Source: Bigelowiella natans CCMP2755
Taxonomy: Eukaryota; Protista; Cercozoa
Length of the DNA: 64,000 nucleotides
Assembly (NCBI GenBank): GCA_000320545.1
Contig: ADNK01001529.1
Span: 36,807-100,806, forward strand
Reading direction: 5' to 3'
In this document: positions 1-64,000 of the stretch, one piece after another
Layout: the number at the start of each line of letters is the position of its first letter
Numbering within the stretch: the stretch's first letter is position 1
Program-made: the position numbers and the translations under genes
The notes under the pieces: generated by a model
What the model was told of the DNA's origin: nothing
Database searches by the model: none
What the model saw: only the letters and a program-made list of their open reading frames with translations

Positions 1-138
1 TTTTTCATCTCAGAAAAGAAAATATAATTGCTTCAGATGTAAAAAGAAGGTGTTCAGGTCTTGAGTGTAGGGAGCAGATTTGGATTATGCTGCGTCTTCA
101 ACACGTGCACAAAATTCTTGCACAAATTTTTTTCATCA

Positions 139-2148
139 CTACCTTCCTGTGACGATTACAGGTCGGCCATTCCACGTGCTGTCCGCTGTTTTTAGCGTAA
201 ATTTGGAGCCCCATTCGCCCTGATCTGGCCAAAAATTATCGACCTGGACTACCCACGTTCCGTCAAGAATCGGGTCGAGTTTCTGGTGCGACGTTTCGCT
301 CACTTCCACAACACCGTCATTACTGTTTTGGCGCATATTTGACGTTTTTGGAGTTTCTTTCTCTGGCACTGCTGTTGTCATCGTCTTCGTGGTCGTGGTC
401 GTGGTCGTGGCCGTCGACGATTTGGCATATTTAATCGCAACATTGGCATTCAGAGAGGCATTTTTGGCTTCCTTGTCCTTCGACTTTGTCTCTAAGAAAG
501 AATATAGGGAGATATTAGTTCCTCCTCGCTGCCTACTGCAAGAATATCTCACTGCAGTCTCTATTTCACCACCTTCCGTAGCAGTATTTGTCGTTTGTTG
601 CTCTTTAGAAGTTCTTTTCACAGTGTGGTTGCCTTGCGACCCACATCCACGAACAGCACCACCGTTGTTGTTATCATCCTTGTCATCGTCCTCATCCCTC
701 TTATTCCAGCTATCACGTAGATTACTTGGGTCTTCGTCTTCATTGACTGGTGAAACAATTTCTCTTTCTGGCTCGTTTATCTCGCCAACCTTTTCCTTCT
801 CCTCGATCTTCTCGACAATGCCCTTTCGCATACCTAGTGGGTACAACATTATTGATACTAGCACCAACTACTACTTGCACTGTCTTTTACTATACCAGGA
901 GAGTTTTTAGATGAATCTGGCAGCTCAGCACCTGGGGATGGTGGGCTGCCAAGTTGCCCGTTTTTTGCCTCATCCAAAATACCAGACGAGGAAGTTTTGC
1001 CATCCCCGATCAACTTCGAGAGTCTTGAGGAGAGCCTATTTGCCGTCTGGAAGAGATTGTTAATTCTCAGGTTTGCAGCGTCTACGTTTGCCACAGCTGT
1101 CTTTCCTTCAATAGGCCTTCCTGCTACAATCGATTTTGGAGCCAAGGCCGGGTGACGGTTATATGATCTTGCACGGCCCTTTAAATACTTATTTTACAGA
1201 ACGAATACGTAACAAACGTTACACCATATACATATACAATTCTAATAAATTTCATCCACAATTGTTGTATTTATGTGTGAAAGTTAAATCTTCCACCTTG
1301 TATCTGTTCGGATAGTCGTCCAGAAAAGCCTTGAACTCCTTGTAATCCACCTTCCCTGACTTGTCCGTGTCAATCTGGTCCCATAGTTGCTTCTGGACTT
1401 TCATCGATACGTTTTCCAGCCTTGATTTTTCTAGGCACATGCCGAGTTCTTGGAACGAAATAAGGCGGTCTTTGTTCGTGTCAGCGGTTCTCCACGCTGT
1501 CACTACCAGGTCCCACTTATCCCGAATTGTATTGCATATAGTGAGCAGGGAAATCTCAGAATTTCCATTCGTACTGTTGCTTCTGAAGCCCTCAGTTGCT
1601 TTGTCGAGTGCTTGCTTTGTTTCTGCACGCTGTGCCACGAGACGACGACCAAAATCCAGCATCTTCTTCAGACGGCGTTCGATTTGTTTAAGGGCTGTGC
1701 TACTCTGGGTCGCCTGTTGATAGGGAATTTCCATGATTCGTCGCTAGTTCGAAAAATGATACAAGGGATACCTTCTTGAGCTCTGGAGACATTGTGCTTA
1801 TTCGAGACTTTTCCTCATCAGAGGCCTGTTGTTCTTCATCACCTACCTGCGGATCCTGTAAAATGGAAGGGAGGCTGTCGTCCATGTTGATGACGATGGG
1901 CTTGCTCTCGTCTTTTTTGGAGTCCCCCCCTCCGTTGGGGGGAGTTCCCCGTTGCATATCAGCTGATTCTGAGTCGGTCATCAAGGATTTTGTGGGGAGA
2001 GTGTTTGTATTCTCTTCCTCATCTTGGGTTAGGCCCGCTACGTTGATTTGTGGGCCCAACTCTGAGCCAGCAGCCTTCTTTTCCTGAAATATATTATTTT
2101 CTTTTTAAAGGTATATTATTCATGAGTATCTATCTCACCTCGTTATTT

Positions 2149-2188
<40 letters not shown>

Positions 2189-2233
2189 ACTCTCTCACTC
2201 TATCTATATTTACTCACCTCCCTCCACGTAGAA

Positions 2234-2278
<45 letters not shown>

Positions 2279-3339
2279 TATAATATTGTTTTAGAGGGAA
2301 CAGAGGAGGGAGAGAACGAGAGCTGGGATGAGGGGAGGAAAGCGGGTCTACGCACCTCGGATCTGTTCGGATAGTCGTCCAGAAAAGCCTTGAACTCCTT
2401 GTAATCCACCTTCCCTGACTTGTCCGTGTCAATCTGGTCCCATAGTTGCTTCTGGACTTTCATCGATACGTTTTCCAGCCCTGATTTTTCTAGGCACATG
2501 CCGAGTTCTTGGAACGAAATAAGGCGGTCTTTGTTCGTGTCAGTGATTCTCCACGCTGTCACTACCAGGTCCCACTTATCTCGAATTGCATTACATATCG
2601 ACAACAAGTCGAGCGATGGCTCCAAAAGCTTCGGAAAGTCGTTGAGCGGAACAAATCCAGCTTTTTCCTTGTCAAAAATGTTCCAAAGTTTGTTCTTCGC
2701 CACAATGTGGATCTCGATCATTGCAGCATCCAACCCACGAATGAAGGCCTCCTTGGACAGAACCCCAATGTCTTCTTTAAACTCGGCCACGTCCTCAAAA
2801 GCGATTTGCAGCACATCCCACTTCTCCCGCAAAATAGATTTTAGATTCTCCTCATCAGCTCGGTCCCTACTCGCCCTTTTCTCGGCACGTATGCGCATAC
2901 TTTCTCGACGCTGCTTAAGAGCCTCTTCATCATGGTCTTTCGCTTCGGACGCGAACATTATAGTTCTATTGTGCATAGACAACTCACGCTTCAGTCTGCT
3001 ACGTTTTTTCTTCGGCTTGAACTTCTTGGCGAACAGTTCGAGATGTTTTAAAGTGTCCTTTTGTTTTTGGGCGCGCTGCGCGGCTGCGAGGGCGGCTTTC
3101 CTTTCATTCTCTCTGCGTTCGGCCTTTTTTTTTCGAATATAAGCATTTGCTTTGGAACGCTGGGCATCCCGCCGAGCCTTCTTCCGTGCTTGCAGCTCTT
3201 TTAGTTGTTTCTCCATCGCTGCGCGCTGTTGCCTCTCGCCAAAGTCTTCGGGATGTGAGGATGGTATCTTTCCGCTTGTTGTCGTCAACGTACTTTTCGC
3301 GAGACTTTTTTCCTCCTTTGTTTGCAATGGGAATCAAAA

Positions 3340-3377
<38 letters not shown>

Positions 3378-6300
3378 GGACAAATATGAAATATGGCCCA
3401 ATTTGAAATTAATTTCATTCATACTCGCTGTCGTGGCTCTTCATACTTGCGAATACAGAACGATAACATTACATCATATACATATACAATTCTAATAAAT
3501 TTCATCCACAATTGTTGTATTTATGTGTGAAAGTTAAATCTTCCACCTTGTATCTGTTCGGATAGTCGTCCAGAAAAGCCTTGAACTCCTTGTAATCCAC
3601 CTTCCCTGACTTGTCCGTGTCAATCTGGTCCCATAGTTGCTTCTGGACTTTCATCGATACGTTTTCCAGCCCTGATTTTTCTAGGCACATGCCGAGTTCT
3701 TGGAACGAAATAAGGCGGTCTTTGTTCGTGTCAGCGATTCTCCACGCTGTCACTACCAGGTCCCACTTATCTCGAATTGTATTGCATACAGTGCCTAGAT
3801 CAGGTTTATCAACCTTTGAAGCGGTCGGAGTCACACTTGCTGGAGAACCATCATCTGATTTCCGCAATGCTGCGTCTTTTGGCGCCGCTAATTGTTGGTC
3901 CGATTTACTCATACAACCGGCACTTTTCTCGCTCTTCTTCTCGCCCTTCAGAACTCGTTTCCTTCTCATTCTCGGTACGGGAGGCTTTAATTTTTTCCTT
4001 GGCAACACTGGTTGCTCCTCCACCGACATTTTCTTCCTTTCAACCTCTTCCTTTGCCTTCTTGCTCTTACCTTTTCCAGATGCAAGCTCCGACCTCGCCT
4101 TATTCCTAAGTTTAACGTGGCGGTCGAATTCCTTTAGCGCGGACTTTTTCGCATCCCGTAGCTCCTTCTCCAGTCGCCGCAGCTCTCGTTGCTCTCGTAA
4201 GGCTTGCATCGCTTGCTGCGACCGATGAGCGAGCTTCAACTGCGCGGCAATCACCTGCTCTCTTGATACACTGCTTGGGGTCTTACGGGTGCCACCTTGA
4301 TTTTTACCCCCTGTGAGTTTTCCCGTACCTCTGCTGCTAGTTGTGATGGGGGTAGCATCACTCAAACCACCTATTGATTCGGAAGCAACGCCTGGTGCGA
4401 GAGAAGTTGGGGCTATGGATAGAGATGAGGAGGGGTCTCCACTCCCCACCTGCTTTTTAACCACAGCAGTTTGGTTTTTCCTATCAGCAATACTATCTTC
4501 AGGTTCATCGTATCCATCTCTTCCTCCTCCTCCTCCTCCCCCATGCCATTTTCCAGTCACATCCTCCATACTTTCCTCGCTCCTGTCCCCGTACTTAATT
4601 TCCTCGTGTTCGCCCACAGCCCCGCTTCTTCCTTTCTCTTCCTCCTGAAGCATTCTAAGCAGAGCTTCCGTCGGCATTTGCAGCAGATCAACGAGACGAT
4701 GACGTTTCGAAAGTTTCTGCACAATCTCATCTATCCCTTGCACCGTTACCGCCTTCATCTTTCGCAGCGCCCGCTTTCTGAGCGCTTCAACTGGTGTTTT
4801 TCTTTCCTGTCGTAAAGATGTCAGTTGATCCGATATCATTTCGCCACTCACCCCTCCTAGATGCTTGTCTATAACGGATGTAGTGGGATTTGCGATACTC
4901 CGTGCCATAGCATTGTCACTAATCAACTCTTCGTCGTCATCGCCAATTACAACTTTTCTGTTTGCGCCGTTTTGGCTGTTTTGTTGTAGTTTCTTGGCGC
5001 CAATGCTGGCGATAGAGGTCTCATTCCGAGCAGCTAAGGCAGCACCGCTGTGCTTATTATCCTTCGCGAACTCTCCACGTTCACCATTCTTGAGTGATGC
5101 TATTGCGGGACCAGCCGGGGGGGGGACAGCGCCTGCATGTTTCGAACCGGACTTAGCGTCGTCGAACTGCTCCACAGGAGGCAGTATGGAGGCTGCCTCT
5201 CTTTTTTTCCCTCCTTCCCCTGAACTATGCACTTTGAGCATGCCTGCTTCTGATGCCGCCGCCGTTGGCTTCCTTGGCTTCCTTTGAACGAAGTCGCTAC
5301 CACCGTCGTTGATATCGCCTTGTTTGGCCTCGCCATCGCCGTTGTTTTGTGGGAGAACAGTAATGACAGGGTTTGGCTCCTCAGTAACAGCGGGCAACAA
5401 CCCAGACATTTGAGAGTCTTGGGGATCCTCATGAAGCAAGTCGCCTTTTTGATAATCATAAAGTTGATGATGGCATACAATACGACGAGCACGCGGATAT
5501 ACGCACACACATATATGCATAATACTAGTCAAAGTATTCCCTCCCTCACCCTTCTGTCTCCCCAACCGGTGTGCACAACTTAAGATCGTCATCGTCTAAT
5601 CTCTCATCCCAAACCCACTTTGAGAGTCTTCTGCCGAGCTGCCACAACCATTTTCTAAGTGCGAAATATGTAAAGATCCGTGTTGGGAATCTGCATCAGT
5701 TCCAGCATCCGAATACAGATCCTTCACTTCGTTTTCCTGGTGAGGCGTTTCGACCCCGGCTGCGGGCAGGGAGCTAGGCGCGTGGATGCCCAGCGACTCG
5801 ACAGCTGAACCTTTTCAAAGCGTGTTCGTGTGTGTGTGTGTTTTGTGTGTGTGTGCGTGTGACATGAATTAGTTCATATTTTGACTAGCGTATAGATATG
5901 AGCCGCGGGTTCGCAAGGAAAGAGAGCTCAAAATAAGTGGTTTTCTGTGAGGAAACCATATATTTCATATATGCTGTAATGGTCATAATTATTTTCATCG
6001 AAGACCTGGCTCTTGCAGATCAGACCAGGAATTCAGATAGCCCTCCCGATACGGCATCGCATTCTGATCAATAATGTGAATGAGCGTTCTATGAGTGTGT
6101 GTGGCTGCTATGCCTGTCGTGTGTCGAGTGTGATGTGTTCTGTGTTGTATGTATTGTGTGCCTGTCTGCCTGTCTGTCTGTCTGTGTGGGTGGGTGGGAG
6201 TGACGTATCCTAAATCATCATCAAAAATAACAACAGCTTCTAAAGCAATACCCATAGAGTCGTATCAAATGTAGGCTCATTTCCGTTGACAGCACCCACG

Positions 6301-7580
6301 TGCGGCATTTTCCCAAGGACATTGCGATTCACTCCCGAGGTATTCCTAAACATGTTTCAGAAAGTAAAAAATATTCGCAAATTGTACGTTTACATCTGCA
6401 AAAGCAGTTGTTCAGAGTTTCCAATCATAGCTAAGTTTAACTCCACACAAGTTCATACGCACCATAGTGATTAGAAAAAGCGTTATCATTCTCAATGAGC
6501 TATACTGTGCAGGCATAAAGCTCACACCTTTTGTTGCCGTCAATTGCTTTCTTTGTATTTTTGGATTTCGACACAGACGATGATGTCACCATAGGTTTCG
6601 TCGAGAGATTTGGAGCGTGTTTGCGTGCAGAGGCTCTCGTCTCTTGGACAAGCCTATGAGGAAGATATGAGAGAAGCTATTTGATATCTCCTCCATAATG
6701 TGAGTGTTTGTGTGTGCGCTTTGTGAATTATTTTCTTTCTGTTTTAATATTTTCCTCCCATCCTCTTTAACCCAAACCTGTTTGCCTCCTGACGGATTTT
6801 CCGAAGCACCTTAGAAGCAACGAACACCAAAAATAAATCAGTACTTTGCTCGATATGTTGGACGTAATTTGTGCAAGGAATACTGCAACATAGATAGTAT
6901 TCATGTCGGGTGGGGATGCGAACTTATTAAAAAAGGGCAAAGCTTCCTACATCTTTCGGATTGCGATGAGACATGAACATTTTTTGTATCGTGGACGTAT
7001 CCCGAGCAGCGTTTTGTTCTTTCCGCGTCGTCATTTTTTGGCGACTACGAAACCTCTGTTTCTCCGCATATGCCCTCCTTCTTTCCACAGCCGCAATTGC
7101 ACGGCTATGTGGCGTACCAGCATCGCCCAATGAGCGTTTGGCCTAATAATATGGGGTGAAACGAATGTTATCCTCCTTCTCTTTTAATCTAGATGCTGCT
7201 GTTGCCGCCTAAAGCGAGTCTAACCTCCTCTCGGTAATGTCGGGGCACCGCCTGCTCTTTCTCGAAGTCTTCTCCATCAAAACGGTTACGGGAGCATGGC
7301 ATGATGCTCCGTTTTGATTTTATCGTCTGAGAGAAATAGAAGGTTGTTATACAAAACTCTTCATCCCTATCTCGCTTCGTCTCTCCTCTGCTCTCTCCCT
7401 ACCCTCTGCCTGTCTCTCATCTCTTTGTTGTCACCAACACAACACCTTCTGACCTGCTTTGTGGGTACGAAATTCCAAGATCCCATCCCAGGTACATTAT
7501 CTTTGGGATTCGAGCCACGATTTGCAGACTGCCCTGGAATTGCTACAGAATAGGAGAATATGAACATATATAAGAGAGCG

Positions 7581-7620
<40 letters not shown>

Positions 7621-8100
7621 GTGTCGAGACTGCTTTGAGCGATTACAACTGAGCAATGTTCTCCCAATGGAACCAGAGTTTCGAAAGTCACATCTATTAA
7701 TAAATGCAACCGCTTGCATATGAAATCTCGTATCCGACGAGCTTTGCTGCCCCCCGTCCAGATCCGGGGCCTTCCCTGGGAAATTGAAACAAGGATTCTA
7801 TAAGTACTTCAAATACGAAAATATTGAACCCGGAAAATTTATTTGAATTGCATTATCTAATACTGATACGAAAGTTAACAGTATTTTGGTGCAAGTCAAA
7901 AAGATGATGTCACAACCGTGGCAGTTCTCCCCTACCACCAGCAGATGATGGAATCTGCATCCCCTCCAAGCGGCCTTCAACCGTTGGTTCTCCAAGATTG
8001 TACTTTTTCATTGGCGGTGGATGGTCTGGTTGCGCGTATCTTCTGAATTGAGAAGCTTTTCGGCTTCAAGCTCGTCCGGATGTCATGCGGTCAACCTTCC
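139..8100 (-). CDS. Very large multi-exon EF-hand protein with three near-identical EF-hand-pair modules plus coiled-coil/low-complexity linkers; runs off the window start; 5' exons (5.6-8.1 kb) approximate
   Basis: ORFs 3502-5592, 2200-3327, 1700-2059, 1252-1734, 858-1145 and 139-867 are separated by GT-AG introns; the 28-nt intron 1744-1771 and 38-nt intron 858-895 were checked and preserve frame. The EF-hand loops DTNKDRLISFQE and DTDKSGKVDYKE each occur three times. Confidence 0.7.
1225..1540 (-). repeat. EF-hand module copy 1 (includes adjacent intron sequence shared with copy 3)
   Basis: Near-identical to 3475-3790 and, over the coding part, to 2362-2600. Confidence 0.9.
2362..2600 (-). 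repeat. EF-hand module copy 2
   Basis: Same nucleotide sequence (atctgttcggatagtcgtccagaaaagcc...cccacttatc) as copies 1 and 3. Confidence 0.9.
3475..3790 (-). repeat. EF-hand module copy 3
   Basis: Matches 1225-1540, including the non-coding catatacatatacaattctaataaatttc tail. Confidence 0.9.
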
Positions 8101-8699
8101 GAGAGTGAAAGGTGTGATCCAAGACATAAAATTAAAGATGTGAACAGGATAGCTAAAACTTCTATAACCCACAATTACAACCCTCAGACCCTCCTTTTAT
8201 CACTCCTCTGTGCCCCTTCAGGAGAGAACGAGTGTGCTAATTTAGGGGGATAGGAACCTTCCAATTTACAACTTCCCGAATGTTATCTGGGTGTTGAAAA
8301 AGGGTATTTTCGAAATACATTTGATTTTGCGGATGCGTCTGCGTTTTTTCAAGCCATAATTTGATAGAGAGACCTGAATCTGGAATTCCCTCGCCCGTTT
8401 TAAAGATAGTGGATCTTAATCTCGGTGCCCTAATACCTTCCCGCCGTTTTGATTTTATGCTCGCCTGAGGGCAGGATGTGCTTGCTAATTTACACACTGC
8501 GACAACAATTTAAAAGTTACCGCTTCAAAGAAAACCCACGGCGTCTATTATTACGGCAATTTCACTCAGTCTCCAGTCTCCAACCTCGCACACCTCGTAG
8601 CATCAGGTGCTCCTTAGCAGCTTTTAGGTGAGAGCTACGGCGCCTCGGGCCCTCCCTGGGAATTCCCTTTTGGCAGGGTATATCGCAGATCGGATTTTG

Positions 8700-9528
8700 A
8701 AGTAAACATGATCTGAGTACACGTCCATGCGGCCGCTAAATTGGTCATGAAGCAATAAGAAGGAGAGAGACAGAAAAGAACAGAATACCGACCAACCCGC
8801 CGCAGTTCAATGTTAAATCGGTTGCGCTACGGGAAAATTGTCGATATCATTGGAGGAGGACCACAGGTGTGACAGCGCTGTCTCTCGCTGTTAAGCGCTG
8901 AAGTCTTGTGCTTCATCTTCAGTTTGGCCAACTAAAATTGCCTTTGTAAACCAAGGAGGCCGGGTGCCCGTGCTGTGGAGTCTTTGGTATGGATGGGAGG
9001 GATATCAAGGTAGCGTCAGACATTATGTAGCTTGTTGCAGCGGTAAAGGGGATTTATGTATGTCTTTATGATCTGCCATTTAGGACCGAATGATGGTCCC
9101 AGCTCGACCAGAGGCATGGAAGAAGGGGGGGGGCTTAAACATAGCATCAAAGAATCCCGAATCTAAGGAGAGTGAGAGTTTGGAGGGAAAAAAGAAGGAG
9201 GAGAAGGCGAAGAGATCATTCTCTATCTTCTCCTACCAAACAACGTCACAGTTGTTATGCTCGAAAGCAAACTTCCCGAAATCCGTGCCATCGGCATTAA
9301 AGTAAGCACTTGCAAGCAAAACTTGAAAACGGAAAAAATTGAAAACGGAAAAAATGTCAACATATGGTATAAAGTGTGATATATGTTTAGAGAGGGGAGA
9401 AAAAGAGAGAGAGAAGATGGGATTTCATATGTATTTTATATGAAAAGACACGTTTGCGCGTCTGTAAGTGTATAATTTATATTAATTATAATTTGTATTT
9501 TCACACACACACGCACACACATATATAA

Positions 9529-9587
<59 letters not shown>

Positions 9588-11059
9588 AAAATACAAAATA
9601 CAAAATACATATAGCAAAGCAAGTGCGTGCAAGGGAAATAGCAACTAGGAGTCACTTAAGGAACTCTCTCTCCCTCTTTTGCCGCAGGTGGAAAAACAGG
9701 GCAAGAACCTTGCTTTCCGAAATCGTGTTGCGGAAAGCAGGTAGCAGCACGTCACATGTTCTATGATATATAGCGTATATTTGAATATATTTGTGGCGTG
9801 AGTGGTACAGCTTTGTGTTTTGGGAAATAATACTTTGGTTTTATCTACAATATACAAATATATATATATATATATATATATATTAATCTAATCATCGACA
9901 TCGTTGCTATTTAATATCTTGTAAAGACGTCGTATGCCTGCAAGGACTCGATGAAAACCGAGTGCTCTCCTTCTGGGTCAAACGGCTTGCTCAATACGGG
10001 TACGCGATGATCCCTCCCCCTGGGCAACAAGAACACCGAAATCATACCCAGAGAGATGCTCTTGCTCCTGGTGTCCCTGCGACGGCTGGGAGTGGGAAAG
10101 AAGGGCAAGGCGGTGACAGTAAAGCTGTTAACAGTGACAAAAACAGGAGCAGCAGCAGCGACTACAAAAAGCGGGCAGGTACCTCTTCTCAGTCCGCACA
10201 TTCCCATCGCCGCAATCCCTGCCGCGTGGTTTCGACTGTGTTTTACCAAAGACGTATCTTTACCTGCGACATGTCTTTTCGGGCCCATGATGACAGAATA
10301 GCAGGTTGTCTCCTCCGTTTTAGAGAGGCGGGCGACCAGGACAATAGCAATGGTGGTGGTTTTTACGGGAGCAGCAGTAGTAGCAGCAGCAGCAGCAGCA
10401 GCAGCAGCGATGTCTCAAACAAAAGCAGTGGTGGCAATTCTCATGGGAGCAGAAACACGAACGATCGCCAAAGCCCAAAGAGAGCCGTCACGCTGACGAA
10501 GGCGTTGATGGTGGTGAGCACCGACCTCAGCATCACTAAAAAGCGCAATGACGATAGCCAAGGAGCTCATGATGATGGAGGAGAAAGAGGCGGAACAGGC
10601 TGTGAGCAGGGCAAGTCCTCTCCTTCCCCCTTGGACCCAGTAGGCATTGTGCGGCACTTTCTGGAAGAGATAGGCGAGAAACATGGCAAAGACATAACCG
10701 TCGTGGTCGCCGGGGACTTTGGCACTGACTTCGAACCTGGGAGCTCAAAGTATAAGAGGTTTGTTAATAGCAGTGGGGAAGGAAAAAATGGTGGCAAGGA
10801 AAACGACGAAGAGGGAGGGGATTCGCTGTCGCCTGTACAGTTTTTGGACAGCTATGCCTTCAGATTGCAAAATGGGGGCTTTGCAACTGCCTTCCCGCCG
10901 GAATCGGAGCCAAGCGTCACAGACTTCATCTTCTGCATGCAGGGTAATACGCAATTTTGCGGTTTTCTTTAATGATTGCGGGGTACGTTTTGTTGAAAAT
11001 GCCATTCGATATGCCGCTGATATGCTGCGCATATATCCATGAGTTTGTGTGTGTGTGTA

Positions 11060-11118
<59 letters not shown>

Positions 11119-11470
11119 TAATGCATGTATGTTACGAAGATAAGGGGGTTTATTATCGCCCACTGGGCCCCGTATAACCATGTGCCTATGTGTCGAAAAA
11201 GCTCCCGAAATTAAAATGCATCAGTAGCATGAGGGCGAGATTCATCCAACATCTCTTTCTTTGTGCCATACTGCCACACATATACCTCAACACGTTATCA
11301 TTATTATGCGCGACTGTTCTGTTTCTTCTCTCTCCATTACCATCATATATGCCTATGTCTTCCACGCAGATGGTCGTTTGGTTGTAGACGATGTTTTAGA
11401 ACTCCAGCATCAAAAGGCTCTCCTCGGTAGTGCTAGTAGTGGGATCTCTTACTATGCAACAGTAGTTTAA
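8700..11470 (+). CDS. Exonuclease/endonuclease/phosphatase (CCR4/nocturnin/Angel-like) protein, catalytic motifs degenerate; multi-exon, start approximate
   Basis: DVVCLQGLD (cf. DIICLQEVD) at ~9926, then VVVAGDFG (cf. GDFN), FLDSY and VTDFIF (cf. IDYIF) in ORF 9962-10972; last exon ~11370-11470. Confidence 0.6.
9530..9585. repeat. (TA)n microsatellite, representative of dozens of intronic (TA)n, (CA)n, (GA)n, (CAT)n and (GGA)n tracts across the window
   Basis: Directly visible; other examples at 2158-2183, 11065-11106, 48260-48303 and 53708-53766. Confidence 0.95.
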
Positions 11471-11596
11471 ATTGATAATAACTATTACAATAATGAAGAA
11501 GATGCGCCAGGCAAACTATGCTAATCGCCTTGGGAGATAACATTTTTACTCAATTTGCTTCAAGTGTTCGTATCAACAATAATGTTAGCATCATCT

Positions 11597-11635
<39 letters not shown>

Positions 11636-12848
11636 ACATATGGCCAGAATCTGAAGGTGCTCTGCCCAGTCCAAACTTTGGCTCTTTCCATCTCAGCTTG
11701 TGTGCGCTCATACACACCTCAGCATTGGCTTAGGAATTGATTATTAGCCAAAGCCTCATCTCAGGATAAATTATTGTACATGCATGTTCAATGAATGAGT
11801 TGCAAGATTGTACAGAGTTGCATTGTCATTGATGAGATGCCTGATGTGCATTTGAGGAGGGGGGGTTCCATGCGGTATCGTATGTCCGGAATGATGTCCC
11901 TGCCCCACTCGATGCGCTCGCCAGCTAGCATTGCCGTGTCAAGCTTATTGCAACAGACAAAGTGCATCCCATTCACACATGCTAACATGGCGAGGTGCTA
12001 GTTGACATCTGCGCATCGCAGCTTTGCGTGGCCACACTCATTTGCATGATGATGATTAGCTCGTTTGCACTGCAGTGCGGCTAGCTAGCATGGTCCATGC
12101 GTCATCATCATTGCCTCGCTACATCGCGAGTCCACGCACTAGCTAGGAGCAGTTGTGGCGCTCGATCACGCTGCCATGCAAGTGCTAGCGTGCAAAGCTG
12201 GCCATCCTCCATTCGACCGTCACGAACATAATCGTCGGAAGCTGTGACTCCAACGCATTCAAAAGGGTGTGCTTCGTTCAAGTCTAGCTAGCTAGTGGTG
12301 TCGTTCCACACCATTCTGGCATTGTTGTTGCTCGCACCAAGCTACCTAGCTACGCTAGCAAGGACGATGTGCGGGTGGCTTTCGTGCTCAGGTGCTGGTG
12401 AACCATGAAAGGGCAGTGTGCAAGCTTTGTGCAAGCAAGCTTTGCAGTGCGCCCACACAACGTCTCACACCGTCGTGAGCGCACCAGCTAGCGCAGCGTG
12501 ATTTGGTGGTGGCAACGACGACGTCAGACGTGCTGCTACGTGTAGCGTGTGACGGAGCGCGCGCAAAACGATTTTTGCACATGTAGCCGTGCATGCATGA
12601 ATGAATGAATCTGAAGTGAATCCAATGAGGCGATCTGAGAGGATCGCATGGGAGAGAGTGTGCCACACACAATTTCAAAAAATGTGTCCAGGGTGTCTGC
12701 TTGCACGAGCGCATGAGTCGGCGTGACATCGAAATTTTGTTTTCCAAAAATTAAAAATTCGGAGCAGTGTGGTGCAAGGCACACACCAACGGACAACAAC
12801 AATCCCACGAGCAGCGATGGAACCCGGAAAACGATACCCGTAGCGTCC

Positions 12849-13767
12849 ATGAGCAAGGCTGGCGACAATACCCTCCCGGGCCCACCCAAACCTCGGCGGT
12901 CTACCCGTGCAAAAGCATGGGGGGCTCTTTCGCATCGTATGCAGAAGCTTTTCTTCTCGAAGACTAGCAAGGTACCGACGGGCTTGGTGTAGCCAGGGTC
13001 AGATCCAATGAAGTCTCACTCGTCGCTGAATGCATAATTTCAGGAGCAAAAGTGGGGTCGCTACACCCTGACGCGTGTTCATGCCTCGCCGAACATCTAT
13101 ATCATCGACAACTTCCTTTCTGACAAGGAGATATGCCACCTTGGGAAGTACGTGGACACTGCCCCCTCCTCCTCCTCCTCCTCTTCCCTTTTCTTCTGGC
13201 AGTTTAAGTACCAGCTGCAATGGTCTTATAATATCCCCGATGCGTTCAGGTTTGCTGATGGATCCACATTCAAACGGTCTTACACTGATACGGAGAACGG
13301 TCATAGAACGTCGTCAGCAGCCTCATCTTCCCTCATGTCACTCTCTTGCCTACCGAGTGCTCTCCGCGCCGTCAAAACACCACCGGCGTAGCATTTGTAT
13401 TCCCCCCCCCCCCGCCGCTTATCGGGTATTTCTAATCGTTATGCAGGTGAGAAGGTCGTTTCTTCTGAACGAACCTCTTGTTTCACGTGGCTCGCAAAAC
13501 AGCAAGACTCTGTCATCCAGAGAATAGAGGTATTAGGGAAGCGACGTGTAATGGGATGGACCAGTAAGGCGACACACGCTTGGGCATGCTCCTCGATTTT
13601 TGCAACCAAATGTGCGTTGTCTTGACAGCGTGGTTTGACTAGCACCCTGTATTCTTAGGCGCGCGCTGGAGAGATTCTAGGATACTCGGATATCAACGTC
13701 GAGCCTTTCCAACTGGTGCGTAAGGAAAAATTAGGGAAGGGGGGGGGTTGCAGCTTCTGAGCTACGG

Positions 13768-13817
<50 letters not shown>

Positions 13818-14061
13818 CTGCTGCTGCTGGGCTTGATTTCTAGGTACGCTATACGCAAGGGCAGATGTTCAAAACGCACCACGACATGGTAAGAGCAACC
13901 AGCGGTTCCAACTCACGACACTGCCCATTCATCGTCGTTCGTAGTGTGCTGATCCTGCCTCTTCCATTACTACCCGATTTATTGCATGCTACAGGGGCCA
14001 ATTGTCGACGACGAGGGCATCCAAATTGTAATAATCAAGGAGCTTCCGATCCTTATAATAT

Positions 14062-14108
<47 letters not shown>

Positions 14109-14457
14109 TGTGTGTGTGTGTGTGTATAATATTCTCACATTATTCCATCATTACTGGATCATCCGCATTTCCAGTGATTTATTAGCCTAACCTTTCTATG
14201 CAATCTGGCTTCTTCTTCTTCTTCTTTGCTACCAACAGATTCCTCCGCGACGCTTAGCCACGTTCTTCATCTACCTCAACACAACGCCTCGTGGCCAAGG
14301 GTAGCAGTGCTCGTAATTACGTAAAAATACATACTACAAGTGTCAACGAAAACAGGGTGCGCAAGGGGAAGAATTGAGAACCGGGATAGCGCTCCTATAT
14401 GGCTGCGGGGGAGTCAGTGCGATCGCGCTTGAATCGCAAGCTGCCAGTCTCTTTCTT

Positions 14458-14499
<42 letters not shown>

Positions 14500-15594
14500 T
14501 GTATCCTTGTGAATAATGAACGGTCGGAGATGTACCGAGTTCCCTCTTCTAGATACGGTTGTTTGCCCAAGGCGGGGAAGGGCCTTACTCTTTTCGAATG
14601 TGGAGGCATCGGTGAGCAACATCCACCCGTGTGCGTGTGCGTGTGCGTGTGCGTGTGCGTGTTGATACTCTTCATTTCATTTCCTTTCCTCTATTCGCAA
14701 CCGTTTACACCAGAGCGAACATCGTGTGGGAGGGAAAATATGAGATCCAACACAGATAGCTGTCTGCTTGCACTGCTCTTTCTTGCTCTCGCTCTCCCTC
14801 TCCCCCTCCCTCTCCCTCTTTGTTACTTTCTCTACTACGGTAGGGAGAGGCAGATCCTCTAACCGTTCATAGAGCCAATCCAGTGGGAGCAGGAGTCGTC
14901 AAGTGATAATAACAATACATAGAGCATCAATACTCGAATCGCACTCATACTCACGCCCACGCTCCTCCCATACATTCTTCACTTCGATAGTCATAAGAAA
15001 TAGGTCATCAGCGCTAGCATGCTTTGATGGCACGTACGTGCCGATTTGCTGTGCAGTCATCATCTGAATGTACGTGCAGGTATGGGATGAATATCTGGGT
15101 AATGACCCTCCACGACTTAAGTGCAATTTTTGGCCCCAGGGGGTGAAAGGCTGCCAAAATAAGCAATGCCACACAAGGACAACAACAACAACAACAACAA
15201 CAACAACCTCGATAGAAGCACGCCCATGCATACATACAAAATATAACCGCTGCTCTCGTCATTTTCTTCTTCTCCTTCTTCTTCTTATCATTATTATTAT
15301 TAATGATAATACCAATGTTGTTCGTTTTCCCTTATCTCTTCCTCATCACTGCCATCCATCCAAGGTCAACGAGAAAAGCATGCAGGGCTTTGTTTTCGTC
15401 TCGAGGAAACCACCGAGGCAGCCTGCGGAAAGAGCCAACGCGGGAGCAACAGAGGCAAGGAAGATTAAGAAGAAGAAGAAGAAGAAAAGAGGGAAGATGA
15501 AAGAGGACGCCGATAGATCACCGCGTGGTAGGAAAACAGTGTTTACACGCACGCACGCACGCACACACACACACACACACACACGCTTTTGTAT

Positions 15595-15634
<40 letters not shown>

Positions 15635-16045
15635 TTCCACAGCAATCCCCTCCCACTGAAGCTGCCTTACCCCCCCACATCTTTCTTCTGCTATCATCCG
15701 TATGCAATCTGTAACAACCTCAATCTACCTTGCAGCCAGGCGCTATTTCTTCCGCGTCCCCGCTACTTCGTCTTTCTATGTGAATGCATTTTGGCGACCT
15801 GCTGATGCTGCCACGCTGTTTTTAACATCAGAGGACGACGCGAAGGCACGTAATAGGAAGAAGAGGCATGTGAGCGTAGTTGCGACGATACAGAAGAATC
15901 TTTTCTCAGAGGAGGAGGTTCGTGCTTCCGATATATCATCTTTCTTCGCTTATAGTAGCATAGGAGGAGGAGGAGGAGGAGGAGGAGGAGGAGGAGGAGG
16001 AGGAGGAGACGTATGTGGGAAAACACGTGGGGTGGTTTTCTTCTC

Positions 16046-16093
<48 letters not shown>

Positions 16094-16938
16094 CTCCCCC
16101 TCGCTCTTTCAACCTTCAACTCGTATCATATTATCCTAGATCGACGTAGCTGTTTGCCAAATTTGTGGCTGTGAGGGTAATTGCAGCTTCCCATAGCAGG
16201 CCATTCAAAAATGCCATTAAAAATCAAAAAAAGTGTTCCAGAATCATCTGTTTTCAAGGACAGAGATGAAATCTGTCAAGCTTCGGATAAATAGCGCCTC
16301 TCTTTCTTGCCTTCCTATTTCTCTTTCTGTCTTTTGCCGCACTGTTGCTGATTTGGGGCCGTGACCTAGCCTTCGCGCACGGCACACCCTTCCTTCAGTA
16401 CGACGAGCCAAATACGCACTCGATCTGAAACTGGAGACTCAGGGCTGGTAGCGGTGGGCAACACTAATTACAACAATGCTCGAATAGGTGATACTTCGAG
16501 GCTCCTCCTGTGCGACTGGTGTGATGCCGGTACATCTAGAGAGGGAGAGGGAGAGAGGGAGGGAGAGAGAGAGAGAGGGGGGGGGGGGGGGGGGCATCAG
16601 GATTGAAAGATGGGTGGTCTCAATCGTTTCAGGGGTGTAAATCCCACATCATAGGGCAGCCTATGCTGCCTTACAACCTAGCTCAGATATACCTCGATCA
16701 TGCTGCGAGTGAGAGGGTGCTCCGTAGGCTGTTTTAAGCGTAAATTCTTCGTGCATGACTATCGAGTTCAAGCACGATTTCTGGTCGAATTGTGCCTGCC
16801 TGCCTGCCTGCCTTAGGGTACCACACTGGGTGTTTGAGGCCATCTTTAGACAGGGTTCCTTCCAACGATTGGTCCTATTGTAGCCAGAACACGAGTGAAC
16901 ATTACATATATTATAATTAATATAAATAAATATATACA

Positions 16939-16978
<40 letters not shown>

Positions 16979-17090
16979 TATATTTTATCCCTCGATGTGT
17001 AATGTGTGTCTGCATTTGTGTGTGTGTGTGTGTGTGTCAAGCCAATGTGTCAGTGTGAGCAGACGAATGATCACATTCCTTCAATTCCTT

Positions 17091-17135
<45 letters not shown>

Positions 17136-17833
17136 AATATACCCTTTCATCGTTCATGCAGGTACTGCCCCAAATGCATTGCGCCACGTGAGGGTTTCGA
17201 TGAGATTGCAGCAAAAAGAGGAGCTGGAAAACATAAAGGGAAACATGAAAAAACAGGACCAACAGAGCCAGAGTCGGTGATACGCGGGGAAAATGATAGC
17301 AGCAATCACGAAGGCAGCGACGAAGATACTGGAACCTTGAGTGACGAGGAAAGATGTCAGGTATGGAGGCTCTCTCGGTGAAAATCGTCGGCACATACAA
17401 GCAATACGGCGAGAGAGACGATGCACATGGCAACGACCGCACATGCACACCACAAAAGAACATGTGATTTGTCTCTGTCCGCTTCAGGATCTTGTCGCCG
17501 CAGTTTGCCCGACCGAAAAAATACGTAATTAAAAATCACCTCGCTTTTATTTTTTTCAGATATGCGCTCGCGCGGACTGGGCCGAGGTGATGATGCTCTG
17601 TGACGAGTGCGACAAAGGCTATCACACTCACTGCCTTTACCCGCCACTCTCAGAGATTCCGAAAGGTCGTAAGCGTGTTCTATATTTTAACAAATGTGCT
17701 TGGCTCGCTATCTTGGATTCCTGTGAATATGTTCGGTGGAAAATGTGAAAACTAGCGTTAGCAATTCATCTATTCGATCAAAGGTACTTGGATTGGTCCT
17801 TGCTGTTCATCTGGGTCATCGTCAAAGGCATAG
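12849..17833 (+). CDS. Prolyl-4-hydroxylase-like 2OG-Fe(II) oxygenase fused to two C-terminal PHD fingers (many exons)
   Basis: Exons encode SPNIYIIDNFLS, RTSCFTWL, VEPFQLV, KTHHD (HxD), RRLATFFIYLN, PRRGRALLFSN, VHRANPVGAGVVK and YGMNIW. A K-rich linker follows, then PHD1 ([39 protein letters not shown]) and PHD2 (CQICARADWAEVMMLCDECDKGYHTHCLYPPLSEIPKGTWIGPCC); stop at 17831-17833. Confidence 0.8.
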
Positions 17834-19283
17834 TAGGAAGAGGCTGCCAAGGAAAATCTAAATAGAAAATGACTGACCACTCCTGCGACCAATGGAGGAA
17901 TGCATGTGTGACGTCTATCGCATCACACGCAGCGTTGTGCGCGGCATTGTGTCAATTGACCACATTTATAGTCCACAAGCAATGTAACGTTTGTAATACA
18001 TGTATGAAACGGATGTAACAATGTGATCAAATATTTTCAATGGCCATCTTTGTGTAGATATGCAAAGCAGCGGTTACAGAGCGAGACGGATGTAGAAGGG
18101 ATTAAATCTTTTTAATAGTCATTCTAATATAGTTATGCAAAGCAGCGGCTACATGCCGTCATGCGCACTGCAGCGCCCACGTTGTATTTGCTTGGTTCTG
18201 CAAAGTTCTAGACTTTGAAGAATTGACAAAAATGAGATTTCGAGTCTTGCTAGCTTGCTCATTTATTCGGCTTGTCAAACGTGGCACACATTTAGGTTTT
18301 GGCTGAATTCGCTATGTGCTCAAGCAAAGCTAGAGAGTGCTGACTAGCTGAGTGTCTGTGGTCATTGTGTCGATTTTCAAACATCATTCAAATTGAAAGT
18401 TGAGACCGTTACGTACTAGACACGACACGCGCATGCCACAACTTTGAATGCTAGCTAGCTAGGGGAATGATTGAACCCAGCACTCGCAGCATCGATCTAG
18501 CTAGCTAGGCATGCAATACTGTTAGCTCTAGCTAGAGCTAGACGGGGTAGCGGGGCGGAGGGGCAGGGAGGGGAGGAGGGTTCTCTGTAGGTCTGTCTAG
18601 CTCATAGGAAGGGTCGTTGCAACAGCGCTAGCATGCTGGCTGTCGCACACAACGCGCATGTACGCTAGGGCGTAATAATCGCTCCCACATGGATTTTCAC
18701 AATATTGCATGTCTGTCATTTTTGCATAATTTGCTGCATTGCACAGCTGCATTATTAGGATGACAATAATTGAAAAAAATTAAAAGCATTTGTCATTGCA
18801 TTATAGCATCCGTCGATCTCATGGATTTTTGTTCACGTCCGCGATGCGAGCACACTTCACTAGTTCAAAAAACGTGTCACACGCTAGCACGTACAATTTT
18901 TTGACACAAGGCGCACACAGCGGTACACAAATACTAGAAAGAGCGCGTAAGTGCATTCACATTGAAATGGTGTTGGCGGGATACTACGCTCTAGCGCTTG
19001 CCAGCTAGCAGGTACGATAGTTGCTGCTGCGGCAAAACGTACGCGCGTCATGTGTTCATTAAAAATAAAGCAGAAGTTCAACCCTTTGCTATTTCAGCTA
19101 TTAAAATTAAATGCTCATGTTAAGATCTTCATGATCTAAAGTATGACTGCATTTCTGTTGCATGTTGGCTCTTTGTAGTATTTCGATGCATGATCCCATT
19201 CCGAACCTCGTGCTCCCCATTATAGTTCATAGTCTTTGGATGAAATCACAGCTGCGGAATCATATCGAGATTCAAGAAAGCAT

Positions 19284-20517
19284 TTAAGCAATGACGTCAG
19301 CGGCGTTGAATTCCTCCTCGCTGTCGTCTTCATCATCACTACCAGCTCCCAAAGGGCACCCAGCTTCTTTGAGAACCTTGATGAAGTCCTCTAGTTCATC
19401 GTCATTTGCCCAGTTAAGAGCGGTGTAGTTGAAGCTGTCTTCGATTGTCAAATCGCACTTCTTGTCGAGGAAGAACTTAAGAGAGTCCATTTGCTTCTCC
19501 CTCACAGCTGCCATAGCTGGAGTTCCCATCCCCTTCTGAGGATGCTGGACGTTGAGAAGCCACTCGTTAGCCTTCAATTGCTCTCCGAGAGATTCAACGT
19601 TTCCAGCTTTGGAAGCATCGAAGAAAGCGTTCATAAGCTTCAACTTTGCCTAACAAAAGCAGAGACTAAATTAGAGAGGCAACCCCTCTTTAGGTTTCAT
19701 TCTGAATAAAAATATGGATTACAGCTTCTTCCGCGCGCTTCTTAATTTCGGCTTCCATCTTGGTTTGCATTTCCTTAACTTCATCCTTCATTTTCTTAAG
19801 AATGCTTCCAGCAATCTTGGCGTCAGGCCTAATTGATTGGTTAATTAATACTCGTGTCGCTCATTTTCTCAAAGTGAATCCAAAATCTACTTTTTCTTCT
19901 TGCTGGTGAAGTCACCGAGCAGAGACTTCTTCCAGATAGGAATTTTAACCATATTCATCTTCTTGTCTGGCTTAAGTTGTTTGTACCTGCGATGCAATCG
20001 AAAGGTATATTAGCTTTGACTAATTGTAGGGAAAAGCAAGAGGTAAAACTTACTGGACGTCATCAAGAGTTGGGATTCCAGCATCCTCTGCGAAGTTATT
20101 GATTTCGTCTTGCGAGGCAAGTTCGTCGCTTTTGCTCTTCTTCTTAGGGTGGGTGATGATCATTCCAATGAACTGGTCGATGACCTGGGAAAGTGGAATT
20201 AGTATTACACCTTAAAACCGCGAATAAAAATGAATTCCGGACGATTTCCCATTCCCCCCTCCAGAATAGCAAGATCTTTTGCATAAATATTCATACAGGA
20301 GGTGAGTACCTTTTCAAACTCCTCTTCAGGAGCCTCAACTGGCTCGCCATCTTCGAAGGATGATTCGCCGAAAACCTCTTTCCACGGCCAGGATTTGATC
20401 TACAATCCAGGTTGGTTCAGCACTTTCATCAATAAAATGTCACAGTGCCCTAAAATTCAATTCAGGGATATCGTTTTAACTTTTTCGCGGAGATGGGCTG
20501 ACCTTGAAGGTAGTCAT
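19284..20517 (-). CDS. Ankyrin-repeat protein (multi-exon) with acidic C-terminus
   Basis: ATG at 20517 (MTTFK|IKSWPW...); last exon 19284-19650 has ankyrin motifs GTPAMAAV...LDKKCDLTIEDSFNYTALNWA. Confidence 0.8.
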
Positions 20518-21057
20518 TGTTTCGAATTGGAATCTACGGAGGAGGGGTTTGTGAATTCACGGAGGAGGAAGCAGCTTTAAGACACATCCTAGCCATTTGA
20601 TTCTCTACGTTTTCTTCATTTACATGAAGATTTTCATTAAATGTGGTATGATTATACAAAAAATGGCCTTAATCCTCAAGAAAAGGCTCGAGTAGTTCAT
20701 TGCTGGGCCTCAGCTACGCAATTACGACTGAGAATATGTAAGATCCGCATTGCCGGTTTGCGGACAAAAGACCGATACAAATTGTAGGAGGAAAATCCTA
20801 AAATATCCTTGATCTGTGAGAATTATCTGGAATATCCCATATTCAGTAATCCGGTTCGTTGCGATTTATGACTCTAGAGAAAAATCGGCACGCACAGCTT
20901 CGGACATTGGAAAGCTCTTGAATTTTCCCTTGCGTCAAGGATTCCACGGATGTCGCATAAAATTCGCGAAACTTTCTGTTCTCAGAATTAAAATTTCGGG
21001 TAAGCAATAATTTTTACCTCGAGGAGGACAGCTCCCGGTCGGGACGACGACACAGTA

Positions 21058-22368
21058 ATGGGCAGGTTCCATTATCTTTGTCTTCTTCTCGTAGCGTCGT
21101 CTGAGGCTGCTAGAGTCCTCCAACATAATAGCGCTGATTTGAATTATTCGAAGTCCCTGACGTGCGAGGATCTTGCCAATAATTCCACATATGACCTCTC
21201 ATTTGAAGGTGGATTACCACTTACGCCTTGCTGTCTCACATTGCTGCATTATTCACATGTATATAATCTAATCAAATGATGGGTTCTAGGTTCATGGTCG
21301 TATTTGCGATTGGATCCATTATCATCGCCTTTTTCAATGGGATCCCTGGCTTACATGACGTTCTCAGACACTCATCACACGGACAATTCTACTGCAAACC
21401 CGATGCTTTTCCCATTGCCTATCACTCTAAAGGTAGAGGTGTGGGGGAGGAGAAACGATGGGGAGGAAATGTACGCTTCATAATCAAAACGAATATACCA
21501 CGACTCAAATTCTCAATAATTGAGCTATGAAACTGATACAGGTGGGTAACAATGGGGAGCGAGAAAGCTCAAGCTGCAGAGCGGACAGCTACACATGGCG
21601 GCCCGACTTCACAACCACGATCGGGAGCTGCAGCACCTTCCACGACACCATCAACGTATCGATGAAAGTGGCCTACCAATCAAACTCGACAATATGCGCC
21701 TCCTACCGCCTCCGCTCCGAACATCCCCGGAACATCTCTTTTGAAGGCGTTGTCCCTGAGGATGCTCCCAATCGTCGTGCGTCCATGCGCCTGCTACCAG
21801 AGCGAGCGGGGGCTGGCAACGCTGTCTTAGTAGAAATACACGCAACGAAGCAGTACGAAGGGAACTTCGCGATCGATAGATACTTCCTCCTCCAAACCTC
21901 CTCGGCCAACAGCTTCCTCGAGCACAACGAGGCTGCTGATGACGATTCAGTTCTGTCGTCTCCCCACCCCTCTTCCGACGATCCAACTGGCTACACGCTT
22001 CCTCGATTGCTTCTTCCAGGTGGCGGCGAGAAAGACGTGGAGGTAGAGTTCTGCCTCACCGAACTCGAGCAGCCGCCGGAACCCCCTGTTGGGCCATCCC
22101 CCCAATTCAACGTCTCGGCGTGTACGGAAAGCGTCAACAACTGGCTGTCAGAAGCTAGGCCCCCTCCGGGAATAAGTGGGGATCTGAGCGCGCTACGTCG
22201 CTACTATAGCAGCTGGTTTCAATTTTGGTATAATACCGAACACGATGCCGGCAACTGGGTAATTTGTTTTTATCGCAAGGGAAGTGATGATGATGGTGAT
22301 GATGATGATTATTATGATGATAGTGGTGAGGATAATTATGATGGTTATCACAATGTCAACTACATACG

Positions 22369-22412
<44 letters not shown>

Positions 22413-22844
22413 AATATAGATCTATCCGGCTATTACACCTTCCATGTCAAGATATGGGAGAGGCGTGTGGCTCTGGGACACTGCCTTTCACATCTTTGCG
22501 CTACTTTCCGGCGGGACTGGGCCAAGAACGTGAGATTGAAGTGGGAGAGGGGAGTCATAACGACGTCCCCGCCACAATCAGCCCTATCATCATCATTGTC
22601 ATCATCATTGTCATCATCATTGTCATCATCATTGTCATCATCATTGTCATCATCATTATTCTCGCCATTGCTATAAAACATCTCGATCTCATCCAGCCCA
22701 TATCTCATAAGCACATCCCTATCTTCATCACCCTGTCCTCCTCTCTCAGAGTACGCAAGGCCCGGGAACAGCTGGAGATATTATTAGGCGTGGCGAGAGA
22801 CGTTGGACACATCCCACGGTTGGTGTGCTATTCCCGAACTAAAT

Positions 22845-22900
<56 letters not shown>

Positions 22901-24436
22901 CACCGTTTCTGTGCGCCACGTTGCTATTTCTGTTTTCTGCTGATCCTCGCGTTTCCTTCAAGATTCGCTCCAGCATCATTCCGATGAGTATTTTCGGGTT
23001 TTGAGACTTATTGCTATTATGCGGTAGCGCAGTCTGCGTCCGTCCTTGACCTGTGAGCGTTTGGTGCTGCTACCTAGGGTGGTGGGGCCCGAAGCTGTAG
23101 AAGAGACCACTCAGCCGCCGGGTATTCTCACGTGGGCTGCTCTGGCTGTTTACAACGTTACGGGGGACTTAGACTTCCTCAGAGACGCGTACGAAGTACT
23201 GGCGACGAACAACGAGTGGTTCTACGCGAACAGGAGGTAGTATTACTCATCTCGCTCCGCGGTGTGCGGTGTGGGCAGGGTAGGTGGAGAGGGTGGGTTA
23301 CTGTTGGGATGATGTCGGCATCTTCGTGCTGTCGATGATAACAAAGCGATGGGGCGATATGTGACGCGTGTGTACGTGTGTGTGTGTGTGTGTAGTGTGC
23401 GTGTGGTGTGTGTGTAAGTTGTCCCACTCACTGAACTCTCGCCCTCCTGCACTTGTTTTGGTGTTCTTCCTTACTTCTCCTTTTTCTTCTTCTTGTTGTT
23501 GTTGATGTTGCTCTCTTTTAATTCCCCTTCGCTCCTTCGTTCTCGTTGATCAGCACGAGGAGCGGACTATGCGAATGGGAAGGTCAGGATAGCGGCTGGG
23601 ACACGTCGCCTCGTTGGGATGGCGGCAGCGTGGAGGCAATCGATCTGAATTCATGGCTTCATCTCGACCAGGTAAGGTGTTGCTACGTCTGTGTGCCAGA
23701 CTGTCTGGTCCCCCCCGCCGGAGACAACTTCCAAAAAAAGGAAAGACAGAAAGAAGGGGTGGCGGGTGGGGGAGGAATGGCACAGTCCTAATCACACTGC
23801 TTTCTCGTAAAACAGCTATTCTTGGCCGCCATGGCTGAGGCCATCGGACTCCCCCCTACCGAAATAACAAAATGGAAGCTAGCAGCGTCCAGGAGCCGCG
23901 AGGCCATCCAGGCACGTCTCTGGGACGACGATGCTGGGGTCTTCTGGGACCGGCGCCCTTCGCCTGACAACCGGTTTGTGAGCGTGGTGACACCGGCCAC
24001 ATTCTGGCCGATGCTGGCTGGCATTGCGAATGCGACTCAGTCGCACCGAATTGCGGAGCGAGTCCTCACCAAAACCGCGCTGCTCACCCCGCACCCGCTC
24101 TCCAGCGTAGGCCGCTCAGAGCCTGCCTTTGATCCTGAAGACTACTGGAGGGGGCCCGTGTGGATAAACGTTAACTGGCTTGCTTCGCTAGGTCTCCATT
24201 GCTCTGGTCTCCATAGCGACGCAGAACTGCTGCTCGATGCTGCCGTGGAGCTGGTAGCTAAGTGGCCGTATCCGTGGGAATACTACGACCCCATGACAGG
24301 CGCTGGCCTGGGCGCTCAGAATTTCATGTGGACGGGGGCTGTTAACATCATCATGCTGAGCGACAACCCATTGGTGCAATCGCTATTGTACCGACATATG
24401 GAATGCGATACGATGCACAGCAAGTCGTCGCATTAG
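21058..24436 (+). CDS. Secreted glycoside hydrolase, GH63/MGH1-like (alpha/alpha)6 barrel
   Basis: Signal peptide MGRFHYLCLLLVASSEA; motifs YGRGVWLWDTAFH, TQPP, SGWDTSPRWD, YWRGPVWINVNW and WEYYDPMTGAGLG across exons. Confidence 0.8.
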
Positions 24437-24872
24437 ATAGTGTATGGCTTCTTGCAAGCACGAGAAGACTTCTTGCAGTAGTGGATATGTATAACTTTGA
24501 TCAATGTAGTTTTTGAATCACAGTCGTTGCAGTGTCAGCAGCATTGGCAGCGGCAGCGGTGGCAGAGGTGGTGGCATCCGGAGCAGAAGTTGTTGCATTG
24601 GGAGTGGGAGTTGTGGTGTTGGGAGCAGGAGTTGCAGGAATGACGAGTTTTGGTTTGCAGATGTTTCATCGACCGTTGTCCATGATGATCCAAATCTAGG
24701 TCGTTCCAGCAAACGACAACGGTGCAGCAGAAGCAAGTGAAGAAGGAATGTCGTTGTGCTTTCATTCGCAACCGTAGTTTTTGAAAGATCAAACACTGCA
24801 CTTTCCTTTGATCTGTCTAGCTGTGGCATTCCTTGCTAGCTTGTCGTCACGTGCTGTGCGTGTTGATGCATT

Positions 24873-24976
24873 CTTGATTGTCCACTTTGGAGGCAAAAAT
24901 GGCCACGATCGACGCAAAATGCGATGCTTGAGAGCGCTGCCAAAAGCCAAAGTTGCGATTGCGCGATGCGACATGG
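24873..24976 (-). repeat. Orphan inverted copy (~104 bp) of the transposon right end
   Basis: Reverse complement of 32571-32674 with about 8 mismatches. Confidence 0.85.
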
Positions 24977-25198
24977 TGAGCATTTGCATGCACATCTTTG
25001 ATCGACAGATCTGCACGTTGTGCTCCAGTGATGCTAGTCCAGATCGAGCCACTTGCGATCAATTCCACAGGTCTAGCGAGGTGCACGTTTGTGTCAAACA
25101 CAGCTAGACAGTGATGACAGGTCCACAAAGTCGGCGCGACTTGCACGACAAATTGCAGCGGATTCAGAGCAATGTGCGTTGCGGCCATGCTAGCACAT

Positions 25199-25218
25199 CT
25201 TGGTTGTCCACTTTGGAG
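25199..25218 (+). repeat. Left terminal inverted repeat
   Basis: cttggttgtccactttggag. Confidence 0.85.
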
Positions 25219-25967
25219 ACAAGAACCACGCGCCGCGAGTTGCTGAACCCACGTGTGAAGGCTGCAAACGCGCTTCGTTGCGCAATCGCGATCACGATCG
25301 CCACACGTGCGTCGAAAGCAAATCAAAACTCCCACGCAAACGCGAGCTCAGATTGCAATGTGTGTGAATGTGAAAACCATCTCGTGAAACATGACATGAA
25401 GAATGTGCGAAGTGCAATGACAACGGCGATGTTCTCTTCACAAAGCGGAAACGTGTGCACGCCACATGCGGTCATGCCATGTGTTCCATCTGAGCAAAGT
25501 TGTGCGCATGGCGTCGAGTGCCGAGTGTGATTTGCATCATGTCAGAACAAACAGCATTTGCAGCGTTCTACACTCGACATTGCAAGGCACAAATGATGCC
25601 TTTTCATGCCAATTCAGCCGCGTCAATGATGTGTCACGAATGCACCAGTGCATTCGCAACATTCAGCCGAGAACAGCGACATGCATGCGTCTCATCAATC
25701 TCCAGACAGGCTCACAAGGTCATGAGAGAATGCCACAAAATGAACACGTCTCCATGTGTGTGACTCATCCAATCAATCACAAAAACTGCCATCATCATCA
25801 TCACTGGAAGACAACATGAAAATGTCATCTCCACTGCTGTCATCCATTCCAACATCAGTGTTGGCATGAGGGTCGGCGCACATGGGTTTCGGTGCTTTGT
25901 CCAATCTCCTTGATTTGCGTGTTGGAACCTGATGGAAAAGACAGTTGATGTGTGAAAATGAGCTGAT

Positions 25968-28441
25968 TCATGCATGCAACGTCACCGAGCTAGTGTGAGC
26001 ATCTCGTGAAGTGTGTTCTTGGAGTCTTTGCCTTCTTGTTGCGTTGTGAACAATGCGCAAATCTGCGCCAATTGATGCTGAGCTTGTTTCATCATCATTT
26101 TCATCGTGTTGCATCGCATCTTCAATTGAACTTGGTTCGTCGCTGTCATCGTGTTTGTGTTCACTCGTGTGGTCTGTGCTGGAACTGTCTGATTCATGCT
26201 CGGGGTGATGCCTAGCCATGTTGCTTCGAAACCATTCTGGGCCAGAGTGAATCAGCTCAATGATTTGTTTCTCGAAAGAAGCGATGTGATGCTTGATGCG
26301 GGTTTTGTCCATGCAATTGGATTGTTGGTTGAGTTTTGTTTTGTGCATGTCAACATTGTTTGCAGTTGAATGGCATTTGTTGCAAGTGTGTTTCACGTCA
26401 TCGTCGTGCGATGATTTGTCTTTCACAACTTGAACAAGGTGTTTGATTCGCTCCATGAACCAATTGGATGTCTTTTGCAAGTTCGGAGTGTTGTTTCTGA
26501 TTTCTGGTTGTTTCCGCTGAAGGTGTCCTTCTCCCATGGAAGTGCAAAATGTTTTGGTGCTGTTCCACATTGTTTTCATGATCTTGAAACATTCATTTGC
26601 ATGTTCAATGTCTTTGGAATGGGTGTCCCGAATCACTTTGCGACCACAAATTGACAACATGGATTCACCAGGCTCTTCATTGCCATGATTTGGACTTTTG
26701 CTGAAGTTCAACCAGAAATCAGTGGAGGCATTTCGGTGCATCTCAAGAACAATGTGGTTCATGTGTGTGTTCCTTCCATGTTGCCTGTGTCCAAAATTGG
26801 CAAAAGCTGCCATGACATTTTTGTGCAAACTGAAAAGCATTTGAAAGTCGTCGACTTTCAAAGCGATCATGCAATCATGTAGCAACGGTGTGCAAAACCG
26901 AAGCAAAGAGCACCAAGAATCCAGTTCTTCCCTCTCTGGGATGTGTTGTCGATGAACGCTGCAAGCTGGACACTTGTCAAACGATTCTTTGTTGTCAATG
27001 TTCCAGTTGGCATCCAAAATCTCGTCCATTTCACATTTTTTACCAGAGTGTGTCACTCTTAAGAGTGAAAAAAAGTGCACAATGTGCGCGATGTGCTTTG
27101 GTTTCGATTTCCATTTCTGCCCAGGGCACAGTTTTGCAAATGATGGCATGAAAATGTCTTTGTAGCTTCTCCACACGAGCATGGAAAGAAATTTGCAAGA
27201 GTGCCACCATCCTAGAACAGGCATGATCAGGTTCCTCACATCCAAAATGTGCAAACTTTTTGACCAAAATGCCTGAGCAATGACACACAAGGTTGCGAAT
27301 GTGCCAGTGTGTTCGTGACAAAGTGGAACATTGCAAATGACCTTCAAAATCCTTTCACAAATGGCTGCATCCGAAACCACCGTGATCATGCAATTTTGTG
27401 GAATGTTCTGTTTGCACAAGCTCAATGAAATCTTGAATGGTCCTTCATTTGCCGAGACGTTGTGTTCGTTCATCTCGCAAGGTTGCACATGTGATGGAGC
27501 GTCGACCCGGTTTTTCACGGCCTTGATGCATGCGTTCCTTTTCTTTTCATCTGCCACACATCTCATCACAGTGTCCACTGTCACTTTGATGGGCACATGC
27601 CTGATGTCCCATTTCAAACACAAAGCAACACCGGACAAATTGAACTCAGCTTCGTCGATGAAACGCATGAACCAATTGGATTTGTCACTGAACAATGAGG
27701 TGACATCACATTGAGGATGTCCCTTCTCAATGTGCCAACATGGTTTCTTGACAAAAGGACAGATCACACTCGGATGCTTCTTAACAGCTACTGCACACCA
27801 TTGACAGTTTTTGCACACATTGTTTCCTCTTGGCATTTGAACTGCCAACGCTTTCCCGTGATTGTCAATCCACATCAAGCTCAGTTTTGATTCTCTGATT
27901 TCTGCATCATTCTCAACACGGAGTTGTTTGCATCTCCTTGAGAATGAAGATTTTCCACCACCAATCCCAATCTTGGACAAAAGTTTTGCACCATTTAATG
28001 ATGAACCTCTGAACCGTAATGACATCAACAAGTGTTTCCACTTGGATTGCAACCGCTTGTGCTCCACACTGAGAGCCAGGAGACCCATTGAAACAAAGTG
28101 TCGAATGCACGTGTTGAGATTCTTTTGATTCAATGCACATTTCAATTGTGAACAATGAGACAAATCCCTAAATGTGTTGCATTCTGTCTTCGATGCGAAG
28201 TGGGTGCAGAAAATCTCGAACAACTCGAAGCCAAAGAAACCTGTTTGACAATTGCAATGTCGTTTGTTCATTGTGAATGTTGTGAAGCACACCTTCAGTT
28301 GGGAACAATCTCCTTCCGACTTGAAAAACATCCAAATAAATGTCATCCGATTTGGATTTCATCAAACTCTTCTCTAGTTCGACCAATCTTGTCCTGAATC
28401 CTTTCCATGTGAATCTTGACTGACGACGTTCATTCTTTCCA
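25968..28441 (-). pseudogene. DDE-type transposase (DUF6589/Academ/KDZ-like), hypermutated, probably non-functional
   Basis: 792-aa ORF with motif order WIDN...VVSD...MPVLGWWH...NEEPGE, resembling the D/D/(GxxH)/E layout of DUF6589-type transposases. It has only one Tyr and abundant Cys/His, and reads through an in-frame 69-nt intron (27273-27341). Family assignment is by motif recall, not by search. Confidence 0.6.
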
Positions 28442-31400
28442 CTGATCACAAACATGTATCATGAGTTACGAACATACCAGTACATTCGTAACACAATTTC
28501 TTGAACATTATTTTTGCATTGTGAATTAAAATAAGATGTTGAGTTGAATGTGGATCTTGAAGTTGCATGTTCAATTACATGTTACTTAAAATGACAACAA
28601 AGTGCTTTTTGTAAATTAGGTCAATGAAGAAGCTACGAGTACGAGCCGAAAAATTAATGTTTAAAAACTTTAATTTTTCGTTCGTGACGTTTTTCGTAAT
28701 TTCACCGTAATCACAAATACAAGAGGAGATCACTTGTTTGGCGCCTTGCAAGAGGGCACTCTAGAGTATCACGTGCTCCGCAGCACATTTCGGAAACATT
28801 CGATTGTGCACGCCCAACTACGCTTACTCACGAACCTCATTATGCCAAAGCAAGGATACGGCAAGCTCGACCATGAATGTGAGGGGTTCAATTTTGGGAA
28901 GTGTTCAGAACGTGAGACGGGGTTCGGGTGACAGACTTACACTTTCAATTAGAACTCGCAGCTCACATTGTTCACATCACTGACCATGCCGTGTTTGCAT
29001 CACCTTCTAGGAAAATGCACTGTTTTGGATTCTGTCTGGTGCTTCTCTCGCATGACAGATCCGAACAACCATTGGCAGCTGCACGTCCAACAGCCCGTCG
29101 AAGCAGGCAAGCGGGCCCAATGGAAAAAGTGTGACGTGCACGCGCTGAAGAACACCGAGCGCCGCCAAGTCGCGAACCAGAAAGTGCTGAATGCGCTCAC
29201 CGCGTCGGTGTTTTCCCCGGATGCTGGGAGGGAAACATTGGGTCTTGAACTTGACAAATGGGTTGAAAACAGCGCCATTGCAAGCACAAGATCCAATGAA
29301 CACGCCAAGATGTCTCAATGCAAATCAAAACAAGGCATTTGACAGCATCTTCGCTTGTTTCAAAATGGAATTCTCAAATGTTGCTGTTGTCAGATGTTGC
29401 AAAGGAATTCAAGAAACACCTGAAGAATTTGAAGAAACTCCGCCAGGAACTTGCATCTCAAGACCAACCAGAATCGGTAGTGCAATTTCATCAATTAAAA
29501 CATGGTGACGAATGTGCTGGTACATTCGTAACATTGAAATTATTCTTTGAATAGTCGTCATCATCTGTGCCAAAGACGAAGGACAAGACAACTCCGGGCA
29601 AAGATGCGCCAAGTCAATCAGACTTGAACCTCCAGGGTGATCTTCCAGAAGGAATCACCATTGAAGGTCTTTTGGTTTTTTCACTTTCGTGCGAAACAAC
29701 GTTGACTGTCTTTTGGTTCAGAGTACGAAAAAAATGTGAAGGAAGGAGATGATGCCAAAGTCAAGCTCGGAGCAGAAATGGAGGCATTTGTTGACAAGAT
29801 CTTTCTGGGGACATGCGAGCTGAAGCTGGACCAGCTTGTCGGTCCGGAACATGGGAAGACAGCTTCTCGGAAACTAAGGCAAGGGGAAGTGCGCAAGATT
29901 CGAGATTCAATGATGAGGAACCGGTCTGTTCACATTGTGCTTGGCGCACTTATTCGCCCTTCTGCGCCCGTGTACAAAGAGAAGCAAACTTCTCTCAAAC
30001 GTTCACGGGTGGAACTCAAGCAATTCGTGTCGGAGAACACACTCCAAGTTCAAGATGGCATCTGGGCGGAAGTGATCGATGGGAATCACCGCCGCGTCGC
30101 ACTGCAAGAACTACTGGCAATCCACAATTCTAAACGTTATCGCAAAGTTACTTGCAACGTTTTCTGCACAGATGACCCAGAGGACAACAAGATGATCCGC
30201 AAACATGGTCATCTTGTCAATGAAGCTGACAAAATCAGCATCAAGTCCACAGTGTGGGATGCCATCGCCGAAATGAAGACTAGCTACCTGGAAGCCAAGG
30301 CATTTGATACCAGGTTGGGTCCGACTAGGTTTACTAAAGAACACATTGGGGACTGGAAAGAGCTCACCAGCTCGCATTCCAAAGGTGGTTACGGTGCGAC
30401 CTACCTTAACTTGGTGGTTGGACTCGCACAGTGGAGCGAACACAGCTGGAACCTTTTGGAGAAATTTTACAACCCAGGACCCAACGATGTACATGACGCA
30501 CCCAAGGACTTTGAATGGATCAGCAAGGTTCGCGGAATGGACGAGAAAGATTACACGACAGAGATCAAGAAAGTCACAAGCCTCAAAGATTACACCATCA
30601 AGCAAATGATCGTCAGTCTACAAAAGAAACAATGTGAGTCATCTTTTTTGTTTGTGTCACTGTAGCCTTAGTTCTGGCGTCATCTGTGTTTCAGGGTCCA
30701 AATACCTCACAAGTCTTTTCATGAAGAAATGTGACGTGTCATCATGGGAGGCATCATACGAGAAGTTTCAAGTTCCCAAGAACGACAAGTGGCTCAGTTT
30801 CGCAATCCAGTTCCACCTTGTCAAAAACAAGATGGCTCCAGAGAAGAACAAGCGAGTCATTCCAGAGGTTGTATTGAACAGTTTCCAGAATCATGTTGAT
30901 CAATGCAAGGCAACACGTACGATGGAGGATGCAGAAAGAATTCAACTCAAGGAAGATGCGATCGAGCTCAACATCGTCACCGGAGTCGTCGTCAAGAAAC
31001 TAGGGATCGTCATGCAAAACAAGGGCAAATCAATAAGTATGTACTTTTTTTTACAGTTACGAATGTACCAGTATTTTCGTAACACTGTACTTTTTTATTA
31101 GATCACGTCTTTGTTGACACTCTTGTTGGAGCTTTCGATATCGGGCAGTCTTTCGACGACAAGCAACTCAACATCTACGTCAACAAGATCCATGCTGGCA
31201 AACAGCTGGATTTTGATCGCCATATTACTGGCGACTTCACCCTCACCATTCGGTGTCTCCCTGAAAACTCTAACTCTTTCAGTGAGCTCATCAACAAGTG
31301 TGGGTATGACGACGTCGACGTGCTCTATGCATACGAGCACGATCGACGTCCACAAAAGCCTAAGACCTCTTTCGCTCCGATGATTGACGCATACATCATC

Positions 31401-31950
31401 GCGAAGAACGGGTCTTACGCGCAAGTGGACTTTGGGAAGCGCGAAAACCTCATCGTCACTTCGAGTCCAAAGTCCATCACCGTGGACGGCAAGCTTTTCG
31501 CGGTGGATAGAAAAGGCGATGTGATGGAACATCTATGCCTTACTTTGTATGAGGAAAGATCTACTGTCCTCATTGCCCATGGTGGGCAAGGGTTCGACGC
31601 GTGTGCACTGTTGCACTTCACACGCAACTGCATTCAGTTGAACCGCCACCAGGAGATTACCAACCGCACCAAGGCCAAAGTCCACTCGATGACTACAACT
31701 AAGGATCCATCTTCTCAAAAAGCGCTGTTCGAGACCAAGTTCAATTCCATCTTGACCAAGTACAGTGCCCTTCAAAGTTTTGGAAAGCACTGGCATGACC
31801 TTGGCCGCATGGAGGGGAAGAAGCTCGCTGGTGGATCCGACGACGAAGAAACATCTCTTGTTGATATCGTCAAGAAAAGTGTCAGTGCAGCCAAAGGCAA
31901 AGGTATACAACTCATTTTGATTGTTACTTGTGTACTGGTATATTCGTAAC
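27292..31950. repeat. Five dispersed copies of a 28-bp palindrome (consensus GTTACGAATGTACCAGTACATTCGTAAC) at 27292-27319, 28465-28492, 29505-29532, 31056-31083 and 31923-31950
   Basis: Copies read directly from the sequence; each lies inside a predicted intron of the element's genes. Confidence 0.9.
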
Positions 31951-32252
31951 CCATGCATTTCTCAGGTGAGAAACGCCCTCACACTTTGCGTGCCAGAGTG
32001 TCTCCTGCGAAGAAGGCCAAGACCGCCAAGACTGTGGGCAAGTCCATGAAGCGCCGCACGTCCGATCCTCCGCAGTGTGGCTTTTGCAAGAGGCCCGTTT
32101 TGCCCAACGAGCTTGGGCGATGTGCTGAATGCGACGAGGTCGGCCACAAGGATTGCTTGGCCCACAAGAGCATCAAGTTCAAGTTGCGATTCTGTTCTGA
32201 AGACTGCAAAAACGCGTACGAACAGATTGCTCACGCGGCAGCAAAACTTTAG
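28842..32252 (+). CDS. Transposon-borne ParB/Srx-like domain + degenerate beta-class N4/N6 DNA methyltransferase fold + PHD finger protein (multi-exon; start approximate)
   Basis: EVIDGNHRRVALQEL is the ParB GxxR motif. The exon from 31101 has DHVFVDTLV (motif-IV position) and then RKGDVMEHLCLTLYEERSTVLIAHGGQGFDACALLHFTRNCIQLN (motif X/I-II layout). The last exon has CGFC...CAECDEVGHKDCL...FCSEDC. Exon junctions at ~29335-29392, 29477-29554 and 29667-29721 were checked and keep frame. Confidence 0.7.
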
Positions 32253-32654
32253 ACAAAAAAAAAAAAAAAAATTGACCCATTTCTGTGTGTCTCATCGCTT
32301 TCCTGATGAGAAAAAGCTCTGTCTATGGTCTGTTCATCCTTTTTTGGCCACCTCATTTCAATCTCAACTGCATGTATTTTTCAATGTAAATTCATTCAAC
32401 ACAACATTTACATGCACAATTTTTCTTTGATGCATTTCAAAACGCGCTTCATTTTGCAATTTGCTGACTTGCCTCCGTTTGCTCTCGCATCTGCCATGCA
32501 CATGTTTGATTCGCTGACCCATTTGCACGTGTTCATTCTCATGCTGCGCTGCGTTCGCGATTTTTCCCCGCCATGTCAGTTCGCGCAATCGCAACTTTGG
32601 CTTTTGACAGCGCTCTCAAGCATCACATTTTGCGTCGATCGTGACAATTTTTGC

Positions 32655-32674
32655 CTCCAAAGTGGACAACCAAG
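32655..32674 (-). repeat. Right terminal inverted repeat
   Basis: ctccaaagtggacaaccaag, the exact reverse complement of the left TIR. Confidence 0.85.
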
Positions 32675-32835
32675 ACATGTAGTTGCCAATTTCACAACTC
32701 CATGCCATGTGCCATTCATTTGCGCACTTTCTTTGACGACCGCACACGCTAGCACGTTTGCAACGTAGCAGGCGCCTACGAAAGCCACTGGCGCTAAAGA
32801 ATGCTTCGCGACTAGCATTGCAGCAGTAGGCGCAT

Positions 32836-32879
<44 letters not shown>

Positions 32880-33121
32880 ATGCTGACTTTCGTCGATCAC
32901 AAACTTGACGAATCGAACATGTACTCTCTGCAACCATGCTGAGAGTTTAAAGACATGTATTCCGTATCAAGCATCAGGATTTGATTGATCCAGCAAGTAC
33001 CATCATCATCGCCATCGAACTCATCGTTCCCTGGCTTGAAGGTAGTAGCACTAATTTCAACATCCCTCCAGTGAGAACAACGACGATGCCAACAAATGAC
33101 TGCCCCCTAGGTGGTAAATAT

Positions 33122-33753
33122 CTACACCTCAGCGGTAGGACCTCCGCCCCCGATTTTTTCCATTGTGACGGTGCGGACGGCCTCGACGAGATCCATTCCT
33201 GAGGAGGACAGAACGACATCATACCCGATGAGCAATCGCTAGCAGCGGCAGAAGAAAACGGCAAAAGGGAAAAAGGAGCAACTAACGCGCGGCGCTGTCA
33301 CAAACTGCATCCATCGAGCAAAGACGACCCTGTCGTGAAAGCGGGTGCTGGTAGGCCACGGCGGGGGGGGGGGGTGTCGGAAGATGCCGTGCTGCCCCCC
33401 CCCATCATGATCAAGCCTGTCGCTGAGCTCTCCTTTTCAACTCCTATCGTCAGCATCATCACCAACAGAAGCCACTGGACGCCGAGGTGAGATCCTGTGT
33501 TGATGTTCACGCCACCATGCGTTAGTGCTTACACCTCGTCGCAACCGCCGCCGCCACCACCACCACCACTACCGCCATCGTCATCATCACCATTGTTATA
33601 GTTGTCACATTCATCGATCATCTAAGACGATGTGCCACTATTATCAATAATATTATCATTATTATTACCGTGGAAGAAGGAAAGTATCATTCCGAGACAT
33701 ACGGAGAATAAGAACTTCGGGCGAAAGAACAGCTAAAGATAAGAACCAAATAC

Positions 33754-33792
<39 letters not shown>

Positions 33793-34169
33793 CCACGGTA
33801 CCATGAGCAAAAGCGAGTCGACTCCCAGGAGGACAGAGAGAGATAAATATATGGATACAGAGTTATTAGAGCTAGGGAGGAAGACCAAGAACGGGACAAA
33901 CCGCTCCACCCACAACCACACAACACAAAACACACTCACAAACACACACACAAATGCTACAGTCTTTTTTACAACTCGGAGGGATCTCCCCGAATAAAAT
34001 GAAACAACGCCTCTGCTCTTGGTTGATCATATTCTCGACGTTCTATAATATCGCTTTATTGCTACTGATCTCTACTTACAGCTTCTTTGAAAGATCCCAG
34101 CAGAAACGCACAAATGAGGCGCTCGGTACCATGAAGCGAAACTACCATGCATGGCCGCGACACTCCCCT

Positions 34170-34220
<51 letters not shown>

Positions 34221-34233
34221 TATATAACAGCGT

Positions 34234-34272
<39 letters not shown>

Positions 34273-34897
34273 GAAGGCACGTTATAAACAGCCATCATCA
34301 TCATCATCATCACCATGCATGCAGGCACAAATAGAGGTATTCCATCACCCCACTTACTCTAAGATGAAGTGCAGGGGCAGCAGTATCTGTGCAAGGCACC
34401 CAGCTAGATAGTAGTAGCCTTCAACCGTTGACTTATCCTTGTCCTCCCCAGTTGCTTCCTCCTCTTCCTCCCCCCCCCCCTCCTCCTTCCCCCCTCCCTC
34501 CTCCCCCTCCTCCTGTCCGTCCTTCTTCTCCGAACTAACAGAGCCATTGCTGCTATCATTGCTGCTGCTGCTCGGGGTAACAACCACCACCTGCTTGACG
34601 GAAATGAAAGGGGCGGCGGGGGAAGAGAGGGGAGTCAGTTGGAAGAGAAGAAAGAGGAGGAGGGAAGGGAGGAAGGAGGAGGAAACGTATTAACTCTACC
34701 GTCAATAGGAACGAATTCCATCTTAAAATACGGCAGCTCTCTCTCTCTCTCTCTCTCTCCCCTCGTTATTTACGCCGCATGACAAAACATTGTGGAAGCA
34801 ACACCACCAGCACCACCACCACCAACAACAACAACACCACCTGGTATAAGAAGGCGTACCAGAGGCACGGGACAGCCCTTTCAACAATACAAATACG

Positions 34898-34930
<33 letters not shown>

Positions 34931-35650
34931 ATAACGCTGCATTTAAAAAAACGCCAGTAGAACTGCTTCCCCCATCATTAGCGATGGTGCTGTGCTGTTA
35001 CTACTACCAGAGGGGGGCCCAGAGCTGCATGGCCGACGCGAGAAGTGGAAACAGATAGACGAAGAACAAACAAAATGTCATATGCGTGTCGCGCACCAAT
35101 TGTCCTGCAGCCTGAAAAATCGGTCGGTAGTGACGTTGTTATCAGTGCGGTGGGGAGGCGGAGATGAAGCGGCCCAACATCAGAGAAAAATTCAAAGATA
35201 TGCTGCTCGGCACAGAGAGCCACCTTGGATCCCCCTCCGCCCCCTCCCCTCCCCACCCCCCCCCATCCCACCCCTCTCTTGCCTACATGTCTGTTGGTGG
35301 GTCACGAAAATGTCCACATTTCAGTTGAGTAAGCAGTCGTCACGACATCATATGCCGTTTGCAGTGATGATATTGTTGTTGTTGTTGGTGGTGGTGGTGG
35401 TGGTGCTATCATCATCATCATCATCATCATCATCAGTTTGTGGACCAGTCGGTGGATGCGGGCGAGGAAGTAGAAAACGCGAAGCACAAAACCCAGCACG
35501 AGCCACACGAAACCGCTCGTGAATACGTACACTGACGGCAGAAGAAACATGCCATCATTAATGTGAGAAGGGGGCAAGTTATCACCCTATCCCTTCCCCC
35601 TCCCCCCTTACTCCTTCCTCCTCTTCCTCATCCCTCCCAGCTCAGATAAC

Positions 35651-35682
<32 letters not shown>

Positions 35683-38483
35683 ATCAGCACTACTACACAC
35701 CGCCATAGCGTTCACAGGCAGGCAGCAGGCAGCAGAGTCGTGAGATGGTGATGATGATGATGCTATAGTTGTAGTAGTAGTAGCACGGTGTACCACCTCT
35801 TCTATTAAGGTCGTTGAGTATCTGGTTGACATCCTCGAACCCAGGCAGTCGTACCCTGTCGAAACTCGAGAGGCCTGGCACGTAACCACAGGCGCGAAGA
35901 TGCCTTCCAATTCCAGCATTCTGCTGCTGCTGCTGCTGCTGCTGCGGTGGCGGCGGCGGCTGCTGTTGGAGGTGGGGACGATTATTCCGACGATGTTGCG
36001 GTCTCTGAGGAGTCTGGACTTTCTTCGTTGAAGATGATGATGAACCAGAACGCCGCCGCTGCTTTGACTCCAATATTTCCCGTGTCTCTTGCTGCGGCTG
36101 CTTTCGTCTTGATGACGATACAGACACCACAGGGGATGGGGAAGGGGGTTTTGAGTCAGGTAGTAGTTGCGGCGACTCCGTCACTGCTGCTGCATCGGCT
36201 TCTTTCTTCTTCGTCTTCTTTCTTGACGACAGGGGGGGGGAGGAGGAGGAGGAGGAGCTGGGAGGGGAGCCCTCTTTGATGGCGGCGGTGGTGATAGTTG
36301 TTGTTGTAGCAGCGCTACTACCGCTGCTACCCCCCTTGACCTCATTCACTCTTTTCGCCGATACTTTCTTTGAGAAGGTGGATGAGGGTACAGGGGCAGC
36401 TGCAGTGCCAGACTCTCCTTTCTTCTTCTTTTTCTTCTTATTTTTGGAGGAGGATGAAATAATGAGCTTGCTAGCGCCCGCCCCCCCTCCCCCTCCTCCT
36501 CTTCCTCCTCCACCTCCTCCTGATGGAGCACTCGCCCCTTCCTGCTGTCGAGTGGATGCGGTTGGGTTGTTCGTGATAAGGGAGGTACTACTGTCGGTCA
36601 AGATCCCTGCTGGTGGTGTTGTGCTGCTGCCTTTCTGGAGGAAGACTCCTGTTCCCATGCGATTGTTGGTGAGCCATGGACCCCGGCGTGAATAATGTGA
36701 CGACTTCGACGATGACTTCGACGACGACAATATCCTGCCTGCTAGTGCTGCATCCTCACGTGAATAAGACGACGATGCAGAAACACCATCCCTAAGGGGA
36801 ACTGCATTGGTAGTTGCTGCACATGATGTAGATTGTGAGCCAAACGACTTGGGCAGGTTATTCGGCAAGGTGTTGGCAGCGAACTTGCTCGAGGTTGATG
36901 GTTTCGGGATGTTTCTCCGTGGCCCCTGGTCCTTTGCACTACCACTGGCAGCTCGAACGGTATTCCTCGCCACGGTCTTCTCCTTCGGAGTGGTGGTGGC
37001 AGCGACTGTGTACGTAAGGTGAGGAGTGATGGTATGATTTTCGCCTACAGGAGCCCTGGTGGACGGCGTTGCTGTCGTACCAGAGATGATGCTGTCTTGT
37101 TTCTTAATATACCTTTTCTGCAAAATTAGAAACACCACAAGAATAAAAGCTGAAAATCTGTATTTTGCTTTCTCTTCGAAAGAATAAGACCTACCTTCAG
37201 AGGCGCGCTATGCTTGCGGCGGCCATATCGTCCCCCCCCGCGAGACTTCCGTCCTCCCCCACGCCCGGTATTGTACTGGTTCTTTCCAAATGCGTTGTAA
37301 TTTTTTTCGTTGCCTTTGTTAGTGGAGATAGATCTCGTTTGTTCCCCCTTCTTCCTGCTTTTGCGATTTCGATGCCCGTCCGTTCTTCCTCTGGTTGTTC
37401 GCACTCTCGATGTCGACGGCGACAAGTTAGGTGCCGCCCTGGGAGTGATAATAGCAGCACCATCTTTCTTATACTTTGAGACTCCATCACTTGATAGGCT
37501 CGTCCTGCCTTCGACGACTCTCACATCATTGCTGTTTGTCACCTTCTCCTTAGTAGATATCGGTTGTGCTGCCGTTGTTACCGTTGCTGCGCCTGGTGTT
37601 ATTTTTCTTTGACCTTCGATTCCGAAAGTGGCGTCTTTACTTCTGCAGATAAGGAAAATACGTTCATCAGGAAAGCTGTGATCTTCACGCTGAGGATTTT
37701 GAGTAAGGATGGAACTACCGGAATAGACGCTGCATGGCCGAACCTTGGGCCAGTGTTGTAAGGGCAGGGCCTTGTCTCTTTAGATTGAAAGCACTGTCAA
37801 ACCAGAAGCTTGAAGGTAGTGCTGATTCTGCCCTACCACCTCCGTTATGCTGCGAGTAGTAATAAAAAAGAAAGTTTGGATTTTCTTCTGTTTTCTCCGC
37901 CTTTCGGCCTTCTCCACAGTATTCAACATATCATCATCATACAAATTATTTGAGTAAGATTACTGGGGTCGATTTTTCAGAGGTAGACCGCTGTTTGCCG
38001 ATGAAGCCCCTCGAGGGGTTTGAGAACAGGGTACCACTTAGACTTTCGGCATTTGACCTGAAGGCAGCACATTGATGAACTGCGCTTCAAAACAATTTTG
38101 TATCAATTGTCGACCTCAGTTCTGTTCCAATTGCAGAATGTGAATTTCTGGAAATGCGGGATTCATTTTCCGAGAGGGAACGTAGCTGTACCATTATTTT
38201 AGGCCCATCTCAGACTCAATGTTCAAATGTGTTTGGCATAAGTAGATGGCAATACCTTCTTCCTTTCGGTTACCGAACCAGAAAGATTAGGGACATTCTT
38301 CCCTTTAGATCCGAGATCATCGATAGGGTAAGGACGTGAAGAGCCAAATGGAAGAAAACTGAGTGTTTTGTTGCCATGTTCTTTCTTCCTGCTACCGCTC
38401 GGGCTGCCTTCGTCACAATCGAATCCTAGACCTTTTGGGAGGAAAAAGTCACGACCATTCGATGCGCCAGTAAGGCTATCCAT
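33122..38483 (-). CDS. Large multi-exon protein, low-complexity S/K/G-rich N-terminal part and C-terminal transmembrane segments; function unknown, boundaries approximate
   Basis: ORFs 38223-38483, 37126-37542 and 35693-37138, followed by hydrophobic exons (VYVFTSGFVWLVLGFVLRVFYFLA; YLAGCLAQILLPLHFILE); likely last exon RLLIGYDVV...GPTAEV*. Confidence 0.45.
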
Positions 38484-39733
38484 GGGTTTGTATTATTTCT
38501 CCAGTTTCCCGGAAAGACTGACGTTGCAGGGTGGGGGGGGGGGGGGGGAGCAATTTTCAACTTTGCGAATGCTCAGTGGTGAAGTGTATCGTGATCCGAA
38601 AGAAAATAAAGACATAGAAACATAGTTGTCGCATGCACTAAAAAGAAAGAGGAATTCAATTAAATTGGTCAGTTTACGTTCCGGGATCGGCTTTCTCTTT
38701 ATGTCCTGAGGGCATCCCGAGTATTACTAAAGAAATTAGAGGTGATTTGCGCTGTCGTCGTGTGTGAACTCTGATGATTTTTCGTGATTTTTTTTCCTGG
38801 AGAATGTTTAAAGGTAGCAACTCAACTGCAGGAAAGTTCCTCGACAAAAAGATACTGCTTCAGCTCGTATTTTACGACAACCAAAGAAATCAAATTGATG
38901 TTGCTTCGAACCTCTTTCTTCCGAAATATTTTTGATGTTTCCGCACTTGCAAGATATTTTTTCAATAAAATCCTAACTTTCATTGTCTCTTTACAGAATC
39001 CACATAGTTCAGCCGCTGACTTGCAGATCTGATTTTAAAATCGGAGCTCCGGGATTACTAAAAATCTGACAAAAGTCCCTCTGTCTAAGAGAGTTTACTT
39101 AATCTAAGCAACAATATGATGATAAATTTGAAATACCTGGTTATATAAAATAGCGTCTGAAAGAAATTTATGTCTTTGTGTTGCAAATAGATCATAGACT
39201 CCCATGTTCGTGTCAATTGGTCGGCAGTTGTATCTTACAGTTTGAAGACAGAATAAACAGAGAGCAACATCGCCCCTCGAGGTAAGTCCTGACCTGTATC
39301 CGGCACGCTCGAGTTTAACATGTGCCTCTAAAAGGGACAGAAAGATGCTTTATCACTTTATATGATATGATTATAGAAAAAAATGAACTGTTTCGTCGAT
39401 CTGCGTACGCATGCTAGAAATAGAAATGGAAAGGAAAAATGCTTTCTTTCGCATCCTTCTTTGTGGGCACAAAGCACGATAAAGCTATGGATGTGCCGCT
39501 CTTTTGGGCTACATTATCCTAGAATTTGTTTGTAAGTGATAAAGAAGGGTTTGGTAGAAACTGCCGAACAAGCAGAATATCGCCGCTCAGGCGATCTGAG
39601 TTTAAGTTTTCATCTCCCATTACCGTAGTTTCAATCACTGCATTCTTACACACCCACTGAAGGCGCTTGTATGCCAAATAAGTCAGGAAAGGGATACGAT
39701 ACGCTGGATTAGAGTAAAATAGCTACTAAAATC

Positions 39734-40973
39734 ATGTCGAACACTAAGGTGCGGAATGATCACGACCTGCTGAACAGAATATCTTGAGTTATGGTTTTGA
39801 TTCGCAGGTGGACTTAAAAGTCATCCTTTTGGGTCATAAGGCAGTCGGTACGGTGAAGATATTGTTAATTGAGAGTAACATCTTACTTGTGCACCCATTG
39901 CAGGTAAAACATCGATGTTCAATCGATATGTCTATGACGAGTTTGGAAAGACGGCGATGGTATGCAGAATTGAGTGGTTTGTTGTTGTTTGTTGCCCCGC
40001 CATTCAATTCGACTTATCTGACCAAATAGACAATCGGTGCATATTTTGCAATGAAACAATGCAAGATCGGAGGAAACAAAGTTTACAACCTCGCAATCTG
40101 GGTAAGAACACTTTAATCCCCGCGTTTGTGAAGGCTGTTGAAGGATGTAACTAAAAAGTATTTTTTAATAATATTGGTATTAATCTGGATTCCAGGATAC
40201 CGCAGGCGAAGGTATGAGGCAATATGTATATTTTCCTTTTTTTTTGGTCGTAATTATGGGACTTTGATAATTATTCTGGTCCTCAGAAAAGTTCGATAGT
40301 CTTACGAATTTCTACTGCCGCGGAGCACGAGCAGCTCTCGTGTGCTATGGTAGATACATCGCCCATTGCTATGTAGAGATTGATATGGTTATAGGTGGTT
40401 AGGGTAAATTATATCTATTTTTATCAGACATAACTCATTATGGTTCCTTTGACGGGATCCAGAAATGGGTCGACAAAGTAAAGCAAGAAGCAGATCCAAA
40501 CTGCGCAATGCTGATCGTTGGAAACAAATGTAGTGAGATTATATTCTTATAATATTTGGGAGAAACTTCGATATTCAGTAGTAAACCGCCTGCCTTTTAT
40601 TGCCATGGTTCCAAATTTAGTGGACTTAGTAGAAAGCGGGGAAGCTACAAGGGCTGTGAACCTAGCGGACGTGCAGGTATCTTCGAAAAGAAAAATCCTA
40701 TCTGCTAAAGAATGACCGGAAAAAAATGTTTCACAGAGATACGCAGAGCCATTGAAAGCGAAGGTGATTGAAGTTTCTGCAAAAACGGGGGTGAATATCA
40801 CGAAAATCTTTCAGGAGGTACATGCATTATTATTGACGTTTAAATAGATTGATGGAATCACAAAAATGAACTTACACTAGGTCGTTGAAACTGCTCTGCG
40901 ACGAGGAGGCACATCCAAAATGAATGCTGGGGGCAGCTTTCCTGAAGCCAAAAGGGGAGGGTGTTGCAATTGA
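39734..40973 (+). CDS. Rab GTPase, Rab24/Rab20-like (about 10 exons)
   Basis: Spliced protein MSNTK-VDLKVILLGHKAVGKTS...TIGAYF...WDTAGEEKFDSL..FYCRGARAALVCYD...VGNKLDL...EVSAKTG...GGCCN* (prenylation motif). Confidence 0.9.
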
Positions 40974-42047
40974 TTAATAAATTTATATCGCATTATCGGA
41001 TCATCACAACAACCATTGTAATGTTGACAGCCACACCCATATCGCACTAGTGAATGTCGTATGTGAAGGTTGCCACGCGCATGTGATCACCCTAGCTTGT
41101 ATCCATATCTAGGCGCGTATTCATTCCGTTTTGTTTTGTCTAGTTGTATTGCTTCGGTACATGCTAGCATGTTGCATGCAGCTCCTTATTGCGATGCTTC
41201 ACGTATTTTCGATCATCGGTATATCGGGCGATTATGTGGCCCAGCATTAGCATGTTATGTTAGCGTACGTACGCGCATGCATTGCAGCGATGTGATGGTA
41301 CGTAGGGGCCGCTAGAGGAATAATGGCATGCATGATCATTTTGCAGACGCTATATGACATGCAAATGAGACATTGATGGATCGACCGATGCAAATAAAAT
41401 GAAATGATCACATTATTTCATTATTTCATTGCATAGTCTACGCTGTGATGAGGATGACCACGGAACAAATTTAATTGATTAATTACATCCGTCTTACAAA
41501 TTTTCAATGGTCATCATAACGTAGCTATCTAGCTATAATAGACAAAATTATCCAGTTACATACACATGTAACATGTTACGCTATGTCTACCATATAGCTC
41601 TAGAGCTGTGTGCAATGGTATTTGTCGTGCACGTTGTTGGACACGCTAGTACGCACTAGCTACAGCGTAGCTAGCTAGCAAGCTGCTAGTCATAAATCTA
41701 ATCGAACGTAAATTGTATCGCCACGCTTTCTGACTACGACATGCGCTACCATTACTAGATCAGCTGTCGATGGCGGTGATTGCGGTGATGCATGCTGCGA
41801 TCTAGCGATGAGCTATGCGGAATATACGTATATATGTGTTGCTATATTTGTGCATGCTATAGCACGCTATATTGAAGTAGGTTTTTACATGTGTTTGCAC
41901 GCATGTGGATGAGTACTACTGTTATTTTGTCATATAGCTACCGACTATTTTGGGGGCAATAGTGTAAATGTGGTGCTCTAGCACACAAGCTGGGAAGAGC
42001 AAGTGCGCGCCCATATCTATCGACGAATAGTATGTCTTCACTACAAA

Positions 42048-43215
42048 TTAGGTCATGTTTTCGATTTTTAGATTTTCTGGCACCAATTTTTCGGTAATTT
42101 TTTTTAGTTCTACCCAGCTCTGCGGATCCCGACAATCAGCCCTCGACTCATATGGAACTCCAGAGTGGTAGTAAGCTCCACCTCTCAGACCATCGTAAGA
42201 CTCAACCGAACAAAACGTGGCAGTTGCAGCGCCTTGAGGTGCACTTTTTGTGAAACCATAACATACGTAGCGAGCCATGAATCTAATAAAACACGTTTGG
42301 TCGTCCCACATAGCCGACCCAGGGATGATCCCTGGATCTGCACAAACAGCCTTGATTCTTGTTTTCCTTTCTTTGAATCTGCGGTGAAGAGCCGCCGTGT
42401 AGCATGCTAGATGCCACTTAGCCTCTGCATAATCAACATGATATCCCCCAAATGTTTCCTTGTTTCGAGGGATAGACTTCCAGTCGACAGGGTTGGAAAC
42501 TTCATCAATAGACAGCGTCCCAATGTTTACAATGCGTGCTCCATTGGAGCTCTTCTCCAGAAGCGGTATTAGATTTTCCGTGAGGACATACGTCGATAGG
42601 TAGTTTACCTTTAATAAAACATGAACACATATCGTTTCAGGGGTGTTGGACTTGGGACAGGATTCACCAAATCAACCTGAAAGGTCAATTCCACTCCATG
42701 CTTGCTCTCTCGATAGTGTGCCTTCGGAACTAAACCGGCATTGTTGACGAGCACGTCGATGCTCTCATGGGAGCTTGATAAATCCTTGATGAATTTTTTA
42801 ATAGAATCGTAGTCGCTTAGATCTAATGGGATACACTCCAGCTCCCCTGTGCCCGAAGGGTGTTCCGCGATGATCTGGTCTCGTATTTGTTGAATCTTCT
42901 TCAAAGTTCTGCCAGTCATCACCACGGTCCCGCCCCCGTCATAAATTGCAGCCGACCTAAGAGAGCCAACACGTTAAAGTAGAACTTTCTCACATTTCAA
43001 CTGGATCTACATTTCCTTTCCAAGGTTGCCCGATGCGCCCGTAATTACGAATACCTCCAATAAAATAAAGATTTAGCTCAAGCGCCCAACATATTCTATA
43101 TCAGAAAAACTATTACCTTTCCCTTCACATCACTCTGTGCAGCATCTTGGACCCTTTTCGCGGCCGTCGTTCGGTAATTGTTTGCATTATCACAACAGCA
43201 CAAGCAAGCACCCAT
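42048..43215 (-). CDS. Short-chain dehydrogenase/reductase (retinol dehydrogenase-like) with N-terminal MGACLCCC acylation motif
   Basis: VFVITGASGNLGKE, DVLVNNAG, YAEAK (YxxxK), VHPG-like QIQ/PGIIPG segment and KSAPQGAAT. Confidence 0.85.
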
Positions 43216-43682
43216 TGTGCACTCTTTAGATCCGATTCAGATTTCGGAAAACTATTCTGATGCCAGAAGCTGGTTGAACAGAGGGGATTTCGGCAATTTT
43301 CATCGGAAATATGCCCTGCCCAGTCATCAACTCCAAGCCTCGATCGGCTTCGGAACTCAAAGGCGATTTTTAGAGGCTGAGACACTTCGGATTTTCCACG
43401 AATCACAGAGGCCGACACGTGTGAGACAACGAAGAAGAGTCAAGAGTGAGATACGCATCCAGCGTCCGACCAGAAGAGTCATTTACAGGCTATTATAAGA
43501 CTACGACTACCTATCCTTCGTAAATATTCGAGTGAGCATGTGAGCGACAAGAAATTTTTTGAATATTTCGAATTTTTTTTCGGAGCTGTAGAAAATTTCG
43601 ACTGCCCCCCCCCGAACGTGAAAATGGCAGTTCTGCTCGTATTAATTGAAAATTAGGGGGGATATTTATCCTTAAGATAATA

Positions 43683-45160
43683 ATGTCCCTTGAAGTTGCG
43701 CCAACGCGCATCGTCTTTTATGTAGTCCTGGCTTCTTGCCTCTCGTCGCCAGCTACCGCTGTTCAAACGTAATAATCCAAGTTGGCCTGATTAATTTTAT
43801 TGGATAGGCAGGCATGCACAAAAAGAAATTTGGAATCATGTTTCCATAGTCTCTTATTTCCCCTGATTTTATATATGAAATTCTCTTTCTTGCATTCACT
43901 TTGGCCAGCGTGATATGAGTTTGGAATATAAACATGTACATGCACATTGAAACAGGTTCAATGTGCAAAGGGATTCTTCTTCATCCTGGGACGAAAGAAA
44001 CCATTATTTTGACTCAGGAGTCAGTGTTTATCGCAATTATCTCCCGCTTCCTGAAGGTCTGATCGCTCTGAACTCAACTGAGGGCGCGGAGCTCATGAAG
44101 GACAAAAACACATTGGATTCGCCGTACTGGAAACTAGCAATTTATCTCACCACACAGGTAGTCTATATGCGATTTGTGAGTTTTTAAGATTACAAATATG
44201 TGTCCAATTATTCCAGTCGACATCATTTATTTATGGCACAGATGAACGGTGGAGCATGTGCTGTGGCCTCCGCGTCAGTGGTTCTCAATGCCATATCCCC
44301 CCCGTCTTTGAAAGGAGGATTCACAAATCAAACCCAACTCCTCGCCAACAGTCAATGCATGAGGAATGTAATCGTCCCTCCTGGCATGTCTTTCAGAGAA
44401 AAGCAGTCTGGCTCAGGCGTAGCTAGGGAAGACGAAGCTATGGTGCAACAATTCTTCAGCATTTCTAGTTCGTCAGGGACCGGCAGCAGCCATTTGGAAC
44501 AGGAAACATCGTTGGCGCAGGTGTAATCACGTCTGCAAAATGATTTTAAAGTTTTCGACATGATATATTGATCTCTAACAGGCGCTTCAATATCTTTCTA
44601 AGCATGGTACAACTCTGGAGAAAGCGAGACGGTCTTATTTGGCAACATGTCTGTGAGAATGAAATATGAAACTGATCTATGGCTCCATATTTCCCCCACC
44701 ATCAGATACTACGAGTGCTATGGTGTACCAACTCGGGTCGTCTATGCAGCAGAAACAACGTGGGAGAAGTTCGTTGCGGATGTGGAACTTGCAGCAAGAT
44801 CACAGAAAATGTTCATAGTTGTGGATTTTAAGCGCAGCTCCGTGGGTATGGCAGGGCACGCGCATTTTTCTCCCATTGCCGCCCTGAACCAGAACTCAAA
44901 AGGTACAACTCGAGAATTGAATGCAAAAAGGAGCAGAGATGTTAGGAAATGCTGTAACATATTGTACTTTCATATAAATCACAGGAGGAGGAGGAGGAGG
45001 AGGAGGAGGAGGAGGAGTAGAAAGTTTGATGCTTGTCCTGGATGTCGCTCGAATGAGATACCCGCCTTACTGGTTGAGCTCCAAAAAGCTCTTTCAAGCA
45101 ATGAATACAACGGATAATGAGACTAGTCGAAGCAGAGGATACTTAGTTATTGGGGAATGA
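43683..45160 (+). CDS. Phytochelatin synthase-like papain-fold protein (catalytic domain only) with signal peptide
   Basis: TTQ|MNGGACAVASASVVLNA (Cys), GHAHFSPIAA (His) and LVLDVARMRYPPYW (Asp); hydrophobic N-terminus RIVFYVVLASCLSSPATA. Confidence 0.85.
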
Positions 45161-46157
45161 GATTCAGGCAACAAAATTTCACTGTGCATCGTCGCTGTTG
45201 CGGCTATGAAAGAATTGCTAGCGCTGGTCTGGAATGTGATCATGAACCAGATATTATGCTTTGCGTTGGAAAAAGTTTGGCACAATGAACAACAAATCCA
45301 TAGTTACTTACACTAGTACGCATAGACCGACATGCACATCACCCAACCATGTACATCGAACAATCTGCAATTTGCGCTACACGTGCGGCGGAGAACAAGC
45401 TAGCAAGGCTAGAAGGCTACGCGAACGTGCACTACTGGACTAAACTCACAGGCAAATAACCTTACAACCTTACTAGCTTACTTTGTGGCAGTTACATCTA
45501 GACATGGCATTCGATCCGGTGTACACTAGTCTATGTCGCCTGAATGAGCGTAGCCAGCTAGCTAGCCAGAGCGCTGTATGTGTGTGGCGAAAGAAAGCCA
45601 CCAGCTAGCCAGCTCACGTGGCATTGTTGCTCCCATCGCTTTAGCTTTCGCCATATTTGTGCATCATGCTCTGATTAGCTGCCGAGTGTACGTAGCTTTG
45701 ATCGACAGCATGCATCAAGCATTGACGCAAAAATTTCATACTCACGTTGCTGCTGTGATTTGAACGAGCAAATCATTGGATGTACAATGTAGGCGCGGCT
45801 CGATGACGCTATGTGTATATGCCATGACTGAAGCGCGCGAGAGTTCTAGAGTCGGTTGTTAGTTCAAGTCTAAAAATTAAATAAGTAAGCCTTCATGTAG
45901 TTCTAGAGTCATCGCAGTTACAAATGTTCATGACTGCCAAAAATTTAATTGTAGATGCGATACGGTCGAAGCCAATACATTGAAAGAACAACGCTGTCAA
46001 TAACGCGTGCAACCGGCAACAATAAACGTCTTAGCTTTCAAATTATATGTGATGCCACCTAATTACTTGATGATGAGATCAAAACACGAATACTATATCA
46101 TTCATATAAAGGTCTATTAGTCCGTTTGTTAGGCGCCACTGTAGACATATAGTTCGA

Positions 46158-46614
46158 TCAGAAAGCAGCTAGCACTGTTTCCTTCAGCTTGGCCAAAGCC
46201 TTTTCGAATTCTCCGAAAGCTCTCACGACATCTGCTTTCGAAGCTTTCTTGGTTGCTTTCGATTTTTTGGTGCTGACAGGACGATTTGGGTCAAACCAGT
46301 ACTCCAAAAACGCCTCTTTAGAAACCTTGGTGTCGCCTCCTTTCTCATTGGTCTTGATGTAACGCATCAGATGCCAAGGCTAATCATAGAACATTCTGTC
46401 AGAAAATCTTTCGATTAAAACAGAGATGTGCTCTTTTGCTGCGTACCTTAATATCTAGAGCTTGGCAGACACCAGGAAGATCATTGGGATCAAGGGAGCC
46501 ATTCTTATGCTTATCGAATGAATCAAAGGTATCGGATATGAACTTTTTCTCAATGTCGGTGGTAGTGCGGTTCCCGTCCGCAGGCATAACACGAGTGTGT
46601 TTTTCTTCGGACAT
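46158..46614 (-). CDS. Small EF-hand protein (2 exons)
   Basis: FDSFDKHKNGSLDPNDL; second exon ...DTKVSKEAFLEYW. Confidence 0.75.
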
Positions 46615-47508
46615 TTTCGTTGAGACTAGCGATCTAAAAAGCGAAGAAAAGGTCACAGTCTAGTAGAGACCGTCAAATCTAATGATGCTCACAAACCTAT
46701 GCAGATTGTGGGATCGATTTCTTCTCCCGTTGAATTCTGCCGCCTCCACAAATTCTAGATTTAAGCTCTGTTGCCACCACACTCATTCGACAAAAAATCA
46801 AAATGCATTCCGCACCGTACGAACGACAACTTCTGAATCGCATAGATTTCATTAGTTACAGGGCAGCAAGCGCACAATCTGCGAATGCGAATCAGAATCT
46901 CTTCAAGCCAATCGCTGCGCGTGGTTCAGACGAGGGGCCGAAACCGATTGCCCCAATGCGAGAATACATCTTCTCCGAGACAGGATTTTCCTTTGTGTAT
47001 TACAGGAAAACGCGCTAATTATTCGCCACCATTTCGTCTCCACCGGGGACGAGTTGGGATGAAACTTGAATTGGGAAAATGCTCCTAAATCCTGAGAAAT
47101 GGAGGGCAATGCGATCCAAAAATTGGCGATATTTCACAATTTCGCCTTAAAAAAGGGGTCACAGATGTAATGCTACCTCAAATACCCATTGCTACGTTCC
47201 GATAAAATGTGGAAGAATTCGCCTGGTTTTTCAACCAAAACATGTACCGGTAAAGTCAGAGCACTGCGTGATTATTAAAGGGGGCGAAAAGGGAGGGGGT
47301 TTTGACTACGGCTTCGGCAATCTTGGTGACCGCATGTCTCGTTTCCGCTTGTGCTCCTGGAACTGACGTTGGTAATGAAGAATAGAGAAACTAGTGAAAC
47401 TAACCGGCAGTACCGTTTTTGAAACGGGAAACATCGGGATTCGACTGCAACGCTCGCTCTGACTTCGCACGCGTCATCTTTCAACGCCCTGTGCCAGCGG
47501 ATCGGTGC

Positions 47509-48262
47509 ATGGAGGGAGGAAAGAAACAAGGATCGCTTCCAATGGAGAAGGATCATGAGCCGCTCCTCGACAAGGTGATTATTTGCCCGTTCGACAAATT
47601 TGGTATAACTTCAAGTGCTGTTACGGTGCTTTAGTGTTGTTACGGTGGGATCGATCGAGGAATCATTCAAAGCCCTGCTTGATTACTTACGTCTAATTAC
47701 TACCAACAATGTTTAGACCTCCTCTTATTCTGAGATTCAACCATCTGCTCCAGATGCTGAAATCATCTCGATTGGAATGCCCGAGAAGAAAATAGGTGGT
47801 GCTGGGGAGTAGCAGCAACAACAGAATTAGCACAGTTGTTATTGTTGCTGCAGCTGCTCGTGGTTGTGATGGTTGTGGTGGTATCGTTATCATTATTATT
47901 ATTAAGATTAATATTATTATGATTAGGAGCAGTAGTAGCAGTTAAGAGTCGTAGTGGTAGAAATAGTAGCAGTGGTGGGGAACAGGTTCGTCGTGTGATT
48001 TCTCTGAATTGTCGTTTGCTTAAGTGCACGCTTACTGTTTTTGGCTCACACAGCAAGCCCTTCCGCGCCTGTAGAGGATGACCTAGATGACGATAGAGCC
48101 TGTCGCATTTGCTTTGATGGGCCGGAATCGGTTAGTAAATTGTCTGGCAAATAGTATTCTAATCCTTCACCGAAGTGAAGAAATTGCATCGTGTATTACT
48201 CCACACTATCTGACTCAAACGATCATCATCATCATTATCATCACCATCATCATCATCACCAT

Positions 48263-48303
<41 letters not shown>

Positions 48304-48799
48304 AATCATGCGTTGTCATTCAGGGAGAACTTATCGCACCATGCCGTTGCTCTGGGGGCCAGAAATGGGTCAATAGTTCCATGATGCAGATTAGGAGGGT
48401 TGTTTGTATAAAAAAGCAGCAGCATAGGGGAATAGAGAGATGCATACTATTTGGGTTTTTCTGCGTCGTGCAAGGGGTGTGACGTCTCCCCAACGTACCG
48501 CCCATGTAGTATATTGATTGCAACGACTAAAATCAACCGGAGAAGGACCCTCAAAACTACTTTATTGCCCGTAGATTCATCGAAGTTGTTTGGATAACTG
48601 GAGAAGCCAGGTATATAGTTGAGATACTTACTTATCAGCAGAGAGAGGAGGGGTGGGGATTGCTTCAGAGTGTGTGAGGGTGTTCTTGTTTGGAAGCGTT
48701 CGTTAAGGCGAGTTTTCACTGACATAAAGGAGCAAATTCCCTTTGCCTTCACTCGATGCCCAACTTGCCACTTCGACTACGTTACGAGGGTAGTAGTGA

Positions 48800-48832
<33 letters not shown>

Positions 48833-50842
48833 CAGTAGTAGTTGTTGCTGCTGTTGTAGTAGTTCTATTTCTGAGATATCATATGCGTTGACTGCAATGC
48901 TTGTGGTCTGATGCGATGCGAAGATACTGACATGCTTTAGCCAAATCCACCCCTCCACTCACTCGCACAAAGGCACGTAGAGAGAAAAGAGGGGTGGGGG
49001 GGAGGGGATAGAGGAATAACACAGTGCTGACATCGTGTATTGCAGGAAATAACACCACAAGCAACTCAAGCACAGAAGGTATCGTATCACAGCGAGGGGC
49101 GGCTACATTTGGCATATTTATTTGAAATAATAATAATGATGATGATGATGATGATGATGATAACAAACACGTGTAGACCTGTGTCTGTGCCCGATTTGTA
49201 CATAATCTGGTGATAAGATGAGGTACGTGTTCCTGGTGAGCCGTGATATAGGCGCAGGATTGTTCGCAACCATAGCGGTAAGATTCCGTAGAAAAACCAT
49301 GTCCCTATACCCACCTGAGACGATCCGTCTGCATTTAGCAACTGTGATTGAAGATAAGGATGTTTTTCTAATTATATGCCAGCGTGCAGAAGAGAGGGAG
49401 TGTGTGTGTGTGGGGGGGGGGGGGGGGGTCAGGGAAGGCTAATGACAATCAGGATAAAATTTCGCCCCTTTTAATCTGCGCGGAGCAAATCAAGAAGTTT
49501 CACAATCACTTAGCGTCCATCATCCTCCCCGCCTCACACTACCATATATCCCTCATCCTCCTCCTCCTCATCCTCCCAGGCAATGGTGCTGCTCGGTGTA
49601 TTGGCAAGTGCGTGTGATCCATCACCTAGGCGTCCGCTGCTCCATCTCGTCGAGCACAAGCCTCTACATGTACCGAAGCTTATGTTTCAAAACGTGTATG
49701 TAGTAGCATCAATTTCGAGATGTGCTGTTTCCCCCCTACCGATAACAAAACGAAGATATACCCGTTTTGTTTGGCGGTGCGGTTCAATGTAACCTCAGCG
49801 ACTGGAAGTATTCGCCCAAATGAGGCGACTTCTTCGTGAGAAGCAACTTGCCCATTTTATTTTTCGAGAAAGACTCAAGGAGTTTGCTGCTGCTCTTCTT
49901 CCTCCTCCTCCTCCTCCTCCTCCTCCTCCTCCTCCTCCTCTTCCTCATTTCTCTTCACATTATGGCCAATATCAACAATGGACGAAACCAACCCCGTTGT
50001 GTTTATGCTCTCCGACGCCCCGACTTACAACGATACGGTGACAATCCTCAGGAAAACGTCGCATATGCATTCTGGCCGTACTTCGTCTCGGGGATATTCT
50101 TGTTCTTCGCTGCGTTTGGTTTACTCGGCGTCTGCATGTTTCTGGTATTAGCAAGGCACTAACAAACGGAAGGGAAGGAGACTCATCCATTCTGCCATCA
50201 TCTATCGTGCGTCGATAACTAGGATGGGTGCACGCTGAAAAGGGGAGGGGGGATAATTGGGAGCGAGTCTGATGACTTGTTGCTGCCTTCTGCGATCAGC
50301 AAACATCGGGGTTTGGCGGTGATGATGACCTTCCTCCTTGTGGTTTCGACTTTTGTAACGTATTCTTGCTGGAACGTCGTTCTCCCACCCCTTCTTAGAT
50401 GCACTTGTGTACTGGGGGAGATCCCTGTAATTGGGAATGCAGGGACTGCGGGCCTTGCTACTGCTATGGTTATTTCCCCGACGATTTTGACTCTAACCTG
50501 CATAAACTAAGGAAATCTTCTTTTAGTGAGTCCTAAGCCTTTTTACACCCTGTCCCCCACCCCCCCCCTTCTTCTTTGCTCTCTCCCCACTCATCTCTCG
50601 TTCCAAGGTGTGGACGGGCGCTGCTGCTGTTGTTGTGAAGGTAGGAGAGCACCTGCACATATGAATGGTGATAAGAATGACTCGCTGATGGAGGTTATTG
50701 ACAATATTTTGGAATTAATTCTCATCAGAGGGGGGGGGGTGTTGCGCGTGTGAAGGAGCGGCCGATTGCTGCTTCGCAGATGGCGCGGGGGCAGTAGCAG
50801 GTGGAAATTTTTCTCTGCTCTACTTGAATGTTAAGTGTGTGG

Positions 50843-50879
<37 letters not shown>

Positions 50880-50922
50880 GGAGAGAGATTATGTGTGCAT
50901 ATATTATCCAAGTATATTTATG

Positions 50923-50960
<38 letters not shown>

Positions 50961-51186
50961 ATTAATACATATATTACGCATATGCGTATACGAATCTCAT
51001 TAGCCTTCTTTTGATGATCTTAATAAAGAGGGAGATGGCGCGGTCGCGTGTATGGCGATTGCGGTTATAGTTCTGGCAGCTATAGGCATCTTTGTAGGGG
51101 TAAGAGTCATTCAGGAATTAGGCACTGTAGCAGCAGTCAAATGCATGCGCAATGAGCGTGCGTGTGCATATGTGTGTGTGTAGTTA

Positions 51187-51226
<40 letters not shown>

Positions 51227-51488
51227 ATATGTGTGTGTGTGTGTGTGTTCGAGTGAACACAAGCTAGCTTAGAGTACCACGATGCTGAGTACGTTCGCAT
51301 ATAAAATTTGGGAAGAACAGAGTCTTATATGGCTGGAAAGAGAGGGGGGAATAAATCGATGGGAAGAGATACATTGTAGACCTTACATATTGATCAGATC
51401 GCGTTCGCTATCGTGTCAGTGCAGAAGATACTGCGGAAGCATATGCAAGTATGTTTCCTTAATTCAATCAAACTAAGTGTTTGTGTGT

Positions 51489-51526
<38 letters not shown>

Positions 51527-51642
51527 TATTTGTGTGTGCGTGTGTATGTGTGTGTGCGCGCGCGTGTGCGACGAGCATGAGAACAAATTATTTTGCGCCA
51601 ATCGTATCCTGACTGTTATGAAGCTATTTATATGCATATATA

Positions 51643-51688
<46 letters not shown>

Positions 51689-51743
51689 TATATTATTTTG
51701 TACGCTGTGCAACCTATATTTCTTGTCGATCGTCGATCGTTAA

Positions 51744-51779
<36 letters not shown>

Positions 51780-51872
51780 ACATGCGTGTAGGTTCTGTGG
51801 CTTCGTGGCGAGGCAGCTCGCATAGTCGTGCTTGATCTTTCTCAGCACCCAGAGCATTTGGTTGATGCTTAA
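47509..51872 (+). CDS. RING-CH (RINGv/MARCH-type) membrane E3 ubiquitin ligase
   Basis: Exons ACRICFDGPES|GELIAPCRCSGGQKW|IHRSCLDNWRSQ|...FTRCPTCHFDY, followed by TM exons (YFVSGIFLFFAAFGLLG; MAIAVIVLAAIGIFVG); last exon ends HLVDA*. Confidence 0.85.
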
Positions 51873-52844
51873 CTTGTCTCAGCCGCCTAGCCTGATACGA
51901 AATCAACATACTTTTGTCGCCTTCGTGATCTGCATCCGCTTCTTAGTTGCGATATAATCGATTATTGTGCCACTAATATTTAATTATGCATAGCTGTCCC
52001 ACATGCACTGATCAGCGCCATGGATTTACATGGTACACATCTGTCTTTTCAATGACAACGTCCAGCAGCATCTAGAGTAGTACGCAGAAGCAAGTGCAGC
52101 CAAATGGTGTGGAATCAATCGTACGATGACGTACGCAGATGCTAGCTAGCGCACAAAAATTTCCCGTCGTTGACTAATGCAGCTACTGCTCTAGTGACAA
52201 GCTAGTACACAGCTACGGTACGCTTTGCATTGGATACATTACTGTTGAAAAAATGCATCCTTTCATCACGCATCCGCTCTCACACGCATGCCGTGTTACG
52301 TGTATATAATAAGTATAATATGGGCGCACCTGTATACGTAGCAGCGGCCACGGTACGTACGTTACGTAGGTACGCTAGGCCTATGGACGATACTAGATTA
52401 TGCTAACACACGCAAGATTGCGACGGGTCGGGTGTGATGTGGGCTTTCGATCATCGAGCCTAGGGGTCCATCTAGCTATATAGCATGCGAGCACGCATCG
52501 CAGCTTGGTGACTACACACGCACGGCATGATCATCTGTCGATCTACATATAGCAGCTCCTTGTTGCGAGGCTGTACGTGTATACCACAAACTAGCTACCG
52601 CAATGATACACATGGAGGGAATGATAAAGCATGTAATGCTTTGAAATCTAACCCAGCACATGACTGTCATCAGCCAACGAGGCGGTATTGGATATGCTGT
52701 AGAGTTAGTGCATGGAGGAGGTAAGTAATGGTTACCAACTACATCTACTTATTATTTGCGAGGATGGTGATTCATCGATAATGTACGGCTAAATCCGGGC
52801 GTCTTTGCTGCTCCTGGTTGCACGTATCATGCAGCCTTCATTTG

Positions 52845-53388
52845 TCACATCAATGGCTCTTGAGAATTTCTCTCACGGCCCGATGGCAGGTCTCCACTCT
52901 CACTCTCCGTTTGACATTGGCCACTCTTACACTCCGTTTCTTCGTCCTCCATGGGATCTTCAATCTCGCTCGCATCATCACAGCAGTTTCTAGCGTGTCG
53001 CAGGGTCACAGCGGCTGGGCTGCGTTTTCGTGATTTCCCCCCATTCTTCCTCTCCCGACGATACTTCGCATCGGCAACGATCTTATCCACCCCAGGAGCG
53101 AAGAGCCGCAAATTAAGGATCATGACGCACAATTCGCACCAGTAGAAAACTCCATAGAGGATATGGCAATGCTGCTTGTGTATGCTGGGACATCTGCGTT
53201 TGGAGGCATGTACACGCCACAATCAAGAAACCATCGAACATATCATCATCTTAGAAACGGTAAGGGGTACTACTGACCCTGTGGCGGAGGCCGAGATCCA
53301 CACCCCGCTCTTTAAGCAGAAGAATACTGCACGGACGGAGAAGCAAAGAGAAAGAGGAAAATAGGAAGAATTAGTGTGCTGATAAAAA

Positions 53389-53441
<53 letters not shown>

Positions 53442-53704
53442 CTTCTCTTCGTGAACGCTTTCGATCCGATGAAATCGTGGAAAACAACATCGGCAGGCAG
53501 AAGGCAAATAGAGAGATCCAGTGGAAAATAATCGTTGGTTTTGATGATGATCGTTAGTGATAAACTTGCTTGTTGCATAACAGTACTGCGACACAGGGGA
53601 AATACATCTTACCGCTGAGAACAATAGCAAACCATTCTAACCGCTTTCTAATTTGCTCTTGGCCATCTACAAGAATAGTAGCGTTGAGTGGGCATACGTA
53701 CAAT

Positions 53705-53774
<70 letters not shown>

Positions 53775-53801
53775 ATAATAAATATATACATATAAAAGAG
53801 A

Positions 53802-53847
<46 letters not shown>

Positions 53848-54716
53848 GTATTTATACATATATAATATATTAATATATAATGTGTGTGTTGATAATATGA
53901 TACCCCGATGGCGAATGCCTCTCCTTGTCTTAGTTCCCAGCTCTTTGTAGTTTTCATCACCGAAGATGCGTTTCATCTTCCTCGACAACCAGAGGCCGTA
54001 GACCAGAAAGATGGACGAGAAACAGGCGCAGGTAAGGGCAAAGAAAATGCCGCCGTAGTACAGGGAGTCTCGGATGTATCCAGTCGAATAAAAGATGCAC
54101 AGGGTCACAAAGCAAGTTACCACGAAGAAGTTTGAGAACCATATCCTATATCTGAAGGCTGAAAGAGGTTTCTTCGAGAGGCCTTTGTTGTGTACCTTGG
54201 AAGAATCGGGGGCAATATTATCAGATTTGGTTGTTGAGGAGGAGGAGGAGGGTATTATCGGTGAAGGCAAACCATTGAAATCCAGCTGAAGCTGATGAGG
54301 GTGTGATTTGAGAACGCAATCACATACGGCAGGATGAACAATGCCGTTTTGAGAGGAAGCGATGGGATATCCCAAAAGGGCTGAATGAAAGAAACCATCT
54401 CGGTTATACAGCCACGTCATGATCACGTTCGTGGTGTTTTGTGGGATTGATCAAAGAGCGCAACCATTCGAGTGAAGAGTGAGAGAATCCTGAAGAAGCT
54501 CGTCAGGATCAGAAGAAGTGTCACGATGTGAACGTGCTTTGAGAAGAGTTTCTCTCCCGATCGCCACAACCGATACCCCTGGACGGACGCGACCATGCAT
54601 AGAATCCCATAGACGACTAGTTATCAAAGCAAGAATGAGAATGGAGCGTGGATCATTAATGAAGGACACGGGTTAGTAAACCTATCGCAACTATCCGATA
54701 CGCCGGAACAACCATG
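52845..54716 (-). CDS. Multi-pass membrane protein (possibly THH1/TOM1/GPR137-like); start approximate
   Basis: Hydrophobic exons IWFSNFFVVTCFVTLCIFY, YYGGIFFALTCACFSSIFLVYGLWLSRKMKR and ILYGVFYWCELCVMILNLRLF. Confidence 0.5.
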
Positions 54717-54995
54717 ATAATTCCATTAAGGATTCGACTTTCGAATACCGTATCCTACCGCCCCTTTTTACTTTCTACGTCATCTGCATTCTCTTGTCGC
54801 AATCATGAACTGGCTGATTCCGCACCTTACTTGTAATTTTAAATTATGGGAGAGGAACATATGTCGCACCGTAAAAGTTCACTGCGTTATCTACTTAATA
54901 CAGAATCCCCGGAAAACATCGGGCACAAAACGTCAACATCTGCCCATTGTCGAAAACAGTAAGAACAAACTAATGGCTTCCACGCCTGATCAAAG

Positions 54996-56996
54996 ATGAA
55001 AGTAGAACCCTCAAACCGCAACCGCAGCAGCGGCAGCGTCGTACGAGTCAAGGCTGAAGTGACCTCAGCCGAATCAACTGTAGGAGTGGAAGGCGGCTTA
55101 GACAATGACTTAGTTGCTGCAAGGCTGCGAGATGGAGGATGGATTCCCCTCCAAGCTGGTGGCCCTCAGCATCTGCGACTGGATATCACCCTGGAGAATG
55201 GCCAGGTTTTCTCCTGGGAGCAGAATAAAAACGATAATAGTGTTTGGCATGGGGTCATGGAAGATAGAGTCGTATCTCTAAAGGAGACTCCCGCCGACGT
55301 GTGGTATCACGTCTCTCCGCCCCTTCACGAAGCTGCCGGGCCCAGATTTCATCAATTCCTTAGACAGTACTTCAACCTGCATTTGACGTCGTTTTCTCTT
55401 CCTGAAATAGCTCAGAAATGGCACGAGGCAGATGCACTCCGATTGGGGCCTATCTGCACGACGCACCTTCCAGGGCTGCGGCTGATCAGACAAGATCCGT
55501 TCGAGTGTACCATCGGTTTCATCTGCTCCTCCAACAACAACATCAAGCGAATCAAACTCATGCTTAACAACCTACGAAGAACGTATGGACGTTGCATCAA
55601 TATTAACCATCGCCAATGCAAGAAGTCTGTCAAAGAAGAAGGGGGGGGGGGGGCGCAGCCGGGATCGGCTGGGAAGTCCTCCTTGTCATCATCGCTGTCT
55701 TCAGCAAGAAGCTACTACACCTTTCCAACTGCGGAGGCCCTTGCAAATGCTACAGAGCAAGAACTGAGGGATTTGGGCTTTGGTTATCGGGCCAAATATG
55801 TCGTCAATTCCGCGGCTATAATTCTCGGAAATGGTGGCCGGAGCTGGCTCGAGGCGTTGCGAGGCAGCGATAAGTCGCAGGAGGAGGTGCGCGAGTCGCT
55901 ACTGCAGCTTCCTGGGGTCGGTCCCAAGGTGGCGGACTGCATTGCTTTGTTCAGCCTAGACAAGTTCGCGTGCGTCCCCATCGACACGCACGTGTGGCAG
56001 CTGGTGGAGCGGGAGTACAAACATATCATTACTGGCGGCACCAAAACGCTTACCAAGCGCGTCTATGCGGAGATTTCGAGCTATTTTCTGGGAGCTTTCG
56101 GGCCGTATTGCGGCTGGGCTCTTTCCTTCCTCTTCGCTGCTGAGCTGCCGCGTTTCCAGCCGCGCCTCCCTCTTAGCCTCCAGCTGTCTCCGAGAAGCAG
56201 GAAGAAGAAGAAGAAGATGACGAACAAGGAGGGAGAGAATACTAGCACGAAGATCACGAGCAAAAGCAAGCCGCGCCAGCATCAACAACACTCAACACAG
56301 ATGAAAGTTTCGAATAATGCATCCATTAGCACCGTTTCTCCAGCCGGTATGGGGGGGGGGGGTGGAGGTGATTCGGATGAAAAAGGAATGGGGCAACAAA
56401 CAAGGAAGAAGAAGAAGGGGGGGGGGAGAAAAGTGCGAAAGATGATGTTGAGCCGGCAGAAGGACACCGAGCCTGTGGCTGATGAGCCAGAAAAGAAGCC
56501 AAGAAGACTTACGGAGAAAGTCAAGATGCAACGCTGCCAGCGTCGCACTTCAACGAAGAGAAGACCAAACACCGACGTTTCAAGCGCTCAGCAAGCAGAG
56601 ACGGTGATGACAATGGTGGGGGAGGAGCGTAACAGGCAATTGAAGAGAAGACGGAAGAAGGTGAAAGAGGAGAAGATGGAACCTGCAGAGAAGAGGATGC
56701 TCACCATCAAAAGCTCAGGGCGAGGCAGAGACGGCGCTGTCGCTTCAGTCGCTACAACAGCAACATCGAACCTGCCTTTGTCAACGTATGAACGAGAGGG
56801 CAGTAACAGCATTAATCGTGTATGGAAGCGACAACGAAAGTCACGAATAAAAAGTCACAGTTCAGTCGCCAAAGATGCTGGAGGCGAACCAAAGAAGACG
56901 ATGATAGTTGAACAAACAGCAGCAGATAAAGAGGCAATCGCTCCATCCCTCTCTCACCAGCTTCGGAGGTCGGTGGCTCTAGGATTGAGGATTTGA
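54996..56996 (+). CDS. OGG1: 8-oxoguanine DNA glycosylase/AP lyase with long basic C-terminal extension
   Basis: LDITLENGQVFSW, GLRLIRQDPFEC..FICSSNNNIKRI, LGFGYRAKY, and the HhH-GPD motif LPGVGPKVADCIALFSLDK..VPIDTHVWQ with the catalytic Lys and Asp. Confidence 0.95.
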   Translation: MKVEPSNRNRSSGSVVRVKAEVTSAESTVGVEGGLDNDLVAARLRDGGWIPLQAGGPQHLRLDITLENGQVFSWEQNKNDNSVWHGVMEDRVVSLKETPADVWYHVSPPLHEAAGPRFHQFLRQYFNLHLTSFSLPEIAQKWHEADALRLGPICTTHLPGLRLIRQDPFECTIGFICSSNNNIKRIKLMLNNLRRTYGRCININHRQCKKSVKEEGGGGAQPGSAGKSSLSSSLSSARSYYTFPTAEALANATEQELRDLGFGYRAKYVVNSAAIILGNGGRSWLEALRGSDKSQEEVRESLLQLPGVGPKVADCIALFSLDKFACVPIDTHVWQLVEREYKHIITGGTKTLTKRVYAEISSYFLGAFGPYCGWALSFLFAAELPRFQPRLPLSLQLSPRSRKKKKKMTNKEGENTSTKITSKSKPRQHQQHSTQMKVSNNASISTVSPAGMGGGGGGDSDEKGMGQQTRKKKKGGGRKVRKMMLSRQKDTEPVADEPEKKPRRLTEKVKMQRCQRRTSTKRRPNTDVSSAQQAETVMTMVGEERNRQLKRRRKKVKEEKMEPAEKRMLTIKSSGRGRDGAVASVATTATSNLPLSTYEREGSNSINRVWKRQRKSRIKSHSSVAKDAGGEPKKTMIVEQTAADKEAIAPSLSHQLRRSVALGLRI

Positions 56997-57927
56997 CGGC
57001 GGGTGGCATGGAGAGACAAGATGCTGCATCGTGCTCATGTGTGTGTATGTACGCCATCATAGGCAGCGCTCCTATTTATTAAATAAGAAATAGTGCATTC
57101 GTTATTAACGCTCGTCTCGTGCAGAAAATAAATGCATATTCATCATGCTAGCATGGACTAATGTAATTGTGGTCACAAAACAGTGCAACCAGGCCTACGA
57201 GCTATTTGGCTACTCATGCACTACGTGCTTTGCTGGTGTGCACGAGCGGTGCTGCGCGTGATCTTGTATGCACATGTATGTGCAGCATCGCCATTATAAC
57301 GCGGCGCAATCGCAAGTTCTTAAAACATTAAACGATTCTTGCACACCACACTAGCATAATTATCATAGCATGGCAGCGGGCGGCACACACACACACACAC
57401 ACACACACCATCGTCCGTGTGCACTTGTCTGCACAAGTAACACATCGTAAGTGACGTATGACAACGTAATGCATTATGTGCATCTTATTTTGTTGACATG
57501 CTGACACTTTGTTGCACCGCGTACTCACATAGTCAGCTATGTGGCTGCACTATTTCAACACGCAGCTAGCACATCTCGATCATAACCATGCGCCTATATT
57601 GAAACACATCAGCAGGATTCAGGATGCCATTCCGCATGGAGCTCTCCTTGCACTCGGGGCAAAAACTGAAGTATTTTGTAAATATGGAAATATAAGTACA
57701 AAACAAGAGAAGAAGCGATTAACGGATGGACGCTCACAAGAAACTTTTCGCCCTCATCCCACAAAAGAGAATGAGTTTCTTCGTGTATCGTGGAGTGCAT
57801 AAGCGTTCAATTTACATTCTCTTCCATTTCATTTGATCATTAATTAAAAAAGCAAACACCAAAAGCTTCGCCTTTTCAAAGCGCGAAAATATATCTCAGT
57901 TTTTTTGTTAACAACACAAATATGAAT

Positions 57928-58122
57928 TCACAAAACTATCTCCACAACCGTGAGGGCCAGGTACGCCATAAAACGGTATCCGAAGCAGATCACGATCAGC
58001 ACCTACATATATACAGGGAGGAAAAAATAAATAAAATTTCGAGACAAGACAGCGCAAATAAAGCGCAAGGAAGGGGAGGGAATAGCATGCATAAACACAC
58101 ACACACACACGCAAATCGGGGG

Positions 58123-58173
<51 letters not shown>

Positions 58174-58820
58174 CTTTGGTGGCGTTTGAAAAAACCGCTA
58201 CAAAGGCAGATTGGCAAAACAAGCACAATACACATAAGATCAGATCAACCATTAGGCTGCTGCGGAGACTGGAATGAAACCCATAATACTCCTTCACCTC
58301 CTCCCCCGTCTCTAGGCACTGAGCAAAGGCCTGATAAAAACCATTCCAATGCGTTTATTTGGGGGAGTAGTGAGAAGAAGAAGAAGAAAAACAAGTGTTT
58401 TTCACGATTTACCATATCGTCACAGGAGAACTGCATATGCTTCAACTCGACATCCACAACAAGCTCACTGGAGAACCTGCTCTCGAGATGTGATGGTTGG
58501 GAAAAGAAAGGCGGGTAAGAGACAAGGGAAAAAAATATGAAATGAATCGTGAAGAGCTGCACATTTTCTAACATCGTCAATATGGCCTTGCTTTCTCTCT
58601 GTCTTTCACGAACAAAACCATTCGTATATGCCCGGCCTCGCCTCCTTCCATGGCTGTTGTTACCTTAGTGGGTTTAAGTTGAGGATTGCGTCCACAATCT
58701 TCGGCATCTTGCTCTGATTCCAGATACAATAAAAGGCGTATGAGGGCGGGGGGGGGGGAAGAGAGGAATGGGGATGTGCAAAACGACACCCAGTCTGATA
58801 AAGAGGAGAATCTTGAGAAG

Positions 58821-58859
<39 letters not shown>

Positions 58860-61800
58860 CCACAACCACAACCACAACCACAACCACCGACCCATATCCC
58901 CATGCCAACCTCTTCCAACGACTACTTAGTTCGCATGCATCGAGTGAGGAGGAAGGGGAGGGGGGGGGAAAGAAAGAGAGAGGGGAAGGCGCCGCCGCAT
59001 CTCCGCACAACAACAACAACAACAACAACAACAAGAATAAGAACAGCTTGCCCAAACCTCCACCGCAACCACCAGCACCACCACCGAATGCTACGTGGCA
59101 GGTGACAGCACAAACTGTGACAGCACAAACTTACCGTGAGAAAGCCAGTCGTGATCTGAAATACCCCCAGGTTGATGGAGATGAGTGACAAGGCGAAACC
59201 GACTTGACGAAAACACGCACAGTAGAGCATGCCGACACTCTCCCCGAACCCCACGACGAAGAACACGCCTGGTTTGTGTGCGTGCAGTGTCAGATGAGTG
59301 AATGCGGGTAAATATATCGTTGCGAGAGGCAGAAAGTAGCAGCAGTAGTAATAGGTAGTAGAGGTAGTGGTGGTAGAGTATAGTAGAAGTTGTAGCAGGA
59401 GCAGGGGTGGTATTTGTTGTCGCACCAGATCCCAACACGACGATGGCGGTTATGCTGGCCTGAAAGAGAAGGAAATAAAAGAAGAAGAAGAAGAAGAAGA
59501 AGAAGAAGAAGAAGAAGAAAAAAAGGTCATTCGAGAATCGCAAGATAATAGAACACTTACACATAGTTAGATTCCACCCGCATTATCATGTGTACTATCA
59601 CAGTATACTAAATTTCAAGTGCTTTTGTGACAGGGGCGATGGTCTATATGTGTTTTCTTTTAATACCGAACCCCATGTACACCCTGCCATTAATAATGGC
59701 AAGTTATAACAAGATACATACCGGCGAGAGAATCAACTACCCCCTCCCCCCCCTCATACTAACCACTCTGACCTCTAGCCCAGCCGTGAGGGTTATCATC
59801 AGGGCATAAATCATGCTGCAAAGGAACCTGCATACACACACGTACTCACACACAATACAAGTGAATAACAAAATCGCCCTCTATCATCAAACATATCATG
59901 CGCACATAATACATCCGCCCCCCCCCTAAAACACACACAACACACACCCGAACGGAAGCTCCAAGGCGCAGTACGACAAGAAGAATGCCAAGGTAGAGTA
60001 GCGGCCATCTACCCCATACCAGCCATCATGGCCACCACAACAGCAAGAAGAATAGCAGAGAAGAATAATAGCAGTGAGATTTAGAAACTCTACGTCCTCC
60101 CCCCTACACTTCCTCCCCCCCCCCTCCCCCCCAAAAACCCCTCCTCCCTCCTCTCCACCGCAGTCCATGATAACCACATCGTCCATCAATCATCAGAATG
60201 GGCATCGTCACCATCATCGGCTATCGTTACCAGCTCGCTCACGGTGAAAAACGTCGCGTTGGGAGGGGAAGAGTGCTGCACAGTTCAGCATTCCGACGAA
60301 GACCTGAGAACAACGCGAACACACACACACACACACACACACACCCGCAATTATCATCGACTGAAACTGAACGTTGTCTGTGTCACGATTGACTGAATAG
60401 TCCGCAAAGTGCTGTTGTTTTTGTTGTTGGTACCAGAGCTTGTGTCTCCCATAATAAGTTCATGATATTCACGATTCCGACCTGTACACACGCACACACA
60501 CGCACACACACGCGCGCGCGCAGGGATGGAGAGAAAGAGGGAGGGAGAGAAAGAGAGAGATGAATCACTAACGTTGAGTAATGGAGACACACAGTGATGA
60601 GCTTAAATCTAGTGCTTTGACCAAACAATCACCTGTGTTTTTGACGTTTGCCAGAAGAATATTGACATAATGATTCCGAAACTCAAAATCTAGTCGAGGG
60701 GGATGGAAGGAAAAGAGGGGGGGGGGTTTAAGCAAGATTTAAGCGAGCGGATGCATGTGCTACGGCGAGGACAACTGGCTGCTAAAGAATGAAGGAGCGC
60801 AAGATATCCACCCACGCCCGATAGGCCAACATGCTACCACCTGCATGAAGCGCGCAAGAATCATGATTGGCTGCCGGAAAAAGTTCAGAGACGACCGCCG
60901 GAACAATATCTGCATTCAACGACAAAATCAAGGATTGACTGGAGATAGAGGGAGAACGACTCGATGCGGCACATTACCACAAACGCCGTCAGCAACGGCA
61001 TCATGTCCACTGGTTTTGGTCGTCTCGCTTCAGGCGATTCAGCTGCCATCTTATCCTTGTTGTTGTTTTTGTTGTTGTGTTGTTGTTCTTGTAGCCATCT
61101 CCCATCATTGCACGATGGGCATCATAAATACCCTCCTCGCCTCCCTGCATAGCGAGAGTGACTCTGGTAAGAAGTCGGAGAGGTTTCCTTCGTGGACGGG
61201 AGCAGTTTGCCGTTGCTGCTGACTAACGTCGTTTTCGGCCCGATTCTTCCTGAGCTTCTCTTCACGCGCCCAAGCCGCCCAGATCTCCTCGATTTGAGGG
61301 ACTCTGTGACTTTTCCTCTTCTCCTTCTTCTTCTTCGTCATCGTCGTCTGATTACTCTGCTGTCTCCTATCACCGTGCTTCCGATTATTTTTCGCATCGG
61401 CGAACGAAAGCAGCCCGCTTTGCTTCGAGTCACCAGCAAAACCATCTCTTTTCTCCTCCCCGGGCGACAACAGAAACCCTTCTTCGTCATCGGGGCTGCT
61501 GCCGTCTCTTGGCATGAGCAAGCTGAGGAGGTGTTCTGGAACGCTCACGTGCGGGGGGGCAGGTGAATCGAACGTGCGGCGAAAGTACTCTGCGGCCTCT
61601 GCTGCCGCGCCGCTATAGCACACGCGCCCTTTCCCAACCAGAACCATCGTCGAGAAACCTTGAGGAAAGAAGATAAGGTGTTTGTCATCTACGATTTAAT
61701 CTAGACATAGATAGACTAGCGAGCCCCCCCCCCCACCCCTCTCTCACCGACACTGATGTGTATAGTATGAGGAAATGAACCGTTGTACAGCTCTGGACGC

Positions 61801-62398
61801 GGCTGGTGTATCGTTGCTATGATCGTCGCATGGGTGCGAGCCAAGCCCTTCGATTAGGTGAAATAAGACGGAGGAGGAATGAGCAGTTTGGTGGCTTAAA
61901 TTTCGTCATCATTACTCTCTGCGAGCTTCAAAGCTTTCAGAAACATCAACACGCGCGGGCGTGCGCGCACAAACACACACAATCACACACACAATCACAC
62001 ACACACACACACAATCACACATATATATAGCCATCCAATGGACGATAACACCATGCCTCACCTTAAGCGTATTCACGAGCCTGACCGACGACGCCGCATC
62101 GAGGCTGAGGCGCAATATCATATAAAAACCAAAACATTTTCAGGCTTTAACATAATATGGAACCAGTAGTACTATAGCCAGGAATTAAAGGAGAGGGGGG
62201 GGCATGAATAGACAGAAACGCGAGGGGAAAATCAGCGATATCATCATCAACACCCTCCTTCTCACACTCGAAACAGCACCCGGTAGTTGGTTCATCTAAC
62301 AGCAAAATCGCCGGCTTCGTGACGAGGTAGGATCCTGAGCAGTCGGCGGTGGTGGTGGGGATGATAGAGAAGACATTCATGCTTCCGAACACACTTTA

Positions 62399-62440
<42 letters not shown>

Positions 62441-62512
62441 AGCACACTTTTTATGGGATTATGGTGGTGAAATATGCTGCTGATCCTATGGACGACTGCA
62501 CAATCATGCTCT

Positions 62513-62557
<45 letters not shown>

Positions 62558-63303
62558 TCACTCTCTCACTCTCTTCGTGAGCAATGTCCCCCTCACCACC
62601 ATGAGACACATGGGGTTCATAATCATCAGCACTATTATTGATGAACGATCAGGTCGTGCATGTGCAACCAATCGCAGCTCTTCGTCTTTCCCCGCCAGAG
62701 CAGAGAGAGAGCTGAGGCAAGTAGGAATGCTGTTAGAAATTGCTTTCCTTTTGATTGTTGTATAGGAAAGTAGTCGGTGTCGATGGATTTGCGCGTGGCT
62801 GATGCACCGCTATTATTACCAGATTATCCGCGCAGTCCACCAGGCCTGAGAGACAGGATATGTAGGGTTTTAAGTCGCATACACACGCACACACGCACAC
62901 ACGCACACAGTGATACGTGCTCAACGCGGCGGTGTGCACGAACCTAATTGCCGTATGATCTGCTCTGCATCCTCGCTCGGCTTTCCGGAGAGTGAAGCTG
63001 CAAGACACGAAAACACCGGACGCGTAAGTGCGAAAGAACGACTCCCATGCTGCTCTTTGTATTCACAAGACTGCTAAACAAGCTATCACGATCATGCTAA
63101 ATCTCCCAGTAGCGGCGCCGCTGCATGTGTTGTTTTCCTTTGCAATCGAAAATGGTTTTTTGGAGGGGGTTCGTGACCTGCGAACTGAATTGTTTCCACC
63201 ACAGTAAGTCCCTAGAGGGGGCGGGGAGACCAGCGCGATGAGAGGAGGAGGAAGAGAAGAAAATGTGATACAGGAACGAGCGAGCGAGAGAGAGAGAAAG
63301 AAA

Positions 63304-63348
<45 letters not shown>

Positions 63349-63509
63349 CGCGAGAGAGAGCACAATTCTATTTGTCTTCGTCTCGTCTCGTGGCAAACGA
63401 ACTCCTCACACACACCTTGAGTAGCGATGGATCTTGTCGCATGAAAGAGACCTTTACCGTGCGAGGGGTGCCCATGTCAGAAGCATTGCTAGGTAGTTGC
63501 CACTTCACA

Positions 63510-63540
<31 letters not shown>

Positions 63541-63800
63541 GCACGCATACGCACGCACAAAAGAAATGCGAATCCTTTCCCTCCTGCGCCATCCAAAAAA
63601 GCCGTCATTGGAGAGATGCATATTGGCCTTATTCTACTCTCTCTCCTAACACTGCCATCCCCCCCCCCCCCCCCCCCTTTCCCCTTTCTCTCTTTTTATT
63701 CAGTCGCCCTTCCCCGAGAAGAACCTGATACAGAAGATAAGAGGGGGAATTTGGATGAAAGTTGCTTACCTTGAAGCATTATGTCAAACGCCTCAATGAG
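57928..63800 (-). CDS. ABCG (White-type) transporter, many small exons; 5' part incomplete/uncertain
   Basis: Signature CSGGERRRAAIG (~62680), Walker B ILLLDEPTTG, LDAASSVRLV, TIHQPRPE, MVLVGKGRVCYSG, TMD exons and terminal GYRFMAYLALTVVEIVL*. Walker A was not identified. Confidence 0.8.
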
Positions 63801-64000
63801 TTACCATTCTGATATAAAAAGCACGCAATTTTGACATAAACCGGGTATTTTCTGTTAATTTTTCGGAAACCTTCTAACTGGTGTAAACCCCCCCCTTTCT
63901 TCGGCCCCCTTATGTGGAGAAGGAGATTAAAACAATCCGGCCCCCCCTCCAGGGATACTTTATTCCTTGAAAAAGGGGAAAAGGGGGGGGGGGGGGGGGG

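Follow-up and report, generated by a model that had tools for sequence, protein, structure and literature searches.

Introduction

What removed almost every TpA dinucleotide from one tract of Bigelowiella natans nuclear DNA, in which direction did the sequence change, and what singled the tract out? Within the window, by which we mean the whole 64,000-nucleotide stretch analysed here, the initial annotation had described TpA-poor segments rich in TG and CA and had ascribed them to a repeat-directed, processive A-to-G mutator. The core idea is right and was already known: the phenomenon, the comparison with fungal RIP and the deaminase hypothesis are all in Mettrop et al. 2026 (bioRxiv 10.64898/2026.01.13.699255), who found TpA→TpG/CpA hypermutation in this species by mutation accumulation, proposed adenine deamination as a defence, named an ADAT2-like candidate and discussed ADAR-type RNA editing of retroelements. 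Their vegetative lines yielded 231 de novo mutations, almost all TpA→TpG/CpA, which were confined to delimited foreign or mobile regions at a rate ~1000x background, with the process on in just 11 of 15 lines. The main hypermutable region in the preprint is a single-copy 186-kb viral insert; NCLDV and virophage inserts were measured, and any further targets are given simply as 1-kb clusters or as low-TpA genes that lack annotation; the low-TpA genes of its Table S6 include Bigna1 147291 and 92025, paralogues of the transposase described below.

The locus studied here shares with the viral inserts the organism, the TpA→TpG/CpA signature, the strand symmetry and the combined footprint of TpA loss with CpA and TpG gain; it differs in that the target is resolved as a terminal inverted repeat (TIR) element with copy-by-copy histories. 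Such histories, TIR boundaries, CTAG refractoriness, the absence of strand coordination and a within-copy mosaic were not found in the main text of the preprint, nor were splice-site damage in sister copies and the 792-aa open reading frame (ORF) as a DDE relic. Our best explanation, which we hold to be very probable, is that host-side DNA hypermutation disabled this transposon by converting TpA to TpG or CpA in place, independently in each copy. The present data show the direction and specificity of the process, its independence from copy to copy, and the element's anatomy and host organism; the process may serve as a defence.

TpA erasure in a complete transposon

The depletion is real and steep. 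Across the erased tract (24508-28456), which spans the transposase half of the element and 691 bp of its left flank, 23 TpA are observed against ~224 expected (o/e 0.08, Poisson P ~3e-66), and TG and CA are both enriched (o/e 1.70 and 1.75). By kilobase, TpA o/e from 25 to 28 kb is 0.10, 0.03 and 0.09, far below the rest of the window (mean 0.77, sd 0.18, minimum 0.44 over 107 bins outside the region). The tract begins 72 bp past the stop codon of a neighbouring host gene encoding a GH63/MGH1-like glycoside hydrolase, whose last coding stretch lies at 23822-24436 on the forward strand. To its right, a region between two divergent genes keeps its TpA (28457-29000; 29 TpA, o/e 0.59) and is followed by smaller islands that the annotation had also seen: a fully converted one at 29001-29400 (1 TpA; from 29070 to 29382, all 12 ancestral sites have been converted) and a TpA-poor right end at 32300-32750 (o/e 0.15), with a further segment, 32001-32200, holding no TpA at all. 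Because TAA and TAG are scarce in the erased tract (TAA 2.5 per kb where the background has 24, TAG 7.1 where it has 22, with TGA up to 55 per kb), long ORFs open in many frames, as had been proposed.

All seven of the longest stretches without TpA in the 64-kb window fall within a complete cut-and-paste TIR DNA transposon of 7476 bp (25199-32674, forward strand). Its 20-bp TIRs (25199-25218, forward; 32655-32674, reverse) match perfectly in inverted orientation and are bordered by ACAT target-site duplications (25195-25198 and 32675-32678). The element belongs to a class II (TIR) family that the 91.4-Mb B. natans genome also carries as four other copies, full or nearly so, and as several fragments. 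Four-bp target-site duplications were found at three insertions and at a fourth divided between two contigs, those of the other copies being ACGG, CGTG and CTAG. A 104-bp inverted relic of a second same-family copy (24873-24976, reverse strand), the right end of that copy beginning with its TIR, lies within the part of the left flank that has been erased. Every copy and fragment is poor in TpA. Copy C222, which has 0 TpA in 8468 bp, is where JGI Bigna1 model 147291 (P0002 in the EukProt set for B. natans) maps at 99%, and this match identifies the genome as that of B. natans.

Direction and independence of the changes

To read the direction of change, we aligned five genomic copies of the transposon, the window copy included. 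At 258 alignment sites the copies vary solely among TA, TG and CA; 133 of these oppose TG to CA, and at 82 every one of the three states occurs. As the copies without TA at these 82 sites are split between TG and CA, TA is the ancestral state. The copies do not share one TA-poor sequence: the window copy differs from its closest sister (C1576/C142) at 262 bases, 246 of them at TA/TG/CA sites and 16 (0.2%) elsewhere, and it holds TA at 111 sites where sisters read TG or CA. Since the copies differ among these three states at the same sites, TA→TG/CA occurred separately in each copy, after insertion. Pairs of copies both converted at a site agree in outcome only 38-63% of the time; most conversions are therefore independent and later than the split of the copies. 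A TpA-specific A:T→G:C change thus acted on the transposon at the DNA level, with TA lost, and the annotated direction is borne out by copy-specific TG versus CA, by Tyr→Cys/His replacement (see below) and by the mutation-accumulation data from the same species.

Taken singly, a site with TA in one copy and CA in four does resemble C→T, so that a RIP-like process at CpA/TpG could be imagined to have made the TpA of the right half from a TpA-free ancestor. This reversal is highly improbable: the 82 sites with a TG/CA split need a TA ancestor, TA restores both the symmetry of a 28-bp palindrome and Tyr codons at conserved columns, and de novo mutations in the laboratory run TA→TG/CA (bioRxiv 10.64898/2026.01.13.699255). 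The palindrome occurs in hypermutated form at 27292-27319, with the sequence that the annotation gave, and again at 25633, 28465, 29505, 31056 and 31923, the versions at 28465 and 31056 having TA intact. The accompanying claim that all its changes lie on one strand is true of the window copy only, since sister copies mix TG and CA at the same sites.

It is just as hard to credit that the composition is intrinsic, as a product of codon usage, of the make-up of a donor genome or of selection that disfavours TA, e.g. because some insertions target it. All copies are indeed TpA-poor and the ORF is open in several of them, but the open frame is no evidence of selection because TA→TG/CA cannot make a stop codon. 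Against an intrinsic origin stand the TG/CA conflicts between copies and the TA kept by the window copy at the 111 sites mentioned above; introns, the intergenic region and the flank are also changed, and homologues elsewhere are normal in Tyr and TpA.

Conversions amount to 2.4 per TpA site, against ~0.1% background divergence per lineage. The numbers of Mettrop et al. give a rate of 211/(6169 TpA x 3132 generations), or ~1e-5 per TpA per generation, so that a copy would be erased with background divergence still below 0.1%. The transposon and the process measured in the preprint coincide in TpA targets, AT→GC direction, B. natans nuclear DNA and a delimited mobile region with a fast rate. 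Under our preferred explanation, this is the process to which the mutation-accumulation lines of Mettrop et al. were subject; it changes A:T to G:C at TpA with either strand equally likely, after insertion and separately in each genomic copy. In the DNA run X5 (Logan contigs, in which paralogues are mixed), differences at the locus are inseparable from paralogous copies.

A putative DDE transposase relic

On the reverse strand, the erased tract contains a 792-aa ORF (25968-28346) whose translation has 1 Tyr, 5.1% Cys and 6.7% His, in agreement with the earlier description. At columns with Tyr in undepleted homologues, it has His in 22% and Cys in 22% (enrichment 3.7-4.6x), and the conserved Tyr columns 384, 433, 492 and 523 now read TGC, CAC, TGC and CAT. 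An Amorphochlora homologue, encoded at a locus without TpA depletion, has 6.3% Tyr.

Structural modelling suggests that this ORF is a hypermutated relic of a DDE transposase with an RNase H-like fold. The AF2 model (pLDDT 71, pTM 0.71) gave no significant match in Foldseek, whereas among the best 35 rows of VIA-align nearly all were DDE transposases, integrases or other RNase H-like domains, led by the P element (Z 8.8), RAG1 (8.3) and Hermes (8.3) over ~290-350 residues, a Z of ~8 being borderline by the tool's own note. Candidate catalytic residues are still present as D161, D326 and E557/558, and the acidic triad is conserved in aligned homologues (D161 in 15 of 16, D326 in 17 of 17, E557/E558 in 14 of 15); these would be the catalytic positions, an assignment made from aligned columns without residue-by-residue superposition. 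The P element, hAT/Hermes and Transib/RAG1 groups, DDE enzymes with an inserted helical domain, are thus alike to this element in fold alignment, D/D/E columns, TIRs and target duplication, but its 4-bp target-site duplication and CTTGG... termini are unlike those of P, hAT or Transib. No Pfam transposase family matched the element's proteins significantly. KDZ (PF18758) reached E 0.0085, below the cut-off, on an ORF other than the 792-aa one, with no hit in a genome-wide search; DUF6589 (PF20231), a language-model lead from the ESM Atlas (0.96, 211 shared features), matched one homologue only (E 0.0098) and had no genomic hit.

The nature of the element also bears on whether the footprint could have been written by an ADAR-like enzyme that edits double-stranded RNA, the edited RNA then being reverse-transcribed into DNA. 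ADARs favour a 5' U, and animals have hyperedited retroelements. We nevertheless regard this route as extremely unlikely here: the element is of the TIR/target-site-duplication, cut-and-paste kind, its transposase is of the DDE type and it lacks a reverse transcriptase, the changes are post-insertion, separate in each copy and inclusive of introns, promoter region and flank, and the specificity for TpA is almost absolute, unlike that of ADAR.

Uneven action within one copy

The right half of the element carries a second, spliced and transcribed gene on the forward strand (28773-32515), partly hypermutated, with weak DndB/ParB-like and weak PHD-like matches. RNA supports its introns at 28879-29010, 29335-29393, 29477-29554 (alternative), 29667-29721, 30634-30694, 31037-31101 and 31903-31965. 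The donor at 29335, flagged by the initial annotation as consistent with conversion, is in use: three RNA runs show the joint of a GC..AG intron (29335-29393), and the donor reads GCA in 5 of 5 copies. Sister copies carry damaged splice sites.

The two halves differ sharply in their losses. To the left, 82 of 96 ancestral TpA are gone from the window copy, whereas to the right of 28456, 97 of 162 (60%) are kept, and this unevenness inside a single copy tracks transcription. Conversion is saturating across the transposase half and the adjoining 0.7 kb of flank, and has reached ~40% in the right half, which is still transcribed. The lower mutation load of the right half could alternatively reflect recent gene conversion from a copy absent from the assembly.

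The same contrast bears on the proposal that the mutator is repeat-directed, which did not hold up as stated. In its strict form, pairing or counting of duplicated DNA would trigger the mutator, and such targeting fits the observations that every family copy and fragment is affected, short derivatives too, and that at 5 of 8 element ends TpA density is normal again no more than 200 bp from the TIR, which suggests that element sequence is recognised. However, the right half is present in as many copies as the left and retains most of its TpA, the erased tract continues past the relic TIR through 365 bp that appear to be unique, depletion extends ~0.4 kb past both ends of C222, and the 186-kb viral insert of the preprint is single-copy. 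We therefore judge strict RIP-like targeting to be quite unlikely; copy number alone does not set the rate.

Strand and sequence context

Nor was the mutator's supposed processivity borne out. TG and CA outcomes showed no strand coordination in any copy (runs z -0.8 to +0.6), and neighbouring sites 2-200 bp apart were converted on the same strand in 42-56% of cases; outcomes are random along every copy, and the mutator therefore does not look processive. Each TpA is instead hit singly, at a rate set by its flanking bases. Among four mutated copies, CTAG is refractory: 27% of such sites survive, as opposed to 5% of those in any other context (P 5e-6). Sites containing ATA convert fastest, CTAG slowest. 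The base 5' of T on the edited-A strand has no effect on strand choice (A versus C 29:27), so that the flanking effect acts on the duplex tetranucleotide and not on one strand.

These constraints allow a more detailed, tentative and on balance doubtful reading, in which a non-processive mutator would act on double-stranded TpA at a tetranucleotide-set rate, neither repeat-triggered nor APOBEC-like, and a silencing state would aim it at sub-element resolution, usually up to the TIRs, leaking 0.4-0.7 kb into host DNA at times and sparing the transcribed half of the window copy. On this reading, homologous transposons that bear the footprint on seawater metagenome contigs unlike the B. natans genome would point to an active system in wild relatives as well.

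Candidate chemistry and relation to known systems

Because TpA is self-complementary, the sequence fits A→G or T→C on the other strand alike. Given that the process is real, we put deamination of adenine to hypoxanthine in DNA at about even chances, and the genome does encode candidate deaminases, at six CDA-fold loci and one ADAT1/ADAR-type locus. The same process could also run through thymine, with the thymine of TpA oxidised or otherwise modified (e.g. to 5-hydroxymethyl- or 5-formyluracil) so that it pairs with G. 5-Formyluracil gives A:T→G:C transitions, and dinoflagellate 5-hydroxymethyluracil is placed preferentially in TpA; moreover, all counts fit either base, and strand choice is indifferent to the 5' base, a duplex-level effect. 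The sole TET/JBP-like match in the genome, by contrast, is sub-threshold (23.5 bits against a cut-off of 34.9) and has internal stops, and the deaminase loci are present, as is the ADAT2-like candidate of the preprint. Neither point is decisive, and we consider thymine chemistry unlikely, though a little less so than strict RIP-like targeting.

A TpA-aimed A:T→G:C mutator, credit for which belongs to the 2026 preprint, is a mirror image of fungal RIP and unusual for any eukaryote. RIP (Neurospora etc.) likewise consists of host transitions at one dinucleotide in mobile DNA and leaves a strong footprint and dead genes. It differs in making TpA, through C→T mostly at CpA, in duplicated DNA at a premeiotic stage with a cytosine methyltransferase-like protein, whereas the B. 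natans process removes TpA in vegetative lines, without tracking copy number, as the TpA o/e of 0.08, the TA→TG/CA direction and the unequal halves of the window copy attest. The APOBEC3/AID and ADAR enzymes of animals are similar in that they edit foreign nucleic acid in defence and favour particular dinucleotides. However, APOBEC/AID acts on single-stranded DNA and leaves strand-coordinated C→T clusters, and ADAR edits double-stranded RNA and is loosely selective for the 5' neighbour, whereas here the change is in chromosomal DNA, lacks strand coordination and is almost strictly at TpA.

A young transposon that was mutated separately in each of five copies is a natural experiment, from which context preference, strand independence, frequent stops at TIRs and within-copy unevenness can be read by sequence alone. 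Such constraints help to choose among a single-strand deaminase, a duplex-acting enzyme and chromatin- or RNA-guided targeting, with ATAT and CTAG as contrasting assay substrates.

A TpA-erased tract within a multicopy DNA transposon

Sliding observed/expected (o/e) ratios across the window confined the near-absence of TpA mainly to a single tract (24508-28456), with 23 TpA observed vs. ~224 expected from the window background o/e of 0.77 (Poisson P ~3e-66). Both TpG (o/e 1.70) and CpA (1.75) are raised in this erased tract, with CpG at an ordinary 0.77. Shorter TpA-free islands occupy 29001-29400, 32001-32200, and 32300-32750, and the seven longest TpA-free gaps of the 64-kb window all fall within one element, a DNA transposon bounded by terminal inverted repeats (TIRs). 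The initial annotation had accurately described this stretch as TpA-poor and TG/CA-rich. Its remark that a 792-aa ORF (25968-28346, minus strand) combines a single Tyr with high Cys and His also holds (one Tyr, 5.1% Cys, 6.7% His), and triplet counts agree with its attribution of the many long ORFs to lost stop codons, since TAA is ~tenfold and TAG ~threefold rarer than in the background, with TGA commoner.

Comparison of flanks fixed the ends of the element at 25199-32674 (7476 bp), with perfect 20-bp TIRs (CTTGGTTGTCCACTTTGGAG) and a 4-bp target duplication (ACAT). A homology search of the same genome (91.4 Mb, 3736 contigs) recovered four further copies, complete or nearly so, together with many fragments; target duplications are ACGG for the copy on contig C3106, CGTG for C222, and CTAG for a single copy split across contigs C1576 and C142. 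The latter two contigs share 8 bp of the element (window equivalent 28004-28011), and the split is suggestive of a nested insertion that duplicated 8 bp of target, the assembly being broken inside the insertion. In C222, the oldest copy, ~880 bp of additional sequence sits at window equivalent ~31713, and its 8468 bp contain 0 TpA. An ~860-bp TpA-free derivative elsewhere in this genome (G000:C3601:131784-132641), in which the left end of the family is joined to the right end, resembles a non-autonomous deletion copy. A distant transposase paralogue (G000:C1447:90107-91973, sequences L040 and L041; 28-29% identity) is TpA-free as well, indicating that erasure was not limited to a single family of such transposons. 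The element also contains six instances of a 28-bp palindrome (25633, 27292, 28465, 29505, 31056, and 31923), three of them mid-intron in its second gene (introns 29477-29554, 31037-31101, and 31903-31965); a degenerate pattern search found this palindrome only in copies of the transposon family (20 matches; 0 with a reversed control).

Direction and timing of the change

An alignment of the five copies (125, 17, 30, 0, and 27 TpA, respectively) includes 258 dinucleotide sites at which copies vary solely among TA, TG, and CA. At 133 of these, some copies read TG and others CA, a split that requires a TA ancestor, and all three states coexist at 82. Dinucleotide-state counts were used because a singleton parsimony spectrum is misleading at saturated sites. 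When the window copy is compared with the sister nearest to it, 246 of 262 base differences fall at TA/TG/CA sites, including 72 with TG vs. CA, 100 with TA in the window copy vs. TG or CA, and 2 with the opposite arrangement; the other 16 (0.2%) lie elsewhere, ~7 of them second hits yielding CG. Where both members of a copy pair were converted, the outcome was the same in only 38-63% of cases, so that most conversions were separate events occurring after the copies parted. In contigs from a 2025 DNA run, new changes at the window copy were inseparable from paralogues.

Protein comparisons point the same way. Opposite Tyr residues of undepleted homologues, 45% of the pairs aligned show His or Cys in the ORF; the codons at conserved Tyr columns are TGC, CAC, TGC, and CAT; and a homologue from Amorphochlora, a related chlorarachniophyte alga, has 6.3% Tyr in DNA with normal TpA. 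Taken together, the copy comparison, Tyr replacements, and Amorphochlora homologue rule out both an intrinsically TpA-poor composition and a change in the reverse, C-to-T, direction, and bear out the direction proposed at the outset, from TA to TG or CA. On the Amorphochlora amoebiformis contig (L057; gene at 8001-8770), TpA o/e is ~0.8-0.9, with no trace of the process.

Relation to hypermutation described in Bigelowiella natans

A mutation-accumulation experiment in Bigelowiella natans (Mettrop et al., bioRxiv 10.64898/2026.01.13.699255) recorded 302 point mutations in the nuclear genome, of which 231 lay within two regions, one of integrated giant-virus DNA and one of virophage DNA; almost all of these 231 were TpA-to-TpG or TpA-to-CpA changes, at ~1000x background and in some lines only. 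The same preprint reports 324 low-TpA genes and 124 TpA-depleted clusters, compares the process with RIP, and proposes adenine deamination by an ADAT2-like protein. The feature in the window is real, and the initial annotation was correct in its central idea and outline interpretation, yet the phenomenon was already published for this species. As a well-resolved case, the present locus places constraints on the mechanism; no account of boundaries, context, within-copy mosaic, or splice consequences was seen in the main text of the preprint.

Two transposase paralogues, Bigna1 147291 and 92025, appear in the preprint's low-TpA gene table, the former (JGI; EukProt: Bigelowiella natans) being a 99% match to copy C222, which identifies the present genome as B. 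natans. From the preprint's numbers, we calculated a rate of 211/(6169 TpA x 3132 generations), or ~1e-5 per TpA per generation, at which TpA would be gone from a copy before ordinary divergence reached 0.1%; this fits the 0.2% observed. Table S2 of the preprint also lists four T>C mutations on scaffold 10 in a non-TpA context, ATG (3) and ATT (1); T>C at TpG represents a second hit (TA to TG to CG), the same type as the ~7 of 16 residual copy differences here.

Strand, context, and extent of mutation

TG and CA followed one another at random in each of the copies (runs test, z -0.8 to +0.6), and converted neighbours 2-200 bp apart shared a strand in 42-56% of cases. This lack of strand coordination, in the runs test and across distance bins, gives no support to the processive mutator initially envisaged. 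The palindrome at 27292, cited as a one-strand conversion, does read TG at all sites in the window copy, but sister copies mix TG and CA. In sequence, the process is a DNA-level, site-by-site, strand-symmetric A:T-to-G:C change at TpA.

Repeat-directed targeting, also part of the original proposal, is not sufficient, since the two halves of the element are unequally affected, the tract runs into unmatched flank, and the preprint's main hypermutation target is single-copy. The left (transposase) half of the window copy lost 82 of 96 ancestral TpA, whereas the equally repeated right part keeps 97 of 162. The tract extends 691 bp past the left TIR; this flank includes a 104-bp relic, in inverted orientation, of the end of another copy, followed by 365 bp that match nothing else in the genome, and the tract ends 72 bp short of the stop codon of a neighbouring host gene. 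At 5 of 8 element ends, TpA density has recovered to normal no more than 200 bp from the TIR; at the remaining 3, low density persists for 0.4-0.7 kb or more. Right-half conversions are clustered (runs z -2.8), with no difference between exons and introns (converted/retained 19/23 vs. 36/53, P 0.7).

Sequence context modulates retention: CTAG accounts for 11 of 23 surviving TpA in the erased tract vs. 4.9% of background TpA, and across four mutated copies retention was 27% for CTAG, 14% for CTAC/GTAG, and 0-3% for ATA-containing sites (P 5e-6). This agrees with a hand tally of Table S2 (scaffold 10), in which G follows the edited A (TAG/CTA) in only 20 of 206 TpA mutations, the ~20% expectation being taken from host DNA of this window, not the viral region. 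A rate set by the base 5' of T on the edited strand was rejected (A vs. C, 29:27); among head-to-head counts, only T over G was significant (92:49). As the flanking base on a strand does not predict whether that strand is hit, the context effect would seem to belong to the duplex site.

Transposase and second gene

The 792-aa ORF had 38 homologues among 1.8 billion representative proteins, and neither it nor ten homologues matched a Pfam family. With an AlphaFold model built from 28 sequences (pLDDT 71, pTM 0.71), a Foldseek search of the PDB returned nothing at E<=0.001, and the transposase fold was revealed by an exhaustive structural aligner only: nearly all of its best 35 rows were DDE transposases, integrases, or other RNase H-like domains (P element, Z 8.8; RAG1, 8.3; Hermes, 8.3). 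Residues D161, D326, and E557/558 are conserved among homologues, and we read the ORF as a probable DDE transposase, placed in no named superfamily. Genome-wide searches with KDZ and DUF6589 HMMs gave no match, the DUF6589 link being only a language-model lead.

In three RNA runs, spliced contigs spanned the second gene (28773-32515, plus strand; seven short introns), several of them letter-identical to the window copy, and none covered 27197-28772 on the transposase side. Judged from contigs alone, saturation of the transposase gene correlates with an absence of RNA contigs over that interval, and partial sparing of the second gene with transcription and splicing. Exon-by-exon searches of the second gene gave weak DndB/ParB-like and weak PHD-like matches and nothing stronger; a methyltransferase is unsupported by them. 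Exon 6 (31102-31902, unbroken in RNA contigs) holds two ORFs in different frames (span 31111-31949) that overlap at 31320-31383, and the second gene of the window copy may be frameshifted.

Sister copies show three GTA donors changed to GCA and three TAG acceptors changed to TGG. One RNA contig from a mutated sister has its joint shifted to 31033 (31033-31102 vs. the window-copy intron 31037-31101), a three-base displacement plus three extra letters, and donor-site mutation may have been followed by altered splicing there. The donor at 29335, previously interpreted as a mutated GT, belongs to a working GC..AG intron in RNA contigs; its GT ancestry is plausible by analogy, with GCA in all five copies.

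Candidate chemistry and possible occurrence beyond this genome

Because TpA is self-complementary, adenine deamination and thymine modification on the opposite strand predict the same sequence data. Family searches, suggested with the original proposal, yielded six CDA-fold deaminase loci and one ADAT1/ADAR-type locus, candidates that do not pinpoint the enzyme, and a TET/JBP search yielded a sub-threshold fragment and nothing more. We favour adenine deamination, giving it about an even chance, and regard thymine modification at TpA as rather unlikely.

Further transposase homologues (25-28% identity) are encoded on the environmental contigs L058 (4598 bp, ENA seawater metagenome), L059, and L060, where TpA is depleted (o/e 0.03-0.5) and TG/CA enriched (1.3-1.7). 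For L058, this genome contains no matching DNA, and the same footprint thus seems, from contig composition, to be present in another marine organism or strain.

Follow-up and report, generated by a model that had tools for sequence, protein, structure and literature searches.

A lineage-specific palindrome with compensated arms in the introns and other non-coding DNA of a Bigelowiella natans transposon

The element, its two genes and its six palindromes

The window that we analyzed is a 64,000-nt stretch of contig ADNK01001529.1 (positions 36,807 to 100,806; all coordinates below are those of the window) from the alga Bigelowiella natans. It contains a DNA transposon of about 7.5 kb with two genes and six copies of a 28-bp palindrome, which lie in its introns and in other non-coding DNA. 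The homology of other copies of the element begins at about 25193–25200. The features are as follows:

25198–25225: left terminal inverted repeat (TIR), 28 nt, 93% complementary to 32648–32675
25633–25660: palindrome S0, about 310 nt 3′ of the stop codon of the minus-strand gene, with no mismatch to the YR pattern
25968–28362, minus strand: transposase-like gene, with its ATG at 28362 and a long open frame at 25968–28346
27273–27341, minus strand: intron S1, 69 nt, GT..AG, phase 0, in frame and stop-free; contains the palindrome 27292–27319
28241–28292, minus strand: intron Ma of the same gene, 52 nt, without the full palindrome; skipped by the JGI models P0001 and P0002
28465–28492: palindrome S2, in the divergent promoter/5′UTR, about 80 nt upstream of the ATG of the minus-strand gene
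28986–32252, plus strand: accessory (cargo) gene of six exons with a PHD-like end; the frame of exon 1 is tentative
29477–29554, plus strand: intron P1, 78 nt, GT..AG, with an in-frame stop at its end and open frame on both sides; contains the palindrome 29505–29532
29667–29721, plus strand: intron P2, 55 nt, with only a short TTTCG-TG-CGAAA dyad and an 11-nt direct repeat at both ends
30634–30694, plus strand: intron P3, 61 nt, palindrome-free in B. natans
31037–31101, plus strand: intron P4, 65 nt, phase 1, placed by frame logic; contains the palindrome 31056–31083
31903–31965, plus strand: intron P5, 63 nt, phase 1, placed by frame logic; contains the palindrome 31923–31950
32648–32675: right TIR, partner of 25198–25225

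Protein searches were run exon by exon, with the exons of the accessory gene unjoined, and a search for transcript-derived proteins returned none. The transposase-like protein has no Pfam match and its family profile recovered no PDB relative; its single family lead is DUF6589, at the embedding level. Searches did recover 38 distant relatives, and a paralogue that is 29% identical lies at C1447 in the B. natans genome. In the distant homologues the conserved protein blocks stop at ..LK and restart at ..WSKS, and at that break every one of them has a GT..AG segment, that of Amorphochlora amoebiformis being 56 nt long and frame-breaking. The 69-nt in-frame segment at 27273–27341 can thus be recognized as an old intron from the comparison of homologues. 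The accessory protein shows a DGNHRR motif in exon 3 and weak, ParB-like matches to DndB (PF14072; E 1e-4, 21.9 bits, below the cut-off of 29.1) and DGQHR (TIGR03187; E 0.009, 15.8 bits, below the cut-off of 58.85); no PDB relative turned up. Neither protein yielded an identifiable DNA-binding domain or a Pfam family.

The palindrome has the layout GTTACGAATGTAC-YR-GTACATTCGTAAC, and the six copies match the pattern GTYRCGAAYRYRCYRGYRYRTTCGYRAC with 0–3 mismatches; the next best matches within the window have 6–7, and shuffled sequence gave none. The first-pass annotation had listed the copies beginning at 27292, 28465, 29505, 31056 and 31923, all of which we recovered, and we add a sixth at 25633. 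It had assigned the five to introns of the two genes: three (29505, 31056 and 31923) do lie in introns that the frame requires and 27292 in the old intron, but 28465 is upstream of the ATG, where a 65-nt GT..AG unit on the minus strand at 28442–28506 is a candidate intron. The spacing to the 3′ AG, put there at about 15–22 nt, is 22 nt in P1, 18 in P4, 15 in P5 and 19 for 27292, with 23 nt for the candidate intron at S2. The splice sites are outside the palindrome, 19–28 nt and 15–23 nt away, in flanks that are mostly unique, and three introns of the element lack the palindrome.

The sites are singletons, spaced approximately 0.9–1.7 kb apart over the whole 7.5-kb element, and none is within 400 bp of the termini: the left TIR is about 410 bp from the site closest to it, and the right TIR about 700 bp. 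Beyond the 28-mer the flanks of different sites are weakly alike, with TTTTGAT/TTTCAAT on one side and a CATG/YR-rich stretch on the other; P1 and P4 share a 55-nt match at 71%, and in P2 and in P4 an 11-nt sequence is repeated exactly, in direct orientation, near the two intron ends (p ~0.001 each). Half-sites elsewhere in the element and similarity of the arms to its own TIRs were at chance level, and the window has no general excess of palindromes.

Distribution in the genome and among relatives

At a tolerance of up to 3 mismatches, the 91-Mb genome contains 39 sites, compared with 1 in the control: 35 belong to copies of this transposon family, 3 to a single foldback of a different repeat, and 1 is unrelated. 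Host genes have no copy in the 91 Mb, including approximately 170,000 host introns. The genome scan that the first-pass annotation had proposed bears out its remark that the motif was not seen in host genes of the window and extends it to the whole genome, and the motif is not a branch-point context of the host. Within the family, all six sites are orthologous in every element copy, down to 71–80% identity, S0 among them in 6 other copies. The foldback, at C2616, is outside the family: an unrelated high-copy repeat has received, in its 3′ non-coding end, a segment of about 50 nt bearing the palindrome, which other copies of that repeat are without and which was later duplicated locally. Beyond the genome, a metagenome scan for the motif gave a single match, to an unrelated GC-rich bacterial terminator, and a scan of viral contigs gave none.

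Two known classes of short repeat were considered and rejected. A MITE or foldback identity is at odds with the lack of dispersed copies, of a consistent duplication around the 28-mer and of any relationship of the arms to the TIRs. Introners, as described in Micromonas, Aureococcus, dinoflagellates and fungi, do resemble the present motif in placing near-identical short sequences, some with inverted repeats or stable folds, in several introns; however, they are found in host genes by the hundreds to thousands and bring a splice site with them, whereas the B. natans motif has no copy in host genes, the splice sites fall outside the unit in mostly unique flanks, and at least one of the introns (S1) is older than the motif, as distant homologues have it with a different palindrome or without any.

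Homologous elements, from two A. amoebiformis subfamilies and from marine metagenomes, have palindromes specific to their own lineage, placed in the same introns as well as in intergenic DNA. In the A. amoebiformis element L064 the palindrome is a 30-mer, GTTAAGATTTCTAC-YR-GTAGAAATCTTAAC, found in the introns equivalent to S1, P4 and P5, in the DNA between the two genes and also upstream, and in the second subfamily, L070, a variant one base shorter is found in the S1-, P3- and P5-equivalent introns. L070 lacks the P4 intron, and its P3 equivalent does hold a palindrome. At the P5 position, palindromes occur in L064, in L070 and in the environmental contig L063. A comparison of intron positions, also proposed in the first-pass annotation, places palindromes of homologues at the S1, P3, P4 and P5 equivalents. 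In A. amoebiformis the palindrome ends 12–24 nt before the AG, and its ..TAAC end is kept in both species. The TARA contig L066 has two copies of its palindrome, and the metagenome contig L065 at least 10 copies of TTTCGTATGCATACGAAA, three of them in tandem at a spacing of 24–26 bp in upstream non-coding DNA; the intronic copies of L065 are 6–9 nt past the 5′ splice site and 33–37 nt ahead of the AG. Three more distant homologues on short contigs (L067–L069) show no clear repeated palindrome. The ParB-like segment (exon-3 residues 43–173) is missing in frame from L070, and L064 has lost the entire region; both elements keep their palindromes. L065 has no second gene between its palindromes.

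Compensated change of the palindrome arms

The palindromes are uniform inside one element and differ between the lineages (B. natans, the two A. amoebiformis subfamilies, L066 and L065), a pattern that points to sequence-specific recognition or homogenization and not to just any hairpin. The differences are compensated across the dyad: 46 cells show compensated changes as against 18.2 ± 2.9 in shuffles (0/500), 11 of the 14 pairs have changed on both sides, and the covariation score is 0.495, falling to 0.13 or less with the partners slid. Arm mismatches read on the sense strand number 47 G.T and 43 A.C, without a wobble bias.

Transitions in the palindromes occur at 5–7 times the rate of composition-matched runs; a structural cause of such mutation hot spots is unneeded, as TpA richness accounts for the rate. 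We also rejected the idea that the TA-rich copy in the window is derived by a RIP-like process: other copies are CA/TG mixtures at its 125 TpA sites, and the same steps of the palindrome read TA in A. amoebiformis; for these reasons the consensus given in the first-pass annotation is regarded as ancestral. Flipping of the palindrome was likewise rejected, since the asymmetric marks at sites S3 and S5 are constant in all copies, S4 alone being ambiguous.

What the palindrome may do

The most likely interpretation of the palindrome is that it is a recognition site for a protein of the transposon and not a splicing signal of the host. We favor this tentatively, with a confidence that stops short of even: the palindromes would be dyad-symmetric DNA sites for a protein encoded by the element, comparable to the system of the Arabidopsis VANDAL transposons. 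There, VANC21 binds a family-specific motif of the element to which it belongs, VANDAL21, at intronic, intergenic and terminal non-coding positions, and the motif co-evolves with the protein (PMC5735166). As in this Mutator-like case (Hosaka et al. 2017, PMC5735166), the B. natans motif is family-specific, is found in introns, intergenic and terminal non-coding DNA but not in coding DNA, is not concentrated elsewhere in the genome and differs between related families. It shows two properties expected of a target motif, being specific to the family in non-coding DNA and being divergent between lineages while uniform within an element. Unlike the VANC motif, which is 9 bp, non-palindromic and arranged in dense tandem arrays, the palindromes of B. 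natans and A. amoebiformis are 28–30-bp dyads that occur once per intron; moreover, the proteins are unrelated, and binding and anti-silencing in B. natans are putative.

The 28-mer is a family-specific dyad cis element kept in the introns of both genes, the divergent promoter/5′UTR and the 3′ flank, and on this recognition-site interpretation it would act as double-stranded DNA bound by a dimeric, sequence-specific protein, either the transposase-like or the accessory one. With sites approximately 1.2 kb apart, such a protein could mark the whole element, and this marking may counter silencing, regulate the two genes or help to assemble a transposition complex. The sites would evolve jointly with the protein, giving each lineage its own version and agreement among the copies within an element. 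Within the short introns of both B. natans and A. amoebiformis, the ..TAAC end sits at the place required of a branch point, and it may double as one as a secondary consequence. The tandem array and the 5′-splice-site placement in L065 suit DNA sites and not a branch-point role. Several points temper this interpretation: neither protein has an identified DNA-binding domain, the B. natans sites are singletons that avoid the terminal 400 bp, L067–L069 show no clear repeated palindrome, the ectopic copy at C2616 shows that the unit can be copied without a link to the proteins of the element, and selection for dyad symmetry could be mimicked by arm-to-arm correction in a DNA hairpin combined with gene conversion between sites.

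Other transposons have multiple internal protein-binding motifs, such as the 12-bp TnpA motifs of En/Spm, the subterminal hexamers of Ac/Ds and the internal enhancer of Mu; some form inverted pairs and overlap the promoter or first intron, and they are concentrated near the ends, no more than a few hundred bp away. The present element resembles these in having many copies of an element-specific motif, with binding putative in B. natans, and differs in that its sites are spread along its whole length. A more ambitious proposal, which we consider unlikely, is that the elements constitute an undescribed chlorarachniophyte transposon family in which a protein and a long dyad co-evolve for self-recognition, each lineage recognizing itself alone (VANC-type anti-silencing or a parS-like tether), with sites in nearly every intron and UTR that also provide the branch point, coupling binding or a hairpin to splicing.

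The first-pass annotation had offered three alternatives: parS-like operator sites for a ParB-like protein of the element, an introner-like micro-element and an RNA hairpin regulating splicing. The family specificity, the presence in every kind of non-coding DNA and the concerted, compensated evolution make sites for an element protein the best supported of these. The micro-element fails as a genome-wide introner, with no host copies and an ancient intron at 27292, although copy-paste of a unit of about 50 nt did happen at least once, at C2616. It is also improbable that a selfish, functionless palindromic unit of about 35–50 nt colonized the non-coding DNA of the family and founded or enlarged some of its introns. 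The insertion at C2616 with its local duplication, the weak similarity of the flanks, including the P1/P4 match, the direct repeats in P2 and P4, and the turnover in occupancy (P3 filled in L070 and empty in B. natans; the P4 intron absent from L070) would all be consistent with such a unit. However, it has no copy in the host across 91 Mb, the S1 intron long predates the palindrome variants, and the direct repeats are inside the intron and hence are not a target-site duplication restoring the exon. Moreover, a neutral passenger would neither remain homogeneous within elements nor change with compensation in both arms at all sites.

More doubtful still is an RNA hairpin in the pre-mRNA that contains or masks the branch point (..UAAC, 15–23 nt from the 3′ AG) and tunes the splicing of both genes. 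The geometry agrees with it in P1, P4, P5, S1 and the candidate S2 intron, and at 12–24 nt in A. amoebiformis, as do the ..TAAC end common to both species, the hairpins predicted for P1, P4 and the candidate S2 intron, with centroid energies of about −9 to −16 kcal/mol, and stem covariation of the pattern expected of a structured RNA. Nevertheless, S0 and probably S2 are outside demonstrated introns, the L065 copies adjoin the 5′ splice site or form arrays outside introns, and three introns of the element manage without the palindrome. Further, the fold z-scores of the window introns are weak (+0.08 to −2.2), the mismatches lack the G.U bias of an RNA stem, and a hairpin would not require one sequence to be shared across all sites of an element. 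As a general role, a branch-point hairpin is thus unlikely.

The least probable of these alternatives treats the palindromes as parS-like sites at which the ParB/DndB-like domain of the accessory protein would load; this finds some encouragement in the DGNHRR motif and the weak profile matches, and is weakened by both matches falling under their curated cut-offs, by the palindromes that L070 and L064 retain despite the loss of the segment and by the lack of a second gene between the palindromes of L065. Sites of the parS type are dispersed palindromes, often within genes, and the resemblance extends to a dimeric protein encoded nearby (putative here), although parS is 16 bp long.

In practical terms, the analysis settles that the motif is neither a host branch-point context nor a genome-wide introner, and that the 69-nt in-frame stretch translated by gene models is an intron. 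The compensated natural variants from B. natans, the two Amorphochlora subfamilies and the marine metagenome lineages provide ready specificity swaps for experiments. If the palindromes are indeed self-recognition sites, they would represent a second independent case, after the plant VANDAL/VANC system, of self-marking, in which the non-coding DNA of a transposon is labelled for one of its own proteins, in a distant eukaryotic supergroup (Rhizaria) and with a different site architecture.

Architecture of the element and placement of its palindromes

The B. natans window carries a 7.5-kb DNA transposon with two divergent genes, one for a transposase-like protein and the other for an accessory protein:

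Features of the transposon
25198–25225, left terminal inverted repeat (28 nt)
25968–28346, minus strand, long open frame of the transposase-like gene, whose ATG is at 28362
29477–29554, plus strand, accessory-gene intron P1, GT..AG, palindrome inside
29667–29721, plus strand, intron P2, GT..AG, phase 1, without palindrome
30634–30694, plus strand, intron P3, GT..AG, phase 1, without palindrome
31037–31101, plus strand, intron P4, GT..AG, phase 1, palindrome inside
31903–31965, plus strand, intron P5, GT..AG, phase 1, palindrome inside
32252, plus strand, end of the accessory gene
32648–32675, right terminal inverted repeat (28 nt)

In protein searches run with single exons, never joined, the sole close relatives found were JGI Bigna1 gene models. 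An exhaustive HMMER search of 1.84 billion representative proteins recovered 38 relatives of the transposase-like protein at 17–38% identity, and those traced to their contigs all came from B. natans, Amorphochlora amoebiformis or an environmental metagenome. No relatives of this protein were found in Pfam, NCBIfam or PDB; an embedding search offers DUF6589 as a lead.

The first-pass annotation had reported five palindromes, all in introns. All five are present (27292, 28465, 29505, 31056 and 31923), and we found a sixth at 25633–25660. With Y/R allowed at the variable steps, the six show 0–3 mismatches, the next best match in the 64 kb having 6–7. The intronic placement is supported for four of the original five: those in P1, P4 and P5, as the five GT..AG introns of the plus-strand gene jointly restore a single reading frame, and that at 27292, inside an in-frame stretch of 69 nt with GT..AG ends (27273–27341, henceforth S1), which the JGI models translate and for which homologues provide the support. 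The copy at 28465 lies ~80 nt upstream of the minus-strand ATG, in a candidate UTR intron (28442–28506), and the sixth is downstream of that gene’s stop codon.

The transposase-like alignment shows a conserved block up to ..R.LK, a non-conserved stretch, and then the conserved ..WSKS..LG.WHS.K. A GT..AG segment immediately follows that lysine codon in the DNA of seven lineages; in A. amoebiformis it is 56 nt long and breaks the frame, and one model from this species joins the K straight to an A at this point. Since the A. amoebiformis models are funannotate pipeline predictions that disagree with each other on this intron, we relied on conservation and frame, which together indicate that S1 is, judging from these alignments, a real intron predating the divergence of these lineages.

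Other repeats were also noted. The right-end terminal repeat recurs over 105 nt (24872–24976, 92% complementary to 32571–32675) ~220 bp outside the left terminal inverted repeat; this extra copy may be the solo end of another insertion. The divergent promoter has an inverted repeat, CCGAAAAATTAA..TTAATTTTTCG (28646–28681), shared by the copy on contig C3106. The transposase-like coding sequence itself contains a palindrome whose 11-nt arms match perfectly, TTTGAAAGTCG-T-CGACTTTCAAA (26840–26862); palindromes of this kind occur at chance level across the window.

Genomic distribution and direction of change

A scan of the 91-Mb B. natans assembly with the degenerate 28-mer returned 34 sites at up to two mismatches and 39 at up to three (reversed-pattern control: 1 site). 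Other copies of the element, 71–96% identical, account for 35 of the 39; three more lie in a single foldback on contig C2616 and one is an unrelated palindrome. The absence of the motif from host genes, earlier noted for the window, hence extends to the whole assembly, and because no host gene has it, the motif is neither a genome-wide introner nor a generic context for branch points. Nothing related was found on scanning public metagenome and viral contigs for the motif.

On C2616, a ~50-nt palindrome-bearing segment has been inserted into a high-copy repeat unrelated to the transposon, in its 3′ non-coding end; other copies of the repeat are without the segment. The foldback (C2616 16918–17921; 4919–5922 of the extracted stretch L049) is formed from two inverted ~280-bp ends of this abundant repeat, whose family has >100 genome matches, with the palindrome in this copy alone. 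Between the arms are ~95-bp palindrome-bearing units, three repeats plus one.

Transitions at YpR steps make up most of the differences among the element copies. In the window copy there are 125 TpA steps (16.7 per kb) as against 0–30 in the other copies (L006–L011), which show mixtures of CA and TG at the window’s TpA sites. Such mixtures indicate that TpA is ancestral, that the other copies have been altered by copy-specific A-to-G changes at TpA steps of both strands, and that the window copy is the least altered. The consensus originally proposed for the palindrome is borne out as the ancestral one by A. amoebiformis, whose palindromes carry TA at the corresponding steps. The palindromes display a 5–7-fold excess of transitions because they are TpA-rich. 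The TpA odds ratio of the window copy is 0.22, versus 0.76 in the flanking host DNA.

Palindromes of homologous elements

Homologous elements have palindromes of their own in matching places:

Palindromes in homologous elements
A. amoebiformis L064: 30-mer GTTAAGATTTCTAC-YR-GTAGAAATCTTAAC, five copies, in the introns equivalent to S1, P4 and P5, in the intergenic DNA and upstream
A. amoebiformis L070 (second subfamily): AAGATTTTAC-YR-GTAAAATCTT, in the S1-, P3- and P5-equivalent introns
TARA contig L066: two copies, one in the S1-equivalent intron
Metagenome contig L065: 20-mer TTTCGTATGCATACGAAA, at least 10 copies, four intronic, three in an upstream tandem array, others in the flanks

The B. 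natans and A. amoebiformis palindromes have GTTA/TAAC at their ends and TAC-YR-GTA at the centre in common, and every other difference between them is mirrored in the opposite arm. Across 19 palindromes, both sides have changed in 11 of 14 pairs, compensated cells number 46 as against 18.2 ± 2.9 in shuffles (0/500), and the covariation score is 0.495, compared with at most 0.13 for slid partners. Three homologues that are more distant, on short contigs, show no clear repeated palindrome.

A 1229-bp contig labelled as a Myxococcota MAG (L063; GCA_038745735.1, JBCDLE010001248.1) represents this chlorarachniophyte transposon in decayed form, and so is eukaryotic DNA placed in a bacterial bin. It spans exon 5, part of exon 4, the palindrome-bearing introns P4 and P5 and the beginning of exon 6. 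Separately, positions 5080–5400 of L064, inside a 373-kb contig, have telomere-like TTAGGG repeats interleaved with GTGTCGG repeats, adjoining a truncated A. amoebiformis element copy.

Candidate sites for an element-encoded protein

The palindromes are conserved and dyad-symmetric; they are alike throughout an element, vary from lineage to lineage and lie solely in the element’s non-coding DNA. This combination is the signature expected of a cis site recognised by a co-evolving sequence-specific factor. Their common denominator is this non-coding DNA rather than the branch point, since L065 has tandem arrays outside introns and sites adjoining a 5′ splice site.

That the palindrome is instead a selfish copy-and-paste unit we consider unlikely: the C2616 insertion, the weak similarity of the flanks, the turnover of occupied introns and the exact 11-nt direct repeats near both ends of P2 (GTCTTTTGGTT twice) and P4 (TGTACTTTTTT twice; each p ~0.001 versus shuffles) speak for it, but host DNA is wholly without the motif and its evolution is concerted and compensated. 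Moreover, these direct repeats are not an exon-restoring target-site duplication, as both copies lie inside the intron. A hairpin in the RNA sequestering the branch point, also suggested at first pass, is still harder to credit. Its geometry fits in two species, 12–24 nt from the AG with a conserved ..TAAC; however, L065 and the non-intronic copies do not fit, uniformity among sites is left unexplained, and a wobble signature is lacking, sense-strand arm mismatches showing no bias of G.T over A.C (47 vs 43). It may be a secondary effect in short introns. A ParB–parS system in the specific form is improbable, given that the DndB/DGQHR matches of the accessory protein fall below cut-off and the A. 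amoebiformis homologues keep their palindromes without the ParB-like segment. The weak ParB/DGQHR-like core (29850–30242; exon 3 residues 43–173) is missing in frame from L070 (6318–7064), reflecting either an insertion in the B. natans lineage or a loss in A. amoebiformis.

Hence, of the parS-like operator proposal, the ParB link is weakened, whereas operator-type sites as such are favoured by the compensated, family-confined palindromes. A precedent is offered by VANC21 of VANDAL21, which binds a family-specific motif located in introns, intergenic DNA and terminal non-coding DNA of the element that encodes it (PMC5735166), the closest documented analogue in having such a motif in an element’s own non-coding DNA. 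Together with the co-evolving cis-site signature and the layout of L065, it leads us to favour, tentatively, the reading that these palindromes are candidate DNA sites for a dimeric protein encoded by the element itself.

Follow-up and report, generated by a model that had tools for sequence, protein, structure and literature searches.

A ParB-like, methyltransferase-like protein encoded head-to-head with a transposase in a Bigelowiella natans DNA transposon

ParB-methylase genes of mobile elements

The transposon Sola1-1_Ec32 of Ectocarpus codes for an accessory protein that combines a ParB-like domain with an N4C/N6A DNA-methyltransferase (MTase) domain (Dinatale et al. 2025, PMC12477816). 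A 7.5-kb two-gene transposon of Bigelowiella natans CCMP2755, bounded by terminal inverted repeats (TIRs) and a 4-bp target-site duplication (TSD), carries a gene of comparable layout, called here the cargo gene. It sits between the TIRs, is read from the strand opposite to that of the transposase, and encodes a large protein (939 aa, against 1104 aa in Ectocarpus) where a ParB-like domain precedes a predicted N4/N6-type MTase domain, the latter recognised at the level of its fold only. The Ectocarpus MTase domain, by contrast, is recognised and presumed active, whereas no MTase HMM matches the Bigelowiella protein, where the motif IV position reads DTLV. A C-terminal zinc finger is present here in addition to the Ectocarpus domain set, and the element, which resides in a rhizarian host, is much shorter than the 21.5 kb of Sola1-1_Ec32. 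As further cases in point, Plavaka elements of Bostrychia and Chondrus carry PAG2 (PF01555 with SET) and PAG3 (ParB-like with a 2OG oxygenase), again algal DNA transposons whose accessory genes supply ParB-like and N6_N4-MTase modules (Petroll et al. 2025, bioRxiv 10.1101/2025.02.11.637652). In the authors' proposal, the inverted repeats are where the proteins bind the DNA of their own element and modify it (bioRxiv 10.1101/2025.02.11.637652). Unlike what is seen in Bigelowiella, however, the modules sit there in separate proteins, together with SET or 2OG oxygenase domains and a Plavaka-type transposase, and the MTase passes PF01555. The likeness to the Ectocarpus and red-algal proteins is one of layout and of domains as described. 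An earlier note on this DNA had taken the arrangement to be undescribed; this finds no support, as the ParB-MTase gene of Ectocarpus Sola1-1_Ec32 is published and Bostrychia Plavaka carries the related PAG2 and PAG3. Because similar ParB-methylase genes have already been reported, the cargo gene is best seen as a degenerate variant of known algal accessory genes, not as a new kind.

Fusions of a ParB-CTPase fold with an N6_N4 MTase are also found in phages and prophages (bioRxiv 10.1101/2025.10.10.680097), and ParB-Tls loci have been described (PMC4738411). The phage and prophage fusions share with the cargo protein the order, from N to C terminus, of a ParB fold followed by a beta-class MTase, and they are likewise borne by mobile elements. 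One of the ESM Atlas clusters nearest to exon F, the MTase-like exon of the cargo gene (31102-31902), has PF01555 in all its members and ParB_N in 29% of them. These fusions are, however, prokaryotic, intron-less and canonical in their motifs, and the ParB domain of the cargo protein stands nearest to the DndB/DGQHR branch. The putative loss of catalysis has precedents too. DIRS1 retrotransposons possess an inactive MTase domain (PMC4738411), and the permuted fold of METTL14, MTA9 and the DIRS1 MTase was, as may be the case here, kept under constraint after the catalytic motif was lost; the DIRS1 domain is similarly borne by a mobile element, whereas METTL14 and MTA9 are encoded by the host and work with an active partner that is known. 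The N4CMT enzyme of bdelloid rotifers (PDB 8s9n) is a structural match to exon F (Z 5.8), and it resembles the predicted layout of the cargo protein in that, within a eukaryote, a beta-class MTase that came from bacteria is fused to a domain reading chromatin. By contrast, N4CMT belongs to the host, is catalytically active, has a chromodomain and marks transposons without being a transposon gene, and it has no ParB domain. DNA-binding proteins encoded by a second open reading frame are familiar in PIF/Harbinger (Myb-like) and CACTA (TnpA) elements. Like the present one, these are two-gene TIR elements where a non-catalytic DNA-binding protein aids the transposase, a role that the cargo protein would share; their second proteins, however, have no domain homology to it. 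The two-protein layout has been reported for Harbinger/Nuwa (PMC12730594).

The element and its transcribed cargo gene

The features of the element are collected in Table 1, where positions are counted within the window, the whole stretch of 64,000 nucleotides that was analysed.

Table 1. Features of the transposon and of its two genes, in window positions
Feature	Position	Strand	Basis
Left target-site duplication ACAT	25195..25198	none	identical 4 bases beside right end
Left terminal inverted repeat CTTGGTTGTCCACTTTGGAGACAA	25199..25222	+	inter-copy homology begins here
Transposase gene, DUF6589-like	25968..28455	-	792-aa main ORF 25968-28346 and 5' exon ORF to 28455
Non-coding first exon (5' UTR) of cargo gene, with 13-codon upstream ORF from 28842	28748..28878	+	transcript contigs
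Cargo gene coding sequence, 7 coding exons, 939 aa	29052..32252	+	transcript joints and open frame
Putative ParB/Srx-superfamily core, DndB/DGQHR type	29838..30161	+	sub-threshold HMM matches and motif
Linker exon E, conserved, without known domain	30695..31036	+	homologous stretches in Amorphochlora and environmental contigs
Predicted permuted beta-class amino-MTase-like fold, degenerate motifs	31104..31634	+	AlphaFold model and fold searches
C4(H/C)C3 binuclear zinc finger, PHD-like	32076..32207	+	sub-threshold Pfam matches and ligand spacing
Right terminal inverted repeat	32651..32674	-	inter-copy homology stops at 32674-32676
Right target-site duplication ACAT	32675..32678	none	sequence of element border

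The left TIR differs by a single mismatch from the reverse complement of 32651-32674. A second copy of the element (L003) has ACGG on either side, which makes two copies with a 4-bp TSD. A TSD of 4 bp is typical of Sola transposons, and the element is possibly a Sola1-like TIR DNA transposon of chlorarachniophytes. In an ESM Atlas feature search of the transposase, 28 of the 30 neighbours listed were DUF6589 clusters (score 0.96), while the protein has no Pfam match and a whole-genome HMM search found no PF20231 match anywhere in the genome. The transposase is termed DUF6589-like on these language-model features, by which it resembles only DUF6589 clusters.

Cargo gene and transposase stand head-to-head and are divergently transcribed. 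Transcript contigs of the cargo gene start at 28748-28768 and, in three public RNA runs, display the splice joints 28878>29011 (GT..AG), 29334>29394 (GC..AG), 29476>29555, 29666>29722, 30633>30695, 31036>31102 and 31902>31966. The gene has seven introns, and overlapping contigs link all its exons into one mRNA; these contigs, together with the borders of the element, bear out the view of the earlier note that the exons form one spliced, transcribed gene encoded by the element. The same note had placed the start at 28842, but the observed joint 28878>29011 leads from that ATG into a TGA, and it therefore opens a short upstream ORF. The coding sequence begins instead with the ATG at 29052 and comprises the exons 29052-29334, 29394-29476, 29555-29666, 29722-30633, 30695-31036, 31102-31902 and 31966-32252, with a frame that stays open over every joint and has no internal stop.

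At least five copies of the element have exons D-G of the cargo gene open, and dN/dS among element copies is 0.4-0.9. Taken as proof of selection, the open frames found in every copy lose much of their force and amount to a weak sign of it, because the dominant changes, an A:T>G:C hypermutation, never yield stop codons. The partnership with a transposase extends to another protist, Amorphochlora, where the same head-to-head pair occurs, and the B. natans genome holds a second, divergent family (contig C1447, about 27-30% identity) with the same pairing, transposase homologues adjoining the cargo gene in both cases. In ocean metagenome contigs the D-E-F order of exons is kept. An exhaustive search by HMMER with exon F retrieved just 10 proteins, those whose sources were looked up coming from Amorphochlora or environmental assemblies. 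Word-indexed protein searches returned nothing beyond the own family, pattern and tblastn searches of prokaryotic, viral and phage collections found no relative at the sequence level, and no PADLOC defence model matched. The gene is real, transcribed and element-borne, and it has been conserved with its transposase over deeply diverged families.

Domains of the cargo protein

The IDGNHR motif, which the earlier note had assigned to the ParB/Srx type, is indeed found in the spliced protein (30075-30092), as a DGxHR-type motif placed after a hydrophobic strand. Two models point to the same region, both below threshold: Pfam DndB (PF14072), with E 1e-4 to 2e-5 and 21.9-24.3 bits where the cut-off is 29.1, and TIGR03187 (DGQHR), with E 0.005-0.009 and 15.8 bits against a cut-off of 58.85. 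EVIDGNHR is invariant in six sequences, the homologues being 32-41% identical, and the divergent C1447 family has ISGNHR at the corresponding motif. A profile of the ParB exon compared with PDB sequences gave noise only. The sub-threshold hits and the invariant EVIDGNHR suggest an N-terminal domain of ParB/Srx type, nearest to the DndB/DGQHR branch. Further along, linker exon E has no Pfam match. At the C-terminal end, after a basic SPAKK/KRR stretch, comes the pattern C-x2-C-x11-C-x2-C-x4-H-x2-C-x12-C-x3-C. Of the PHD finger that had been proposed there, the zinc finger stands and the family name does not: the match to Pfam PHD (PF00628; E 1.2e-3) is sub-threshold, with 19.3 bits for a cut-off of 24, and Pfam C1_1 scores about equally, also below threshold (E 2.7e-3), leaving a finger that is PHD-like. 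Among homologues seven Cys ligands are invariant and the His is replaced by Cys in three out of seven; the spacing in the present copy fits C4HC3, a strict set that the homologues do not keep.

Exon F has no match to a Pfam family at E<=10, and whole-genome HMM searches with PF01555 and PF05063 matched no copy of the element. An AlphaFold model was built from an alignment of homologues (A2), with a mean pLDDT of 49.8 that falls under 50 in the motif I half; a single-sequence model (pLDDT 33.6) was discarded. Beta-class/MT-A70 MTases make up all of its best 18 matches with VIA-align and all of its best 50 with Foldseek, and PF01555 accounts for nine of the ten matches listed in the ESM Atlas. 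The best structural match is MboIIA, with a Z of 9.2 that lies slightly above the usual background of 7-8, then come MTA1, BceJIV, HpyAVI, CcrM, METTL3, RsrI, EcoP15I and PvuII. Residue 1 of the model aligns to residue 205 of MTA1 and residue 391 of METTL3. D5 of the model would thus fall on D209 of MTA1, since the title of entry 8xyx gives D209A. In METTL3, the DPPW motif begins at residue 395. Several enzymes unrelated to one another have their alignments start 4 residues ahead of the catalytic Asp. A lead from an ESM feature search towards an exonuclease or a protein-primed polymerase (scores 0.89-0.90) was rejected because all three fold searches indicate MTases. Exon F is therefore modelled, at low confidence, as a circularly permuted beta-class amino-MTase fold with motif IV ahead of motif I, which agrees with the permuted layout, including DTLV and HGGQG, that had been read from the letters of the DNA.

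The motif IV position, DTLV, is at 31116-31127, within the VDTLV that opens exon F, its Asp being encoded by 31116-31118, and the motif I position, HGGQG, is at 31578-31592. The canonical motif IV, (D/N/S)PP(Y/F/W), is absent from every copy and distant homologue; homologues have DTAI, DTVI, DGDA, DLHV, DLDT or DLEI, with the Asp alone kept. No less-mutated copy regains DPPY or FxGxG, distant homologues included. In the main family the MTase-like domain retains the strand-4 Asp along with a Gly-rich HGGxG loop; PP[YFW] is missing and, among aligned homologues, so is an acidic residue where strand 2 ends.

Roles proposed for the protein

The explanation that we favour, and hold to be probable by a modest measure, is that the cargo gene is the second gene of a two-gene TIR transposon and combines a ParB-type domain, a dead MTase fold and a zinc finger into a non-catalytic accessory factor. 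Its most likely function would be to assist transposition by binding DNA or chromatin, without catalysis. The module may descend from fusions of ParB with N4/N6-MTases in phages and in mobile elements of prokaryotes, a pattern of descent that it would share with the ParB-MTase accessory proteins of brown, red and green algal transposons, the methylase having turned here into a pseudo-enzyme. The ParB domain would bind DNA in an NTP-dependent manner, the dead MTase fold would grip DNA or serve dimerisation, and the basic stretch with the zinc finger would tether the protein to nucleus and chromatin. The element might benefit in the recognition of its ends, in the choice of its targets or by being protected.

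It is rather improbable that exon F is an active or re-purposed enzyme, either an MTase whose catalytic pocket is non-canonical or one with some other activity that uses SAM or a nucleotide, and that it marks the element's own DNA or counters its silencing, a role suggested for the ParB-MTase accessory proteins of algae. In A2 the HGGxG loop shows no variation at H159, G161 and G163, with H in place of the canonical F, and such a loop might still be a binding site for SAM or a nucleotide; the strand-4 Asp, too, is retained in all aligned homologues, yet none of them has PP[YFW] after it. The loop of the C1447 family (FPGVGHG) comes closer to a canonical motif I, whereas strand 2 of the aligned homologues ends in N, T or H, where beta-class MTases have an acidic residue for SAM binding. 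The Ectocarpus protein is regarded as an active N4C/N6A MTase (PMC12477816), while exon F escapes both PF01555 and PF05063.

The chances are slimmer that the protein is a pseudo-enzyme partner comparable to METTL14 or MTA9, which would pair with an active MTase of the host, or mimic it, and so steer or block chromatin marking of the element. An exon-by-exon search of the genome left every MT-A70 or N6_N4 candidate below cut-off (best E 0.066-0.135), which speaks against such pairing even though METTL3/METTL14 and MTA1/MTA9 complexes, catalytically dead subunits included, are the best Foldseek matches of exon F, and DIRS1 supplies a precedent (PMC4738411). We give equally little credit to the MTase likeness being an artefact of the low-confidence model, exon F then being a lineage-specific alpha/beta domain, for example with a nuclease-like fold. 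The low pLDDT and the Z values near background would allow it, as would BFVD matches that are weak and mixed and the unrelated weak leads of the ESM feature search, a DNA_pol_B_2 cluster at 0.89 among them. Against it, three libraries and two aligners agree on one small fold class (18/18, 50/50, 9/10), the alignments have their common start before the catalytic Asp, and an independent sequence-profile match to the MTase 3ll7 spans the motif I/II stretch, in the badly modelled motif I half. Least likely of all is a eukaryotic ParB-style system on a transposon, where the DGNHR domain would bind NTP and load at 26-28-bp palindromes located within introns of the transposase and cargo genes alike, with DNA being read through the dead MTase fold and chromatin being hooked by the zinc finger, so that the element would govern, with no methylation involved, how it segregates, is silenced or chooses its targets: the palindrome, specific to the main element family, has no counterpart in Amorphochlora or the C1447 family, and was rejected as a conserved parS-like site.

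ParB-MTase accessory genes of transposons, earlier known from brown, red and green algae, are extended to Rhizaria, and hypothetical proteins that form a group in ocean metagenomes and in Bigelowiella-like and Amorphochlora genomes are accounted for. One lineage appears to have kept the methylase fold long after the catalytic motif was lost, and therefore what proteins of this class do would be, in part at least, to bind and not to methylate. Such a natural dead version would let one test whether transposition is helped by DNA or chromatin binding alone.

A transcribed gene inside a transposon

The cargo gene, second gene of a 7.5-kb transposon, is an expressed, conserved, multi-domain gene borne by its element and displaying a degenerate methyltransferase (MTase) fold. 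The extent of the element is the span of its homology with other copies, at least five long ones (85-96% identity) being present in the genome searched, the 91-Mb eukaryotic assembly containing the window. It terminates in 24-nt inverted repeats, CTTGGTTGTCCACTTTGGAG[A/G]CAA, bordered on both sides by a 4-bp target duplication (ACAT in the window copy, ACGG in the copy L003). The ORF that faces the cargo gene has no Pfam match, and the DUF6589 HMM matched nothing anywhere in the genome, so that the DUF6589 transposase label of the earlier note stands as a lead, not as family membership; in an ESM Atlas feature search 28 of 30 neighbours were DUF6589 clusters (score 0.96).

Features of the element and of related loci (window positions unless a contig or locus is named)
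Feature	Position	Strand	Remark
Right-end sequence of the element, inverted	24873-24976		104 bp, about 220 bp outside the left inverted repeat; looks like the solo terminus of another insertion
Element	~25199 to 32674		
Transposase main ORF	25968-28346	minus	792 aa
Palindrome, TTACGAATGTACCAGTACATTCGTAA-like	28466-28491, 29506-29531, 31057-31082; also 25632-25661, ~31930-31950		26-28 bp
Inverted repeat	28647-28680		16-nt arms (CGAAAAATTAATGTTT / AAACTTTAATTTTTCG), in the ~300-bp divergent promoter region between both element genes
Cargo CDS	29052-32252	plus	ATG to stop; 2820 nt, 939 aa, 0 internal stops
ParB-like exon	29722-30633	plus	
Exon E	30695-31036	plus	linker
Exon F	31102-31902	plus	MTase-like, 266 aa
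Zinc-finger exon	31966-32252	plus	
Zinc finger	32076-32207	plus	spacing fits C4HC3
Second family, this genome	G000:C1447:86100-92000		L017 6100-8400 minus; L018 170-1970 plus
hAT-like gene	L011 6541-7509		Amorphochlora locus

Short GT..AG introns occur in the window, and splice sites were first set by frame and GT..AG, then compared with public RNA runs. Contigs of three of these (X1, X4 and X10) contain the joints 28878>29011, 29334>29394, 29476>29555, 29666>29722, 30633>30695, 31036>31102 and 31902>31966. After a 2-base ambiguity was resolved, intron 29335-29393 proved to be GC..AG rather than GT..AG, its joint being present in contigs from three runs. A single transcript contig covers 29163-31033 across four introns, while others bridge exons E-F and F-G. 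Because the genomic copies retain the introns, the spliced contigs derive from RNA, and because these overlapping contigs chain the exons, all belong to one message, as the single spliced protein of the earlier note supposed. The ATG at 28842, where the feature of that note begins, is not the start of the CDS: with the 28878>29011 joint a TGA is met at the first junction, leaving an upstream ORF. All searches were run per exon; exons were joined solely for checks of reading frame, length, stop codons and where the motifs fall.

Of the seven cargo-gene introns confirmed by transcripts, three contain the palindrome, whose other copies are near or within the transposase gene (three matches at ≤3 mismatches versus 0 expected). 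It was not found in the Amorphochlora family nor in a second, divergent family carried by contig C1447 of this genome.

Degenerate methyltransferase-like domain

Exon F has no Pfam match and no PDB sequence match, and in an exhaustive HMMER search only 10 proteins among 1.8 billion representatives matched it, those with a source looked up coming from Amorphochlora or environmental assemblies. One protein of an NCBI record (P0002, 75% identical to exon F, 1229-bp contig) is filed under a Myxococcota MAG; this is most likely contamination, algal DNA wrongly binned. Against PDB sequences, the family profile built on exon F (A2) gave one match, the putative methyltransferase 3ll7 (E 0.078), covering exactly the HGGxG...LN stretch.

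The fold is predicted from a model built with A2, of pLDDT 49.8 overall and 60-85 across residues 1-110; strands and helices of the model follow one another as in beta-class enzymes. Among 48,161 chains, VIA-align put beta-class or MT-A70 amino-MTases in all places 1-18, MboIIA coming best (Z 9.2), then MTA1, BceJIV, HpyAVI, CcrM, METTL3/14, TTHA0409, RsrI, EcoP15I Mod, PvuII and a further two; N4CMT of rotifers ranked below these 18 (Z 5.8). The best 50 Foldseek matches were all METTL3/14, MTA1/MTA9 or HpyAVI, and nine of the ten ESM Atlas rows listed were PF01555 clusters, the tenth being MT-A70; in one of the PF01555 clusters 29% of members carry ParB_N. BFVD matches were weak and mixed. 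The pseudo-methyltransferase claimed in the earlier note finds a counterpart in the predicted fold, and a modelling artefact is quite improbable.

Model residue 1 aligns with METTL3 391, CcrM 27, HpyAVI 25, RsrI 61 and PvuII 49, enzymes in which (D/S)PP(Y/F/W) begins four residues past the aligned position; it also aligns with MTA1 205, the catalytic Asp of MTA1 being D209 (title of entry 8xyx). By this agreeing register the D of HVFVDTLV sits, in the model, at the catalytic position, with TLV in place of PP[YFW], matching the early reading of DPPY as DTLV. Copies restoring DPPY/FxGxG were looked for, and none came up: DTL[VI] and HGG[QR]G occur in 5/5 genome copies, and the Asp persists in homologues at 22-38% identity, all of which lack PP[YFW] and have N, T or H, not an acidic residue, at the end of strand 2. 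H-G-x-G is invariant in A2, and the C1447 family reads LDLEIG and FPGVGHG. Taken together, these sequences indicate that the catalytic motif was lost long ago and the fold kept since. Residual or altered enzymatic activity, with the Asp kept and PP[YFW] absent, is unlikely; a METTL14-like partner role is quite improbable.

ParB-like exon and zinc finger

The ParB-like exon matches Pfam DndB below cut-off (21.9-24.3 bits, E 1e-4 to 2e-5), and the independent NCBIfam DGQHR model falls on the same stretch (E 0.005-0.009). EVIDGNHR is invariant among environmental homologues at 32-41% identity; upstream, ELKLDQLVGPE...ASRKLR...IRDSM resembles the ParB N-terminal signature. In the two Amorphochlora copies examined the ParB core is missing or carries a deletion. 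Of the PHD finger proposed earlier, the spacing and seven Cys invariant across homologues stand, but Pfam PHD, like C1_1, stays below cut-off and the His is Cys in 3/7 homologues; it is a PHD/RING-like binuclear finger. A conserved basic SPAKK/KRR stretch precedes it.

Conservation of the pair and its published relatives

The closest homologues of the cargo gene are in the chlorarachniophyte Amorphochlora amoebiformis, where a single product, a 711-aa EukProt model, contains the post-ParB region, exon E, exon F and the zinc finger. A cargo homologue beside a transposase, which the earlier note proposed to seek in other protists, was found at the Amorphochlora locus L011, head-to-head with a transposase homologue (30-34% identity). 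The hAT dimerisation domain is weakly matched by a gene just downstream of that cargo gene, perhaps an adjacent or nested element. The deeply diverged C1447 family (~27-30% identity) has the same two-gene layout, with a ParB-like ORF (ISGNHR), an MTase-like ORF, a zinc-finger remnant and a head-to-head transposase homologue; in contigs from ocean metagenomes the order is likewise ParB-E-F. Comparisons between copies give dN/dS of 0.4-0.9. When 28004-32674 is compared with L002, L003 and L004, A>G/T>C changes, frequently at TpA, make up most private differences of L002 and L004, and transcript contigs have the same A>G/T>C excess; the private differences of the window copy, polarised by majority, read C>T/G>A, which fits either recurrent TpA changes in the other copies or deamination in the window copy. 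Since A>G/T>C cannot make stop codons, open frames alone say little on selection, for which deep conservation across families is the stronger argument.

The arrangement, first thought undescribed, is of a described kind. According to Dinatale et al. (2025), Ectocarpus Sola1-1_Ec32 likewise encodes, opposite its transposase, a 1104-aa protein with ParB-like and N4C/N6A methyltransferase domains (PMC12477816); Plavaka accessory genes include PF01555+SET and ParB+2OG oxygenase (Petroll et al., bioRxiv 10.1101/2025.02.11.637652), fusions of a ParB fold with an N6_N4 MTase are enriched among phages (bioRxiv 10.1101/2025.10.10.680097), and inactive MTase domains are known in METTL14 and DIRS1 elements (PMC4738411). 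Transposon capture of PHD and Chromo readers is also documented. What is new is that the host is a rhizarian, that the catalytic motif was lost long ago, that a zinc finger has been added and that the ParB domain has a DndB-like character. The gene would descend from a mobile-element ParB-MTase module, and its protein probably assists transposition as a non-catalytic cofactor that binds DNA and chromatin.
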